Source: Pirellulales bacterium (GTDB lineage: Bacteria > Planctomycetota > Planctomycetia > Pirellulales > UBA1268). Taken from it: a DNA stretch of 64,000 nt. The stretch lies in assembly GCA_044358905.1 (NCBI GenBank), contig JBIKND010000001.1:5476-69475 (forward strand), given 5' to 3'. Shown one piece after another: positions 1-64,000 of the stretch. A model generated the notes under the pieces. It was not told where the DNA came from, made no database searches, and saw nothing but the letters and a program-made list of their open reading frames with translations. Numbering within the stretch: the stretch's first letter is position 1; the number at the start of each line of letters is the position of its first letter. A program made the position numbers and the translations under genes.

Positions 1-1069
1 TCGACCTGCATCTGCACGCCGTTGCCATTGCCGAAGACCTGCCGCCGGATCACCCGCCGCACCGCACCACCGGCTCCCCCGACGGCCTGCGCTTGGATCT
101 GCACCATGCCGCCATTGCCGAGCATCTGAATCTGCTGGCCGCCCGCCTGGGCGAGGAGTTTCTGGGCTTCCTCACGCCGCGCGAGCCACTCGGCCTTGCG
201 GTCCTTGCCGAGCGCCTTCTCCACGCACCGCTCGAGCCCCGGCAGGATGCTCTCGTCGGGCACGGCCAGGCCGTTTTGCTGCAGCGCCGCCACCGCGGGC
301 CGCCAGCGGTCGCGATACGATTCGGTGAGCACCTTCGCGAGCGTTTCCCGCTCGGCGGCTTCGAGATAGGCCTCGCGGTCCACCTCCGCCACGAGCGCCG
401 CCACCACGGCGGCCTTGCGACGGTCCTTCTGCAGGCGGTGCTCTGCCTCGTAGCTCGCCAGTTCCGCGTCGGCCGCATTGGCCTTGACCGAAGCCTTCAG
501 GGCGTCGCGGATCGCCGCCTCCAGGTCGGTCCGCTTCGCCGGCCGCCGCCGGCCGCCGCCGGCCGCCTGCAGCTGTTCGTCCACGGCCCGATCGATCGCC
601 CCGCGGCCGGCCTCGAGCACCAGCGACCGCTGCTGCTTTTCGAGCGACGGGCAGGACTGCCGCACGAGCGACAACTCCCGCCGCAGGATCGTGAGGCCCT
701 GCTGCCGGAGCTGCTGGGCGAGCTGCTGCGCCTGGGCCCGCAGCTGCTCCTGCAGCATCGCCTGGGCGTCGGCGGGCGCATCGCCTTCGTCGCCCTCGGC
801 CTCTGCGTCTGGGGCCGGCTCCGCCGCCGGCGGCTTCGCCTCCGCCTCGTCCCACCACGGGTCGCCGATCGCCTCGGCGTCGTCACCGCCGGGCGCGAAG
901 ACCTGACCGCCGGGCGCGAAGACCTGACCGGCGGGCACGACGACCTGTTGCAACGGCTGCGCGATCTGAACCTGAATCTGACCGAAGGCCGACGTGCCAC
1001 CGCCCGCCACGGCGGCCACGGCCATCAGGCATGTCCCGCAGAAAACCCGTTCCATTTGATGACGCATGC

Positions 1070-1073
<4 letters not shown>
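1..1073 (-). CDS. Secreted Gln/Ala-rich coiled-coil-like protein, last gene of the MoxR operon. The 3' end is cut by the window edge. Absent from the ORF track.
   Basis: Hand translation of the minus frame from the ATG at 1073-1071 gives MSMRHQMERVFCGTCLMAVAAVAGGGTSAFGQ..., which looks like a signal peptide. I checked every in-frame triplet from 1073 down to position 3 and found no stop. There is a 4-nt ATGA overlap with the stop (1070-1072) of the upstream gene. Confidence 0.6.
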
Positions 1074-4795
<3,722 letters not shown>

Positions 4796-4812
4796 GGCTC
4801 CTGTCACCGAGG

Positions 4813-7023
4813 TCAGACCAGCCCCTGCCGCTTCCGCATCACCCAAAACAGCCCCAGCAGTCCCACGAGCGCCATCGCCACCGCGGGATGGCACCACAGT
4901 TGCAGCCGCCGCACGCTCGCGGGCGGCTCCGGAAGTTTCGCCAGCGACTCGATGATCGACGCGATCTCGCCCGGCGGCACGAGTCTGCCCTTCGTGACCT
5001 GCGCGATCTCGGCGAGCACCTCCGGCCGGGCCGCCCGGCCGATGCCCTCGGCCGTCGAGCCCTGCACGAAGAACGAGGCCTCGAGCGTGTCGCCCGTCTC
5101 TTTGCAGAACAGCTGCACTGCGTGCTTGCCCGGCTCGCGCGGCGAGTAACTCGAGGCGAACACGCCCCACTCCCCCTCGCCCGCGGGCGGCGCGAACCGC
5201 ACCGTCTCCACCGCGCCCGACGGGGCCGTGATCCGGGCCGCCACCTCGCCGCGCGACAGCGGCTCGCCGCTGGCCTGCGCCACCCGGGCGTCGAGCGCCA
5301 GCGACTGGCCGAGCTGCGGCTGTTCCGGCGCGAACGAGAGGCTCATCCGCTCCCCCTTGGCCATGTTGCGGCGGTAGGCCATCCAGCGGACCACCTGGCC
5401 CCAGAACCGGTAGTGGTATTTGTCCTCGACACCTTTCCGCCACCGCCAGGCGCCGTCGGTGGCCATGTAGAGCACCTTGCCCGCGCCGTAGGTGCGGGTG
5501 ACGAGCAGCGGGATGCGGCCGTACTCGTTGGCGGCGTCCTCGTGAACGGCCAGCACCTCGCTGCCGGCCTTGGCCCGCAGCACCGGCCCGTACCACTGCA
5601 CGCCCGGCAGGCTCTCCCAGACCGCGAGGTTCTCGGCGCCGGAGTCGGCGAGTTTGGTGAGCAGGCTCTTGCGGCCCACCTCGGTGAGCACGAGCTTGCG
5701 TGGTCCGTCGGTGCTGAAGCCGTCCTTGCGGACCGGATCGATGACCACCGGGCACAACTCCTCGAGCGCCGTGCCCACGAGCGACACCTGCTCGCCCCGC
5801 CAGCCCGGCAGGAACACGAGCCCGCTGGCCTGATACTCGACGAGGCCCTTGAGCAGCCGGCAGTCCTCCTCGGTGAGCTGGTCCGGGGCGACGCCGACGT
5901 CGCCCAAGAACACGACGTCGTACTTCGAGAGTTCGTCGAGGCCGGAGGGGAACTTCGGGATGTAGTCCTTGTTGCCGCCGCCCCGCTTGGCGAGCCCCGG
6001 CTGGAAGAGCAGGCAGGAGACCTCGACGCCCGGATCGCGGGACAGGGCGTTGCGCAGGTAGCGGTATTCCCACCGTGGGATGCTCTCCACGACGAGCACC
6101 TTGAGCTTTTCCTGCCGGACCGCGATCGGCGCGGTCCGCTCGTTGTTGTCGGCGAGCAGCTCGCCCTCCTGCTTCGGCACCGTGACGGTGACCGTGTAGT
6201 CGCCCACGTCCCGCGGCGTCCAATAGACCCAGTCGGTGGCCGTGCCCATCGCCGGCAGGCGGACCTCCTTGCGGAGCCCGTCGCCGTTCGACGCCTTGAA
6301 GTCCACGACCACGACCCGCTCCGTGGGTAGCGACGAGTTGATCGTGAACGGCACGCGGACGGGCTTGCCGGCCACACCCACAGTGGGGCAGTCGAGGCTG
6401 GCGAACTCGACGTCGGGAAGCTTGGTCTCGCTGCCCACGGCCACCGCCACCACCGGCACCTGCGCCAGCCGCAGCGCCTGTGCCGCCGTGGATGGCGCGG
6501 AGCCTTCGTTCCAGTCGCCGTCACCGACGAGCACGATGCTGCGCAGGTTGCCGAACCGGTCGAGGGCGGTGGTCAGCGGCTCCGCGTAGTTGGTGCCGGC
6601 GCCCGGCGGCGCGGGGGAGAATCCGGCCACCTCGACGTTGAACCGCTCGGCGAGCGGCTTCCAGAACTCGCTGGTCGTGAGGGCGGCGATCGCCTCCCGG
6701 CGGGTCTGCGGCTCACCGGCCCGGGCCGCCGCGCCGGTGAGCACGACGTCGCGCGTGTCCATGCTCCGGGAGGCGTCGTGCAGGACGGCGATCGTCGGCT
6801 TCTCCGTGGGCCGATATTCCTCCACCCACTCCGGCTGGTTGAGCAGCACCGCCACCAGGCCGACGATCGCCAGGCGAAGCAGTTCGAGCAGCCCCTGGCC
6901 CGGCGCGTAACCGCTGCGCTTCCAGGCCAGAACGCAGATCACGGCCGTGATCGCGACCAGCGCCAGCGAGAGGCCGAGCGTCCACGGCGTGGTGAAAAAA
7001 CGGAACCCCTGGAACTCGGTCAT
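4813..7023 (-). CDS. Membrane-anchored VWA-like protein (MIDAS-type DxSxS motif) with a C-terminal region resembling class-I glutamine amidotransferase-like/DUF1355 Bat-operon proteins
   Basis: 736-aa ORF. N-terminal TM segments are present (TLGLSLALVAITAVICVLAW, LRLAIVGLVAVLL). The motif VLHDASRSM matches DxSxS. VVESIPRWEYRYLRNAL is typical of Bat-operon partners. The start at 7023 overlaps the upstream stop at 7020 (ATGA). Confidence 0.8.
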   Translation of the reverse strand: MTEFQGFRFFTTPWTLGLSLALVAITAVICVLAWKRSGYAPGQGLLELLRLAIVGLVAVLLNQPEWVEEYRPTEKPTIAVLHDASRSMDTRDVVLTGAAARAGEPQTRREAIAALTTSEFWKPLAERFNVEVAGFSPAPPGAGTNYAEPLTTALDRFGNLRSIVLVGDGDWNEGSAPSTAAQALRLAQVPVVAVAVGSETKLPDVEFASLDCPTVGVAGKPVRVPFTINSSLPTERVVVVDFKASNGDGLRKEVRLPAMGTATDWVYWTPRDVGDYTVTVTVPKQEGELLADNNERTAPIAVRQEKLKVLVVESIPRWEYRYLRNALSRDPGVEVSCLLFQPGLAKRGGGNKDYIPKFPSGLDELSKYDVVFLGDVGVAPDQLTEEDCRLLKGLVEYQASGLVFLPGWRGEQVSLVGTALEELCPVVIDPVRKDGFSTDGPRKLVLTEVGRKSLLTKLADSGAENLAVWESLPGVQWYGPVLRAKAGSEVLAVHEDAANEYGRIPLLVTRTYGAGKVLYMATDGAWRWRKGVEDKYHYRFWGQVVRWMAYRRNMAKGERMSLSFAPEQPQLGQSLALDARVAQASGEPLSRGEVAARITAPSGAVETVRFAPPAGEGEWGVFASSYSPREPGKHAVQLFCKETGDTLEASFFVQGSTAEGIGRAARPEVLAEIAQVTKGRLVPPGEIASIIESLAKLPEPPASVRRLQLWCHPAVAMALVGLLGLFWVMRKRQGLV

Positions 7024-9041
7024 GCCGCCGCCTCCACGGGCCGCAGCCCCACGAACGGAGACCGCTCTTCACCGGCCGGCTTGGGCAGGCAGAGGATGCC
7101 CTCGACGATCATCGCCAGCACCATGGCGATCAGAAACGCCCGCCAAATCTCCTGCACCAGGCTGTCGGTGCTGCCGGCGGTGCCGGCGAGCCGGCCATAG
7201 GAGAGGTCGCGGAACAGGCCGTCGATCCGGTCGTCGGCGGCGATGCGGCCGGCGTCCTCGTCCGCCGGTCGGTTGACCGCGACGAGGCGATCCTCCGCGG
7301 CGAACACACCGGCATGGCGGCCGATTTCCGTGGACAAGGCGTCGGCGGGCCCGGCCAGCCGGTTCCACTCGACGCCCTGCGCCGCGAGCACCTCGGCCGC
7401 CGGACCGGCATCGAGCTGCCGAGCTTTCCCGAGCACGGCCACGCCGCGGTCGATGGCCCGCTGCACGACCGCGTACAGCACCACGCCCTCGCTGGCGAGC
7501 GTCGAGTCGCGGCCATTCGGCGTCGTGGTGCAGAAATAGGCGCCGCCGGCGGCATCGGCGACGCGGCCGAGCAGCGGTGCCGATCCAGGCAGCGCGGCCA
7601 GAGGCACGTGGTCCCCCGCCACGGCGCAGGAGCGGAAGACCTGCACTTCGCCGACCGGCAGGGCGCCGCCGGCGAGGGTATTGGAAAGCAGATCCTGGTC
7701 GGTCCGCCAGGAGGCCGGCTTCACCGGCTGGGCGTGGCTCGTCCACGCCTTCCAGCCGAACCCGGCGAACGACGTCTCCGTCGGCGTCTCGGGCGGGAAG
7801 AACACGATCTGGCCGCCGCGGGCCAGAAACGCCGTGAGCGCATCCGCGTCCTTGCCGGCGGGCAGCGGCCCCTGCCAGAGCACGACCGCCACCTCGTCGA
7901 GCACCGCCGTGGCGAAGGCGTCGGGAGCCACCGCCTCGGCGGCCGACTGCTGATCCTTTTCCGGTGGGATCTCCGCCAGGAGCTCGAGCCACCGTCGCGC
8001 GGCCGGATCCTCGGCGACGACGATCGTCTGCCGGGCCACGGGCTCGTCGAACACGAAATAGAACTCGTTGTCGGCGATGTTGGCGTCGGCCGGAATCGAG
8101 ACCTTGCCCCAGCCGCGGCTGCCGGCCGCGCGGTCGAGCGGGATGACGTGGTTCTTGAGCACCGCCTCGCGGCCCGTGAGCTCCAGCTCCACCGTCGAGG
8201 CCACGCCCCCGATCTCGAAGGTCACCGGCAACGTGACCCGCTCGGCCTCTTCCTGCCGCGTGGCCGCCACGGTGACCACCAGTTCCCGGACGGCACCCCG
8301 CGTCTCGAGCTTGGTACCGGTGACCCGCACCGCGACGTTGCCCTCGGCCGGCTCGCGGAAGGAGAGCAGCTGGAACCGCACCTGCTGCGGCAGCTTGGCG
8401 AACGCGTCGCGGATGCCGCCCCACGCGCCGTTCTCCGGCGCCCAGTCGTTGGCCCGCTGGTCGGAGCAGATCCAGACCTCGGTGGAACCGGCCGCGTTCT
8501 CCTTCACGTAGTCGTAGGCCGCCTGCAAGAGCAGCGGCATGTCGGCCGGCACCGCCGTCGGGCCGGCCGAGGGGAGGTCGGCCAGCGCCGCCGGGCCGTC
8601 GAGCTCGAGGGGCTTCGTCGCCGGGTCGGTGACGAGCACGCACCGCGACGCGCCGAGCGTGCGCAGCGACTCGACGAGCTGCCGGCGGCCCGTGTCGAGC
8701 TTGGTGTCGGCGGCCGCGGCGCTCCGCTGCTGCATCGATGGGGAGCGGTCGAGGACCACGATCGCGGTGTCGGGGCGGGCGCCGCCGGCCAGCGCCAGCC
8801 AGCCCCGCGACAGCGGCCGGCCGACCGCGAAGATGACCGCGGCGACGGCGAGCATGCGCATGGCCATGATCAGCCAGTTCCGCAGCCGCGAGTAGCCCCG
8901 CGACATGGCCCGCGCCGAGAGCAGGAACATCATCGCCGCCCACTGCACCGTCTGAAACCGGCGTTGGTTGATGAGGTGGATGATGATCGGCAGGCTCACC
9001 AGCGGCAGCGCGGCGAGCATCAGCGGCTGGAGGAATGTCAT
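7020..9041 (-). CDS. BatA-like protein with an aerotolerance-regulator N-terminal double-TM domain plus a VWA-like region
   Basis: The N-terminus MTFLQPLMLAALPLVSLPIIIHLINQRRF is the classic BatA_N signature. A second TM segment is LIMAMRMLAVAAVIFAV. VVLDRSPSM is a DxSxS MIDAS-like motif. The start at 9041 overlaps the DUF58 stop at 9038 (ATGA). Confidence 0.8.
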   Translation of the reverse strand: MTFLQPLMLAALPLVSLPIIIHLINQRRFQTVQWAAMMFLLSARAMSRGYSRLRNWLIMAMRMLAVAAVIFAVGRPLSRGWLALAGGARPDTAIVVLDRSPSMQQRSAAAADTKLDTGRRQLVESLRTLGASRCVLVTDPATKPLELDGPAALADLPSAGPTAVPADMPLLLQAAYDYVKENAAGSTEVWICSDQRANDWAPENGAWGGIRDAFAKLPQQVRFQLLSFREPAEGNVAVRVTGTKLETRGAVRELVVTVAATRQEEAERVTLPVTFEIGGVASTVELELTGREAVLKNHVIPLDRAAGSRGWGKVSIPADANIADNEFYFVFDEPVARQTIVVAEDPAARRWLELLAEIPPEKDQQSAAEAVAPDAFATAVLDEVAVVLWQGPLPAGKDADALTAFLARGGQIVFFPPETPTETSFAGFGWKAWTSHAQPVKPASWRTDQDLLSNTLAGGALPVGEVQVFRSCAVAGDHVPLAALPGSAPLLGRVADAAGGAYFCTTTPNGRDSTLASEGVVLYAVVQRAIDRGVAVLGKARQLDAGPAAEVLAAQGVEWNRLAGPADALSTEIGRHAGVFAAEDRLVAVNRPADEDAGRIAADDRIDGLFRDLSYGRLAGTAGSTDSLVQEIWRAFLIAMVLAMIVEGILCLPKPAGEERSPFVGLRPVEAAA

Positions 9042-9952
9042 CGCAGCCCCCTCCCGGCGGCCCGGCCCACGAGGAACCGCGCCAGCACCTGCTCGTAGCT
9101 CTCGTCGGTGAGCACGCGGGAGTAGTCGATGCCACCCTCGAGCGCGACCTTCTTCATCGCTTCCAGATACCGGTTCACCGCCTGGTGGTAGCGGTCGGCG
9201 ATGTCGACCGGATCGGCGAAGATCGAGCCGCCTCCCTCCATGTCGAGGAACCGCGTGGGCCGCTGGAACTTGAAGCCGATCTCCAGCGGGTCGAGGAGGT
9301 GGAACACCGCCACGTCATGGTGGCGGAAGCGGAGGTGGCCGAAGCTCGAGGCCAGCACTTCGGGCTCGACGAACAGGTCCGACACGATCGCGACCAGCGC
9401 CCGCTGCCGGATGGTCTCGGCGAGTTCGTGAAGCACTTCGGGCAGCCGCGTCGTCCCGGCCGGCTTCGCCTCCTCGAGGATGTCGAACGCCAGCCGGAGA
9501 TGGGCGGGGCTGCGGCGCGGCGGCAGCGTCTTGACGATGCCGTCGGCCACGCACGAGATGCCCACCGCATCGCCCTGCTGGGAGGCGAGATACCCGAGGC
9601 CGGCACACACGCGTCGCGCGTAGTCGATCTTCGAGAGCCGCCCCTCGGCGGCGAAGTTCATCGACCCCGACGTGTCGAGCACGAGGCACAGCCGCAGGTT
9701 CGTGTCGGCCTCGTACTCCTTGACGTAGAACCGGTCCGAGCGGCCGAAGGCCCGCCAGTCGAGCCGCCGCAGGTCGTCGCCGGGCACGTACTTGCGATAC
9801 TCCGCGAACTCCACGCTCGAGCCGCGGTGCGGGCTCGTGTGCCGTCCCGACACGTTGCCGACCATCGACTTGCGGGCGAGCAGGGGCACGCCCGCCAGCC
9901 GGGACAGCACGGCGGGCTCGAGAAAACTGCGGGTCTGACGGTCGTTGATCAT
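9038..9952 (-). CDS. DUF58 domain protein (MoxR partner with a VWA-like fold)
   Basis: 304 aa. The hallmark GRHTSPHRGSSVEFAEYRKYVPGDDLRRLDWRAFGRSDRFYVKEYE is present. It lies 43 nt downstream of the MoxR stop. Confidence 0.9.
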   Translation of the reverse strand: MINDRQTRSFLEPAVLSRLAGVPLLARKSMVGNVSGRHTSPHRGSSVEFAEYRKYVPGDDLRRLDWRAFGRSDRFYVKEYEADTNLRLCLVLDTSGSMNFAAEGRLSKIDYARRVCAGLGYLASQQGDAVGISCVADGIVKTLPPRRSPAHLRLAFDILEEAKPAGTTRLPEVLHELAETIRQRALVAIVSDLFVEPEVLASSFGHLRFRHHDVAVFHLLDPLEIGFKFQRPTRFLDMEGGGSIFADPVDIADRYHQAVNRYLEAMKKVALEGGIDYSRVLTDESYEQVLARFLVGRAAGRGLR

Positions 9953-9995
9953 CGGTGTGCTCGCGCGGACGAAATCGGCGGAACGTTTCCGTCGG

Positions 9996-11027
<1,032 letters not shown>

Positions 11028-11393
11028 GGAAGCTGTTTCCGAAGGGAGGTGAAAGGGTCGGGGGCGATCGGGCCGCGGCCGGACGGGGCGGCAGGGGCGG
11101 GCCGGTGCAAGTATTGCCCACCGGCGATGGTTTCGCACCCGGCCGTCCACCGGATGCGAAATCGGGGGCAGGGGCTCTTTCTCCCAGGAAAATCGCACGG
11201 CCAGCCGGGTTCGACCGTGGGTCGGGGGGTGCCCCTGCCACGTCTCCGGACGTTCTCTTCGGCCCTCCGGGCAATGCTGTTCGTCACGGCACGTGCTTCA
11301 TTGCGATGGAAGCCCCCGGCGGAAGCCGGGGGACTCCGCGTTCCGCGACTTCCCGCCCGCAAGGCAAAACGGTCGCGCCCAAAAACCCGGTGT

Positions 11394-11413
11394 CCCCGGG
11401 CTTCCGCCCGGGG
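11394..11413 (-). terminator. Putative hairpin terminator after the upstream minus-strand operon
   Basis: On the minus strand this reads ccccgggc-GGAA-gcccgggg (8-bp stem), 35 nt after the stop at 11449, followed by acaccgggTTTTTggg. The T-run does not abut the stem, so confidence is low. Confidence 0.3.
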
Positions 11414-11448
11414 CTTGTTGGGCAAGGAGCACCCCCCTCAGAAACGCC

Positions 11449-12567
11449 CTACCTGGGCCCAGCGGCTGCCTCGAGGGCCGCCCGGAGGCTGGCGGGGTCG
11501 GCCTCCCGGAGCCGGTCGAGGTGGCCCCGGGCGGCGGGGAGCGGGCAGGCCGCCAGGTAGCCGGCGACGGCCCGGCGGACGAGCGGGTCGTCGCGGCCCA
11601 GCGGCCCCCAGAGGGCGGCGACGGCGTCCACCGCCGACCAGTCCTGGTAGCGGGCCAGGTCCACGGCCGCCTCGGCCGCGACCGCGGGGTTGGCGAGGAG
11701 CCGGGCCGTCGCGTCGGCGACCCGCTTGCGGGGCACCGTGGCCCCGAGGTTTTCCCACGCGAACCGCAGCACCGCCAAGGCGTGCCGAGCGTCGCCCGCG
11801 CGCGTGCCGCCGGCGAGCAGGCCGCGGGTCGCCAGGTAGTCGAGCCCCGCCTCGCCCTCGGCAACCACGATGCCGGCGAGCACGCCGTCGAAACCCGCCC
11901 GGAGATCCGTGCCCGGGGCCTCGGCTGCCCGCCGGAGTACGCCGAGGTGGCGTTCGCGCACGATCGACTCCGGTTCAGCGGCGGCGACAATCCCGAGCGC
12001 CAGCCCGTAGAACCCGCGCCGCCGCTGGTCGATCCCCGGCTCCTCGATCCACTGCTGCAGCTTGTCCGCGTCGAACGATTCCGCCGCATCCCGCACGGCC
12101 GTGAACGACGCGAGGCCGAACTCCGTGAAGGCGTCGGCCGCGATCGCCGGGTCGCGATGCTCGAGGCGGGCGGCGTACCAGGCGAGCCTCCGCGCGGCCG
12201 GATCCGCCGTCGCCGGCGCCGCGGCCACGTGGGCCAGGAGCGCCTCGTCGGCAGAGACGGCCTCCCAGCCGGCCGTGTCGCCGAAGACCAGCGCTGTGCC
12301 CGCGACCGGCCCGGCGACCCGCGCGGCCACGATGTCGCCCACGACAGCCCGGCCGCGGATCGCCTGCCGCACGGCGAAGGGCTGCGCGAGGCGACCGGCC
12401 TCATCCCGCGCGGCCGGTCCTGCCGACTCGCCCACCGCCGTCACGTCAGCCGCGTCGCGCCGCTGGGCGAGCGAGCGGCCCACGACGCCGCAGAACGGAC
12501 AGGCCACGGCCGCAACGGCGGGCCAGACGAAGGCCACCACACAACACAGCCATCGTCGGCCGCTCAT
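11449..12567 (-). CDS. Secreted CPFC-motif helical-repeat (HEAT-like) protein, paralog 2
   Basis: Lies inside ORF 11449..12804. I trimmed it to MSGRRWLCCVVAFVWPAVAAVA|CPFC (ATG at 12567). It aligns by eye along its length with the product of 16986..18500. Shared blocks are DAFTEF/DAYDEF, KLxxWIExP, RRRxxY, LRF, DLARxQDWSxVD and YLxACPLP. Confidence 0.7.
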   Translation of the reverse strand: MSGRRWLCCVVAFVWPAVAAVACPFCGVVGRSLAQRRDAADVTAVGESAGPAARDEAGRLAQPFAVRQAIRGRAVVGDIVAARVAGPVAGTALVFGDTAGWEAVSADEALLAHVAAAPATADPAARRLAWYAARLEHRDPAIAADAFTEFGLASFTAVRDAAESFDADKLQQWIEEPGIDQRRRGFYGLALGIVAAAEPESIVRERHLGVLRRAAEAPGTDLRAGFDGVLAGIVVAEGEAGLDYLATRGLLAGGTRAGDARHALAVLRFAWENLGATVPRKRVADATARLLANPAVAAEAAVDLARYQDWSAVDAVAALWGPLGRDDPLVRRAVAGYLAACPLPAARGHLDRLREADPASLRAALEAAAGPR

Positions 12568-12622
12568 ACGGGTCACACTTGCATGGTTACGCAGGTCAGC
12601 TGCCTGGTCGCTGCGACGGGTA

Positions 12623-12754
12623 GGGGATGCCCGTGCCCCGAGAGCCGGCGTAGCTGACCAGCGTAGGCATGGATGCCGGAGCGCAGGCAGCTCCGAGTGA
12701 GCGGAGCCCACGATGGGCGCAGCGAATGTCCGGCGACGGGGCACGGGCATCCCC
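12623..12754 (-). repeat. Structured intergenic element, copy A (REP-like or ncRNA candidate), in sense with the flanking minus-strand genes
   Basis: It has an 18-bp perfect terminal inverted repeat (ggggatgcccgtgccccg at 12623-12640, cggggcacgggcatcccc at 12737-12754). Its reverse complement aligns without gaps to 52180-52309, with a 96-nt interior in both copies. Confidence 0.7.
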
Positions 12755-12787
12755 GCACCAACCCGCGATGGGATCGCGTGCGGCCGC

Positions 12788-13459
12788 TCACGCGTACATC
12801 GCATCCGGGTTCCGCTCCCGCTGCATCCGCTGCCGCCAGTAGGGCACCGTGCAGAGGAGCAGCTTGCCGGTGCCCTCGTAGGAGTAGGCGAGCTTCTGCC
12901 CCGAGAGCCAATAACTGACGAACGACCGGGCCGGCCGCCGGATCCGCAGCCGGATGCCGGCCGTGCGGGCGATCACGAACGCGCCGTCGGCCACGAGTCG
13001 GTCGTTCTTCAGTTCGACCTCCTCGACGGGGCCGTCCACGGCGAGCACCACGTGCCCCTGCCCCTTGAGCGCGGTCTTGTACCAGAAGAGCCCCTGATCG
13101 GCCCACCAACTGGTCCACATCGGCTCCCGGTGCACGGAGAGCTTCACCTCACCGTCGCTGGCCCAGAAGCACTTGCCGTCGAGGATCCACCGATCGCCCG
13201 GCTTGATGTTCATGACGTGGTAGCCGCCGAGCGTCGAGTCGAGCCACACGCTGCCCGTGCCGTGGTAGCGCGGCCGCAGGGGCGACTCATCGGAAAACAG
13301 CGACACCCACCAGGTCTTGAGCGTCGGAAAGGGCACGTCCATCGCGATCGTGCCCTTCATGTGATTGAGGGCCCCGCGCTCCGTGCGCACGTCGTCATTC
13401 TTCAGGTCCACCCGGACCCAGCGCATCCCCTCGCTCGATTCGACCTCAAACCGCGCCAT
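12788..13459 (-). CDS. AIM24 family protein (DUF124/TIGR00266-like)
   Basis: Lies inside ORF 12788..13885. I trimmed it to MARFEVESSEGMRWVRVDL (ATG at 13459). The beta-rich AIM24-like sequence includes GTGSVWLDSTLGGYHVMNIKPGDRWILDGKCFWASDGEVKL. It overlaps the upstream gene by 14 nt. Confidence 0.8.
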   Translation of the reverse strand: MARFEVESSEGMRWVRVDLKNDDVRTERGALNHMKGTIAMDVPFPTLKTWWVSLFSDESPLRPRYHGTGSVWLDSTLGGYHVMNIKPGDRWILDGKCFWASDGEVKLSVHREPMWTSWWADQGLFWYKTALKGQGHVVLAVDGPVEEVELKNDRLVADGAFVIARTAGIRLRIRRPARSFVSYWLSGQKLAYSYEGTGKLLLCTVPYWRQRMQRERNPDAMYA

Positions 13460-14771
13460 GGATGTCGACCTCCGCGCCACGGGTGATGCCGCCCTTGGTC
13501 CAGTCGACCGACCAGCCGGGGAAGGCGATCTGGGGATAGGGGTCCGAATCGATCGGCCCGGCCGACTCGTACACGATGTCGAACTGGCGGTCGCCGCGGA
13601 TCCGGCCGATGCGGCAGGATTTCGTGGTGTGCTGCGTCTTGGGATCGAGCCGCACCGTGCCGCCGGGGCCGGCGAACTCCAGGCCGTCGCGAAACGCCTG
13701 CCGCACCGCCTCGGTCTCGAACGACCCGGCCTTCTCGACGGCTTGCTTCCAAAGGTGCAGGAGGCACCAGTCGGGCTCCATCGGGTCGCCGGTGACGCGG
13801 TCGTAGCCGAAGGAGTCACGGAAGTCCTGCACCCAGGCCTTGTTGGCCGGCGTGTCGAGGCTCTGAAAATAGCAGGAGACGGCAAGGTGGCCCATCACCT
13901 CGGCGGGCAGCAGCCCGCGCAACTCGTCCTCGGCGATGCTCGTGGATATCACCGGCACTTTGGCGGGATCGACCTTCGCCGCCGCGAGGGCGGCGAACAG
14001 GCCGAGGTTCGAATCGCCGTTGACGGTGTTGAGCACGCAGTCGGCACCGCTCGCCTGGATCTTCTTCACGATTTCCGCGAACCCACGATCGCCGAGTGGC
14101 ACATACACCTCGCCGACGGGCTTGAGGCCCTTGGCCGCGAGGTATTTCTTGGCGATGAAGTTGGCCGTCCGTGGAAAGACATAGTCGGAGCCGACGAGGA
14201 AGATCTTCTTCTTCTCGCCCCCTTCCTTGCCCAGCAGCCAGTCGAGGGCCGGCAGGATCTGCTGGTTGGGCACCATGCCGCCGTAGACGCAGTACCGCGA
14301 CGACTCGTTGCCCTCGTACTGCACCGAATACAAGAGGAGCTTCTGCGCCGCCTCGAACAGCGGCAGCACGGCCTTGCGGCTGGCGCTGGTCCAGCAGCCG
14401 AAGACGGCGACCGGGTCGGCCTCGAGCAGTTGCCGGGCCCGCCGCACGAACAGGTCGGTCCGCGACCGCGGGTCGGGCGCCCGGGCGACGACCTTGCGGC
14501 CGAGGATGCCGCCGGCGGCGTTGATCCGTTCCAGGGCGTGCAGTTCGATGTCGCGCAGCGACGTGGCGCTGATCCCCAGCGGGCCGGTCTGCGAGTGGAG
14601 CAAACCGAGCATCACCTCGGGCTGCCGCGGCGGAATGCCCAGCGAACATCCGACGAACATCCCCGGTGCCAGCGCCCGCGCGGCGGCGAGCGTGGCGGCC
14701 GTGCCCCGGCCCAGCGCGCTGCGGCGGCTGATCCGGGCCGGCGTTGGCGGCGGTTCCGGGCGGGGCGTCAT
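13446..14771 (-). CDS. Periplasmic solute-binding protein of the AmiC/UrtA (urea or short-chain amide/branched-chain amino acid) type, with a Tat-like signal
   Basis: Lies inside ORF 13446..15629. I trimmed it to MTPRPEPPPTPARISRRSALGRGTAATLAAA (ATG at 14771, ATGA overlap with the stop at 14768). The family-typical sequence is VGLLHSQTGPLGISATSLRD...LFGCWTSASRKAVLP...YSVQYEG. Confidence 0.8.
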   Translation of the reverse strand: MTPRPEPPPTPARISRRSALGRGTAATLAAARALAPGMFVGCSLGIPPRQPEVMLGLLHSQTGPLGISATSLRDIELHALERINAAGGILGRKVVARAPDPRSRTDLFVRRARQLLEADPVAVFGCWTSASRKAVLPLFEAAQKLLLYSVQYEGNESSRYCVYGGMVPNQQILPALDWLLGKEGGEKKKIFLVGSDYVFPRTANFIAKKYLAAKGLKPVGEVYVPLGDRGFAEIVKKIQASGADCVLNTVNGDSNLGLFAALAAAKVDPAKVPVISTSIAEDELRGLLPAEVMGHLAVSCYFQSLDTPANKAWVQDFRDSFGYDRVTGDPMEPDWCLLHLWKQAVEKAGSFETEAVRQAFRDGLEFAGPGGTVRLDPKTQHTTKSCRIGRIRGDRQFDIVYESAGPIDSDPYPQIAFPGWSVDWTKGGITRGAEVDIHGAV

Positions 14772-15571
14772 TCCTCGTTCATCCGTCTGTAGAGGGTCTC
14801 GAACGGCTCCGCGGAGACGCTCACGTCGCCCCGGAACGGCTGGTTCATGTCGAAGATCAGGTGCATCATCGTGCCCAGGTAGGCGGCGAGGATGCCCCCC
14901 AGCACCAGTTGGGTGATGAACCGCATGTCGAACAGCCAGCAGATCGCGATGTTGAGCACCGCGCCCAAGAGCATCACGTACCACATCGAGTTGGGCAGTG
15001 AGGCGTGCACCGAGAACAGCCGCATCCGGCGGCACTCCAGGAAGTTGTTGAACTGCCGCAGCGCCTCGGCGTGGACGATCTCCTCGGCCGGCGTCCGCGG
15101 CTGGAAATCGAGCAGCTTCTCGTGGAAGGCCTGGGCCCGGATCGTGCCCTCTTCCGGCGTGATGCCCTGCTGCTGCAGCGGCCAGGCGTAGTTGATGACG
15201 TACCGGGTGTAGTCGCGCAGCAGCCAGCGGAGGTTCTGCCCGTGGGGCTCCGGATACCGCGAGACGTCCTCGTAGAGTGCCGAGAGCGCGGCCGCCTCGC
15301 GGGTCACGTTCTCGCCGGCGTCGGAGACGTTCTGATAGGCCGTGACGGCGATCAGGCCGAGGAGCAGGCCGTAGAACACGCAGAAGCAGGAGAGGATGTA
15401 GCCGACGATGTCGTTCTGCCCCGGCGTGTTCCGAATGAACTGCCGGAGAATGGGCCGCACGAGGATCGAGCCGATCCAATAGAAGCCCACGAACGTCGCG
15501 ATGAAGACCAGCGACGCCTTCCAGGCCGGCAGGTCGTAGAGCCAGTAGAAGTCTTCGGTCGTGGGCAGCAT
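14768..15571 (-). CDS. DUF4239 / bestrophin-like membrane protein
   Basis: Lies inside ORF 14768..16159. I trimmed it to MLPTTEDFYWLYDLPAWKASLVFIATFVGFYWIG (ATG at 15571). It is 267 aa with two N-terminal and two C-terminal TM helices, the layout typical of DUF4239. Confidence 0.75.
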   Translation of the reverse strand: MLPTTEDFYWLYDLPAWKASLVFIATFVGFYWIGSILVRPILRQFIRNTPGQNDIVGYILSCFCVFYGLLLGLIAVTAYQNVSDAGENVTREAAALSALYEDVSRYPEPHGQNLRWLLRDYTRYVINYAWPLQQQGITPEEGTIRAQAFHEKLLDFQPRTPAEEIVHAEALRQFNNFLECRRMRLFSVHASLPNSMWYVMLLGAVLNIAICWLFDMRFITQLVLGGILAAYLGTMMHLIFDMNQPFRGDVSVSAEPFETLYRRMNEE

Positions 15572-15662
15572 CGCCGGTCCGTCGGAGAGGGAAACGCGGC
15601 GACCGCAGCCGCCCGAACGATCGTACCAACGGCCTGCCGGAACTGCATCCGGCGCGCGGAAA

Positions 15663-16232
15663 CTACTCCACGGCGTCGCCGTCGAGGGCGTAGATCGCGA
15701 GGTGCTTGCCGTCGGGCCCCCGCAATTCCTCGACGCGGAACGTGCCGGCGACGGCCACCGGGCGGATCGAAAAGTTCGCGGTCCGGCCCGGCCGCATCCG
15801 CACCACCACGCAGTCGTGCAAGGCGGCACCGGGGCCGAAGCAGCATTCCTGGTTGTCGCGCACGAGCACGAACTGCGTGAGCCCCGTCTGCTGAAAGCTG
15901 GGGAGGATGTAGCCGCGGATCCGCACGGCGTGCCGCTCCAGGGCCGTGACCCGCGCGGGCAGCAGGTCGCGGGTGAAGGGATCACCCTTCTGCATGTCGA
16001 GCTTGATGTCGTCGAACGTGATCTCCCGCGGCCTGCCGGTGGCCGGCGGCGGGACGCTCGGCGCGGCGGCACCTGTGGAGCCATCGGCCACGGCCGCGGG
16101 CGGCGCAACGACCGGACGGGCCGGCGCCTCGCCGCACCCGCCGCAGACGAGCACGGCAAGGCAGGCCAGCGCGACGCTCGCAGCCAGTGGGAGCAGGGAG
16201 GGCGTTTGCCACGGACGGCGCGGGGCTCGCAT
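15663..16232 (-). CDS. DUF3299-like lipoprotein (CCFG variant)
   Basis: 189 aa. The signal and lipobox-like region is LACLAVLVCGGCG. The DUF3299-like core is EITFDDIKLDM...AVRIRGYILPSFQQTGLTQFVLVRDNQECCFGPG. Confidence 0.75.
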   Translation of the reverse strand: MRAPRRPWQTPSLLPLAASVALACLAVLVCGGCGEAPARPVVAPPAAVADGSTGAAAPSVPPPATGRPREITFDDIKLDMQKGDPFTRDLLPARVTALERHAVRIRGYILPSFQQTGLTQFVLVRDNQECCFGPGAALHDCVVVRMRPGRTANFSIRPVAVAGTFRVEELRGPDGKHLAIYALDGDAVE

Positions 16233-16250
16233 GCTGCGTTCTGCCGGCCG

Positions 16251-16976
16251 CTACCGCAGCCGGGCGTCCTCGAGGTGGTAGACCACGCCGCCGCCGATCT
16301 CCGGCGCGCCCGCTGGTCGGACGTGAAACCGCCCGGCGATCTTCACCAAGCGGGGCGTGAAGTCGATGCCGACGGTCTCGGCCAGTTGCACGAGCACGCG
16401 GTCGGTGATCTTCGGATTGCCGCCGAAGCAGCAGTCGCCCTGATCGCGGACGAGCAGGAACTGCCGAATGCCATGCGTCTGCTTGCCCGGGTACATGAAG
16501 CCTTTGAGCAGCACGTCGCGGCCGTCGGCGGCCCGCGCCGTGTCGGGCACGGCGTCGGCCGGATCGCCGGGCAGCGGCTGGAGCTCCGCGTAGGAAAGCC
16601 GCGCGAAGCCCTCCGGCAGTTCAGCCGCGTACACCATGGCGAGCCGCGAGAGGCCGCCCACGAGCGCGACGGCGGACACGAGGATCGCGGCGATGGCCAG
16701 TGGCCTCCCGGTCAGGGCCTCGGGCCGCCGCGCGATGTCGCGGAGGGCCACCGAGCCGAGCACCGTGCCGAGGATCGGCACCACGGCCAACCACCAATCG
16801 ACGAACGCCAGCGGCCCGAGCAGGGCGAGGGCCGCGGCGGCGATCGCCACGCCCGACAGCGCCCGGTAGTCTTCGGCGGCGCCGGCCCCGGTATCCCGGA
16901 CGACGACGGATGGGGGAGAGTCGAAAAGACCGGTAGCCATGGGGGCGCTCGCGCGGACGGCGGGTGACGGCGTCAC
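16251..16976 (-). CDS. Membrane-anchored DUF3299-like protein (CCFG variant)
   Basis: 241 aa. The N-terminal TM helices are GVAIAAAALALLGPLAFV, WLAVVPILGTVLGSVAL and LAIAAILVSAVALVGGL. The C-terminal core is DVLLKGFMYPGKQTHGIRQFLLVRDQGDCCFGGN. The start is 9 nt after the upstream stop. Confidence 0.75.
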   Translation of the reverse strand: MTPSPAVRASAPMATGLFDSPPSVVVRDTGAGAAEDYRALSGVAIAAAALALLGPLAFVDWWLAVVPILGTVLGSVALRDIARRPEALTGRPLAIAAILVSAVALVGGLSRLAMVYAAELPEGFARLSYAELQPLPGDPADAVPDTARAADGRDVLLKGFMYPGKQTHGIRQFLLVRDQGDCCFGGNPKITDRVLVQLAETVGIDFTPRLVKIAGRFHVRPAGAPEIGGGVVYHLEDARLR

Positions 16977-16985
16977 GCCACCATG

Positions 16986-18500
16986 TTACGGCACCGGACG
17001 GCCGGCGCTACTCGGCCGCAGCAGGGCCCGAGAAACCAGGGCGATCACGGCCACGGCGGCCGCCCACAGCAGCCATTTCCAGCGGGTGGCCGGCGGGGCC
17101 GAGGCGGCCGGCACCGTCTGCTCGACAGGGGCGGCAGTCGCGGCCGTCCCCTCCTCGGCGCCGATCACGGGGGCGACTCGTCCGACCAGTTCCTTGTCGT
17201 CCACGGTCTCCGCGCCGGTCGGCGGGGCGATGGCCGGCGGCGCGCCCGATCCGGGATCATCCTCGGCGGAGGCTGCCGGAGCCGCGGCGATCGCACCGGC
17301 GAGGCCGGCGAGCGTGGCAGCGCGGCGGCACGCCTGGGGGTCGATCTGCTCCAACTCCTTGACCGCCGCGGCCGCCTCGGGCAGCGGACAGGCGCGGAGG
17401 TAGTTCACGATCGGCTCGCGGACGAAGATGTTGTCGGCCTGGGCGTCCTTGAAGATTTGCGAGAGCTTGTCCACCACCGACCAGTCCTGCCACCGCGCCA
17501 GGTCGGCGATCACGAGGTCGGCGAGTTTCGGCTCCTCGAGCAGCAGCCGCAGCGACTGGAGCACGCGGTCGCGCGGCACGAGGTCCGATTCCTCCCCCAG
17601 AAACCGCAGCGCCATGACGGCGGCATAGGTTTCGGCGAAGGGCACGTCGCGTCCTTCGCGCTCGAGGAACAGCCGGTCGACGAGATCGAGGGCCTCGGGC
17701 CCGCGCAGGGCGACGTAACAGGCGATGAGGGCGTCGAGCCCGCCGCGAATCTCGGCCTGCTCCGGCGGCAGCGGCTCGCCGGAAGCGGTCTTGCCTTCGA
17801 GGATCGCGCCGATCCGATCGGCGTCGGCCGCTGTGCCGCAGACGCCGAGCATCGTCGCGTACAGCCGACGACGGTTGGCCTGGACCTTCGGGTTCTCGAT
17901 CCAACCGAGAAGCTTCGCGGGATTCATCCGGTCCTTGAGCCCGCGGACGTCGGCATACGGGGCGACGGCGAACTCGTCGTAGGCGTCGCGGGCCAGCGAC
18001 TCGTCCTCGTCCTCGAGATGCTGTTCGAAGAACGCCAGCCGATCGGGCCCCTTCTCGGGGAGGTCGCCGAGTTTCTTGATGTAGGCGACGGCCCGCTTGC
18101 CGACCCGGATCGGGCTCGACCAGACGAGGTTCGGCGGCTCCACGCCCATGAGGAGAAACAGCGTGCCGACCGGTTTCTCCTCGAGCATGATCGTCTCGAT
18201 CGGCGCGGCGTCGGCGCCCAGCAGGCCCGCGTCGGCGACGAGGTCGGAGCCCTTGAGCACCTCGACGACCTCGAACTTCCCCTTGGGCAGCGGGCCCTCG
18301 GCCCGCGGCGACAGGGCCGCGGCGGGGGGCGGTTCGACGAGCCGGGCGATGACGGCCGCCTGGCTCTGGGCGATCTCCTGGGCGAACGTCAGCGACACCG
18401 CCGAGCAGAACGGGCAGGCCGCAGCCCGTGCCGCCAGACCGGCCATGGCCACGACGCTCACGAGCAGGGAAGCCGGAAAGGTGCCGCGCATGGTCGCCAT
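16986..18500 (-). CDS. Secreted CPFC-motif helical-repeat (HEAT-like) protein, paralog 1, with a C-terminal TM anchor
   Basis: From ORF 16986..18521. The likely start is MATMRGTFPASLLVSVVAMAGLAARAAA|CPFC (ATG at 18500, 8 nt after the permease stop). The alternative ATG at 18521 would overlap the permease by 13 nt. The C-terminal anchor is WKWLLWAAAVAVIALV. Confidence 0.75.
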   Translation of the reverse strand: MATMRGTFPASLLVSVVAMAGLAARAAACPFCSAVSLTFAQEIAQSQAAVIARLVEPPPAAALSPRAEGPLPKGKFEVVEVLKGSDLVADAGLLGADAAPIETIMLEEKPVGTLFLLMGVEPPNLVWSSPIRVGKRAVAYIKKLGDLPEKGPDRLAFFEQHLEDEDESLARDAYDEFAVAPYADVRGLKDRMNPAKLLGWIENPKVQANRRRLYATMLGVCGTAADADRIGAILEGKTASGEPLPPEQAEIRGGLDALIACYVALRGPEALDLVDRLFLEREGRDVPFAETYAAVMALRFLGEESDLVPRDRVLQSLRLLLEEPKLADLVIADLARWQDWSVVDKLSQIFKDAQADNIFVREPIVNYLRACPLPEAAAAVKELEQIDPQACRRAATLAGLAGAIAAAPAASAEDDPGSGAPPAIAPPTGAETVDDKELVGRVAPVIGAEEGTAATAAPVEQTVPAASAPPATRWKWLLWAAAVAVIALVSRALLRPSSAGRPVP

Positions 18501-18508
18501 TCTAGCGG

Positions 18509-19816
18509 TCACCCCAGCCACTTCGCGACGTCAGTTCGATACGCCGCCAGGGCCGGCAGCAGGGCGGCGGCGATCGCCAGCAGGATGAGAAACGGCACGA
18601 GCAGGAGTTCGGCCAGGGGCGCCGCCGAGAGGAGGCTCACCGGCACACCGGTGTTGGCCGTGATCCAGGGCCCGAGCGCCGCCACGATCCCGTGGCCGAG
18701 CGCCCAGCCCACGAGCCCGCCACCCACGGCGAGCAGGATCGCCTCGAGCAGCACCGTGACGAGCACGTGCGTCCGCCGCGCGCCCAACGCCCGCATCACG
18801 GCCACGTCACGGCTCCGCTCGAGCGCCGAGCCGACCATGCTGACGAGAATCCCGATCGCCGACACGAGCACGACGAGCGCCGTCACGAGCAAGAGCACCA
18901 GTTCCAGCGGTCGCACGAAGAGGTCGAAGAGTTCGCGGATCGCCCGCACGGGCATCGCCGCCTGGGCGTCGCGGCCCTCGTTGAGCGTCTGATGGAGCCC
19001 CATCGCCATCAACTCCGGCGGCATGCCGGCGGGCGACGCCGTCTCGACGAGGATCGCGGTCACCTCGCGCTGCGCGGCGGGCAGGGGCGCGGGCGTGCCC
19101 GCCACGGCGGCGGACGGCACCGGCGTCTCCGCCCCCTCGACGGGCTTCGCATGCCCCTCCTGGAGATAAAAGCCCTCCATGTTGACGTACACGCCACGGT
19201 CCACGGGCGTGCCGGTGCGGGCGAGGATCCCCGCGATGGTGAAGGGGTCGTGCACGGGGCCGTCGTCGGCGGCGTGCGTCGGCGCGAACGTGTCGCCCAC
19301 CTTCAGGCCCAGGGTTTCGGCGACACTCGCCCCCAAGACACCCTCGAAGAAGGCGTCGTCGTGGAGGTTGCGGCCGGCCGCGAAACGAAAGGCCCCGCCG
19401 GCCGGGGCGAGGCGGTCGAAGTAGTCGGCGTTCGTGCCCACGACGCGGAAGCCCCGGAAATAATCCCCCATGCAGATCGGCACCGCCGTGGCGACGCTGC
19501 CCGCGAAGCGGCCGTCCGTGCCGTCGGCCCGCCGCGCCGCCGGAAGGAAGTCCTGGTAGGTGCTCCAGGAGATGTTCTCGATCGGCTTGCTGATCAGATA
19601 GACGCTGTTGAGCACCAGCTGGAGCGGGCTCCCCTTGGCCCCCACGATCATGTTGTAGCCGAGCCCCGCGCCGCTCTCGAAGGCCTGCTTCACGATCCCG
19701 CCGGTGACGAGCGTGGCGACGACGAGCGCCACGCCGAGGGCCAACGACAGGGCCGTGAGCCCGCTCGTGAACAGCCGCTGCCGGATATTGCGCCAGGCGA
19801 TGCCGAACAGCGTCAT
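18509..19816 (-). CDS. ABC transporter permease, FtsX/MacB/LolCE type
   Basis: 435 aa. The N-terminus MTLFGIAWRNIRQRLFTSGLTALSLALGVALV is typical. There is a large periplasmic loop, and the C-terminal FtsX domain includes RDVAVMRALGARRTHVLVTVLLEA. Confidence 0.9.
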   Translation of the reverse strand: MTLFGIAWRNIRQRLFTSGLTALSLALGVALVVATLVTGGIVKQAFESGAGLGYNMIVGAKGSPLQLVLNSVYLISKPIENISWSTYQDFLPAARRADGTDGRFAGSVATAVPICMGDYFRGFRVVGTNADYFDRLAPAGGAFRFAAGRNLHDDAFFEGVLGASVAETLGLKVGDTFAPTHAADDGPVHDPFTIAGILARTGTPVDRGVYVNMEGFYLQEGHAKPVEGAETPVPSAAVAGTPAPLPAAQREVTAILVETASPAGMPPELMAMGLHQTLNEGRDAQAAMPVRAIRELFDLFVRPLELVLLLVTALVVLVSAIGILVSMVGSALERSRDVAVMRALGARRTHVLVTVLLEAILLAVGGGLVGWALGHGIVAALGPWITANTGVPVSLLSAAPLAELLLVPFLILLAIAAALLPALAAYRTDVAKWLG

Positions 19817-19979
19817 GCCCGCACCGCCGCAAGCGAGGGAGGCACGGGGATCGGCGTGAGGATGCGGAGCGTGGCGGACCTTCGCCAGCGACGCAACTCA
19901 TGCCGTCCCCGGGCCGGCTGGGGCCGAACAACAACGGATCGCCGGTACCGGTGGCCATTGGCTGGCGCTGCAACACGCG

Positions 19980-20663
19980 TCATGTCCGCACCGCCGCCCG
20001 GTTGAAGTCCTCGAGCCGCAGCCGCCGCGGAAACTGCGCCGCCACGGCCGGATCGTGCGTCACCACGAGCAGGGCCGATCCCTGGTCGCGGCACGTGTCG
20101 CGGAGGAGGTCGATCACCTGCCGCTGCCGCGCGGTGTCGATGCTCGCCGTGGGCTCGTCGGCGAGCACGGCCAGCGGCCGATTGGCGAGCGCCCGGGCCA
20201 CGGCCACCCGCTGCTGCTGGCCCACCGAGAGCGCGGCCGGCTTGTGGTCGAGTCGGTCGGCGAGGCCCACGGCCGCGAGCAACTCGGCGGCCCGCCGGCG
20301 ATCGGCGCGGGCCGAGCCGAACGACATCGCCACGAGCACGTTCTCGAGCGCCGTGAATCCCGGCAGGAGGTTGAACTGCTGGAACACGAGGCCGATCTTG
20401 TCGGCCCGAATGCGGTCGCGACTCGCCTCGTCGAACCGCGTGATGTCGTGGCCGTCCACGGACACGGAGCCCGTGTCGGGCCGCATGATCCCGGAAACCA
20501 CGTTGAGGAGCGTCGACTTCCCCGCGCCGCTCTGCCCCTCCAGGGCGCACTGCTCGCCGGGCTCGAGCGCGAAATGGTCGATGTCCAGCACGCGCACGCG
20601 CTCGCCGGCGGGCGTGAGGAACGCCTTGCGGACGTCGCGCAGTTCGATGACGGCAGCGGCCAT
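19980..20663 (-). CDS. ABC transporter ATP-binding protein (LolD/MacB-like)
   Basis: Lies inside ORF 19980..20888. I trimmed it to MAAAVIELRDVRKAF (ATG at 20663). Walker A is GQSGAGKST, the signature motif is LSVGQQQRVAVARAL, and Walker B is LLADEPT. Confidence 0.9.
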   Translation of the reverse strand: MAAAVIELRDVRKAFLTPAGERVRVLDIDHFALEPGEQCALEGQSGAGKSTLLNVVSGIMRPDTGSVSVDGHDITRFDEASRDRIRADKIGLVFQQFNLLPGFTALENVLVAMSFGSARADRRRAAELLAAVGLADRLDHKPAALSVGQQQRVAVARALANRPLAVLADEPTASIDTARQRQVIDLLRDTCRDQGSALLVVTHDPAVAAQFPRRLRLEDFNRAAVRT

Positions 20664-20715
20664 GCGTCCAATGTACGGCACGCCGGGCAGGGGCTGGCAA
20701 ATCCCCCGGATTTGA

Positions 20716-21855
<1,140 letters not shown>

Positions 21856-21874
21856 GCGACACGCCCCCGCGGGG

Positions 21875-22828
21875 CTACCGCGTCCTGATCGTGGCGTCGG
21901 CCTCGAGCGGGTCGCCGCCCGGTGGCACGAGCCGCACCGTGACGCGGACATGATCGCCTGCCGGCGGCGCCGCCGGCCAGGGGAGCGTGAAGAGCAGCCC
22001 GCGGTCACGCGACGTGCGCCGAAACGCATTGGCCGCCTCCGCGGCGGGAACCCGCCACTGTGCCAGCGGGCCGGCCGCACCCGCCAGGTCGAAGACGGCG
22101 ACTTCCACGTCACCCGCCACCGGCACCAGCCGTTCCTCCGCGTCCCGCGGCTCGCACACGACCTTCAGCCCCTCGCTCATGCCGTCGCCGTCGCCGTCGA
22201 CACAGGCGGTGCGATCCGCGTTCACGATCAGGTGGGTCGCGGCTGCCGAAGAGGCGTCGAACGACATGCGGCGCACGTCACCGGCGGGCGCGAAGACACT
22301 CGCTGGGCGTGCGGCCGGATCGATCACCGCCGCAGCGGGCGGCAGCGCCAGCGGCTCGCCATCGGACACCGGCAGGGCGGGCGTCGGCTCCCGGGCCGAC
22401 GGCCCGTTGTCCGACCGCGTAGGCAGCGGCGGCACGCCGTCGAGCGCCGGCGGCGCCAGCGGGGCCGCGGGCGGCGCGGCCGATCGCGGCAGGTCGGGCA
22501 CCTCGATCGCCGGCGGCACGAGTCCGGGCGCGGCCGCAGCCGGCCGGGGCCGCGACGGATTGGCCCGCGGCGCGACGGCCGGATCGTTCTCGCCCACCCC
22601 CAACTGCCGGCGCAGGCTCGTGTTCTCACCCGCCACCCGCTCCAGCCGCGCGCACTTTTCCTGCAGCTCGTCCTGGAGTTGGTAGATCTGATCCTCCTGG
22701 TAGCGGAGTTCCCGCTCCAGAAGCTGCTGGTTCAGGTCGCTCTTGCAGCCGGCGAACGCGGCCACCGCGACCAGCACCCACATCGGCAGGCGGCCAACCG
22801 CCGCCATCTCGCGATCCGTACGTGTCAT
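21875..22828 (-). CDS. Hypothetical lipoprotein with an N-terminal coiled coil and a Pro/Ala-rich linker
   Basis: 317 aa. The signal and lipobox region is WVLVAVAAFAGC. A heptad-like stretch reads QQLLERELRYQEDQIYQLQDELQEKCARLERV. Confidence 0.6.
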   Translation of the reverse strand: MTRTDREMAAVGRLPMWVLVAVAAFAGCKSDLNQQLLERELRYQEDQIYQLQDELQEKCARLERVAGENTSLRRQLGVGENDPAVAPRANPSRPRPAAAAPGLVPPAIEVPDLPRSAAPPAAPLAPPALDGVPPLPTRSDNGPSAREPTPALPVSDGEPLALPPAAAVIDPAARPASVFAPAGDVRRMSFDASSAAATHLIVNADRTACVDGDGDGMSEGLKVVCEPRDAEERLVPVAGDVEVAVFDLAGAAGPLAQWRVPAAEAANAFRRTSRDRGLLFTLPWPAAPPAGDHVRVTVRLVPPGGDPLEADATIRTR

Positions 22829-22876
22829 GACGCGCCTCCTTGCGCCTCATCGGACGACCGCGGCCGCTTTGGCCGT

Positions 22877-23476
22877 TCAGCCGCTCTTCTGCGTCGGCAT
22901 CCTGTCGATCACCTCGTCGATCAGCCGGTAGTCGAGCGCCTCCTGCGCCGACATGAACCGGTCGCGATCCGTGTCCTGCTCGATCTTCTCCAGGGGATGG
23001 CCCGTGTGCTTGAGCAGGATGGCGTTGAGCTTCTGCTTGACGTTCTTGAACTCCTTGGCGTGGATCATGATCTCCTCCGCCGTGCCTTCCATGCCGGCGA
23101 GCGGCTGGTGGATCATGATCCGGGCGTTGGGCAGGGCCCGGCGCTTTCCCTTGGCACCCGCGGTGAGCAGCACCGCCCCCATCGAGGCGCACTGGCCGAT
23201 GCAGTAGGTGGCCACGTCACAGGTCACGAACTGCATCGTGTCGTAGATCGCCAGGCCCGCCGTCACGCTGCCGCCGGGGGAGTTGATGTACAGGTGGATG
23301 TCGGCCTTGGGGTCGTCCGACTGCAGGAACAGCAACTGGGCGACGATGGCGTTGGCCACCTCGTCGTTCACCTGGCTGCCAAGGAACACGATGCGGTCCT
23401 TGAGCAGGCGACTGTAGATGTCCATCGCCCGCTCTTCGCGGCCGCTCTTCTCGACGACGTAGGGAATCAAAGGCAT
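22877..23476 (-). CDS. clpP: ATP-dependent Clp protease proteolytic subunit
   Basis: 199 aa. Typical sequences [34 protein letters not shown] and MIHQPL are present. Confidence 0.95.
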
Positions 23477-23493
23477 GGCGGGCGTCCCGGGGT

Positions 23494-24120
23494 TCAGTCC
23501 TTGTCCTGCTCGTCCTCGACCACGGGCGGCTTCGTCAGCACCTCGTCCACGAGGCCGTACTCCTTGGCCTCGGTCGCCGTCAGGTAGCGGTCACGGTCGG
23601 TGTCTCGCGCGATCCGGTCGATGGGCTGGCCGGTGTGGGCGGCGAGAATGTCGTTGAGCACGGCGCGGGTCTTGATGATCTCGTCGGCCTGGATCTCGAT
23701 GTCGCTCACCTGGCCGCCGACCTGGCCGTAAGGCTGGTGGATCATCACCTTGGCGTGCGGCAGAACGAACCGCTTGCCCTTGGCGCCGCCGGCGAGCAGC
23801 ACGGCCCCGCCGCTGGCCGCGAGGCCCACGCAGTAGGTGGCCACCGGGCAGGAGAGGATCTGCATCGTGTCGTAGATCGCCATCGTGGCGGTCACGCTGC
23901 CGCCGGGCGAGTTGATGTAGAAGTGGATGTCCTTCCGCCGGTTCTCGCTCTGCAGATAGAGCAACTTCATCACGAGTTCGTTGGCGTTGCCGTCGTAGAT
24001 CTCGCCCTGCAGGAGGATGATCCGGTTCTCGAGCAGCAGGTCGCCGAGCGTCATCTGCCGCTGCCGCTGGTAGTCGCGGTAGGCGGAGGCGGCGGCAGGA
24101 GCGAAGGGAGCGGGCTGCAT
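23494..24120 (-). CDS. clpP: ATP-dependent Clp protease proteolytic subunit, second paralog
   Basis: Lies inside ORF 23494..24246. I trimmed it to [12 protein letters not shown] (ATG at 24120). Typical sequences [33 protein letters not shown] and MIHQPYG are present. Confidence 0.9.
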
Positions 24121-24164
24121 GGGGCGTCTCGAAGGAATGAAAGGGAGCGGGAGCGACCGGCGAC

Positions 24165-25649
24165 TCAGCCTCGGACACCCGGCCGAGGCGCCGCCTCGGC
24201 CTGCGTGGCCGTCGGGATCTCCTCTTCGCCGATCACGCTGCCGCACACGGCATGGTCGATGGCCTCGGCGTCGGGCCGCGGAAAATCGAACGGCGTGTCC
24301 TTGAAGGCGGCGTGCGACGTGACGAGCTCGATCGTCTTTCGCTCGATGATCTGGTTGCGGAGCACGTCCATCAGGCCGCGGCGCTCGAGGCCGGCCCGCA
24401 CCCGGCGCGGCGACTCGCCCGACTGGGCGGCGATCGCCCGAATCTCCTCGTCATAGTCGGCGGCCGTGTCGGCGATCCCCTCCTCCTCGGCGATCCGCTC
24501 CAGGATGAAGTGCTCCTTGAGGGCCCGGGCCGTGCTCGCCAAGACGCTCTGCCGCAGTTCGTTGACGTGCCGACGGATCGCGTCGTCGTCGAAGCCGCTG
24601 CGGCGCAGTTCGAGAATCGCCCGCTCCAGCTCGCGCTGGGCCTGCCGCTTGAGCAGGTCCGGCGGCAGATCCCATGAGGCCGAGGCGGTCAGGGCACTGG
24701 CCACCTGCTGACGCACCTGCCTCCGGCGGTGCCACTCGAGCTGCCCGTCGAGCTGCTTGCGAACGAGCCCCTTGAGGGCGTCCTCCGACTCGAACCCACC
24801 GAGTTCCTCGAGCAAAGCCGGTGTCATTTCCGGCAATTCGTGCTTCTTGACCTCGAGGATGTCGACCTCCAGGTCGACGTCCTTGCCGCGCAGGTCCTCG
24901 ACCGCGGCCTCATCGGCCACGCGGACCTTCGCCTTCACGGTCGAGCCGGCCGTGGCCTTCTTGACCAAGGCGTCGAATCCCGGCAGTTCGGCATCGGCGA
25001 ACGAGAGCTTGGGGCGCACCACGATCTCCGCCTCGGACGCCTCCGAAAGGAGCCGGTCGCCGTCCCGGAACCGCAGGTTGGCGACGACCAGGTCCCCCAT
25101 CGACGGCGATCCGTCGTGGGGCACGAACCGGCCGCGCTCGGCGAGCAGGTTTGCCAGGGCCTCGTCGACATCGGCGTCGGCGATCTCGCGGGCGGGCCGG
25201 GTGATCGACAGACCCTTCCATTTCGGCAGCTCGAACTCGGGCCGGACCTCGATTGAAAACTCGAAGGTCATCGGTCCGTCTTCGGGAAGCAGCACGGCGG
25301 CGACGTCGAGCTCCGGCTCGCTGATCGGTGCCAGCTTCTGCTGCTCCGACACCTGCGTCATCGCGTCGGTGAGCAGCTTCGAGCGGATTTGGTCCGACAG
25401 TTCGGTCTTGAAGCGGCTGCCGACCAGCCGCCGCGGCGCGCGACCGGGACGAAAGCCGGGCAGGAGGGCCGAAGGCACGAGTTCCCCGAGCGCCTCGTCC
25501 TGGTAGCGGACGATGTCCTCGCGGGGAATCGAGACCTTCACCCGCCGCTGGCAGGTGGAGACCTTGTCGATCGAGACGTCGAGATTGAGCGACTGGGCCG
25601 CAGCCTCGGGGGTGGCGACGGCGGCGGACGAGGATTCGGACGAGGCCAT
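24165..25649 (-). CDS. tig: Trigger factor
   Basis: Lies inside ORF 24165..25742. I trimmed it to MASSESSSAAV (ATG at 25649). The trigger-factor N-domain sequence is PGFRPGRAPRRLV. Position upstream of clpP is the usual arrangement. Confidence 0.9.
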   Translation of the reverse strand: MASSESSSAAVATPEAAAQSLNLDVSIDKVSTCQRRVKVSIPREDIVRYQDEALGELVPSALLPGFRPGRAPRRLVGSRFKTELSDQIRSKLLTDAMTQVSEQQKLAPISEPELDVAAVLLPEDGPMTFEFSIEVRPEFELPKWKGLSITRPAREIADADVDEALANLLAERGRFVPHDGSPSMGDLVVANLRFRDGDRLLSEASEAEIVVRPKLSFADAELPGFDALVKKATAGSTVKAKVRVADEAAVEDLRGKDVDLEVDILEVKKHELPEMTPALLEELGGFESEDALKGLVRKQLDGQLEWHRRRQVRQQVASALTASASWDLPPDLLKRQAQRELERAILELRRSGFDDDAIRRHVNELRQSVLASTARALKEHFILERIAEEEGIADTAADYDEEIRAIAAQSGESPRRVRAGLERRGLMDVLRNQIIERKTIELVTSHAAFKDTPFDFPRPDAEAIDHAVCGSVIGEEEIPTATQAEAAPRPGVRG

Positions 25650-25794
25650 GGACGTTTCCGGCGGGGCGGGACTGGGAAGGGAACGATGCGTCAGGACGGA
25701 TCGGCGACACCCCTGACCGACGGCGCGGCAGGAGCGTGCCACTCACCGCCGCCCGGCGGGGCCGACCCATGGCGGGACAGTGGCGAATCAGGGA

Positions 25795-25867
25795 AGCGGG
25801 TGATGGGATTCGAACCCACGACAACCACGTTGGCAACGTGGTGCTCTACCAACTGAGCTACACCCGC
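25795..25867 (-). tRNA. tRNA-Gly (anticodon GCC)
   Basis: The reverse complement folds as a cloverleaf. Acceptor stem is GCGGGTG/CACCCGC, D stem GCTC/GAGC, anticodon stem CCACG/CGTGG with loop TTGCCAA, and T arm GTGGG-TTCGAAT-CCCAT. No CCA end is encoded. Confidence 0.95.
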
Positions 25868-26093
25868 ACGAACACCGGATGGCGACCTCCCGGGAGCGGG
25901 AAATCAGCCGTTCCTGCGTTCAGGAACCCGGCGATTATAGGGGTGGCAGACCCCGCCGCAAGATCACCATCCGGGTAAACGGGGATTTCTGCGCAGGGTT
26001 TCCCGCTGCGGTGCCACAGCCCTCGGTCGAAGGTAGACTCCCGTGGGCGGCGGCCGCCGCCCCGGATCCCCCCCGACACCTGGGCCTCCTGCC

Positions 26094-26627
26094 ATGGAAG
26101 TCCGTTTCGTCATCGTCTCGCCCGCCAGCCAAAAGCGGTCCATAGCGCTCCGGCTGCCGATCCTCGTGGGCCGCTCCGAAGAGGCGAAGTTCCGCGTCCA
26201 GCAAGACAGCGTCAGCCGCCGACACTGCGAGTTCTTCATCAAGGATGAAGCGGTGTTCGTCCGCGACCTCGGCTCGACCAACGGCACGCTCCTCGACGAC
26301 GAGGAGATCGCCGCCAGCGTGGCGACTCTCGTCCCGCCCGGGGCGGTGGTCCGGGTCGGCGGGGTCGCGTTCCGCGTCGACTACGAGTCGGTTGCGGCGG
26401 CCCGGCCCGCCACGCCGGCTGGTGACGACACGGTGCCGCTGCCCGCCGGGACGGTCGCCGATGCCGAGGAGGCCGCACCGGCCGACCAGGGTGACACGGC
26501 CTTCGCCGGCCTCGCTGCGGCGGAGGAACCACCGGCCGCCGACCTCGACTGGCCGACCGCCGAAGCCGCGTCCGCGCAGCCCGCCGACGACGACAACCTC
26601 AACGACTTCTTCAAGAGCCTCTCATGA
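26094..26627 (+). CDS. FHA domain protein with an acidic C-terminal tail
   Basis: Lies inside ORF 26043..26627. I trimmed it to MEVRFVIVSP (ATG at 26094). The FHA core is LPILVGRSEEAKFRVQQDSVSRRHCEFFIKDEAVFVRDLGSTNGTLL. Its stop overlaps the panB ATG (ATGA). Confidence 0.85.
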   Translation: MEVRFVIVSPASQKRSIALRLPILVGRSEEAKFRVQQDSVSRRHCEFFIKDEAVFVRDLGSTNGTLLDDEEIAASVATLVPPGAVVRVGGVAFRVDYESVAAARPATPAGDDTVPLPAGTVADAEEAAPADQGDTAFAGLAAAEEPPAADLDWPTAEAASAQPADDDNLNDFFKSLS

Positions 26628-27433
26628 CGCAGCCACCGGCTCCCGCGCGGCGGGTCGCGGTGCCCGACCTGGCGGCGGCCCGACGGGCGAGCCGGCCGAT
26701 CACGATGGTCACGGCCTACGACTGGCCGACCGGCCGGCTGGCCGACGAAGCGGGCGTCGATTGCGTGCTCGTCGGAGACAGCGTGGCGATGGTGGTCGCG
26801 GGCCGATCCTCGACGATCCCCGCCACGCTCGAGCAGATGATCTACCACGGCGAGATCGTGGCCCGGGCCGTGCGCCGCGCGCTGGTCGTGGTCGACCTGC
26901 CGTTCCCGTTGCAGCACCTCGGCGTCCGCACGGCGGTGGAATCCTGCGCCCGGATCCTCAAGGAGACCGGCTGCCAGGCGGTGAAGCTCGAGGGCACGGC
27001 CGGGCAGGCCGACGTCATCGCCGGCCTCGTGGCCGCCGGCATCCCGGTCATGGCCCACGTCGGCCTGCGACCCCAGGCGGTGCACCAGCTCGGGGGCTAC
27101 CGGATGCAACGCGATCTCGACGCCGTCGTGGCCGACGCCCAGGCCGCAGCCGACGCCGGTGCGTTCGCCGCGGTTCTCGAATGCATTCCTCGGGAGGCGG
27201 CCCGCGTCGTCACCGCGACGGTCGGCATTCCCACGATCGGCATCGGCGCCGGCCCCGACTGCGACGGCCAGGTGCTCGTGATGCACGACCTGCTGGGTCT
27301 GTCGTTCGACCGCGTGCCGAAGTTCGTGCGGGCCTACGCCGACGCCAAGGCCACGCTCGGGGACGCGATCGCCCGCTGGCGGACCGATGTGGAGCGCCGC
27401 GCGTTTCCCGGGCCCGCAGAAACGCTCGGCTGA
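26624..27433 (+). CDS. panB: 3-methyl-2-oxobutanoate hydroxymethyltransferase
   Basis: 269 aa. Typical sequences ITMVTAYDWPTGRLADEAGVDCVLVGDSVAMVV, VKLEG and IGIGAGPDCDGQVLV are present. Confidence 0.95.
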   Translation: MTQPPAPARRVAVPDLAAARRASRPITMVTAYDWPTGRLADEAGVDCVLVGDSVAMVVAGRSSTIPATLEQMIYHGEIVARAVRRALVVVDLPFPLQHLGVRTAVESCARILKETGCQAVKLEGTAGQADVIAGLVAAGIPVMAHVGLRPQAVHQLGGYRMQRDLDAVVADAQAAADAGAFAAVLECIPREAARVVTATVGIPTIGIGAGPDCDGQVLVMHDLLGLSFDRVPKFVRAYADAKATLGDAIARWRTDVERRAFPGPAETLG

Positions 27434-27672
27434 AGCGGACGCCGGCCAGGATGGCGGCATGCCCGTGCGCCGTTCCAGGTCACATGCCGAACGACCGTCC
27501 GCCCGGATGGCGGACCCGTCGCCGCCGGAGGGCGGCACAAGCGGACGCCGGCCAGGATGGCGGCGTGCCCGTGCGCCGTCCCAGGTCACATGCCGAACGA
27601 CCGTCCGCCTGGATGGCGGACCCGTCGCCGCCGGAGGGCGGCACAAGCGGACGCCGGCCAGGATGGCGGCGT
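27433..27672 (+). repeat. 106-bp tandem repeat, 2.26 copies, with three hairpins per unit
   Basis: Units span 27433-27538, 27539-27644 and 27645-27672 (partial). Units 1 and 2 differ at 3 of 106 positions. The hairpins are cggcatg...catgccg, gtccgcc-cggat-ggcggac and gccgcc-ggag-ggcggc. Confidence 0.9.
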
Positions 27673-27681
27673 CCGCGCTCT

Positions 27682-28104
27682 TTACGGCAGCACGACTTCG
27701 TCGGAAATGATCACCGGCTTGCCGGCCGTCACGCCGGCGGGCGTCGGCAACGCGGCTCCGGCCCCGGGACCAGGTGAACCGCCGGGGCCGGCGGGCACGC
27801 CCATTCCCGGAGGCGCGGCCATCCGACCCTCGACGACTCCGCCCTGGCAGCCGTCGCAGCCGGGGGCCGGCGGGCAGGCATCCTGGCACGGCGCTCCCTG
27901 ACCACAGACCCGCGGCGGGGCGGCCGCCGGCGCGGCGCCCGGTGGCACGAAGCCGGGCGGAAGGTGGCCGAAGCACTTCTCGTACTTCCAGACCTCGAGC
28001 GCGATGTACCGCTCGTTCAATGATTTGCAGCCGCTGCCGGCGGCCATCACGGCGAGCAGCGGCAGGCTCGCGACCACGCGCGCCTTCCATCCCCAGGCAG
28101 TCAT
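27682..28104 (-). CDS. Hypothetical Cys- and Pro-rich lipoprotein
   Basis: 140 aa. The signal and lipobox region is LPLLAVMAAGSGC. A Cys cluster reads VCGQGAPCQDACPPAPGCDGCQGG. Confidence 0.55.
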   Translation of the reverse strand: MTAWGWKARVVASLPLLAVMAAGSGCKSLNERYIALEVWKYEKCFGHLPPGFVPPGAAPAAAPPRVCGQGAPCQDACPPAPGCDGCQGGVVEGRMAAPPGMGVPAGPGGSPGPGAGAALPTPAGVTAGKPVIISDEVVLP

Positions 28105-28293
28105 CGCTTCATCTCCCGACTGGCGTTGCGGCTTCGGGCGGTTCGCGGCGGAGGCGACGCGATCCGAAACCTGGCAACCCTACCCCATGCGGGAGGCGCG
28201 GCAAACGAAATGGGGCGGTCGCATGCCGCCCCGTCGGGAAGCGCTGAGAACCTGTGCGGGTCATGCCGCCGAAGGCGGCAGCGTCAACGCGGA

Positions 28294-28383
28294 TCAGCCC
28301 TTGCGGTGCCGGATTCGCGCCCGCATCCGTCGCTTCTTCTGGCCGAGTTTTCGCCGGCCCTTGCCCGTTTTCTTGACGCCCAT
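28294..28383 (-). CDS. 29-aa highly basic mini-protein, reminiscent of bTHX/bS22-type ribosome-associated peptides. Below the ORF-track size cutoff.
   Basis: Hand translation gives MGVKKTGKGRRKLGQKKRRMRARIRHRKG followed by a stop. GGAG lies 9 nt upstream of the ATG at 28383. It sits in an otherwise empty gap of about 380 nt. Confidence 0.5.
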   Translation of the reverse strand: MGVKKTGKGRRKLGQKKRRMRARIRHRKG

Positions 28384-28485
28384 GCTGGTCTCCACGTGAA
28401 GGGCGGAATCCGCCCGATCCATCTCGGCGTCAGGTTGTAAGATGGTCGCCCGGTCGTTTCAAGCGCCTCACGGCAGCGGCACCGC

Positions 28486-29520
28486 ATGATTGTCCTCTTT
28501 CCCACCTACGCCCGGCAGCTCGTCGACACCGGCGGCTGGCGGGCCACCGTGGCCGGCATGGTCACCCGGCCCCTCCCTGCCCGGAGCCACCGGCGGTCGC
28601 TCGCCGTGGCGGTGCTCAAGCGGCTCCTGGAGCTCGACGAGTCCGACCTCGACACCGACGTCTTTCGCCGCCGCGCCGAGGCCTTCCTCTTCCAACGGGT
28701 CGCCGGTGCCCGGGTGAGAATCGATCTCGGCGCCGCCACCGGCGCCGTGGCGATCTCCGACCGCACCGGGCACTTTCGGGTCGATGTCGACCTGCCGGCC
28801 GACGTCGTGGACCGCGACGCGACGCGTCAGGGTGGCCGGGCGCGGATCGATTGCCGGGCCCTGCTCGACGATGAGGACGGCCCACACGACGGCGTTGCGG
28901 CGGCGGGCACGGTCGACCTGGTGGGCCCCGCGGGCCTGTCGGTGATCTCCGACATCGACGACACGGTGAAGGTCACCAATGTGGCCGACAAGAAGGAGCT
29001 CCTGCGCAACACGCTTCTCCGGGAGTTCACGGCGATCCCGGGGATCGCCGACGTGTATCGCCGCTGGGAGCGGCACGGCACCGCGTTCCACTACGTCTCG
29101 GCAAGCCCCTGGCAGCTCGCCACTTGCCTGGGCGGGTTCATCGAGGCGGCGGGCCTGCCGGCTGGCTCGATGCATCTCAAACTGTTCCGGCTCAAGGACT
29201 CCACACCGCTGGGCAGGCTGCCGTCGCGGAAGCGGTCGAAGCGACGGGCGATCGAACAGGTGATGGACGACTTCCCCGGCCGCCGCTTCCTCCTCGTGGG
29301 CGACTCGGGCGAACGCGATCCGGAGGTCTACGCGGAGGTCGCCCGCCGCCGGCCGGAGCAGGTGACCGGGATCGCCATTCGCCAGGTCGAAGGTCGGCTT
29401 TCGCTGCGCCGGCAGCGGCCCTGGCTCGACCGCATCGCACGCCGACTGCCCGAAGGCTTCATGACGGTGTTCACGGAGCCCGCCGAACTCGACGACTGCT
29501 TCCCGGCCTGCTGCCGGTGA
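28486..29520 (+). CDS. App1-family phosphatidate phosphatase-like protein (DUF2183)
   Basis: 344 aa. It has the HAD-like DxDxT motif VISDIDDTVKV, plus SASPWQL and LVGDSGERDPEVY, all characteristic of DUF2183/App1. Confidence 0.8.
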   Translation: MIVLFPTYARQLVDTGGWRATVAGMVTRPLPARSHRRSLAVAVLKRLLELDESDLDTDVFRRRAEAFLFQRVAGARVRIDLGAATGAVAISDRTGHFRVDVDLPADVVDRDATRQGGRARIDCRALLDDEDGPHDGVAAAGTVDLVGPAGLSVISDIDDTVKVTNVADKKELLRNTLLREFTAIPGIADVYRRWERHGTAFHYVSASPWQLATCLGGFIEAAGLPAGSMHLKLFRLKDSTPLGRLPSRKRSKRRAIEQVMDDFPGRRFLLVGDSGERDPEVYAEVARRRPEQVTGIAIRQVEGRLSLRRQRPWLDRIARRLPEGFMTVFTEPAELDDCFPACCR

Positions 29521-29539
29521 ACCGGAGCCGCCGCGCCGC

Positions 29540-29914
29540 TCACAGCGGGCTGTCGAAGGCGTTCTGGTAGTGCTCCACGACCGGCTGGCCGGCGGCGGGA
29601 AACGTCACCGCCACCACGTCGAGCCGCACGCTGCAGTCCTCGAGCCGGTGCCGGCGGATGTAGGCCGTGGCCAGTTCGGCGATTCGCCGCTGCTTGACGT
29701 GGCCCACCGTCTCGGCCGGGTGCCCGTGCAGCGTGTCCGATCGCGACCGCACCTCGACGAACACCACGGTGCGGCCGTCGAGGGCGACGATGTCGATGTC
29801 GCCGCGGAGCACCCGCTCCCGGCGGCCCACGATCCGGTAGCCGAGGCCGCGCAGGTACGCGGCCGCCGCATCCTCGCCACGGCGGCCGAGTTCGTCACGC
29901 GGAGGCGCCGGCAC
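29540..29914 (-). CDS. YraN family protein (UPF0102, endonuclease-like)
   Basis: 124 aa. The sequence GEDAAAAYLRGLGYRIVGRRERVLRGDIDIVALDGRTVVFVEVRSRS...VRLDVVAV matches the family. Confidence 0.85.
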   Translation of the reverse strand: MPAPPRDELGRRGEDAAAAYLRGLGYRIVGRRERVLRGDIDIVALDGRTVVFVEVRSRSDTLHGHPAETVGHVKQRRIAELATAYIRRHRLEDCSVRLDVVAVTFPAAGQPVVEHYQNAFDSPL

Positions 29915-29929
29915 GGGGTCGGCTTCCCG

Positions 29930-30346
29930 TCAGGCCCGGGCCGAAGCCGCCTGCTTGGCGGCCTTCTTGCCCTTGCCGGCCGCGTCGGCCGCGACGTCGT
30001 CGCGCTTCTCGCGGAGCCGCGTCGACTTCCCGGCCCGGTCGCGGAGGTAATAGAGCTTCGCCCGGCGGGCCACGCCCGACCGCTTGACCTCGATCTTGGC
30101 GATCTTCGGCGAGTGGATCGGGAACTTGCGCTCCACGCCCTCGCCCGCCACGATCCGCCGCACGACGAACATCTCCCGGCTGCCGGCACCGCTCTTGGCG
30201 ATCACCACGCCGTTGAAGATCTGAATCCGCTCCTTCTCGCCCTCGAGAATCCGGGTGTGGACGTCGACGGTATCGCCGATGGCGAACTCGGGCACCTGGG
30301 ACTTGAGGCTCGAGGCCTCGACGCGCTTGAGAATCTCGCGGCTCAT
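29930..30346 (-). CDS. rplS: 50S ribosomal protein L19
   Basis: Lies inside ORF 29930..30865. I trimmed it to [15 protein letters not shown] (ATG at 30346), with AGGAG 7 nt upstream. There is an ATGA overlap with the trmD stop. The conserved sequence [26 protein letters not shown] is present. Confidence 0.95.
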
Positions 30347-31071
30347 GATCCGCTCCTGTGACACGGGGCTGGGGACTGGACGGTGGATGATCTGGGGCTG
30401 GCGAGATCCCGGCGCTGGGTGGCGGCGAGCGCCTGCTCGTGCCGCCAGCGGGCGATCCGGCCGTGGTCGCCGGAGAGCAGGACCTCGGGCACCTCGAGGC
30501 CGCGAAACTCGCGCGGCCGGGTGTACTGCGGCCCCTCGACGAGCCGCTCCGCCCCGGAAAAGGAATCCTGGACGGCGCTTTCCGCATCGCCGAGCACGCC
30601 GGGCAGGAGCCTCGTGACGGCCTCGACGACTACCATCGCGGCCACTTCGCCTCCGGAGAGCACATAGTCGCCGATCGAAATCTCGTCGGCGGCGAGCGTC
30701 TCCCGGACCCGCGCGTCGAAGCCCTCGTAGCGGCCGCAGACCAGCACCAGCCGCGGGTGGCGCGAGAGTTCCTCGACCACGGACTGATCGAGCCGCCGGC
30801 CGCCGGGCGTCAGCATCACCACGTGGCCCGGCGCGGGGCAGGCGGCCTGCACGGACTCCACGCACGACACGACCGGCTCGGGCATCAACAGCATGCCGGG
30901 GCCGCCGCCATAGGGCCGGTCATCGACCTGCCGGTGCACGCCGGCCGCGAACTCGCGAAAGTTCGTCAGGCGAATGTCGACGATCCCCGCCTTCCGCGCG
31001 CTGCCCAGCAGGCTTCCGTCGAGGAAGCTCGTGAACATTTCCGGAAACAGGGTGACGATGTCGATGCGCAT
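30343..31071 (-). CDS. trmD: tRNA (guanine37-N1)-methyltransferase
   Basis: 242 aa. Typical sequences [26 protein letters not shown] and [12 protein letters not shown] are present. Confidence 0.95.
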
Positions 31072-31140
31072 GGCGACGGGTGCATTCGAGATCCTGGCCT
31101 CGGGACAATCGGCCGGCAGCGCCGATGGCTCGGGAGGGAG

Positions 31141-31599
31141 TTACTCAGCCGGCGTCTCCGCGGCGGCCGGAGCCTCGGCCACGGCCGTCGCCTCGGCGGA
31201 CGGCTCAGTCGCGGCTTCTGCGGCGGCCGGCTCCCCGGCCGGAGCCGGTTCGTTCTTTGGGGCCGGCACGAACGCGGGCTCACCAGGGTCGGGCACGATC
31301 CGCGGCATCGACAGCCGGGCGCGGGCCTCTTCCATCTGCTTCACGTGCGTGCCGTTCGGGCCATACTTCTTGATCAACACCCGCACCGCATCGCTCGGCT
31401 GGGCGCCGACGGACAGCCAATGCTGGATCCGCGGGCCGTCGAGGGTGCAGCGGGCGTCGGTTTCCTTGATGTGCGGATCGTAGGTGCCGATCTCCTCGAT
31501 CACGCGGCCGTCCCGCGGGCTGCGCCGGTCGGACGCACAGATGCGGTAATACTCGCGGTTCTTCCGACCCATCCGCTTCATTCGAATCACGACTGCCAC
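31141..31599 (-). CDS. rpsP: 30S ribosomal protein S16 with an Ala/Pro/Glu-rich C-terminal extension
   Basis: Lies inside ORF 31141..31788. A GTG start at 31599 gives (M)AVVIRMKRMGRKNREYYRI, which aligns with the S16 N-terminus. GGAG lies about 11 nt upstream. Confidence 0.9.
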   Translation of the reverse strand: MAVVIRMKRMGRKNREYYRICASDRRSPRDGRVIEEIGTYDPHIKETDARCTLDGPRIQHWLSVGAQPSDAVRVLIKKYGPNGTHVKQMEEARARLSMPRIVPDPGEPAFVPAPKNEPAPAGEPAAAEAATEPSAEATAVAEAPAAAETPAE

Positions 31600-31686
31600 G
31601 GTTGCTGCGCTCCAAAAAAGGCCTGTCCGGTCGAGCCCCCCATAGTACCCGACGGCGGCGGGAACCCAAGGGCGCCCTGAAGGGGG

Positions 31687-31704
31687 GATTTTCCCGGGAA
31701 AATC
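31687..31704. promoter_or_regulatory. Perfect 18-bp palindrome GATTTTCCCGGGAAAATC upstream of rpsP. Candidate operator or 5'-UTR hairpin.
   Basis: Read directly from the sequence. It lies 88 nt upstream of the rpsP GTG. A related imperfect copy, gtttcccggggaaaaatc, is at 31843-31860. Confidence 0.3.
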
Positions 31705-32038
31705 ACTGTCCGGCCCTCCTTGTTTCGGCTGCCGCCCCTCACGGCCGGGAACTTTTCGCGCTGCATCGGCGCCGCGCACTCGGTGCACCTTTCAAGGGCA
31801 ACCCGTCTGCCACCACGCGGCCGCTCTCCTCCGGAGCACCTGGTTTCCCGGGGAAAAATCGGGCCTCACCGCAGCGCGCCGGAAAACCCTTGCCTTTGGC
31901 ACGCGATCTGCCGCCGGAGTCGTGTGGACGACGTCCATCGGAGCAGCGGACATGCAGCGAGTTCTCTTCCTCGGAGGCGCCACATCCGCGGGCGGGCGGC
32001 GCGGAGCGTCAACGTCAGGGTCCGTGCCGACGAAGGCC

Positions 32039-32833
32039 ATGATGCTGCTCGTCGTCTCCGCAATCTGGTCACTGGCCGCGGCTGTCGGTCCGGCGGCAGA
32101 ACCGCTCCCGCGGACGAACATCGTCGTGCACGGCCTGTCCAGCGACCGGGCCACGGCGATCCGCGACCATGCCGAACGGATCCGCTCCCGGGCGTTCGCC
32201 CGCCTGCTCGGCGACGATGCGCCGCACCCCTGGCTGGCACGCTGTGAGATCCACGTTCATCCCACGGCCGCTGCCTTTGCCGCCGCGGTCGGCGGGGCGC
32301 CCGACGTGGCCCGAGGGGCGACGACGATCGAGTTCACCGGCGCAGCGGTGTCGTTGCGGAGAATCGACGTCATGGACGGAGCGGGGACGATTCCGGACTC
32401 GTTGGCACACGAACTCGTGCATGTCGTGCTGGCCGATCGCTTCACCGCCGGCCCGCCGCCCCGGTGGGCCGACGAGGGCCTGGCTGTCCTCTTCGATGCC
32501 CCGGAAAAGCAGCGCGGACATGACGAGGATTTCCGCGCGGCCCGCAGGCACGGCCTCGCCTGGAAGGCGGCCGATCTGCTCGCGCTCGAAGAGTATCCGG
32601 AAGGCTCTCGGCGGCAGCGGGTGTTCTACGGCCAAAGTGCCGCGCTCGTCCGCTGGCTGATTGCCCGCAGGGATGCCCCGACGTTCATCCGCTTTCTCGA
32701 GGATTGCCCGCAGCGCGGAATCCGAGAGTCACTCGAAAGGCATTACGAACTACGGTCAGTGGAAGACCTGGAACTCGCCTGGAGCGAGGTGCCGGCAGAA
32801 GAGATGCTGAGCCTGGCCGAGCGTTCCCCCTGA
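32039..32833 (+). CDS. Secreted putative zinc metallopeptidase (HExxH, peptidase MA-like)
   Basis: Lies inside ORF 31922..32833. I trimmed it to MMLLVVSAIWSLAAAVG, which looks like a signal peptide (ATG at 32039). HELVHV followed by WADEGLAV fits an HExxH...E arrangement. Confidence 0.6.
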   Translation: MMLLVVSAIWSLAAAVGPAAEPLPRTNIVVHGLSSDRATAIRDHAERIRSRAFARLLGDDAPHPWLARCEIHVHPTAAAFAAAVGGAPDVARGATTIEFTGAAVSLRRIDVMDGAGTIPDSLAHELVHVVLADRFTAGPPPRWADEGLAVLFDAPEKQRGHDEDFRAARRHGLAWKAADLLALEEYPEGSRRQRVFYGQSAALVRWLIARRDAPTFIRFLEDCPQRGIRESLERHYELRSVEDLELAWSEVPAEEMLSLAERSP

Positions 32834-32944
32834 CGCGCATCGCGGGTCCGCCCTCCCGGAAACTGGGACACGTGAAACCAACGGGGCCGGCGCTCCTGCG
32901 AGAGCCGGCCCCGTGTCTCTCGGCTCGAGTGCTGCGTCGGTGCG

Positions 32945-33175
32945 TCAGCGGCCGCTGCCGTAGTGGCCGGCCGGCTTGGCGGCCGCGTGCCGCCAGGTCG
33001 CATCCGCCGCGTGCGGACTGTCGCGCCGCACGTCGCCGCGTGGCGCGGGCGTGACCGAATAACTGCGATAGGAACGGGTGGGCCGCGGTGCAGTCGGCCG
33101 AACCACCTGCTGGGCCTGCGCGACGCCCACCAGGGCGGCGGCCAGGACCACCATCAACGTCAAGGAACGTGTCAT
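32945..33175 (-). CDS. Small secreted hypothetical protein (76 aa)
   Basis: Lies inside ORF 32945..33430. I trimmed it to MTRSLTLMVVLAAALVGVAQAQQ (ATG at 33175). AAGGAG lies 7 nt upstream. Confidence 0.45.
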   Translation of the reverse strand: MTRSLTLMVVLAAALVGVAQAQQVVRPTAPRPTRSYRSYSVTPAPRGDVRRDSPHAADATWRHAAAKPAGHYGSGR

Positions 33176-33332
33176 GATCGACTCCTTAGATTCGGACTTC
33201 CAGAAAACAGTCCTCAAACCCCTGGATCTGGTCCGCGGGTCTGACCACCTGATTCTACGCATTCTTCGGCCGCCGGTTCGGCACCGGCAGGCCTGACCTT
33301 CGTGGTCCGTGACGTTCGGCCGCGAAGCCGCG

Positions 33333-34820
<1,488 letters not shown>

Positions 34821-34996
34821 GGCGGCTTCCAGGCGGCGAAATCGCCGATTATAGCCGCCGAAAATGCCGCCGCCCCCCGGGTGATGAGCCGCTCGAATCG
34901 GGAGCGGACACACAACGTGCCGCTTGCCCGACGCGTGGCCGGCAAGAGCGGCGCATCACCTGGGGGGCGTAGGTCCCGGGTCGCGGGACGGATCGA

Positions 34997-35281
34997 TCAG
35001 CTGAACGTGCCCGGCTCGCCCACGACCGGCGTCCCGGCGGGCGCCGACATCACGGCGCCGCCTTCCTCGCAGCAGGCACCGCCGGCGGCAGGCGCCCCGC
35101 AGGCCGGGCCGCAGGCGGGCTCGCAGACCGGCGCGTGGCACGGATCGGCCTGCCGGCCGCACGGGGAGCGGAACTCCATGAACGACGGACGCCGGCAGCT
35201 CGAGCCGCCGAAGCAGCTGCTGCAGCCGGGGGCGGCCACCAGGCCGCCGAGAATCATCGCCAGACAGAAGAATCGCGACAT
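34997..35281 (-). CDS. Small Cys-rich lipoprotein (94 aa)
   Basis: The signal and lipobox region is MSRFFCLAMILGGLVAAPGC. There are 13 Cys in total, including PCHAPVCEPACGPACGAPAAGGACC. Confidence 0.5.
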   Translation of the reverse strand: MSRFFCLAMILGGLVAAPGCSSCFGGSSCRRPSFMEFRSPCGRQADPCHAPVCEPACGPACGAPAAGGACCEEGGAVMSAPAGTPVVGEPGTFS

Positions 35282-35552
35282 GACAGGCTCTCCACCGCGG
35301 ACGGACCGGGAGGCGGTCCGGAAAGGACGGGAAGCGTCGTCGCCGACGACGCCACGGGAACCCTAGCCCACGATTTGGCATGCGGTCGGCGGCCCTGGGA
35401 TTTTTCCGGGCCCTTCGACGGGCGGCCTCTGCCGACCGTGCCGGCCATTCCGCCCCTGTCGATCGTGGCGCCGATGATCCGCCGCAACCGGCCCCGTCGC
35501 CGGCTCCTGCGTCCGGACCGCGTGCTAGGGTTTTTCAAGGCCGCGGTGATGG

Positions 35553-36620
35553 ATGCCGCGGCGACGACCGGTGGATGGCATGGCAGCCCGGGACCATAGT
35601 GTGCGGTTTCGAGAGGTCGTCCGCCTCGCGCGGCATTGGCCCGCCTGCGCCGCGATGGTCGCAGCGCTGCTCGCTGGCCGGCCGACGACGGCCCATGAGA
35701 TGCCGTCCCCCGGCTCCCGAGCCCTGCAAACCGTCGACCCTTTGCCGGGCGACGACGAGGCGTGCCGCGGCGTGGACGCCTGGTCGGTGAGCACCCGACG
35801 GTTGCCCGGCATCTGCCGCATGCCCGCCGCCGCCGAGCTCGCTGTGGAACGGTGCGTCGACCCCGACTGCGGCCGTTGGGAGCGGTCCGATCTGGCGAGC
35901 CTTCTCGGCGACCCGTCCCGGCCGCTCCTGATCTTCATCCACGGCAACCGCTACGAGGCGGGCGAGGCCAAAGGACAGGGCGTGCTCCTCGCCCGGCATT
36001 GCACGGCCGGATGTCCGGGCGGCTGCCGGCCACGCGTCGTCATCTTCTCGTGGCCCAGCACCCAGCAAGGCATCCTTCTCAAGGACGGCCGCGCGAAGTA
36101 CGACCGGGCGCATGCCGACGGCCACTATCTGGCCTGGTTTCTCGGGCAGGTCGCGCCCGAGCGACCGGTGGCGATCGTGGGCTACAGCTTCGGAGCGCTG
36201 ATCACGCTGGAGGCGCTGGAGGATCTCGTCGCGGCCGAGCGGTCGGGCCGCACCGACGTCCTGCCCTGGACGCGCCGCCCGGGTCGCACGCATCTGGTGT
36301 TCGTTGCCCCGGCCGTGCGGTGCGACGCCCTGGCGCCCCGCGGACCCTACGCCGAGACGCTCGCCTGCTTCGACCGGCTGACGCTCGTGATCAACTCGCG
36401 CGACGACGCCCTGAAGTTCTTCCCGTGGCTCGATCGCGACGTCCGCGCCGACGCCCTGGGCAAGGTGGGCATGCCGCGCCGCTGGGCCGCCGGCGCGGAG
36501 TTCACGGCGACCGACGCGGCGACCGTCGTCGGCAAGAACCATGGCCTGCCGCTCTACCTGGCCTCGCCGGCGCTGTCGCGGCGGATCGCCACCGGCGCGC
36601 TCGAAGCCCTGGTGCCGTAG
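35553..36620 (+). CDS. Alpha/beta hydrolase, DUF900-like (putative esterase/lipase)
   Basis: 355 aa. It has LLIFIHGNRYE, the nucleophile elbow VGYSFGA (GxSxG), and NSRDDAL. The start is uncertain; M10 at 35580 is also possible. Confidence 0.65.
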   Translation: MPRRRPVDGMAARDHSVRFREVVRLARHWPACAAMVAALLAGRPTTAHEMPSPGSRALQTVDPLPGDDEACRGVDAWSVSTRRLPGICRMPAAAELAVERCVDPDCGRWERSDLASLLGDPSRPLLIFIHGNRYEAGEAKGQGVLLARHCTAGCPGGCRPRVVIFSWPSTQQGILLKDGRAKYDRAHADGHYLAWFLGQVAPERPVAIVGYSFGALITLEALEDLVAAERSGRTDVLPWTRRPGRTHLVFVAPAVRCDALAPRGPYAETLACFDRLTLVINSRDDALKFFPWLDRDVRADALGKVGMPRRWAAGAEFTATDAATVVGKNHGLPLYLASPALSRRIATGALEALVP

Positions 36621-36646
36621 CCGGGCGGCATCGACGGGCCGCGCGG

Positions 36647-39298
36647 TCAAAAGTCCGCCGGCTTCGCCGCTCGCCTCTGCCGTTCCTGCAAGGCCGCCGG
36701 GATCACGAAGTCTTCGGTCGGGCTGCCGTCGGGCTCGGCGATCAGTTCGAGTTTCTCGACGAGCGGGATCTCGACGTCCTCCTTCTCGATCAGGGCCGAG
36801 AGCGTCTTGGGGGAGATTTTTTCGAGGTTCGGCAGGGCGAGTTTGCCCTGGCGGGTGGCGAGCGCCGTGGCCACGGCGACGGAATCGGGAGCCGAAAAGG
36901 CCGTCAGCCCGGGGAGCGAGCCGGTCCAGGCCTTGCTGGCCGCAAGCGCCTTCGCGGCATCGGCGTCGAGGGCCGCGAGCCCGTCGAGGTGGAGTTGGCC
37001 TTCGAAGCCGACGAGCACCTCCGCGGTGTCGCCGTCGAGCGTGGTCAGGGCGTCGAGGTGCAGTTGGCGAGCATTTGAGCCACCTCCACAACTGATCATC
37101 AAACGTCCGCACATTGTCCCGCCGGGAGGCCGCGGTCGCCCGACCGTCAGTTCATGGCCCCGGAACGCGACCAACGCCTTGGCCGCGTCGGCGTCGAGCC
37201 TGGTCACGCCACGCAGCGTGAGGTACTGGCCGCGGAAGAGCGCGAGGGCCCGCGCCGCGTCGGCATCGAGCTGCGGGAGCCCGTCGATGGTGAGGAACCC
37301 GCGTTTGTGAGCCGAGAGCTCCCGGGCCACGTCGGCGGGCAGCGTCTGCAGGCCGTCGAGGTGCAGCGGGCCCTCGAACGCCGCCAACGCCCCGGCCGTG
37401 GCGGCGTCGATCGACGGCAGCCGGTCGAGGTGCAGCCAGGACCTCGCGTGGCCCGCGAGCGCCCGGGCGGTTTCGGCGTCGAGCGTGGTCAGGTTTTGCA
37501 GATACCCGACCCAGGCCGGGCATGCCGCGAGGCTTCGCGCCGCGGCGGGATCGAGCGTGGTCAGGCCATCGACGTAGAACCGTTTGCCCTGGAAGGCGGC
37601 AAGCGCCGCGGCGGCGGCGGCGTCGAGCCCGGTGACGCCGCTGAGATGCAGGGCCTCGCCCGCAAACCCGGCGAGCGCCCGGGCCGTGGCGGCATCAACC
37701 GCCCGCACGCCGTCGAGCCGCAGCTCGCCCTTGAACGCCGCGAGCCCCGTGGCGGCCTCGGCGGAGACCGCGGTCAGGCCGCGGAGATCGAGACACTTCC
37801 CACCGAACTGCGCTAGCGCCCCGGCGGCGGCGGGCGTGACTGCGGTCAACTTCGACAGGTCGCCATCCCACGCCGGCACGCGGACGAGCGCCTCCGCCGT
37901 GGCCGCATCGAGCGTGGTCAGGCCGCGGACGGAGAACTCCCGGCCCTTGAAAGCGGCGAGCGCCCGCGCGGCCTCCGCGTCGAGCGTGGTGATGGAGTGC
38001 AGGCGACCGTCCCACGCCGGCGATGCGGCGATCTTCCTCGCGGCCTCCGCGTCGAGCGTGGTGATGGAGTGCAGGCGACCGTCCCACGCCGGCGACGCGG
38101 CGAGCGCTGCGGCCGTCTCGGCATCGAGCGTGGTCAACTGGCCGACGTAGAACTGCTTGCCCCCGAGCCGGGCCAGGGCCCGGGCCGTCGCCGGATCCGG
38201 ATTCTTGATTCCGCCGAGCGACAGTTTTCCCCCCGTGAACGCCTCGAAGGCCCGGGCGACGTCGGGAGGGAGCGTCTTCAGCCCGTCGAGCGACAACTGC
38301 TCGCCCTCGAAGCCGGCGAGTGCCTGGGCCGTCGCCGCGTCGAGCGTCTTCAGCCCGTAGAGCGACAACTGGCCGGGGAGCGCGGCAAGGGCACCCGCCG
38401 TGGCGGCGTCGAGCGATCGCAGCCCTCCCAGATCCAGCCGCTTCCGATACCCGGCCAAGGCTTTGGCCGAGTCGGCGTCGAGCGTTTTGAGGCCGTCGAG
38501 CCTGAGCGAATCACCTCGATACCGCGCGAGCTGTGCGGCGGTCGGCGCGTCGATGGCCTCGAGGCCGTCCAGGGAGAGCGTCTCGCCCTCGAAGGTCGCC
38601 ATCGCCCGGGCCGCGTCGGCGGAGAGCGTCTTCAGGCCGCCGAGCGTGAGCAAATCACATCGACACTCCGCGAGCCGTTCGGCGGTCGGCGCGTCGAGCG
38701 TCGCGAGCCCATCGAGATCGAGCCAACCGTTTTCGTATTTCGCCAGCGCCTCCGCGGCGTCGGCGGAGAGCGTTTTGAGGCCGCCGAGATCGAGATGGAG
38801 TCCCTTGAAACTGGCGAGCGCCCGGGCCGTCTCGGCATCGAGCGAGCGCAGGCCCCCGAGGCCGAGGTCTCCCGTGAATGCCGCGAGCGTCGCGGCGGTC
38901 TTCCTGTCGATGCCCGTCAGGCCCTGGAGCGTCAGTTCTAGCGCGGTCGAGCCGGCGAGCGCCTCAAGGCTGGCGGCATCGAGATGCGCGAGGCCGTCGA
39001 GGTGGAGGCAGCCCTTGAAATCCGCGAGCGCCGCGGCGACGTCGGCGTCGAGCGTGGCCAGACCGCGGAGATACAGCCGCCCGTCGAACGCCGCCAGGGC
39101 CCGCGCGGTGTCGCGGTCGATCCGCCCGAGGCCGTCGAGCACCAGGGGAGTGGAACGCTCATGGTTCGCGATCAGACGCCGGGCCTCGTCGGCCGACAGG
39201 CTCTTGAGCTTTCGCGCGTCCGGCGGGCCGGCGACGACGGCCGGCACACCAGCCGCGAGTGCCAGCAACACGGCTCCTGACCGCAGAACGGATCGCAT
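36647..39298 (-). CDS. Secreted protein made of about 30 tandem 24-aa leucine-rich-type repeats (LxLxGLxxLDAxxAxALAxFxG), plus a conserved C-terminal module
   Basis: Lies inside ORF 36647..39367. I trimmed it to MRSVLRSGAVLLALAAGVPAVVAG (ATG at 39298). A 72-bp periodicity is visible in the DNA. The C-terminal module is LALPNLEKISPKTLSALIEKEDVEIPLVEKLELIAEPDGSPTEDFVIP. Confidence 0.8.
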   Translation of the reverse strand: MRSVLRSGAVLLALAAGVPAVVAGPPDARKLKSLSADEARRLIANHERSTPLVLDGLGRIDRDTARALAAFDGRLYLRGLATLDADVAAALADFKGCLHLDGLAHLDAASLEALAGSTALELTLQGLTGIDRKTAATLAAFTGDLGLGGLRSLDAETARALASFKGLHLDLGGLKTLSADAAEALAKYENGWLDLDGLATLDAPTAERLAECRCDLLTLGGLKTLSADAARAMATFEGETLSLDGLEAIDAPTAAQLARYRGDSLRLDGLKTLDADSAKALAGYRKRLDLGGLRSLDAATAGALAALPGQLSLYGLKTLDAATAQALAGFEGEQLSLDGLKTLPPDVARAFEAFTGGKLSLGGIKNPDPATARALARLGGKQFYVGQLTTLDAETAAALAASPAWDGRLHSITTLDAEAARKIAASPAWDGRLHSITTLDAEAARALAAFKGREFSVRGLTTLDAATAEALVRVPAWDGDLSKLTAVTPAAAGALAQFGGKCLDLRGLTAVSAEAATGLAAFKGELRLDGVRAVDAATARALAGFAGEALHLSGVTGLDAAAAAALAAFQGKRFYVDGLTTLDPAAARSLAACPAWVGYLQNLTTLDAETARALAGHARSWLHLDRLPSIDAATAGALAAFEGPLHLDGLQTLPADVARELSAHKRGFLTIDGLPQLDADAARALALFRGQYLTLRGVTRLDADAAKALVAFRGHELTVGRPRPPGGTMCGRLMISCGGGSNARQLHLDALTTLDGDTAEVLVGFEGQLHLDGLAALDADAAKALAASKAWTGSLPGLTAFSAPDSVAVATALATRQGKLALPNLEKISPKTLSALIEKEDVEIPLVEKLELIAEPDGSPTEDFVIPAALQERQRRAAKPADF

Positions 39299-39428
39299 GG
39301 GATGCTCCTGGTGACGCCGGGGAGTTCGGACCCTTCGATGCGCGAGCCAGCGCAGAGGTTCCCGCATTGTGGCGGAAACTATTCCCCGGCGACAGCACGG
39401 GCCATCCGGCGACCGGGTCGGATTGCCG

Positions 39429-40460
39429 TCAGGCGGCCCGGCGCGGGGCGAGAGCCTCGCGGGCCAGACGAGCCTCGACCATCATCCGCACGACGTCGGG
39501 CATCGTGTGCTGGGCGGTCCAGCCCAGCCGCGCCGTGGCGTGCGTCGTATCGGCCCGGCCGCAGACGATCTCGCTGGGCCGCGTCAGCTTGGGGTCGCGG
39601 GCCACGTGCCGCCGCCAGTCGAGCCCCACCGCCGCGAAGGCCGCCGCCACGAAGTCCTCCAGGCTCGACGTGTGCCCGGTGGCGATCACGAAATCCTCGA
39701 GCGGTTCGATCTGCAGCATGCGGTGCATCGCCACCACGTACTCCGGCGCCCAGCCCCAGTCGCGTTGCACCGAAAGATCGCCGAGCGAGAGCGTCTGCAG
39801 TTCGCCGCGGGCGATGCGGCAGGCGCCGGCGACGATCTTTTGCGTCACGAACCGCTCCGGCCGCAGCGGGCTTTCGTGGTTGAAGAGGATGCCGGTGCAG
39901 GCCGCGATGCCGTAGGCCTGGCGGTACTGGGCGACCTGCCAGAAGGAGGTGGCCTTGGCGATGCCGTAGGGGCTGCACGGCCGCAGCACCGTCTGTTCGC
40001 CGGCCGGTTCGGTGCCGGTGTTGCCGAACATCTCGGAGCTGCCCGCGTTGTAGAGCCGGATCGGCCGGCCCAGCATGCGGATCGCCTCGAGCAGGTTCAC
40101 CGTGCCGATGACGATGCTCTCGAAGGTCTCGACGGGCTGGCTGAAAGACAGCCCGACCGAGGTCTGGCCGGCGAGGTTGTAGATCTCGTCGGGCTCGTGC
40201 CGGGCGATGGCCTGCATGGTGGAACGGAAGTCGACGAGCGTCATCGACTCGACCGTCACGCGGTCGCGGATCCCGAGCCGGGACAGGCTCTCGAAGGAAC
40301 TGGCCTGGGCGTCGCGGCTGGTGCCCACGACGGCATAGCCGAGGTCGAGCAGGTGGGCGGCGAGGTAGGCGCCGTCCTGGCCGCCGATCCCACAGATCAG
40401 CGCGGTGCGGTCGGTCGTGGCGGGCGAGGATTCCATGGCGGGCGGAAGGTAGCGACCCAC
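39429..40460 (-). CDS. gmd: GDP-mannose 4,6-dehydratase
   Basis: 343-aa ORF. An alternative start, MESSPATT, is at 40436. Typical sequences ALICGIGGQDGAYLAAHLL, SSEMFG, SPYGIAK and LFNHESPLRPERFVTQKI are present. Confidence 0.9.
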   Translation of the reverse strand: MGRYLPPAMESSPATTDRTALICGIGGQDGAYLAAHLLDLGYAVVGTSRDAQASSFESLSRLGIRDRVTVESMTLVDFRSTMQAIARHEPDEIYNLAGQTSVGLSFSQPVETFESIVIGTVNLLEAIRMLGRPIRLYNAGSSEMFGNTGTEPAGEQTVLRPCSPYGIAKATSFWQVAQYRQAYGIAACTGILFNHESPLRPERFVTQKIVAGACRIARGELQTLSLGDLSVQRDWGWAPEYVVAMHRMLQIEPLEDFVIATGHTSSLEDFVAAAFAAVGLDWRRHVARDPKLTRPSEIVCGRADTTHATARLGWTAQHTMPDVVRMMVEARLAREALAPRRAA

Positions 40461-40502
40461 CCCCGCCGCTGGAACGGCAAAAAGGCCGCGTTTTTCCGCT
40501 GC

Positions 40503-41474
40503 TCAGGCCCGCGCGGCGAACCACTCCGCGGTCCGGGCCAGGCCCGCGTCGAGCGACACGCTCGGCCGCCAGGAGAGCACGCTGCCGGCGCGGGTGGCAT
40601 CGACGAGGTTGCTCCGCAGGTCGCCAGGCCGGGCCGGGCCATGCACCGGGACGGGCAAGGTCCGGCCTCGGCCCGCCCGCTCGAGCAGGCCCGCGATCGT
40701 GCCCCGCAGCGCCGCCTCGAGTTCGTTGACGTCGGTGCCGACGCCCGTGCCGATGTTGAGGCTCGTGAGCGTCCGCGGCTGCACCTCCGGCACGTCGGCC
40801 GTCAGGGCCAGGAGGTTCGCCCGGGCCACGTCGGGGCCGTAGACGTAGTCGCGCACGTAGCGGCCGTCACCGTTGATGGTGGCAGCCTCGCCGGCGAGCA
40901 GTTTCTTGCAGAAGATCGCCACCACGCCCGCCTCGCCGTGGGGGTTCTGCCGCGGGCCGTAGACGTTCGAGTAGCGCAGCGCCACCGCCGCCATCCCGTG
41001 CTCCTCGGCGTAGAACTTCAGATAGCGCTCGCCGACCCACTTCGTGATCCCGTAGGGGCTGACCGGGTTTGCGGGCGTCGACTCGGGGGCCGGCACGGTC
41101 ACGTCGCCGTACAGCACGCCGCCGGACGAGGCGAACACGAACCGCTTGCAGCCAGCCTTGGCCGCCGCATCGAGGACGTTGATCAGCCCGATGCAGTTGA
41201 CCTGCGCGTCGAACAGCGGTTCGCGAACCGACCGGCTCACCGACATCTGCGCCGCCTGGTGGCAGACGACATCCGGCCGCTCGGCGGCGAACACCCGCGC
41301 CACGGCCAGCCCGTCGACGATGTCGACGACGTGCAGCGGCACTGCCGGCGGCAGGTTGTCGCGGGAGCCGCTGGAGAGGTCGTCGATCACGGCGACGGAG
41401 TGGCCCGCCGCCAGCAGGGCGTCGACGATGTGGCTGCCGATGAAGCCGGCGCCACCGGTGACGAGAATCTTCAT
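40503..41474 (-). CDS. NAD-dependent epimerase/dehydratase (GalE-like SDR)
   Basis: 323 aa. It has MKILVTGGAGFIGSHIVDAL, SSGGVLYG and the YxxxK motif in SPYGITKWVGE. Confidence 0.9.
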   Translation of the reverse strand: MKILVTGGAGFIGSHIVDALLAAGHSVAVIDDLSSGSRDNLPPAVPLHVVDIVDGLAVARVFAAERPDVVCHQAAQMSVSRSVREPLFDAQVNCIGLINVLDAAAKAGCKRFVFASSGGVLYGDVTVPAPESTPANPVSPYGITKWVGERYLKFYAEEHGMAAVALRYSNVYGPRQNPHGEAGVVAIFCKKLLAGEAATINGDGRYVRDYVYGPDVARANLLALTADVPEVQPRTLTSLNIGTGVGTDVNELEAALRGTIAGLLERAGRGRTLPVPVHGPARPGDLRSNLVDATRAGSVLSWRPSVSLDAGLARTAEWFAARA

Positions 41475-41742
41475 GTCGCTATCGAACCCCGGGGATGCAG
41501 TGATTCATGGTCGTCGCTCGCACGCCGCCGGTGGATCGCATGCAAATTTGTGAAACACCGGCTCGGGGGCGGCAAAAGTCTCCTCGCTGTGGCCGCAGCG
41601 GCCACACGCTCGTCGAGCGTTCGCCGACCCCCTCGCCTCCCTCACGCCAACCGCTAGCGGGTCGCTAGAGTGAAACGAGTCCGGCTCTATCATACGGGCC
41701 GTCACGATCGACCGCCATCACGCGCCGGCCGGCGGGTGCCGC

Positions 41743-42501
41743 ATGATCCTCATTCAGCAGGCGTACGACGCACCCGACCCCCGCCGCCGGCGGGAACTGG
41801 TGGAGGCCAGGGCGCGGAACGCGGACGCCGGCGTGTTCGATGCGATCGAGACGGTCGACGGCGCCGACCGCCGCGCGTCGTTCGCCGACCTGTTCCGCCT
41901 GGCGGCCGACCGGTTCGCCGGCGAGGTCTGCGTGATCGCCAACAGCGACATCGCTGTCGATGCGTCGCTGCGCCTGGCGGCATCGCTCGTGACGGGCACC
42001 CAGCCCGTGCTCGTGGCGCTCACGCGGTGGGACGACGCCGCCGGCCCGTCGATGGAGGGCCGGGTCGATCCCGTCGCCTGGCGGTTCTACTCGCACTCCC
42101 AAGACGTCTGGGCGTTCGTGGCCGGTCGGCTCCCCGCGTTCCCGGCCGATTTCCTGCTCGGCATTCCGGGCTGTGAAAGCCGGATGGCCTACGAGGCCGC
42201 TGCCGCGGGCGTGCGGATCGTCGATCCGGCACTCTCGATTCGGACCGCGCACCTCCACGCTTCGGGAGCGCGGACCTGGACCCGGCGTCAGGCCTACCGT
42301 GGCCCGCACTTTTTTCCCCGGCTCGTCACCGCCGAGGAATCCGCGGGGGCCGGCTTGGTCGTGCTCCGGTCGGTCTGGGGGCGCCGCGAGATTCCGGTCC
42401 CGGCCACGGGCGATGCCGCCGCCTTTGCGGAGACGCAGACGACAGCACTCCGGGGCGGCCGGATCGGCCTGCGGAGCCCGCTCTACGTGCGCCGTCGGTA
42501 G
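41743..42501 (+). CDS. Hypothetical protein; a glycosyltransferase-like role is suggested only by gene context
   Basis: 252-aa ORF with normal amino-acid composition (MILIQQAYDAPDP...VIANSDIAVD...SQDVWAF). I do not recognise a diagnostic family motif with confidence. Confidence 0.5.
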   Translation: MILIQQAYDAPDPRRRRELVEARARNADAGVFDAIETVDGADRRASFADLFRLAADRFAGEVCVIANSDIAVDASLRLAASLVTGTQPVLVALTRWDDAAGPSMEGRVDPVAWRFYSHSQDVWAFVAGRLPAFPADFLLGIPGCESRMAYEAAAAGVRIVDPALSIRTAHLHASGARTWTRRQAYRGPHFFPRLVTAEESAGAGLVVLRSVWGRREIPVPATGDAAAFAETQTTALRGGRIGLRSPLYVRRR

Positions 42502-42640
42502 GCCAGCGGGCAACTCGGAAGCCCAAGCCCGGATTCATGTTGCGCCGCCCACCGCGCGGCGATCGCCGGATTTTTGACCCGCCCGTTGCGTTCGGTATCC
42601 TGCTTAAGTCGGCTGATTCCGGCGATTTTCCGGCGCCACC

Positions 42641-43519
42641 ATGCTCGCAACGCGATCCTTCTTTAAGCAGCACGCTCGGTCCGGTTCCTGCCGCGCCGTG
42701 CCGAGGCGCGGATTCAGCCTGGTGGAACTGCTCGTGGTCATGGCGATCATCGGCACGCTCATCGGACTGACGCTGCCGGCCCTGCAGCGCGTGCGCGAAT
42801 CGGCGCGACGCACCCAGTGCGAGGCGAATCTCAAAGCGATGGGGATCGCCCTCACGGCCTACGAAGGCTCCAAGCGGGCCTTTCCTCCCGGTGACGACGC
42901 CTTCACGCAGCGGCACCATGCCTGGTCGTCGTTCATCCTGCCGTTCCTCGACGAGGATGCCGTCGCCAAGCGGATCGACTACCGTCAGCCCTGGAACGCG
43001 CCGGGGGGCAACAACGCGATCTCCGATGTCATCCTGACCACCTACGTCTGCCCGACCGGCATCGTCCGCTTTCCAGGCAAGCAGGACTACGGCGGCATCC
43101 TCGGCACGTCCATACCCCACTCGGTGACCGGGAAAATCCATCCCGATTGGACGCACAGCGGTGTGCTCTATGCGACCGACAACCAGCATCGGCAGCCGGT
43201 ACGGGCGGCCATGGTTTCGGACGGGCTGTCGAAGACGCTCATCGTCGCCGAAGGCGTCGATCGCGGCATCGCCGATACCGACACCGAATCGCCGATCGGC
43301 AACAGTCGGTGGGCCTGCGGCACCAACTGCTTCCTGCACAACGCGCGGGTCGTCAACACACCGGATGTCGACGGCTTCCGCAGCAATCATCTCGGTGGCG
43401 TCAACGGCCTGTTCGCGGACGGCCGGGTCCGCTTCCTGGTCGAAGACACCCCTCCGGACGTCATGGTCGCCCTGTGCACGAAAGACGGCAAAGAGGCTGA
43501 TTTCACGGACGGAACGTGA
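42641..43519 (+). CDS. DUF1559 protein with a prepilin-type N-terminal cleavage/methylation domain (planctomycete H-X9-DG family)
   Basis: It has GFSLVELLVVMAIIGTLIGLTLPALQRVRESARRTQCEANLK. The C-terminal sequence HLGGVNGLFADG is H-X9-DG. Confidence 0.9.
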   Translation: MLATRSFFKQHARSGSCRAVPRRGFSLVELLVVMAIIGTLIGLTLPALQRVRESARRTQCEANLKAMGIALTAYEGSKRAFPPGDDAFTQRHHAWSSFILPFLDEDAVAKRIDYRQPWNAPGGNNAISDVILTTYVCPTGIVRFPGKQDYGGILGTSIPHSVTGKIHPDWTHSGVLYATDNQHRQPVRAAMVSDGLSKTLIVAEGVDRGIADTDTESPIGNSRWACGTNCFLHNARVVNTPDVDGFRSNHLGGVNGLFADGRVRFLVEDTPPDVMVALCTKDGKEADFTDGT

Positions 43520-43609
43520 GATTTCGTCCGCTCCGTCCCGGCGTTACACTGTTTCCCGTCGGGTCCGAATCCCGATTTCCATATTCCCTTTGTCCCCGTT
43601 TCCTCATTC

Positions 43610-44011
43610 TTGAATAAGGACGCTTTCATGCTTCGTCATCTCGCCATGGCCGTTGCGATCTCCTGCCTGCTCGCCGGCTCGGCCGTCGCCGGCGGCGCCG
43701 GCAGCGGTGGTTCGATTCCGGTGCGGATCAAGAACGTCGGCGCCCTGCCGGTCGGCGTGAGCGCCAAGTCCGGCGTGGTGGCACCGTCGGATCTGCTCAG
43801 CAGCGGACGGATTCTTTCCTCCAACGGCGTGTCGCAGTTTCAGGTCAAGCCCGGCACGTTCACGGCGGGCGCCGCCAAGGCCGGCACGCCGAACCTCGTC
43901 AACAAGGTGCGGCAGTTCGAGACCCGCACGTTCAAGACGATCTACCTGCAGGCCCAGCAGGACGGCACGACGGCGACGATCGTCGGCGCCCCGGCCGGCG
44001 TGAAGTTCTGA
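43610..44011 (+). CDS. Small secreted hypothetical protein, partner gene of the DUF1559 protein
   Basis: 133 aa. The signal is MLRHLAMAVAISCLLAGSAVAG. An alternative start is at 43628. The remainder is beta-rich and lacks Cys. Confidence 0.55.
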   Translation: MNKDAFMLRHLAMAVAISCLLAGSAVAGGAGSGGSIPVRIKNVGALPVGVSAKSGVVAPSDLLSSGRILSSNGVSQFQVKPGTFTAGAAKAGTPNLVNKVRQFETRTFKTIYLQAQQDGTTATIVGAPAGVKF

Positions 44012-44063
44012 CCACCCGCCCGCCGGCGCCGCGATCGGCTCCGGCGGGCGTGGCAGGTTCGTC

Positions 44064-45671
44064 ATGGCTACACTCCGCGACGGACTCTGCGGCCCGCACT
44101 GGCAGCGTTGGATCCGTGATGCCGGCCTGCCTGTGGGGCTCGTGACCGTCGGCCTCGTGTGCGTGACGGCGCTGTTGGTCGCAGCCCCATGGCTCTGGCA
44201 GGGGCTCGTGCCGTGCGCGTGGCTGGGGGTCGCCGCGCTGCTGGCCTTGGTCACGGGCCAACGCGGGTGGCGCGGCGAAGCGCTGCCGTTGGTCGTCGGC
44301 GTGATCGCTCTGGGCATCGCCTTCCACTGGGCGCCGGAGGTGCTCGCCGAGGCGATGAAGAAGCCGTCGGCCGTCGGCTTCGCGGCCATCGTGCCGATCG
44401 TTGTTTGGGACGCCTGCCGCCTCGCCGTGCCCTTTTGGATCGTGAGCCGGACCGTCTCCGATCCGCGCGACGCCTGGCTGCCCGCGGGCCTGGCGGCGGT
44501 GGCCGCCGAGGCCGGCCTGGCGAGCGTGTTTCCCTGGAAACTCGGCTACACCCAGATCGCCTGGCCCATCCTCGTGCAGGCCGCCGACCTGGGAGGCGCG
44601 GAGTGGCCCACGTTCATGGTGTTTGCACACGCCGGGGCCATCCTCGCGCTGGCGAGCCTGCCGTGGGCCCGGCCGAGGCCCCTGGCCGCCGGGGCCGTGG
44701 CCGTGTGCCTGGTCAACCTCGGGTACGGCGCCTGGGCGATGCAGCACTGGGCCGCCCGGGCGGCGGCGGCGCCGCAGGTCCGCGTGGCGCTGGTGCAGAC
44801 CGATCCGGACGACGACGACGCGATCGACGCGCTGCGCAGCCTCTCCGCCCACGCCCGGGAGACGCCCGGGGGCCTGCCCGAGCTTGTGTGCTGGCCCGAA
44901 GGGAGCGGTGGCTCCTACGAGGAGGGACTCGGCTCGCTCGCCGACCCCGACGCCGTGGAGGCGCGATCCCGCGAGCCGCGCCGCGGGCTGCGTCCCTGGC
45001 CCGAACCGTACGCCGCGCTGCTGCTCGGCGGTCGCGTGTACCGCGGCTACCCGGAGAAACCGCGCGACATCTTTCAGGCGGCGCTCCTCCTCGACCGCGC
45101 GGAGACGATCACCGGCTGCTACCACAAGCGGCACCTCATGCCCTTCGGCGAGTACGTGCCCGGCGCGGACGTGATCCCGGAGATCCGGCTCCACTTCCCT
45201 CTGGAAGTGACGTTCGACGTCGGCGCCGAGGCGACGGTCATCCCGTGCGGGGATCGCGTCCGGCTGGGCCCGCTGCTGTGCTACGAGGACATGGTGCCGG
45301 CCGCCGCCCGATCGCTCGCCACGGGCGGGGCGAACCTCCTGGTTTCGCTCATCAACGGCGCCGCGTTCACCGAACCGCTCACGCTTCTTCAGCATCGCCT
45401 CCTCGCCCAGCTGCGGGCCGTGGAGAACCGCCGCTGCATGCTGCGGTGCGCCGCGACCGGCGAGACCTGTGCGATCGCACCGACCGGCAGCATCACCGCC
45501 CGCCTGCCGCTGCACGCCCGCGACGTGCTCGTGGCCGATGCACCGCTCCTCGACGCCCGGCCACCGGCCACGTGGCTCGGACCGGTGTTCCCGTTCGTGT
45601 GCGGCGGCCTGCTTGCCGCCTGGATTCTGGCTGCCCGTGGACAACGCCTTCCATGGCCTTGGTCCACTTGA
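44064..45671 (+). CDS. lnt: Apolipoprotein N-acyltransferase
   Basis: 535 aa. The N-terminal half is polytopic. The CN-hydrolase domain has catalytic-context sequences for E (LVCWPEGS), K (YHKRHLMPFGEYVP) and C (LLCYEDM). Confidence 0.9.
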   Translation: MATLRDGLCGPHWQRWIRDAGLPVGLVTVGLVCVTALLVAAPWLWQGLVPCAWLGVAALLALVTGQRGWRGEALPLVVGVIALGIAFHWAPEVLAEAMKKPSAVGFAAIVPIVVWDACRLAVPFWIVSRTVSDPRDAWLPAGLAAVAAEAGLASVFPWKLGYTQIAWPILVQAADLGGAEWPTFMVFAHAGAILALASLPWARPRPLAAGAVAVCLVNLGYGAWAMQHWAARAAAAPQVRVALVQTDPDDDDAIDALRSLSAHARETPGGLPELVCWPEGSGGSYEEGLGSLADPDAVEARSREPRRGLRPWPEPYAALLLGGRVYRGYPEKPRDIFQAALLLDRAETITGCYHKRHLMPFGEYVPGADVIPEIRLHFPLEVTFDVGAEATVIPCGDRVRLGPLLCYEDMVPAAARSLATGGANLLVSLINGAAFTEPLTLLQHRLLAQLRAVENRRCMLRCAATGETCAIAPTGSITARLPLHARDVLVADAPLLDARPPATWLGPVFPFVCGGLLAAWILAARGQRLPWPWST

Positions 45672-45896
45672 TCGAGCGCAGGAAACGCCGCGGGTTTCCT
45701 TGGGTCGATGGGCGCCCTGCGGCGGCAGACTTGTTCCACAGTCTGCTGGCGCGGCTGGTGCCGCGGAAAGCCGCGCAGGCTGCGTGAACTGGGCGGACCT
45801 CCGGGCAGAGGCGGCCTTGCGGCGGTGCCCGGAGATGTGGGATAGCCCCGGCGCCTTTCCGACTTTGGTGCCGTACCGGCTCGGTGAACCCCGCCC

Positions 45897-46616
45897 ATGC
45901 TCCGTTTGTTCCGCCGCCGGATGGTGCCGCCGCGCATGCCGCCCGACTTCGACCCGGCCACCGCCGCGGTCGTGCGGGACGTCGCGCCGTTCACGATGAC
46001 CGGCCCGGAGCGGATCGCCGCCCTGCGGCAGGCGGTGATCCACGTCTGTCGCCACGGGATCGAGGGGTCGATCGTCGAGTGCGGCGTGTGGCGCGGCGGC
46101 AGCATGATGGCGGTCGCACGGACGCTTCTCGAGATCGACGCCCGGCGCGACCTGGTGCTCTTCGACACGTTCGCCGGGATGACGCATCCGGAGTCGGTCG
46201 ATCGCGACCTCGGCGGCACGCCGGCCGCAGCGGCACTCGATCGCGAGGACGTCGCCACGGGGGCGACGTGGGCCGTCGGTCCGTTGGCCGACGTCCAGGC
46301 CAATCTGCGGTCCACGGGCTATCCCGTCGAGCGGATGCGGTTCGTCGTCGGCGACGTCGCGGACACGCTGCCCCGCGAGGCGCCGGAACGGATCGCCATC
46401 CTCCGCCTCGACACCGATTGGTACGCATCGACGCGTCACGAACTGGAGCACCTCTATCCGCGCCTCTCGGTCGGCGGCGTGCTCATCATCGACGATTACG
46501 GCCACTGGGAAGGCGCCCGGCGGGCGGTGGACGAGTTCCTGGAACGCACGTCGGCTCCCATCCTCCTCAACCGGATCGACTACACCGGACGCATCGGCGT
46601 CAAACCGGCGGCCTGA
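45897..46616 (+). CDS. TylF/macrocin-O-methyltransferase family class I SAM-dependent methyltransferase
   Basis: 239 aa. It has GSIVECGVWRGGS, LFDTFAGM, LRLDTDWYASTRHELEHLYPRLSVGGVLIIDDYGHW. Confidence 0.85.
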   Translation: MLRLFRRRMVPPRMPPDFDPATAAVVRDVAPFTMTGPERIAALRQAVIHVCRHGIEGSIVECGVWRGGSMMAVARTLLEIDARRDLVLFDTFAGMTHPESVDRDLGGTPAAAALDREDVATGATWAVGPLADVQANLRSTGYPVERMRFVVGDVADTLPREAPERIAILRLDTDWYASTRHELEHLYPRLSVGGVLIIDDYGHWEGARRAVDEFLERTSAPILLNRIDYTGRIGVKPAA

Positions 46617-46654
46617 CCTCGGCACCGGACGTTCCAGCCAGCGGGGCTTCGCGC

Positions 46655-47479
46655 ATGCTCGGCTTCTGTCTCGCCCCCCGACGCCACCCGCCCCCGCGCC
46701 CGTTGCTCAACCTCGGCTGCGGGTCCCGCCGTCACCCGGCTTGGACGAACGTGGACCTGCATCCATCCGGCGGCGACGTGATGGCCGCGGATCTGCGCCG
46801 GCCCTTACCCTTCCCGGACGCATCCTTCACGGCCGTGTACGCCGCCCACGTGCTCGAGCACCTCGCGCCGGGCGCGGCCTTCGGCCTCATGAAAGAGTGC
46901 CGGCGCGTGCTGCGGCCGGACGGCATCGTGCGGATCGTCGTGCCCGATCTCGAGCGCGTCGCCCGCGACTACCTGGCCAGCCTCGACCGGGCGGTCGCGG
47001 CCGACGCCACGGCCGACGCCCGGTGGGAGCACCGCTGGATGACGGTCGAACTCCTCGACCAACTCGTCCGCACGCGGCCCGGCGGCACCATGCGGCGCTG
47101 GTGGTTGTGCGACCCGGTGCCCTGCCGCGGGTTGATCGAAACGCGGCTCGGGGCCGAGGCGACGGCAGGGATCGCGGCCCTCGCGGAGGAACGCCGGCGA
47201 ACGGGCGTCGCCGCCGGCGCCCCGGAGGCAATCCTGCGCGACGCCCCGACGTCCGCACGGGCAGCGGCCCGGTTCGCCGCCCGCGGCGAACGGCACCTTT
47301 GGATGTACGACCGGGTCTCGCTCGCCGACTTGCTCGTCGAGACCGGGTTCATCGACGTCGGCCAGGTGACTGCGGCCGAGTCTCGGATTCCCGACTTCGT
47401 CACCGCGGGGCTCGACGCCGACCCCGCCGGGGCGCCGCACAAGCCCGACTCGCTGTTCATGGAGGCGGCATGTCCGTGA
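46655..47479 (+). CDS. Class I SAM-dependent methyltransferase (type 11-like)
   Basis: Lies inside ORF 45884..47479. I trimmed it to MLGFCLAP (ATG at 46655). It has LNLGCGSRRHPAWTNVDL, AAHVLEHL, LRPDGIVRIVVPD. Confidence 0.8.
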   Translation: MLGFCLAPRRHPPPRPLLNLGCGSRRHPAWTNVDLHPSGGDVMAADLRRPLPFPDASFTAVYAAHVLEHLAPGAAFGLMKECRRVLRPDGIVRIVVPDLERVARDYLASLDRAVAADATADARWEHRWMTVELLDQLVRTRPGGTMRRWWLCDPVPCRGLIETRLGAEATAGIAALAEERRRTGVAAGAPEAILRDAPTSARAAARFAARGERHLWMYDRVSLADLLVETGFIDVGQVTAAESRIPDFVTAGLDADPAGAPHKPDSLFMEAACP

Positions 47480-48843
47480 CCGCCGCACCGCGGACGCGCC
47501 TCCGGGTCGCCTGCATCAGCACCTATGGCGGCCACGGCGGCGGCGCGGCGGTCGCGATGCAGCGGCTCGCGGCGGCCCTCGAGGCCGAGGGCGCGACCGT
47601 CGAGGTCGTGACCCGGGATGGGCCCGAGCCGGCCGCCGGCCGCCGGGTCCGCCGCCGGATTCGCCACGGCCGCACGCCGCTTTCCAATACGCTCTTCTCC
47701 GCCGATTGGCCGTCCTGGAACATCGCATCCCATCCCGCCGTCGTCGCGGCCGACATGGTGCACGTGCACTGGGTCGCGGGATTCCTCGATGCCGCGGCGG
47801 TCCGCCGGCTCGTCGCGACCGGCAAGCCCGTCGTCTGGACGCAGCACGACCTGCGGGCTTTCACCGGGGGCTGCCACTACCCGGCGGGCTGTCGGGGGTT
47901 CACGGCCGACTGCCGCGGCTGCCCGCAGCTCGCCGCCCGGCTCGCCGTTCTCCCCGAGCGCACGCTGCGGCGCAGCCGCGGACTGTTGCGCGGCCTGCCC
48001 CTGACGTTCGTCGCACCGAGCCGCTGGCTGGCGGAGGAGCTCCGCACCGCCAGCCTGTTCGATCCCCCGCATCACAGCCTGCACGTGATCCCCAACGGCA
48101 TCGACCTCGACCGCTACGTGCCGGCCACCGACAAGGCGGCGGCGCGGGCTCGACTCGGCCTGCCCGCGACCGGCCTGGCGGTGCTCCTCGGCAGCGTGTC
48201 GCTCGACGAGCGCCGCAAGGGCGCGCAGGCGGCGGCGGCGGCGCTGGCGCTGCTCGCGGAGCGGCTGCGCGCCGCCGGCGCGCAGCCGCCCGTGGCCGTG
48301 ACCTACGGCGCCGGCGCGATCGCCCTCCCCGGCATCGCCCACCGCCACCTCGGATCGCTCGCCGAGCCGGGCGTGATCGCGGCGCTGCACGCCAGCGACG
48401 TGCACCTGACGATGACCCGCGAGGACAACCTGCCGAACACCGTCGTCGAGGCACTGGCCTGCGGACTGCCGGTCGTGGGCTCCGCCGTCGGCGGCGTGCC
48501 GGAGATGCTGACCACCGGCGTCGAAGGCTGGCTCGTGGCGCCCGACGATCCGGCCGCGGCCGCCGCGGCTCTGGCCCGCCTCGCCCAGGATCCGGGACTG
48601 CTCGCCGAGACCGGCCGGGCCGCTCGCCGCCGAGCCGTCGCCACGTTCGACGCGCGGGTCCAAGCGCGGCGGCATCTGGCCCTCTATCGAGAACTGCCGC
48701 GGCGGGCCGCGGCCATCGATACCGCCGCGCCGGGCGTGCGACTGCTCCCCCCGACGCCGGCGACGGTGCCGCTGCTGGCGCCGCCACCGCTGGTCCGCAC
48801 CTACCTCCGCCGCCTCCGCAGGCTGTCGCGGTGGTGTTCATAG
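47470..48843 (+). CDS. Glycosyltransferase family 4 (GT-B)
   Basis: Lies inside ORF 46741..48843. I trimmed it to MSVTAAPRTRLRVACIST (ATG at 47470, 10-nt overlap with the upstream gene). The C-terminal E-x7-E-type region is TREDNLPNTVVEALACGLPVVGSAVGGVPE. Confidence 0.85.
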   Translation: MSVTAAPRTRLRVACISTYGGHGGGAAVAMQRLAAALEAEGATVEVVTRDGPEPAAGRRVRRRIRHGRTPLSNTLFSADWPSWNIASHPAVVAADMVHVHWVAGFLDAAAVRRLVATGKPVVWTQHDLRAFTGGCHYPAGCRGFTADCRGCPQLAARLAVLPERTLRRSRGLLRGLPLTFVAPSRWLAEELRTASLFDPPHHSLHVIPNGIDLDRYVPATDKAAARARLGLPATGLAVLLGSVSLDERRKGAQAAAAALALLAERLRAAGAQPPVAVTYGAGAIALPGIAHRHLGSLAEPGVIAALHASDVHLTMTREDNLPNTVVEALACGLPVVGSAVGGVPEMLTTGVEGWLVAPDDPAAAAAALARLAQDPGLLAETGRAARRRAVATFDARVQARRHLALYRELPRRAAAIDTAAPGVRLLPPTPATVPLLAPPPLVRTYLRRLRRLSRWCS

Positions 48844-48901
48844 TCGCCCAAACCCCGCATGTTCCCCGGTTGCCATCCGCGGCCGGCTTTCTGCCGATGC
48901 G

Positions 48902-49993
48902 GTGGAACCCCCACGGCGGGTATTTCTCCGTCCGCCCCACTCCGTGCCGGTCGCCCCGGCCCAGGAACCCCCATCGATGGCACTGCCCCGACACGCACCA
49001 GCCACCGTCGCCGCCGGCCCACCGGTCGACTTCCGCGGCGTCGTCTTTCCGGAATGGGCCTTCGCGCCTGACGGCGGCGACGAGGCCGACTACCGCGCCG
49101 CCTGCCGTCAGGGCTTTGCCGTCATGGCCCGATCCCGCGTGGCGATCACGGGCCTGGCCCGCGACGTCGGCGCGATCCTGCCCACGACCATCCGCCGCCT
49201 CGAAAACCTCGCCTGCTGCTTCACCGACCATCGGATGATCGTCTACGAGAACGACTCGGCCGACGACACCCGCGCCCAACTGCTGGCCTGGGCACGCACC
49301 GACCGGCGCGTGCGGGTGATGTGCGAGCAGCCGGGCGATCCGGTGAACCCGGCCACACGCTGCCTGCATCGCGCGGCCCGCATGGCCCGTTATCGCCGGC
49401 GCTGCCAGGAATTGGTGCTCGCCGAGTGCGGTCGCTTCGACGCGGTGATCGTCGTCGACCTCGACATCCCTGGCGGCTGGAGCACCGATGGGATCGCCCA
49501 CACCTTCGGCCAGCGCGACTGGGACTTCGTCGGTGCAAACGGCCTCATCTATCGACGGCACGGCCTGCGGATGAACACGGTCCGCCAATACGACACGTGG
49601 GCGCTGCGGTTCGACGAACGGCTCGCGCCGCTGCGGCCGGCCGTCGCCGGCGGGCTCGTGTATCGACGCGGCGCGTCATTGGTGCCCGTGACGAGCTGCT
49701 TCGGCGGGCTGGGCATCTACCGCATGCAGGCTTACGCCGCCGGACGCTACGCCGACGACGACCTCGAACACGCGGCCTTCCATCGCTCGCTGCTGGCCCG
49801 GGGCCACCGCCGGTTGTTTCTCAACCCGAGCCAGATCGTCGTCTACGGCCGCCGCCACCGCTTCGGCGACGCGACGGCCGACGCCGCACTGCGGCTCTGG
49901 GCCGCCGTGCGCGGCCGGCCCGCACCGCAGTGGCAATGCCCCGCGTGGGCGGCCACGGCTACGGCCGAGCCGCCGCGCCGCGCCGCCGCCTGA
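48902..49993 (+). CDS. Hypothetical protein, possibly a GT-A-type glycosyltransferase (family assignment unconfirmed)
   Basis: 363-aa ORF. An alternative start, MALPRHAP, is at 48977. MIVYENDSADDT and VVDLDIPGGW resemble nucleotide-sugar transferase motifs. Confidence 0.5.
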   Translation: MEPPRRVFLRPPHSVPVAPAQEPPSMALPRHAPATVAAGPPVDFRGVVFPEWAFAPDGGDEADYRAACRQGFAVMARSRVAITGLARDVGAILPTTIRRLENLACCFTDHRMIVYENDSADDTRAQLLAWARTDRRVRVMCEQPGDPVNPATRCLHRAARMARYRRRCQELVLAECGRFDAVIVVDLDIPGGWSTDGIAHTFGQRDWDFVGANGLIYRRHGLRMNTVRQYDTWALRFDERLAPLRPAVAGGLVYRRGASLVPVTSCFGGLGIYRMQAYAAGRYADDDLEHAAFHRSLLARGHRRLFLNPSQIVVYGRRHRFGDATADAALRLWAAVRGRPAPQWQCPAWAATATAEPPRRAAA

Positions 49994-50089
49994 CCGTCGA
50001 GCCTTGCAGACCTCGCGGCTCCTGCCATAGTTTCGCGGTAGTCGCGGCCCGTACCGGGCGGCATCGCGATCCCGAGAGGCCCAGTTCGC

Positions 50090-51274
50090 ATGAAGATCCA
50101 CGAGTTCCAGGCCAAGGATTTGCTGCGCGCGGCGGGCGTGCCGGTACTCGCCGGCAAGGTTGCCCGCACTCCCGCCGAGGCGGCGGCCGCGTTCACGGCC
50201 CTCGGCACGCCCGTCTGCGCCGTCAAAGCACAGATCCACGCGGGCGGCCGCGGCAAGGGGCAGGTCAGAGGTTCCAGCCAGCGGGGCGTGGAGCTCGCCA
50301 AGAGCGCCGCCGACGCCGAGCGAATCGCGGCCGGGCTGCTCGACAAGACGCTCGTCACCATCCAAACCGGCCCCGAGGGCCAGGTCGTGCGGCAGGTGTT
50401 CGTGGAGAGCGGCTGTGCGATCGACCGCGAACTCTACTGCGCGGTTCTCGTCGACCGCCGCGTCGGATCACCGGTGTTGATCGCGAGCACCGCCGGCGGC
50501 ATGGACATCGAGGAGGTGGCGGCGAAGACGCCGGAACTGATCCTCTCCGAACCCTTCGACGCGGACCGCGGTCTGGCTGCCTGGCAGACGCGGCTGCTCG
50601 CGGCGAAGCTCGGCCTGCCGGCGGCCGCCTGGCGGCATGCCGAGACCTTCTTCCGCCGGCTCTGCCGGGCGTTCGTCGACCTCGACGCCTCGCTCTTGGA
50701 GATCAACCCGCTCGTGCTCACGAAGGACGGCACGCTCGTCGCCCTCGACGCGAAGATGACGTTCGACGACAACGCGATGTTTCGCCACAAGGATCTGGCG
50801 GCCCTGCGGGACGAGGCCGAGGAGGAGCCGGCGGAGACCCGCGCCGGCGCCGCCGGGCTGTCGTACGTCAAGCTCGACGGCACCATCGGCTGCCTCGTCA
50901 ACGGCGCCGGCCTGGCGATGAGCACCATGGACCTCGTGAAGCTCCACGGCGGCGAGCCGGCGAACTTCCTCGACGTGGGCGGCGGCGCCGACGTGCAGGC
51001 GGTCACCGAGGCCTTCCGCATCATCCTCTCCGACAAGAACGTGAAGGCGATCCTCGTCAACATCTTCGGCGGCATCATGCGCTGCACGACGATCGCCAAC
51101 GCCCTCGTCGAGGCCTCGAAAACGGTCGGCTTCACCGTGCCGCTCGTCGTGCGGCTCGAGGGCACGGAGGTCGAAGAGGGGAAGAAGATTCTCGCCACCA
51201 GCGGCACCGCGATCATCACCGCCGACGGCCTGACCGACGCCGCCAAGAAGGTCGTCGCCGCGAGCCGAGCCTAG
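50090..51274 (+). CDS. sucC: Succinate--CoA ligase (ADP-forming) beta subunit
   Basis: 394 aa. It has [42 protein letters not shown]. Confidence 0.95.
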
Positions 51275-51284
51275 GAACACCATC

Positions 51285-52163
51285 ATGAGCATCCTCGTCA
51301 ATCGCGACACCCGCGTCATCTGCCAGGGCATCACCGGCAAGGTCGGTGAGTTCCACACCCGTGGCTGCCTCGACTACGGCACGCGGATGGTGGGCGGCGT
51401 CACCCCCGGCAAGGCGGGCGAGACCGTCGCCGGCCTGCCGGTCTTCAACACCGTCGCCGAGGCGAAGGACGCCACCGGGGCCAACGCCACGATGATCTTC
51501 GTGCCGCCGGCCTTCGCGGCCGACGCGATCCTCGAGGCGGTCGCCGCCGGCATCGAGCTGGTGATCGCCATCACCGAGGGCATCCCCGTGCTCGACATGG
51601 CCCGCGTGCTGCCGGTCGTCAAGGATTCTGACAGCCGGCTCATCGGGCCCAACTGCCCGGGTGTGATCACGCCGGCCGAGTGCAAGATCGGCATCATGCC
51701 CGGCTACATCCACACGCCCGGCCACGTCGGCGTGATGAGCCGTTCCGGCACGCTCACCTACGAGGCCGTGTGGCAGCTCACGCAGCTCGGCCACGGCCAG
51801 AGCACCTGCGTCGGCCTCGGCGGCGACCCGCTCGTCGGCTCGTCGTTCATCGATATCCTCGCGCTCTTCCAGGCCGACCCGGACACGCACGCCATCCTCA
51901 TGATGGGCGAGATCGGCGGGAGTGCGGAGGAGGAGGCGGCCGAGTATGTGAAGCACCACGTCACCAAGCCCTGCGCCGCCTTCATCGCCGGCCGCACGGC
52001 GCCGCCGGGCAAGCGGATGGGCCACGCCGGAGCGATCATCTCCGGCGGCAAGGGCACGGCGGAGGCCAAGCTCGCGGCCCTGGCCGATGCGGGCATCGAG
52101 ATCGCGGACAGCCCGGCGGACATGGGGGCGGCGCTGGTGCGCGCGATCGCGCGGCGGGCGTAG
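51285..52163 (+). CDS. sucD: Succinate--CoA ligase alpha subunit
   Basis: 292 aa. It has [30 protein letters not shown], and the phosphohistidine-loop context [14 protein letters not shown]. Confidence 0.95.
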
Positions 52164-52179
52164 GCCGGCCGCGGGGGTC

Positions 52180-52309
52180 GGGCTGCCCGTGCCCCATCGC
52201 CGGACGTTCGCTGCGGGCATCCTGCCCTTCGCTCACTCGGAGGTGGCTGCGCTCTCGCCCTCCGGGCTTCGCTGGCCACCTACGCCGGCTCCTGGGGCAC
52301 GGGCAGCCC
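52180..52309 (+). repeat. Structured intergenic element, copy B (REP-like or ncRNA candidate), in sense with sucD
   Basis: It has a 17-bp perfect terminal inverted repeat (gggctgcccgtgcccca at 52180-52196, tggggcacgggcagccc at 52293-52309). It begins 16 nt after the sucD stop. Its 96-nt interior aligns without gaps to the reverse complement of 12641-12736. Confidence 0.7.
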
Positions 52310-52501
52310 TCCTCCATCGAGCAATCAGGCGCACGCCCGCCTCCAGGCCTGTGGGGTGGGTGGAAGGCATGGTCGATCGCTGGCAGCCGCGTGATGCGCC
52401 GGGCTGGCACCATTTGCCGCCGGGAACGTTTGGTGGTCGAACCGCATCTCATAGGCTGACACCCCGCGTTTCACCGCCACCCGACTCGGAGACCCCGCCC
52501 C

Positions 52502-54322
52502 ATGCCCGCTCGCGCCGCCGTTTGCGTCTGGCTCGCCGTAACGACCGTGGCCGCGCTCGCGAGCGAGCCTGCAGCGCCGGCCGATGGGCCGATCCGCGAC
52601 CCTGCGGGCGTGAAGGGCTACGCCGTCCACGAGTGGGGCGTGTTCACGATCCATCCCGACCTGGAGATGGCCAACGCGGCGCTGGCCGCGGAGTGGGCCG
52701 ACTGCCCGAAGGAGCTTTACCGCACCGAGCCACCGAACCTGCGAAACCTGCCGTGGCGGGGGACGGTGGCAAAGCCGATCGTCTACTTCCACTGGGACGG
52801 CGAGCAGCCGCCGCCGGAGCAGGGCCTGAAGATGAAGGTGCGGTTTCCAGACGGGCGGCCGGTGATCTGGTGGCCGGCGAGCGAGGAAGGGGCAGGAACC
52901 GCGCCGGCTGGTCAGGAGGTGACCGACTCCCTCTCCTGGCGGCTCTTCCTGCGGAAGCCGCCGAAGGGGGATGGCCCGGCCGGCGCGCGACCGCGCACGC
53001 CGCAGGTCGCCGCCGACCATTGGTACGCGCAGGCACGGACGGTGAAGGCCGAGCCGGTGTTTTCATACGGCGGTCATAACCACATAGGCACCTTCATCGA
53101 CGCCGAGCAGTTCGTCTACTACGACGGCCTGATGACGCCGCTGGCGTTCCTGAAGGCACGCCGCACACCGGCGGGCGCGATCGTCCTCGACGCGAAGGCC
53201 CCCTATCCGCTCCACGACCTGTGGTGCATCGACCGCACCGGCAACTCGGCAAAACTCGCCCGCGTGCCGCTGGTGCCGCCGGGCGAGAAAACGCTCGACC
53301 TCGACTGGAAAACCGTGGCCGACGACGACTGGCATGCCGCCACGGCGGAGGCGCTCGCCGCCGAGCTCGAACAGACGGGCCTGCACGCCGACGAGGCCCG
53401 GTCGCTCGTCGCCATCTGGCAGCCGGGATTTTTTCACGCGCCGGGCCTGACGCTCTTCTATCGGCTGCCGCAGCGGGAGTACGACCGGGTGACGACGCTC
53501 GCGCTCGACCCGCTGCCGGAGACGCTCGTCCGCGTGGGGATCGTGCACCATGCGCACGCCGAACCGGAGCGGGTGGCCGGTGAAAAACCGGCGGCGGCAG
53601 GCGAGCCGGCGGGCGGGCGGGGCGGCCCGCCGGCTGGCATGAAACCCCTGCGACTGGAAAAGCGGCTGACGGCCGCCGACGCCACGAAACTGGCCACCGC
53701 CGATCACGACCTCTGCCTGTTCGGGGGCTCGGAACTGACGGCCGACGTGGTCGCACGGCTCGCCCCGCACCGACACCGGCTGACGATCGTCGGGCCCTGC
53801 GCGATCGACGACGCCGCGGCCCGGGGCTTGGCCGGCCACGCCGGGCCGGTCTCCGTGCAGGGTATCGCGGTCGAGTCGCCGGAACTCGCCCGAAAACTGC
53901 TCGACGATCCTGTGCGCGGCGGCATGAACGGCGCCGCCGCAATGTCGGCCGAGGTCGCGGCGCTCGCCTGCGCTCACCCGAACTGGACCGGTGATTTTTC
54001 CGGGTTGAAAACGCTCTCTCCCGGCGTGGCCGAGGCCCTCGTCGCGGCGAAGAAGTGGGATGGCCGGTTGCCGGGCGTGACGGCATTCACGGCCGCCGAC
54101 TCGGTCGAGGTGGCGAAGGCGCTGGCAAAACGCACGGGCCCGCTCGCCCTCCCGAACCTCAAAAAAATCTCCCCCAAGACGCTCTCGGCCCTGATCGAGA
54201 AGGCAGACGTCGACATCCCGCTCGTCGAGACGCTCGAACTGATCCCCGAGCCCGACGGCAGCCCGACCGACGACTTCGTGGTGCCGGAAGGTTTTCAGCA
54301 GCGGCAGAAGCAAAACAGGTAG
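52502..54322 (+). CDS. Secreted hypothetical protein (606 aa) with an unknown N-terminal domain and a C-terminal leucine-rich-type region ending in the conserved ISPKTL...PEPDGSPTDDF module
   Basis: The signal is MPARAAVCVWLAVTTVAALASEP. The C-terminal 60 aa are nearly identical to the C-terminus of the 36647..39298 product and to the fragment at 55098..55676. Confidence 0.75.
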   Translation: MPARAAVCVWLAVTTVAALASEPAAPADGPIRDPAGVKGYAVHEWGVFTIHPDLEMANAALAAEWADCPKELYRTEPPNLRNLPWRGTVAKPIVYFHWDGEQPPPEQGLKMKVRFPDGRPVIWWPASEEGAGTAPAGQEVTDSLSWRLFLRKPPKGDGPAGARPRTPQVAADHWYAQARTVKAEPVFSYGGHNHIGTFIDAEQFVYYDGLMTPLAFLKARRTPAGAIVLDAKAPYPLHDLWCIDRTGNSAKLARVPLVPPGEKTLDLDWKTVADDDWHAATAEALAAELEQTGLHADEARSLVAIWQPGFFHAPGLTLFYRLPQREYDRVTTLALDPLPETLVRVGIVHHAHAEPERVAGEKPAAAGEPAGGRGGPPAGMKPLRLEKRLTAADATKLATADHDLCLFGGSELTADVVARLAPHRHRLTIVGPCAIDDAAARGLAGHAGPVSVQGIAVESPELARKLLDDPVRGGMNGAAAMSAEVAALACAHPNWTGDFSGLKTLSPGVAEALVAAKKWDGRLPGVTAFTAADSVEVAKALAKRTGPLALPNLKKISPKTLSALIEKADVDIPLVETLELIPEPDGSPTDDFVVPEGFQQRQKQNR

Positions 54323-54415
54323 CCATGCTGCGGGTGCCGCGAACCGCGGCCCCGGGTGTCCCCTTGCCACGCCGGTCGGTTTGCCGTGTGTTCACAGGTC
54401 ATGTACACTGGTCAC

Positions 54416-54640
54416 ATGAAAATCTCCGCTTCGGCATTCAAGGCCCGCTGCCTGCGGCTCCTCGACCAAGTCAATCGCACGGGCGAGGAACTGGTCATTC
54501 TCAAGCGCGGCCGTCCGGTCGCCCGCCTCGTGCCTGCCCGCGAGGACAAACCATGGCTGGCGCTTCGCGGCCGCGGGGCGTTCGTCGGTGATCCATTCGC
54601 GCCCGTGATTACCGAGGCGGAAATCGAAGCCCTGCGATGA
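54416..54640 (+). CDS. Type II antitoxin, Phd/YefM (prevent-host-death) family
   Basis: Lies inside ORF 54356..54640. I trimmed it to MKISASAFKARCLRLLDQVNRTGEELVILKRGRPVARLVP (ATG at 54416). It is 74 aa, and its stop overlaps the vapC ATG (ATGA). Confidence 0.85.
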   Translation: MKISASAFKARCLRLLDQVNRTGEELVILKRGRPVARLVPAREDKPWLALRGRGAFVGDPFAPVITEAEIEALR

Positions 54641-55041
54641 CCAGGCCGCTGCTCGACACGCACACATGGGTCTGGTGGATGCTCGGCGATCCACGGCTGC
54701 CGGCCCGCGAACGCGACCACCTCGACGGGCTGCCTGCGGCGTCTCGGCCGCTGCTCTGCGACATCAGCCTCTGGGAAGTCGCGCTGCTCGTGCAGTTCGG
54801 CCGGCTCGACCTCGCCGACGATCTCGAGACCTGGCTGGGAATCGCCGCGTCGCCCGCCACCGTCGAAATGCAACCGATCACGTCCGCGGCCGTGGCGGCG
54901 ATGACGAAGCTTCCCAGGAGTTTTCACCAGGATCCGGCCGACCGCCTGATCGTGGCGACGGCACGGGCTCTCGACGTGCCCCTGGCCACGCACGATTCGC
55001 GCATCCGGCGGTCACGGCTCGTGCGGCTCTGGCCCGCCTGA
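54637..55041 (+). CDS. vapC: Type II toxin, VapC family PIN-domain ribonuclease
   Basis: 134 aa. The PIN acidic residues appear in context: LLDTH, SLWEV, DPADRLIVATA, THD. Confidence 0.9.
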   Translation: MTRPLLDTHTWVWWMLGDPRLPARERDHLDGLPAASRPLLCDISLWEVALLVQFGRLDLADDLETWLGIAASPATVEMQPITSAAVAAMTKLPRSFHQDPADRLIVATARALDVPLATHDSRIRRSRLVRLWPA

Positions 55042-55097
55042 TCCAGTCGGGAACGTTTCGGGAGTGCGGCGCATCGACGGATGGGCCGGCGTTCCCC

Positions 55098-55676
55098 GTG
55101 GATCGCGTCGACATCCCGCGGCTCCCACATCAGGGAGTATTTCCGCTGGAAAAGCGGCTGACGGCCGCCGAGGCCAGGAAACTGGCCGCCGCCGATCACG
55201 ACCTCCGCCTGTTCGGGGTCTCGGAACTGACGGCCGACGTGGTCGAAAGACTCACCCCGCACCGACATCGGCTGACGCTCGTCGGCCCATGCGAGATCGA
55301 AGCCAGCGCGGCCCGGGCCTTGGCCGCCCATGCCGGGCCCGTGTTCCTGCAAGGAACCAGGCTCGATTCGCCGGACCTCGCCCGCAAACTGCTGGCCGTT
55401 CCTCGGTCTGCTCGATCCGGAATCGACGGCGTCTGCGAAATCTCGGCCGAGGTCGCGGTGGCAACGGCGCTGGCAAAACGCAAGGGCCCGCTCGCCCTCC
55501 CGAACCTGAAAAAAATCTCCCCCAAGACACTCACGGCCCTGATCGAGAAGGCAGACGTCGAGATCCCGCTCGTCGAGACGCTGGAACTGATCCCCGAGCC
55601 CGACGGCAGCTCGACCGACGACTTCGTGATCCCACCGTGGCTTGAATCGAGGCAGAAAGGTCCAAGCCGGCCATGA
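55098..55676 (+). pseudogene. Truncated paralog or remnant of the 3' third of gene 52502..54322. It lacks an ATG and a signal peptide; an in-frame GTG at 55098 is possible.
   Basis: This is the 3' part of ORF 54666..55676. Homology to 53654-54322 begins at 55146 (PLEKRLTAAEARKLAAADHD versus LEKRLTAADATKLATADHD). An internal segment of about 45 aa is missing. The 5' part of the listed ORF is an out-of-frame overlap with vapC. Confidence 0.45.
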
Positions 55677-55732
55677 ACGGGCCCGGCTGACTGCCGTGTG
55701 GCTCTCGCGGGTCGCCGATCTACACTGGTGGC

Positions 55733-56455
55733 ATGAAGGTCTCCCTGTTCATTCCCTGCTTCGTCGACCAGATGGCCCCCCGGGTGGGCATGGCCGTGGC
55801 CACCGTGCTCGAGCGGCTCGGGCACACCTGCGAGTTCCGCGCCGCCCAGACGTGCTGCGGGCAGCCGAGTTTCAACGCCGGCTACTGGGACGAGGCCCGG
55901 GCCGTGGCGATCCGCACCGTGGGCGTGTTCGAGGGCGCCGAGGCGGTCGTGGGCCCGAGCGGCTCCTGCGTGGCGATGCTGCGGGTTTTTTATCCGCAAC
56001 TGCTCGAGGGCACGCCCCACGAGACCGCCGCCCTCGACCTCGCCGCGCGGACGTTCGAGTTCGGCGAGTTCCTCGTCAAGAAACTCGGCGTCACGGACGT
56101 GGGCGCCCGCTTCCCCCACCGCGTCACCTACCACGACGGCTGCCACGGCCTGCGGGAACTCCGCGTCAAGGAAGAGCCGCGGGCGCTGCTGCGGGCCGTC
56201 CGCGACCTGGAGCTCGTGGAGTGCGACGAGCCGGAGAGCTGCTGCGGCTTCGGCGGGCTGTTCAGCGTGAAGTATCCGATGATCTCCACGGCCATGGCCG
56301 AGGTGAAGGGCGGATCGCTGGCCCGCACCGAGTGCGACTACATAGTCTCCAGCGACCCGTCGTGCCAGCTGCAGCTCGACGGCTGGCTGTCGCGGCAGGG
56401 CAAGCAGCCGCGGACGATCCATCTGGCCGAAGTGCTCGCGGGGGCCGACGCATGA
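55733..56455 (+). CDS. lutA: L-lactate utilization protein LutA, (Fe-S)-binding CCG-domain oxidoreductase
   Basis: 240 aa. It has MKVSLFIPCFVDQM and two CCG motifs (QTCCGQP, ESCCGFGG). Confidence 0.9.
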   Translation: MKVSLFIPCFVDQMAPRVGMAVATVLERLGHTCEFRAAQTCCGQPSFNAGYWDEARAVAIRTVGVFEGAEAVVGPSGSCVAMLRVFYPQLLEGTPHETAALDLAARTFEFGEFLVKKLGVTDVGARFPHRVTYHDGCHGLRELRVKEEPRALLRAVRDLELVECDEPESCCGFGGLFSVKYPMISTAMAEVKGGSLARTECDYIVSSDPSCQLQLDGWLSRQGKQPRTIHLAEVLAGADA

Positions 56456-57885
56456 CGCCGCACGCCGCCGCCCAGCCGCCGGTGCACGAGGCCACCGAAC
56501 CCAGGCTGGCCAAGAAAAAGTTCCTCCACGACGCGGCCGAGCACGTCCGTGACTCGGGCCATCGGGCGTTCGTCCGCAAGGCGCTCGGCGGCTACTACAC
56601 CACCCGCGACGCCCAGAAGGCCCGCTACCGCGACTGGGAACAGGCCCGCGACGCCGCCAGCCTCGCCAAGTGGTCGGCCGTCAACCGGCTCGACGAACTG
56701 TTGCCCGTGTTCGCGGCGAACTTCGCGGCCAACGGCGGGCAGGTCCACTGGGCCCGCGACGCGGCCGAGGCCCGGGAGATCGTGCTCGGCCTGCTCCGCG
56801 CCGCCCATGCCAAGGCCGTCATCAAGAGCAAATGCATGACGAGCGAGGAGATCCATCTCAACGCCGCTCTTGAATCCGACGGCTACGGCGTGGTGGAGAG
56901 CGACCTCGGCGAGTTCATCCAGCAGCTCCGTGGCGAGCCGCCGTACCACTTCGTCTTTCCCTGCATGCACGTCCGCCGTGACGAGATCAGCGACCTGTTC
57001 CAGAAGCACCTCGGCAGTGCGGCCACGCACGAGCCGGAGGAACTGACGATGATCGCCCGCCGCCACATGCGGCGACTCTACGTCGAGGCCGACGTGGGCA
57101 TCACCGGGGCCAACTTCCTCGTCGCCGAGACCGGGCAGATCTCGATCACCGAGAACGAGGGCAACGCCCGGCTCACCGCCGGCCTGCCGCGGGTGCACAT
57201 CGCGATCGCGGGCATCGAGAAGGTGGTCGAGCGGCTCGACGACCTGGCCGTGCTGTTGCCGATGCTGGCCACGGCCGGCACCGGCCAGCCGCTCACCTGC
57301 TACAACACGCTCTACTCCGGCCCGCGGCGCGCGGAGGAGTGCGACGGCCCGGAGGAGATGCACGTCGTCCTCCTCGACAACCGCCGCACGGAACTGCTCG
57401 CCGATCCCGAGCAGCGCGATGCCCTGCATTGCATCCGCTGCGGCGCCTGCCTGAACGTCTGCCCGATCTTCAAGAACGTGGGCGGCTTCACCTACGGCAC
57501 GACCTACCAAGGCCCGATCGGATCGGTGATCACGCCACACCTCCGCGGCCTGGCCGACTGGAATCACCTCTCGGGCGCCAGTTCCCTGTGCGGCGCCTGC
57601 ACCGACGCCTGTCCGGTGCGGATCGACATCCACCACCACCTGCTCCACAACCGCCGCAACGCCGCCCGCACGGCGCCGTCGCGGCTCGAGAAACTCGGCC
57701 ATCGGCTGTTCGTCGTCGCCGCGTCGCGTCCGCGGCTGTTCGCCGCCGGGGGCTGGCTGTTCCGCAAGTCGCTGGGGATGTTGAAGGTCCTGAAACCGCC
57801 GCTCCTCGGAGCCTGGCTCGCCACGCGTGACCTGCCGCCGGCGCCGCCGCGGAGCTTCCGCAGCCAGTGGAGGCGGCGCGGATGA
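56452..57885 (+). CDS. lutB: L-lactate utilization protein LutB, 4Fe-4S iron-sulfur protein
   Basis: Lies inside ORF 55642..57885. I trimmed it to MTPHAAAQPP (ATG at 56452, ATGA overlap with the lutA stop). It has a LUD-type domain plus CIRCGACLNVCP and CGACTDACP. Confidence 0.9.
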   Translation: MTPHAAAQPPVHEATEPRLAKKKFLHDAAEHVRDSGHRAFVRKALGGYYTTRDAQKARYRDWEQARDAASLAKWSAVNRLDELLPVFAANFAANGGQVHWARDAAEAREIVLGLLRAAHAKAVIKSKCMTSEEIHLNAALESDGYGVVESDLGEFIQQLRGEPPYHFVFPCMHVRRDEISDLFQKHLGSAATHEPEELTMIARRHMRRLYVEADVGITGANFLVAETGQISITENEGNARLTAGLPRVHIAIAGIEKVVERLDDLAVLLPMLATAGTGQPLTCYNTLYSGPRRAEECDGPEEMHVVLLDNRRTELLADPEQRDALHCIRCGACLNVCPIFKNVGGFTYGTTYQGPIGSVITPHLRGLADWNHLSGASSLCGACTDACPVRIDIHHHLLHNRRNAARTAPSRLEKLGHRLFVVAASRPRLFAAGGWLFRKSLGMLKVLKPPLLGAWLATRDLPPAPPRSFRSQWRRRG

Positions 57886-58604
57886 GCGGGCAAACGCCGT
57901 CCACGGCACGGGACACGATCCTGGCGCGGATCCGCGAGGCGCTGCAGGTGCCCGCACCGCCGCCGCACCTCCAGCCGCACGCAGCGGTACCCGCGGCGGC
58001 CGGCAGCCTGACGGTGCTGCCCTTGGAGGCGGCCCGGCCCTGGCTGCCCGACGGCGGCGACACGCCGGAACAGAGCCGGCGGATTCTCGGCGAGAACCTC
58101 GGCCGGCTGAAGGCCGAACTGCACACCGTCGCCGACACGGCCGCGGCGGCCGCCTTCCTCGGAGCGCTCGCCCGCGACCGCGGCTGGAAGCGAGTCGCCC
58201 TCCACGGCCATCCGCTCGTCGAGGCCGCGGTCCGCGAACTGCCCTGCGACACCTACCGCGTCGATGCCGGCACCTTCGACAAAGACGCCCTCGAGGCCTG
58301 CGACGCCGGAATCACCGCCTGCGAGGCGCTCGTCGCCCAGACCGGCTCGGTGCTCGTCTCGAGCGCGACCTGCGGCGGCCGCTCGCTCTCCGTGCTGCCG
58401 CACGTCCACGTGGTCGTGGCCACGGCCGACCAGGTCGTGCCCACGCTCGCCGACGCCCTCGATGCGGCCCGCAGCCGGTACGCCGGCCAACTCCCGAGCA
58501 TGCTGTCCTTCATCACCGGCCCGAGCCGTACCGGCGACATCGAGCGCATCCTCGTGCTCGGTGCCCATGGGCCGAAGGAACTTTTCGTGCTCCTCGTGGG
58601 CTAA
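57882..58604 (+). CDS. lutC: L-lactate utilization protein LutC (LUD domain)
   Basis: From ORF 57867..58604. The preferred start is MSGQTPSTARDTILARIREAL at 57882 (ATGA overlap with the lutB stop). The C-terminal sequence is PSRTGDIERILVLGAHGP. Confidence 0.85.
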   Translation: MSGQTPSTARDTILARIREALQVPAPPPHLQPHAAVPAAAGSLTVLPLEAARPWLPDGGDTPEQSRRILGENLGRLKAELHTVADTAAAAAFLGALARDRGWKRVALHGHPLVEAAVRELPCDTYRVDAGTFDKDALEACDAGITACEALVAQTGSVLVSSATCGGRSLSVLPHVHVVVATADQVVPTLADALDAARSRYAGQLPSMLSFITGPSRTGDIERILVLGAHGPKELFVLLVG

Positions 58605-58610
58605 GGCGCC

Positions 58611-60149
58611 GTGCCGCGGACATCGTTCATCGCGACGCTGATTGCCGCCGCCTGCGTCACGGAGCTCTTGGCGCAGGCCGGCGACCCCGCCGCGTTGCCG
58701 AACATCGTCATCCTCTACGCCGACGACATGGGCTACGGCGACCTCGGCGCCAACAACCCGCAGTCGAAGATCCCCACCCCGCACCTCGACCGGCTCGCCG
58801 CCGAGGGGATGCGGTTCACCGACGCCCACAGTTCGTCGGGCATCTGCTCGCCGTCGCGGTACGCGCTGCTCACCGGTCGGCACCACTGGCGGGATTTTCA
58901 CGGGATCGTGAACTCATTCGGAAAACCCGTCTTCAAACCGGGCCAGCTCACGCTGCCGGAGGTGCTCCGCCGACAGGGCTATGCGACGGCCTGCATCGGC
59001 AAGTGGCACCTCGGCTGGGACTGGGACGCGATCCGCCGGCCGGGCACGCCCCGCGACTCGATCGGCTGCGGCGACTTCGACTGGTCGCAGCCGATCCCCG
59101 GCGGCCCCTGCGACCACGGCTTCGACACCTACTTCGGCGACGACGTCATCAACTTCCCACCCTACACGTGGATCGAAAACGATCGCGTGACGGCGGCGCC
59201 CGACGCGATGCTGGCCGACGCCCCGTCGAATCCATTGGGGGGCAGATGGGAATGCCGCCCGGGCCCCGCCCGGAGCGACTGGGATTTCCACCGCGTGCTG
59301 CCCACGCTCACCGACCGGGCGGTCGAGTTCGTCCGCGGCCGCCGCGGCGACCCACGGCCGTTCTTCCTGTATTTCCCACTCCCCTCGCCCCACGCGCCGA
59401 TCATCCCCAACGCGGAGTTCCGGGGCCGGTCGCAGGCCGGCGCCTACGGCGACTTCGTCGTGCAGACCGACGACGTCTGCGGCCGGGTGCTCGCGGCGCT
59501 GCACGAGACCGGACTCGACGCGAACACGATCGTCGTGTTCACGGCCGACAACGGCGCGGAGCATTACGCCTACTCACGGGATGAACGCTTCGACCACTGG
59601 TCGAGCGGGCCGTTCCGCGGGGTGAAGCGGGATCTCTACGAGGGGGGCCACCACGTGCCGTTCCTCCTCCGGTGGCCGGGTGTGACGAAGCCCGGAACCG
59701 TGACCGACGCGCTCGTCTCCCAGGTGGACCTCATGGCCACGCTTGCCGCCGCCATCGGCATAGAACTGCCTCCGGACGCCGCCGCCGATTCGCACGACCT
59801 CCTCCCTTGGCTCACCGGCCGGGCCGCCGCCCCGCCGCGGACGACGCTCGTCCACAACACCAACCCGAAGCAGTACGCGATCCGTGACGGGGCGTGGCTG
59901 CTCGTCGACGGTCCGACCGGCGTGATGGAGCCGAAGCAGCGGTCCGCGCCCGCGGCCTGGCTCGAGAAGCACGACTATCCATCCGAAGACGACCAGCCGG
60001 TCGAACTCTACGACCTCGAGCAGGACGTCGGGCAACGGCACAACCTCGCCGCCGACCACCCGGCGAAGGTCGCCGCGTTGCAGGCTCTCCTGAAACAAAC
60101 CCGCGAAACGCCCCGCTCCGCACCCCTCGACCGCAGCGTCACGCCGTAA
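58611..60149 (+). CDS. Arylsulfatase (formylglycine-dependent, sulfatase family S1)
   Basis: 512 aa. It has a signal peptide, [16 protein letters not shown], and the CxPxR motif in [16 protein letters not shown]. Confidence 0.9.
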
Positions 60150-60284
60150 GCCTTGCCGACTTCGTGGTGCGGGACTCGATCGCCGGAGTACATCCCCTCG
60201 ACGCGGTGCTTGGGGAAGGCAAAGTGAAGCGGGTACCACACCTACGTCGCGTGTGAAGGCGTCGGAGCATGCCCGCCCCTGGCT

Positions 60285-63200
60285 TCAGCTTTGCTTGGAT
60301 GCAGATCGACGGCGACCCATCCGGAACGCCACGGTCAGGCAAACGCCAGCCGCAGCCAGCACGATCGTCGACGGCTCCGGCACGGCCGCCATGATGGTCA
60401 TTCCGATCGGACCGGAAAGGAACTCGGTCGTCACCAATGGCCTAACATCGTCAGCAAGCGTCACCGACAGACTGGCCGGCGGCAGGTACGAGCCTTTCCC
60501 ATATAAACCTGATTGGCTGAGCAGGGAGATGTCGGTGGAGTTGACGTTACCCGAGTAGGTGAAGTCCCCCTGTACCCATACCGCACCCGTTCCCTTACCG
60601 AACTTTCCGCCGGCGATGATCAGACCGATGTCGGAAGAATTGACCAGCCCGTCGAGATTGGTGTCGCCGTACGCTGCCCAGGCCACGATCGCCGAGCCCG
60701 AGGTCAGCACACGGTAACCGACCACGGGGTTCGCGGACGTTTCCGACGCCTTGCCACCCGTGGTCACGATCCCGGCGGTGCCCGAGAATGAGCCGGTTCC
60801 CCGGCCTGCGATCAGGTCTGCCCTGAGGTCGGCCTCCGCGATGCCGCCCGGGGCGACGTTGATTCGCCCCTTGCCGATGTCGAGTTTCCCGCCGGTGGCC
60901 TGGTCGATCGCCAGACTCGAAAGATTGACCACCTGGCGGATGTTCGTCGGCAGGCTCACCTGGCCGCTGCCGCTCACCACGAGTCCCGGAGCGCCGGCGA
61001 CCGTGCCACTGGCGATCACGAACTGACCGATCCCGCCCGTGCCGCTGACGAGGAGCGTCGCACCGGCGGCGTCGAGCCGGCCGCCGTCGAGCGTCAGGCT
61101 CGGCGCCCGCATCGTCACGCCGGGCTCGATCTTGACCGCTCCGCCCGCCTGCACCCGCACTGTGCTCGCCGCCGTCGCCGCCGGGCTGGCGACCACGACC
61201 GTGCCGGTCTGCACCACCATGGCGCCGCCGATCGTGTTGGCCGCCGCCAGCGACAGCGTGCCAGGCCCGGCCTTCGTCAGGCCCGCCGTGCCGGCCAGTG
61301 GCGCCGCGAGCGTGGCGCTGGCTCCTGCTGCCACGTCGACCGCGTTCGCCGTGCCGCCGAGCGTGAGGCCAACGCCGGCCACCGTGTAGCCCGTCGCCGT
61401 GAACGCCAACCCGCCATTCGCCGCAACGGCCTCGCCGAGCGTGACCGTCCCGCCGGATCCGCTGAAGACGGCCCGCGCACCCGGCACCCAGGGGCGGACG
61501 GCCGTGCCGTCGAACCAGTTCGCCCCCGTCGTCGTCCACACACCGCTGCCGCCCGGATGCACGCCATCGCCGTACCAGGTCAGCGTGGAGGGGTTGGGGA
61601 TCATCTTCGGGGTGAAGACGATGTTCAGGTCGTTGCCTTGCTGGACGAGGCGGAACGTGCCGCCATCGAGTGCGTTCGTGAATCCGCCCGCGTCATGGGC
61701 GGCCGAAACATTGACGGCAAACTTCCCGGCGTCGAAGTTCGTGATGCCTGCGGCCGCCGTGGCGATCGTCCACGTGCCACTGGCCGCAGGGTTGAAGTTC
61801 ACGGCGGCGCCGTTGGAGTCGGGGCCGACGCCAGAGAGGCTCCACAGATTGATGTTGAATGGTGACTCCGTGGTGGCAGACACGTCGAGCACGCCGCCGA
61901 CGTTCACGAGATCCCAGCCGATCGAGGCTCCGGCCGTGCCGGCCGCATCATGGATCTGCCAGTTGTAGTTGCCGCCGGAGGCGAACGTGAGGCCGCCGCT
62001 GACGGTGAGCGTGCCGGGGCTGTTGCCCGGCATCAGCGTGCCACCGGCGTTCACGGTTGTGGTACCCACGACACCGGTACCCGCGAGCCGACCGCCGGCA
62101 TTCACCGTCACCGGACTGTTGGCGAGTGAGCCGTTCACGGCGAGCGTCCCGGCGTCAATGGCCGTCTTCGCGGTGAATGCCGGGCTGCTTCCCGACAGCG
62201 TCAGCGTCCCAGCGCCCTGCTTGATGAACTGTCCCGAGCCCGCAAGCGTGCCCGAGAACGTCGTGTTCTGGCCGTTCCCGCCCACGGCGACCGGTGTGTT
62301 CCAACTCCCCGGCACGTCGAACCGCCGCGAGCCCGTCAGACCCCCGATGTTCACCGTCCCAGAACTCACGTTGTACGACAGCGAACCCGTGTCCGCCGCG
62401 TTCAGGTCCAGCGTCGAACCAGCCAACGCGTTCGGATTCGACAGCCGCAGCGTGCCAGCAGCGATCCGCGTCGTGCCCGTGAACGAGTTCGATCCCGAAA
62501 GAACGAGCGTGCCAACCCCGCTCTTGATCAGGCTGATCGAATTCAACCCACCGTTGGGATTCCGCAGTCCGACATCTTGGGTGAACGACAATCCGCCGGC
62601 CACATCGATCCCCAGCATCGAACCGTCTCGGAAGCCGCTGCTGCCCGATCCCAGGGCCGTGAGTGCGGCCACGTCGGCAGAACTAAACTGCTCAAATCCC
62701 TGCCAGTTGCCACCCACTGCCAACGACAGCGTGGCGCCGGACTCAACCGTCAGGTTCTGGGCGGTCCAGGCTGCCGTGGTTCCACCGTTCAGCGTAAAGC
62801 GGTGCCCGAGATAAAGCGTGCCGGCCGTGACCCGTGTCGGCCCCGAGTAGGTATTGAAGCCGTAGAGCGCGAGCGTCCCGCTGCCAAGCTTCACGACGCC
62901 AAGTTGGTTTTCACCCAGGTTGGGATTCGCGATGCCGCTCGCGTGGCTGAAGATCCCGCCGATCGCGTTCGTCGTGTCCAAGCCCAGCAGCGCCCCCGGG
63001 GCAAACCCGCCGGTGGGTGTGCCCAAAGCGGCGATCTGCGACACCTGGGGGGACGTGAACTCAAAGCCCGTGTCACTGACGTTCAGCGTAAGCATGGCCC
63101 CGCTGCCGGTCACGATGTTCGCGGCCGTCCATGACCTGGTGTTGCCCGCGTAAAGGGACGTCGCCCACGGCAAGTGCAGGGCGCCCCCCACCACCCGGGT

Positions 63201-64000
63201 CGGGCCCGTGTATCCATTGGTGCCGGCGAGCACGAGTGTGCCGGAGCCGAGTTTCGTCAGCCCCCGCGCGTTCGCAGTGCCACTCGTATTGTTGATCGCA
63301 GTCGGATACACGAACGTACCGCCCGCCGCGTCGCTCGTATCCAATCCCAGCGTGGAACCGTTCAGAAAGCCGCCGGAAGCGGAGCCGAGCGATGCCACCA
63401 TGGCCGCCTGCTCGGCGGAGAAGCCCGTGGTGCCGCCCACGCGCAGAGCGAGAGTGGCGCCGCTCCCCGTCACGATGTTGGTCGTGGTCCACGCGGCGGT
63501 CGTGCCGCCATACAACGACGTCGGCGTCGCAAGCAGCAGTGTTCCGGCCGCGACCGTCGTCCGACCCGAGTAGCCACTGCTCCCCGACAGCGTGAGCGTG
63601 CCATTGCCCGTCTTCGTGAGGCTACCCGACCCGATCAGGGCGCCGGAATAGACGGTGGTTTGGCTGTTGCCTCCCACGGTCAGTCCCTGCAACGGCACCG
63701 TCAGCGGCCGAGAACCCGCCAGACCGCCGATCGCATACGTGCTCGTCGTGGCGGACAACACGACGCTCCCCGTATCGGTGGCCCGCATGTCGAGCGTGGA
63801 ACCGGCCAGCGCACTGCCATGAGCCACGACCAGCGTGCCTGACACGCTGCGCGTCGGCCCCGTATAGGCATTGGATCCAGCCAGAACCAGCATGCCAGCG
63901 CCAAGCTTGGCGATGCCCAGCGGACCGGAAGCCGGATCGGCGAGCGACGGGGAGTAGGAAAACAGCGATGGCGTATCGAGGCCGAGCATCAGACACTCGC
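60285..64000 (-). CDS. Giant surface protein with autotransporter-associated beta-strand (PATR) repeats, a dockerin-like segment and a PEP-CTERM sorting signal. The 5' end probably lies beyond the window.
   Basis: From ORF 60285..63989. The frame stays open to the window edge and the listed N-terminus has no signal peptide. It has many GxGTLxLxGxNxYTGxTxVxxGTL units. DTNLDGLVNSSDI and SGNVNSTDISLL are dockerin-like. The C-terminus is VPEPSTIVLAAAGVCLTVAFRMGRRR. Confidence 0.85.
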   Translation of the reverse strand, partial: ECLMLGLDTPSLFSYSPSLADPASGPLGIAKLGAGMLVLAGSNAYTGPTRSVSGTLVVAHGSALAGSTLDMRATDTGSVVLSATTSTYAIGGLAGSRPLTVPLQGLTVGGNSQTTVYSGALIGSGSLTKTGNGTLTLSGSSGYSGRTTVAAGTLLLATPTSLYGGTTAAWTTTNIVTGSGATLALRVGGTTGFSAEQAAMVASLGSASGGFLNGSTLGLDTSDAAGGTFVYPTAINNTSGTANARGLTKLGSGTLVLAGTNGYTGPTRVVGGALHLPWATSLYAGNTRSWTAANIVTGSGAMLTLNVSDTGFEFTSPQVSQIAALGTPTGGFAPGALLGLDTTNAIGGIFSHASGIANPNLGENQLGVVKLGSGTLALYGFNTYSGPTRVTAGTLYLGHRFTLNGGTTAAWTAQNLTVESGATLSLAVGGNWQGFEQFSSADVAALTALGSGSSGFRDGSMLGIDVAGGLSFTQDVGLRNPNGGLNSISLIKSGVGTLVLSGSNSFTGTTRIAAGTLRLSNPNALAGSTLDLNAADTGSLSYNVSSGTVNIGGLTGSRRFDVPGSWNTPVAVGGNGQNTTFSGTLAGSGQFIKQGAGTLTLSGSSPAFTAKTAIDAGTLAVNGSLANSPVTVNAGGRLAGTGVVGTTTVNAGGTLMPGNSPGTLTVSGGLTFASGGNYNWQIHDAAGTAGASIGWDLVNVGGVLDVSATTESPFNINLWSLSGVGPDSNGAAVNFNPAASGTWTIATAAAGITNFDAGKFAVNVSAAHDAGGFTNALDGGTFRLVQQGNDLNIVFTPKMIPNPSTLTWYGDGVHPGGSGVWTTTGANWFDGTAVRPWVPGARAVFSGSGGTVTLGEAVAANGGLAFTATGYTVAGVGLTLGGTANAVDVAAGASATLAAPLAGTAGLTKAGPGTLSLAAANTIGGAMVVQTGTVVVASPAATAASTVRVQAGGAVKIEPGVTMRAPSLTLDGGRLDAAGATLLVSGTGGIGQFVIASGTVAGAPGLVVSGSGQVSLPTNIRQVVNLSSLAIDQATGGKLDIGKGRINVAPGGIAEADLRADLIAGRGTGSFSGTAGIVTTGGKASETSANPVVGYRVLTSGSAIVAWAAYGDTNLDGLVNSSDIGLIIAGGKFGKGTGAVWVQGDFTYSGNVNSTDISLLSQSGLYGKGSYLPPASLSVTLADDVRPLVTTEFLSGPIGMTIMAAVPEPSTIVLAAAGVCLTVAFRMGRRRSASKQS

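Follow-up and report, generated by a model that had tools for sequence, protein, structure and literature searches.

A branched, REP-like palindromic repeat after sucD and its probable many-copy family in freshwater Planctomycetes

Is the structured element that directly follows sucD in this Pirellulales genome a regulatory RNA belonging to that gene, or a copy of something dispersed among many genes? The first-pass annotation of the 64,000-nucleotide stretch analysed here (hereafter the window) had matched it with a second copy in the same DNA and had argued, from covariation and the sense orientation of both copies, for a function at the RNA level, naming a 3′-UTR stabiliser or processing site, a REP-like element and a small RNA as candidates. 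The REP-like element fits best of those listed. The element after sucD is a dispersed-repeat copy, not a gene-specific regulatory RNA, and the two copies probably belong (we give this reading as a whole a probability of roughly 0.6) to a many-copy, clade-specific family of ~130–150-nt structured palindromic intergenic repeats. The family is new and its kind (REP/REPIN/ERIC/MITE-like) already known; the literature searched holds no description of the arm sequence in such a context, nor of such an element in Planctomycetes.

The core of the copy after sucD (copy B) extends from terminal stem to terminal stem at 52180–52309 of the plus strand, and scores 130.9 bits (E = 8e-24) against a covariance model built from 79 family copies, which stretches the match to 52171–52318. 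It starts 16 nt past the stop codon of sucD (51285–52163), in sense orientation. The core of copy A occupies 12624–12753 of the minus strand (146.9 bits; stretched by the model to 12615–12762), starts 33–34 nt past the stop codon of an AIM24 gene (12788–13459, minus strand; Pfam PF01987, E = 3.6e-29), likewise in sense orientation, and lies upstream of a HEAT-repeat gene (11449–12540, minus strand). Both copies are thus in tandem gene contexts, and their position in sense shortly after a stop codon is as first described. The segment 52180–52309 (+) and the reverse complement of 12624–12753 form an ungapped alignment with 105 of 130 positions identical. Each copy has terminal arms of 17 bp, within the 17–18 nt proposed earlier, and an interior of 96 nt; the interiors agree at 75 of 96 positions, which reproduces the hand count of the first-pass annotation exactly. 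A coding reading of the element was rejected, since most of the differences between A and B affect the first and second positions of codons.

These two are the only full copies in the window. A partial third copy, of a divergent subfamily (X), is located at about 11216–11273 of the plus strand (nhmmer match 11221–11273), antisense to both flanking genes. It is a 5′ fragment comprising the arm, TCCGGACGTTC and the first hairpin, the X arm reading GGGKGTGCCCC..., and is 82% identical to an X element nested inside copy B of a related species (L045). A search of the whole window against Rfam at gathering thresholds gave a tRNA as the sole match, and the 301 nt around copy B gave two chance-level matches only at E ≤ 10, in agreement with the earlier remark that the element was not recognised as any described RNA family. 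Neither an intrinsic terminator (T-run) nor a promoter-like site was found around copy B.

For a census, a 20-base pattern, GCCCGTGCCCCNTCGCCGGAC, was scanned over one genome per species. At least 120 matching DNA stretches were recovered in ~55 species-level MAG assemblies, nearly all of them freshwater Pirellulales/Planctomycetes MAGs (Lake Mendota, Loclat, Lac Pavin, Baikal and other lakes), with at least nine loci in a single MAG (CAIKWU). A few matches carry the labels ‘Kuenenia’ or ‘Chitinophagaceae’, which we take as mislabelling or contamination. The family occurs in at least 55 species. The fetched loci and the window together contain 111 near-full copies, and this census effectively refutes a local duplication, an outcome that the first-pass annotation had named as fatal to its claim. 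All 22 truncated matches to the model lie at true contig ends, as expected of a repeat that breaks assemblies.

The fold of copy B is closed by helix P1, in which the 5′ arm (GGGCTGCCCGTGCCCCA) at 52180–52196 (+) pairs with the 3′ arm (TGGGGCACGGGCAGCCC) at 52293–52309 (+); these 17 bp can be extended to ~22 bp. Inside it, GCCGG at 52199–52203 (+) pairs with CCGGC at 52285–52289 to form P2, from which the element opens into a three-way junction. The first branch is the P3 hairpin GGGCA-TCC-TGCCC (52215–52227, +), for which copy A has GCCCA-TCG-TGGGC. The other branch is the P4 stem AGGTGGC/GCCACCT (52241–52281, +), represented in copy A by AGCTGCC/GGTCAGCT, which encloses a 2-bp P5 and the P6 hairpin GCCC-TCC-GGGC (52257–52267, +), the counterpart of which in copy A is GGCAT-CC-ATGCC. 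The two hairpins and the enclosing stem are therefore present in both copies as the first-pass annotation had drawn them. Given strands of the two copies fold with z = −6.2 and −7.2 relative to shuffled sequences, and the opposite strands with z = −9.2 and −7.0; because both strands of both copies beat the shuffles, folding energy alone picks no strand.

Across the family, the P1 and P2 sequences of both sides are inverted copies of a single ~29-nt REP-like unit, GGGGCTGCCCGTGCCCCG(TC/AGA)GCCGG(A)CGT, and each P1 arm forms a small palindrome by itself (family consensus GGGGC-N7-GCCCC). The element begins with GGGGCTGCCCG... and ends with ...CGGGCAGCCCC. The inverted arms form a terminal stem of 17–22 bp and a 5-bp stem, enclosing a spacer of ~85 nt that is folded into the three-way junction, with two CATCC(A)TG-looped hairpins set between conserved T[TG]CGCT motifs. 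In the consensus, P4 is a stem of 8–10 bp, and the hairpins P3 and P6 both carry the CATCC(A)TG-type loop. By visual inspection of the alignment, T[TG]CGCT recurs four times at a spacing of ~20–21 nt, and two near-identical modules (CGCT, hairpin, CGCT) are kept across subfamilies as their stems vary. Conservation is also seen in the unpaired motifs GGACGTTCGC, CGCTCACTC, GCGCTTC, TGCGCT and ACGCCGG. Core length is 121–126 nt in 83 of the 98 copies that have both arms. The element is built like a REP doublet (REPIN), except that its spacer is structured and uncommonly long.

The alignment of 79 copies and a structure of 48 pairs allow the compensatory changes to be followed helix by helix. The 17 pairs of P1 are paired in 95% of cells, two of them with compensatory change, and P2 is paired in 99% and is near-invariant. 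Compensatory change is found in 9 of 10 pairs of P3, in 8 of 10 of P4 and in 3 of 4 of P6, the P4–P6 branch being hypervariable and strongly covarying. Over the 48 pairs, 90.8% of cells are paired and 23 pairs have changes on both sides. Double-change cells number 312, as against 103 ± 7 in shuffled alignments (none of 500 reaching 312) and 26–52 in controls in which the partners were slid by 1–3 columns. The compensatory substitutions first seen between two copies are thus real and hold across all 79.

The strand on which this covariation would act is another matter. Among the pair cells, 3367 are Watson–Crick, only 19 (0.5%) are G:U and 78 are A:C, an A:C cell being a G:U pair when the other strand is read. 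The excess of A:C within P1 carries no weight, as the pattern used for the search admitted only copies with a perfect 5′ arm; outside P1, where this bias is excluded, 15 G:U and 29 A:C cells are counted. When the two strands are folded as RNA, stability is higher for the reverse strand in 73 of 79 whole elements, and in 75 of 79 interiors folded by themselves. The covariance model gives 110–165 bits on one strand and ~30 on the other, from which it follows that the element has a defined polarity. The covariation is strong, yet its pattern argues against a classic strand-specific RNA, since G:U pairs are nearly absent, the reverse strand folds better and copies occur in both orientations.

Much of the apparent covariation is the result of whole stem modules swapped between copies. 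Copies whose flanks are 90–97% identical differ by up to 7–8 compensated pairs, and 52 comparisons between copies with shared flanks yield 172 compensated pairs and 257 one-sided changes. At such low divergence these compensations are too many for stepwise change, which points to the exchange of entire stem modules between copies. In one strain contig (L004), for example, the first hairpin (P3) has been replaced by the type of another copy. With G:U pairs scarce, the reverse strand stabler and the modules swapped, the step taken in the first-pass annotation from covariation and two sense copies to an RNA-level function is unsupported.

Genomic context was tabulated for 80 loci, after removal of copies with shared flanks, using genes called with a purpose-written codon-bias caller rather than a validated gene finder; sucD, AIM24 and their neighbours were recovered correctly by it. 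The copies strongly prefer the 3′ ends of genes and avoid promoter-side (divergent) spacers: 28 lie between convergent genes, 23 in tandem contexts (14 sense, 9 antisense), 5 between divergent genes and 1 inside a gene, with a single flanking gene visible for the other 23, as compared with 20 convergent, 181 tandem and 79 divergent among element-free spacers of the same loci (chi-square p = 3e-16). Of all 111 copies, one is inside a gene. A gene's 3′ end is what the 5′ side of the element faces in 70 of 94 cases (median distance 51 nt) and what its 3′ side faces in 61 of 93 (median 106 nt). The orientation bias suspected from the two window copies is seen overall, in that the stop codon nearest to the 5′ end of the element is co-oriented in 35 of 51 copies (35:16, p = 0.011), and is weak in the tandem contexts taken by themselves, where 14 sense to 9 antisense is not significant. 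Conserved 3′ extensions of 12–50 nt, specific to the subfamily, are present in some subfamilies, and the 35:16 asymmetry may partly reflect such an unmodelled extension of the element. The first-pass annotation had held that a lack of both orientation bias and covariation would mark a plain MITE/REP DNA repeat; as found, the covariation is strong, the bias weak and the behaviour of repeat DNA clear. The neighbours are housekeeping genes (sucCD, lutABC, AIM24, MoxR), with no integrase among them. Ten recurrent neighbour-gene families were scanned and contained no transposase; these families are ordinary (DUF1559, ABC ATPase, sigma-54 activator, sigma-70, DUF1501 and others).

The same sites can be compared between relatives. 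A locus that is filled in one genome (L100) corresponds to an empty orthologous spacer in another (L104), the two spacers measuring 225 and 62 nt and their flanks being 86% and 76% identical. The site after sucD is filled in three lineages, namely the window species, L045 and the P0001 group (SucD 93% identical), the last of which carries a different subfamily, whose spacer also differs. It is empty in three other lineages (SucD 88–91% identical; spacers of 68–114 nt), and in one of these the element is absent from the 21 kb fetched around sucD. Within the window species, copy B is fixed after sucD in 10 of 10 strain contigs (L001–L010), and the spacing from AIM24 to the next gene is identical in the 10 of 10 strain contigs listed, with copy A confirmed by the model in L131. 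Insertion polymorphism is thus absent at A and B among these contigs, and recent mobility is accordingly not demonstrated for this genome. The region after sucD otherwise contains a strain-variable island, and in L008 an IS110 lies ~60 nt 3′ of copy B with ends that are not shared with the element. An att-site reading was dropped, the synteny break and the IS110 being ~60 nt downstream of copy B and not at the edge of the element.

Where it is fixed, the sucD copy has changed little. Between the window species and L045, 2 of 130 positions of copy B differ, as against 40 of 293 third codon positions of sucD (Fisher p = 3e-5), so that copy B evolves ~9 times more slowly than synonymous sites; the 51 nt on its 3′ side carry 4 differences and 2 gaps. 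Slow evolution is not a property of all lineages, as the element differs more (5 of 147) than sucD (4 of 882) between L142 and L143. The fixed sucD copy is kept intact by either selection or homogenisation from other copies.

Other features are those of repeat DNA that is broken, nested and recombined. Solo 5′ arms occur, and at five loci that differ in their flanks a 5′ arm is joined to a full copy through an identical junction (...GGACGTTCG/G..GGCTCGGGG, the slash marking the join). Fusions of the arm to other hairpin modules are also seen, including a tandem array of 86-nt period in L013. In L045, a related species that is 93% identical across sucC–sucD, there are two B copies in a duplicated sucD region, one of them intact and the other with its middle replaced by a complete element of another subfamily. 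Several copies are interrupted by small hairpins and other palindromic repeats, and further REP-like hairpins beside many copies give rise to BIME-like mosaics. The same genomes also contain, as a repeat of its own, a canonical REP of the GTAG type (CCCGTAGCACAGGTTTTCAACCTGTG). The flanks are mixed, with ...TCG/GGG and CCC/CTCG..., CTCG...CTCG, or a perfect extension of the stem; we ascribe the 45-nt perfectly complementary flanks in L060 to an artefact, a fold-back made by the assembler where the contig ends. It was not possible to define a target-site duplication, the single empty site (L104) being too diverged for exact junctions. A phmmer search of six-frame ORFs over ~0.9 Mb of loci gave no match to a RAYT, the query being an approximate E. 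coli RAYT sequence and the test therefore weak. No transposase adjoins the variant copies, and a parent insertion sequence with the same ends was not found. A search for long elements and lone arms by an 11-mer with one mismatch returned noise only, as that 11-mer is too common in DNA of 70% G+C.

Among the known systems, the closest likeness is to REPINs and BIMEs. REPINs, as Bertels and Rainey reportedly showed in 2011, are REP doublets that form hairpins. Like them, the present element consists of two inverted short REP-like units flanking a spacer, the whole folding into a long hairpin; it has many copies per clade, extragenic and placed at gene 3′ ends and in convergent spacers; and it occurs as solo units, dimers, and clusters or mosaics with small palindromes, with copies that persist at orthologous sites. 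The same preference, for sites 3′ of genes and for convergent spacers, has been published for REPs (Di Nocera et al. 2013, PMC3733652). Unlike published REPs, the arms here lack the conserved unpaired GTAG or CGTC tag. GTAG is seen only in copy B, on the reverse strand beside P4, and is replaced by GTAT, GTTG, CTCG or CTAT elsewhere in the family. CGTC does follow the 5′ arm in most copies, and that arm is unlike published CGTC REPs, which have stems of 8–9 bp with A/T at the first positions (PMC3733652). Further departures from REPINs are the long (~85 nt) spacer with its own conserved, covarying three-way junction, and the failure of an approximate query over ~0.9 Mb of loci to find an arm-flanked RAYT gene.

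The ERIC/IRU repeats of Enterobacteriaceae and Vibrio, which are 127-bp imperfect palindromes, resemble the element in size (~125–130 nt), in imperfect dyad symmetry, in their residence in transcribed intergenic regions in both orientations, and in size variants generated by internal indels at fixed points. Compensatory changes are likewise reported in their stems, and no transposase is known for them. They have no sequence similarity to the element, form one long hairpin instead of being branched inside, and differ in host clade and base composition (~72% G+C here). The MITEs of Neisseria (Correia/NEMIS) are likewise ~100–160 nt long, non-coding and dispersed, with terminal inverted repeats of 17–26 bp; they are often co-transcribed with their neighbours, the inverted-repeat hairpin affecting the mRNA, and their presence varies between relatives, as it does here. 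The corresponding MITE-type traits of the present family are inverted repeats of 17–22 bp, a length below ~300 nt, the lack of coding capacity and presence or absence at orthologous sites. Unlike MITEs, it yielded no TA-like target-site duplication and no parent insertion sequence, and there is covariation in its internal stems that DDE-type transposition would not call for. Similar to attC sites and Vibrio cholerae repeats (123–126 nt), the copies are imperfect palindromes of comparable length directly after ORFs, in sense; attC sites conserve structure above sequence and act as folded single-stranded DNA. Unlike attC sites, the element has no RYYYAAC/GTTRRRY core sites, its copies are scattered behind housekeeping genes (sucD, AIM24) instead of lying in cassette arrays beside an integrase, and many are antisense or between convergent genes.

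The reading that we favour places both the spread and the homogenisation of the family at the level of DNA, much as for REPIN- or MITE-type non-autonomous elements. The route would be a single-stranded folded intermediate, recognised by a putative enzyme supplied in trans, for which a tyrosine (Y1) HUH, RAYT-like transposase is the leading candidate; recombination or gene conversion among copies may contribute. Strict Watson–Crick complementarity together with conserved loops and junctions is what such propagation would select. Surviving copies would then sit in 3′ UTRs and so be probably co-transcribed, in which case the GC-rich terminal hairpin could act, by analogy with REP and ERIC hairpins, as a 3′-end barrier or mRNA stabiliser; such a role could explain why the copy fixed after sucD is so well conserved. 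In this sense the element may have a function as RNA in 3′ UTRs. Counted against the DNA-repeat reading are the unsuccessful search for a mobilising enzyme in ~0.9 Mb of loci and ten neighbour-gene families, the lack of a definable target-site duplication, the fixed state of both window copies among strains, the covariation of internal stems, for which classical DDE-type MITEs have no need, and the conservation of the sucD copy and the 35:16 sense bias, which also fit a functional 3′-UTR RNA.

That RNA would be a cis-acting module whose three-way junction and GC-rich closing stem protect the 3′ end, terminate transcription without a U-tract or provide a processing site, with the family maintained by selection on RNA function and dispersal serving as delivery only. 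We regard this as somewhat doubtful. It accords with the enrichment just past stop codons (5′ side in 70 of 94 cases, median 51 nt), the avoidance of divergent spacers, the co-oriented nearest stop in 35 of 51 copies (p = 0.011), the ~9-fold slower evolution of the orthologous sucD copy relative to synonymous sites, and a covarying fold with conserved unpaired motifs and loops; REP and ERIC elements are moreover reported to act in 3′ UTRs as hairpins (PMC3733652). It is opposed by the rarity of G:U (0.5%), with A:C commoner than G:U; by the lower stability, in 73 of 79 copies, of the strand that read-through from the nearest gene would produce; by the 9 of 23 tandem-context copies that are antisense; and by the lack of a terminator-like T-run after the element. 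Fragments, nested copies and mosaic arrays are unexpected for a selected RNA, and the distance asymmetry may stem from the 12–50-nt 3′ extensions conserved in some subfamilies.

The strict Watson–Crick symmetry would also fit a DNA structure serving as a platform for a host protein, like the BIME/REP sites for gyrase, IHF or DNA polymerase I, in which the T[TG]CGCT motifs and the paired CATCC(A)TG loops are recognised in duplex or cruciform form, with a supercoiling or domain role between convergent genes. The regular spacing of the four motifs (~20–21 nt) and the conservation of the hairpin modules while stems vary point the same way, as does the preference for convergent spacers, since positive supercoils build up between convergent genes. 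We nevertheless judge it improbable: the motif periodicity is a by-eye reading of the alignment, neither the polarity nor the non-palindromic conserved segments are required by duplex-symmetric binding, and nested or truncated copies are left unexplained. We know of no protein partner of the element. The presence of only two full copies in 64 kb and a stable fold might speak for an independently transcribed small RNA, or for a similarity that goes no further than the window and arose by local duplication or chance. Either is hardly credible and is effectively refuted by the census of >100 copies in ~55 species beside unrelated genes; there are no promoter- or terminator-like signals around copy B, no upstream region is conserved across copies, and Rfam gives no match.

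We note that the hypervariable, always-paired stems, the invariant CATCC(A)TG loops and the T[TG]CGCT junction motifs are features that a recognition structure might have. A speculative and, on balance, unlikely suggestion is that the three-way junction is such a structure, being either the single-strand substrate of a putative copying enzyme, in a tag-less REPIN-like replicator, or a real 3′-UTR RNA module. If a replicator, the family would represent a new REPIN-like system of Planctomycetes that lacks the GTAG tag and a recognisable RAYT; if a 3′-UTR module, it would be one shared by dozens of freshwater Pirellulales species, and would explain the slow evolution of the sucD copy.

In sum, a repeat at which freshwater Planctomycetes MAG assemblies break now has an alignment and a model of its structure, and the REP/REPIN/ERIC class gains a branched member without a tag, such elements being barely described in this phylum. 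The family could mislead RNA-motif discovery, as it displays textbook covariation without evidence of RNA function, and it shows that palindromic-module swapping between copies can yield ‘covariation’. If a dedicated enzyme or a 3′-UTR function is found, these elements would provide a tractable system for repeat persistence in uncultured lake bacteria.

Strain-to-strain variation downstream of sucD begins about 60 nt 3' of copy B, the element copy that follows this gene, past the sequence ...GGGTGGGTGGAA (window positions 52372–55700; strain contigs L001–L010 of the same species). At this point lutA follows immediately in some strains, about 3.4 kb of extra sequence is present in others, the window included, and an IS110-family transposase occupies the identical point in L008. 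The extra sequence encodes a 606-aa protein, which matched nothing in Pfam, a PhdYeFM/PIN toxin–antitoxin pair, and, downstream, a 192-aa ORF in which the 3' portion of the gene for the 606-aa protein is partly duplicated. Three mutually related segments, 78–93% identical, lie at window positions 53654–54311, 55146–55633 and 36673–36951 (repeats D5, D8, I1 and I2), the one at 36.7 kb being an inverted copy. Two repeat arrays are found in the window: a long degenerate one with a 72-nt (24-codon) period at 36930–39138 (D1–D4 and D9), which is probably a repeat-domain protein, and a tandem repeat of about 2.4 copies of a 106-nt unit at 27427–27677 (D12 and D17; 87–95% identical).

Other small palindromes accompany the element. 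The GC-rich hairpin AAGCCCCCGGCGGAAGCCGGGGGACTCC (window 11311–11335) shares its spacer with the partial element, and a near-identical sequence adjoins an element in the fetched contig L092, so the two may represent another small family of REP-like repeats. A canonical GTAG-tagged REP, CCCGTAGCACAGGTTTTCAACCTGTG, adjoins many element copies (L125:1020–1290, L141:2560–2620, L024, L031 and L098) and sometimes flanks both sides in inverted orientation; the genomes concerned therefore contain a classical REP family in addition to the element. REP families of this classical kind are usually linked to RAYT. In L013 (positions 246–450), the 5' arm of the element is fused to a different hairpin, CCCAATCGCGTAAGCGATGGGG, and this composite unit is repeated in tandem every 86 nt. 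Many full copies have the same hairpin 25–30 nt upstream (L035, L057, L073, L088, L094 and L111).

Some copies are themselves interrupted. A mini-palindrome of 25–30 nt, GTCGACCAATCCGC...GCGGATCGGTGCCCG, lies inside copies in L129 (4984–5150), L044 (7557–7729), L022, L063, L092 (943–1112) and L114; its insertion point varies among these copies, and the resulting variants are about 170 nt long. Two other interrupted copies (L103:1–119 and L109:3661–4028) have in common a foreign sequence, GTCGAGTAGGCCCGGGGGCT.TCGCCCCC.GGCCTCTC.CAGAACCGGACTTGTGGGTCACACATCCGGCTCTTTGGGT, located at a different internal position in each host copy. This sequence looks like the end of a candidate mobile element, and both contigs end before its genes could appear.

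In L060 (4550–4820), directly at a contig end, one copy is flanked by 45 nt on the left that match the reverse complement of the 45 nt on the right perfectly. The assembler most likely folded back through the palindrome here, and the symmetry is not biological. Element-bearing contigs of about 70–75% G+C are labelled Chitinophagaceae (L011 and L072) or Kuenenia (L018, L021, L024, L030 and others); the element is unexpected under either label, and these contigs were probably mis-binned or given the wrong taxonomy.

One subfamily, with arm GGGGTCGCCC... (L023, L025, L034, L039, L050, L064, L091, L101, L112 and L128), is bordered by conserved sequence on its left and right. Among the protein families that recur next to the element, DUF1559 is the largest (8 loci), and in L091 a DUF1559 gene is the convergent neighbour of a copy of this subfamily. 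Since one MAG holds two such loci, joint duplication of gene and repeat may have spread some of the copies.
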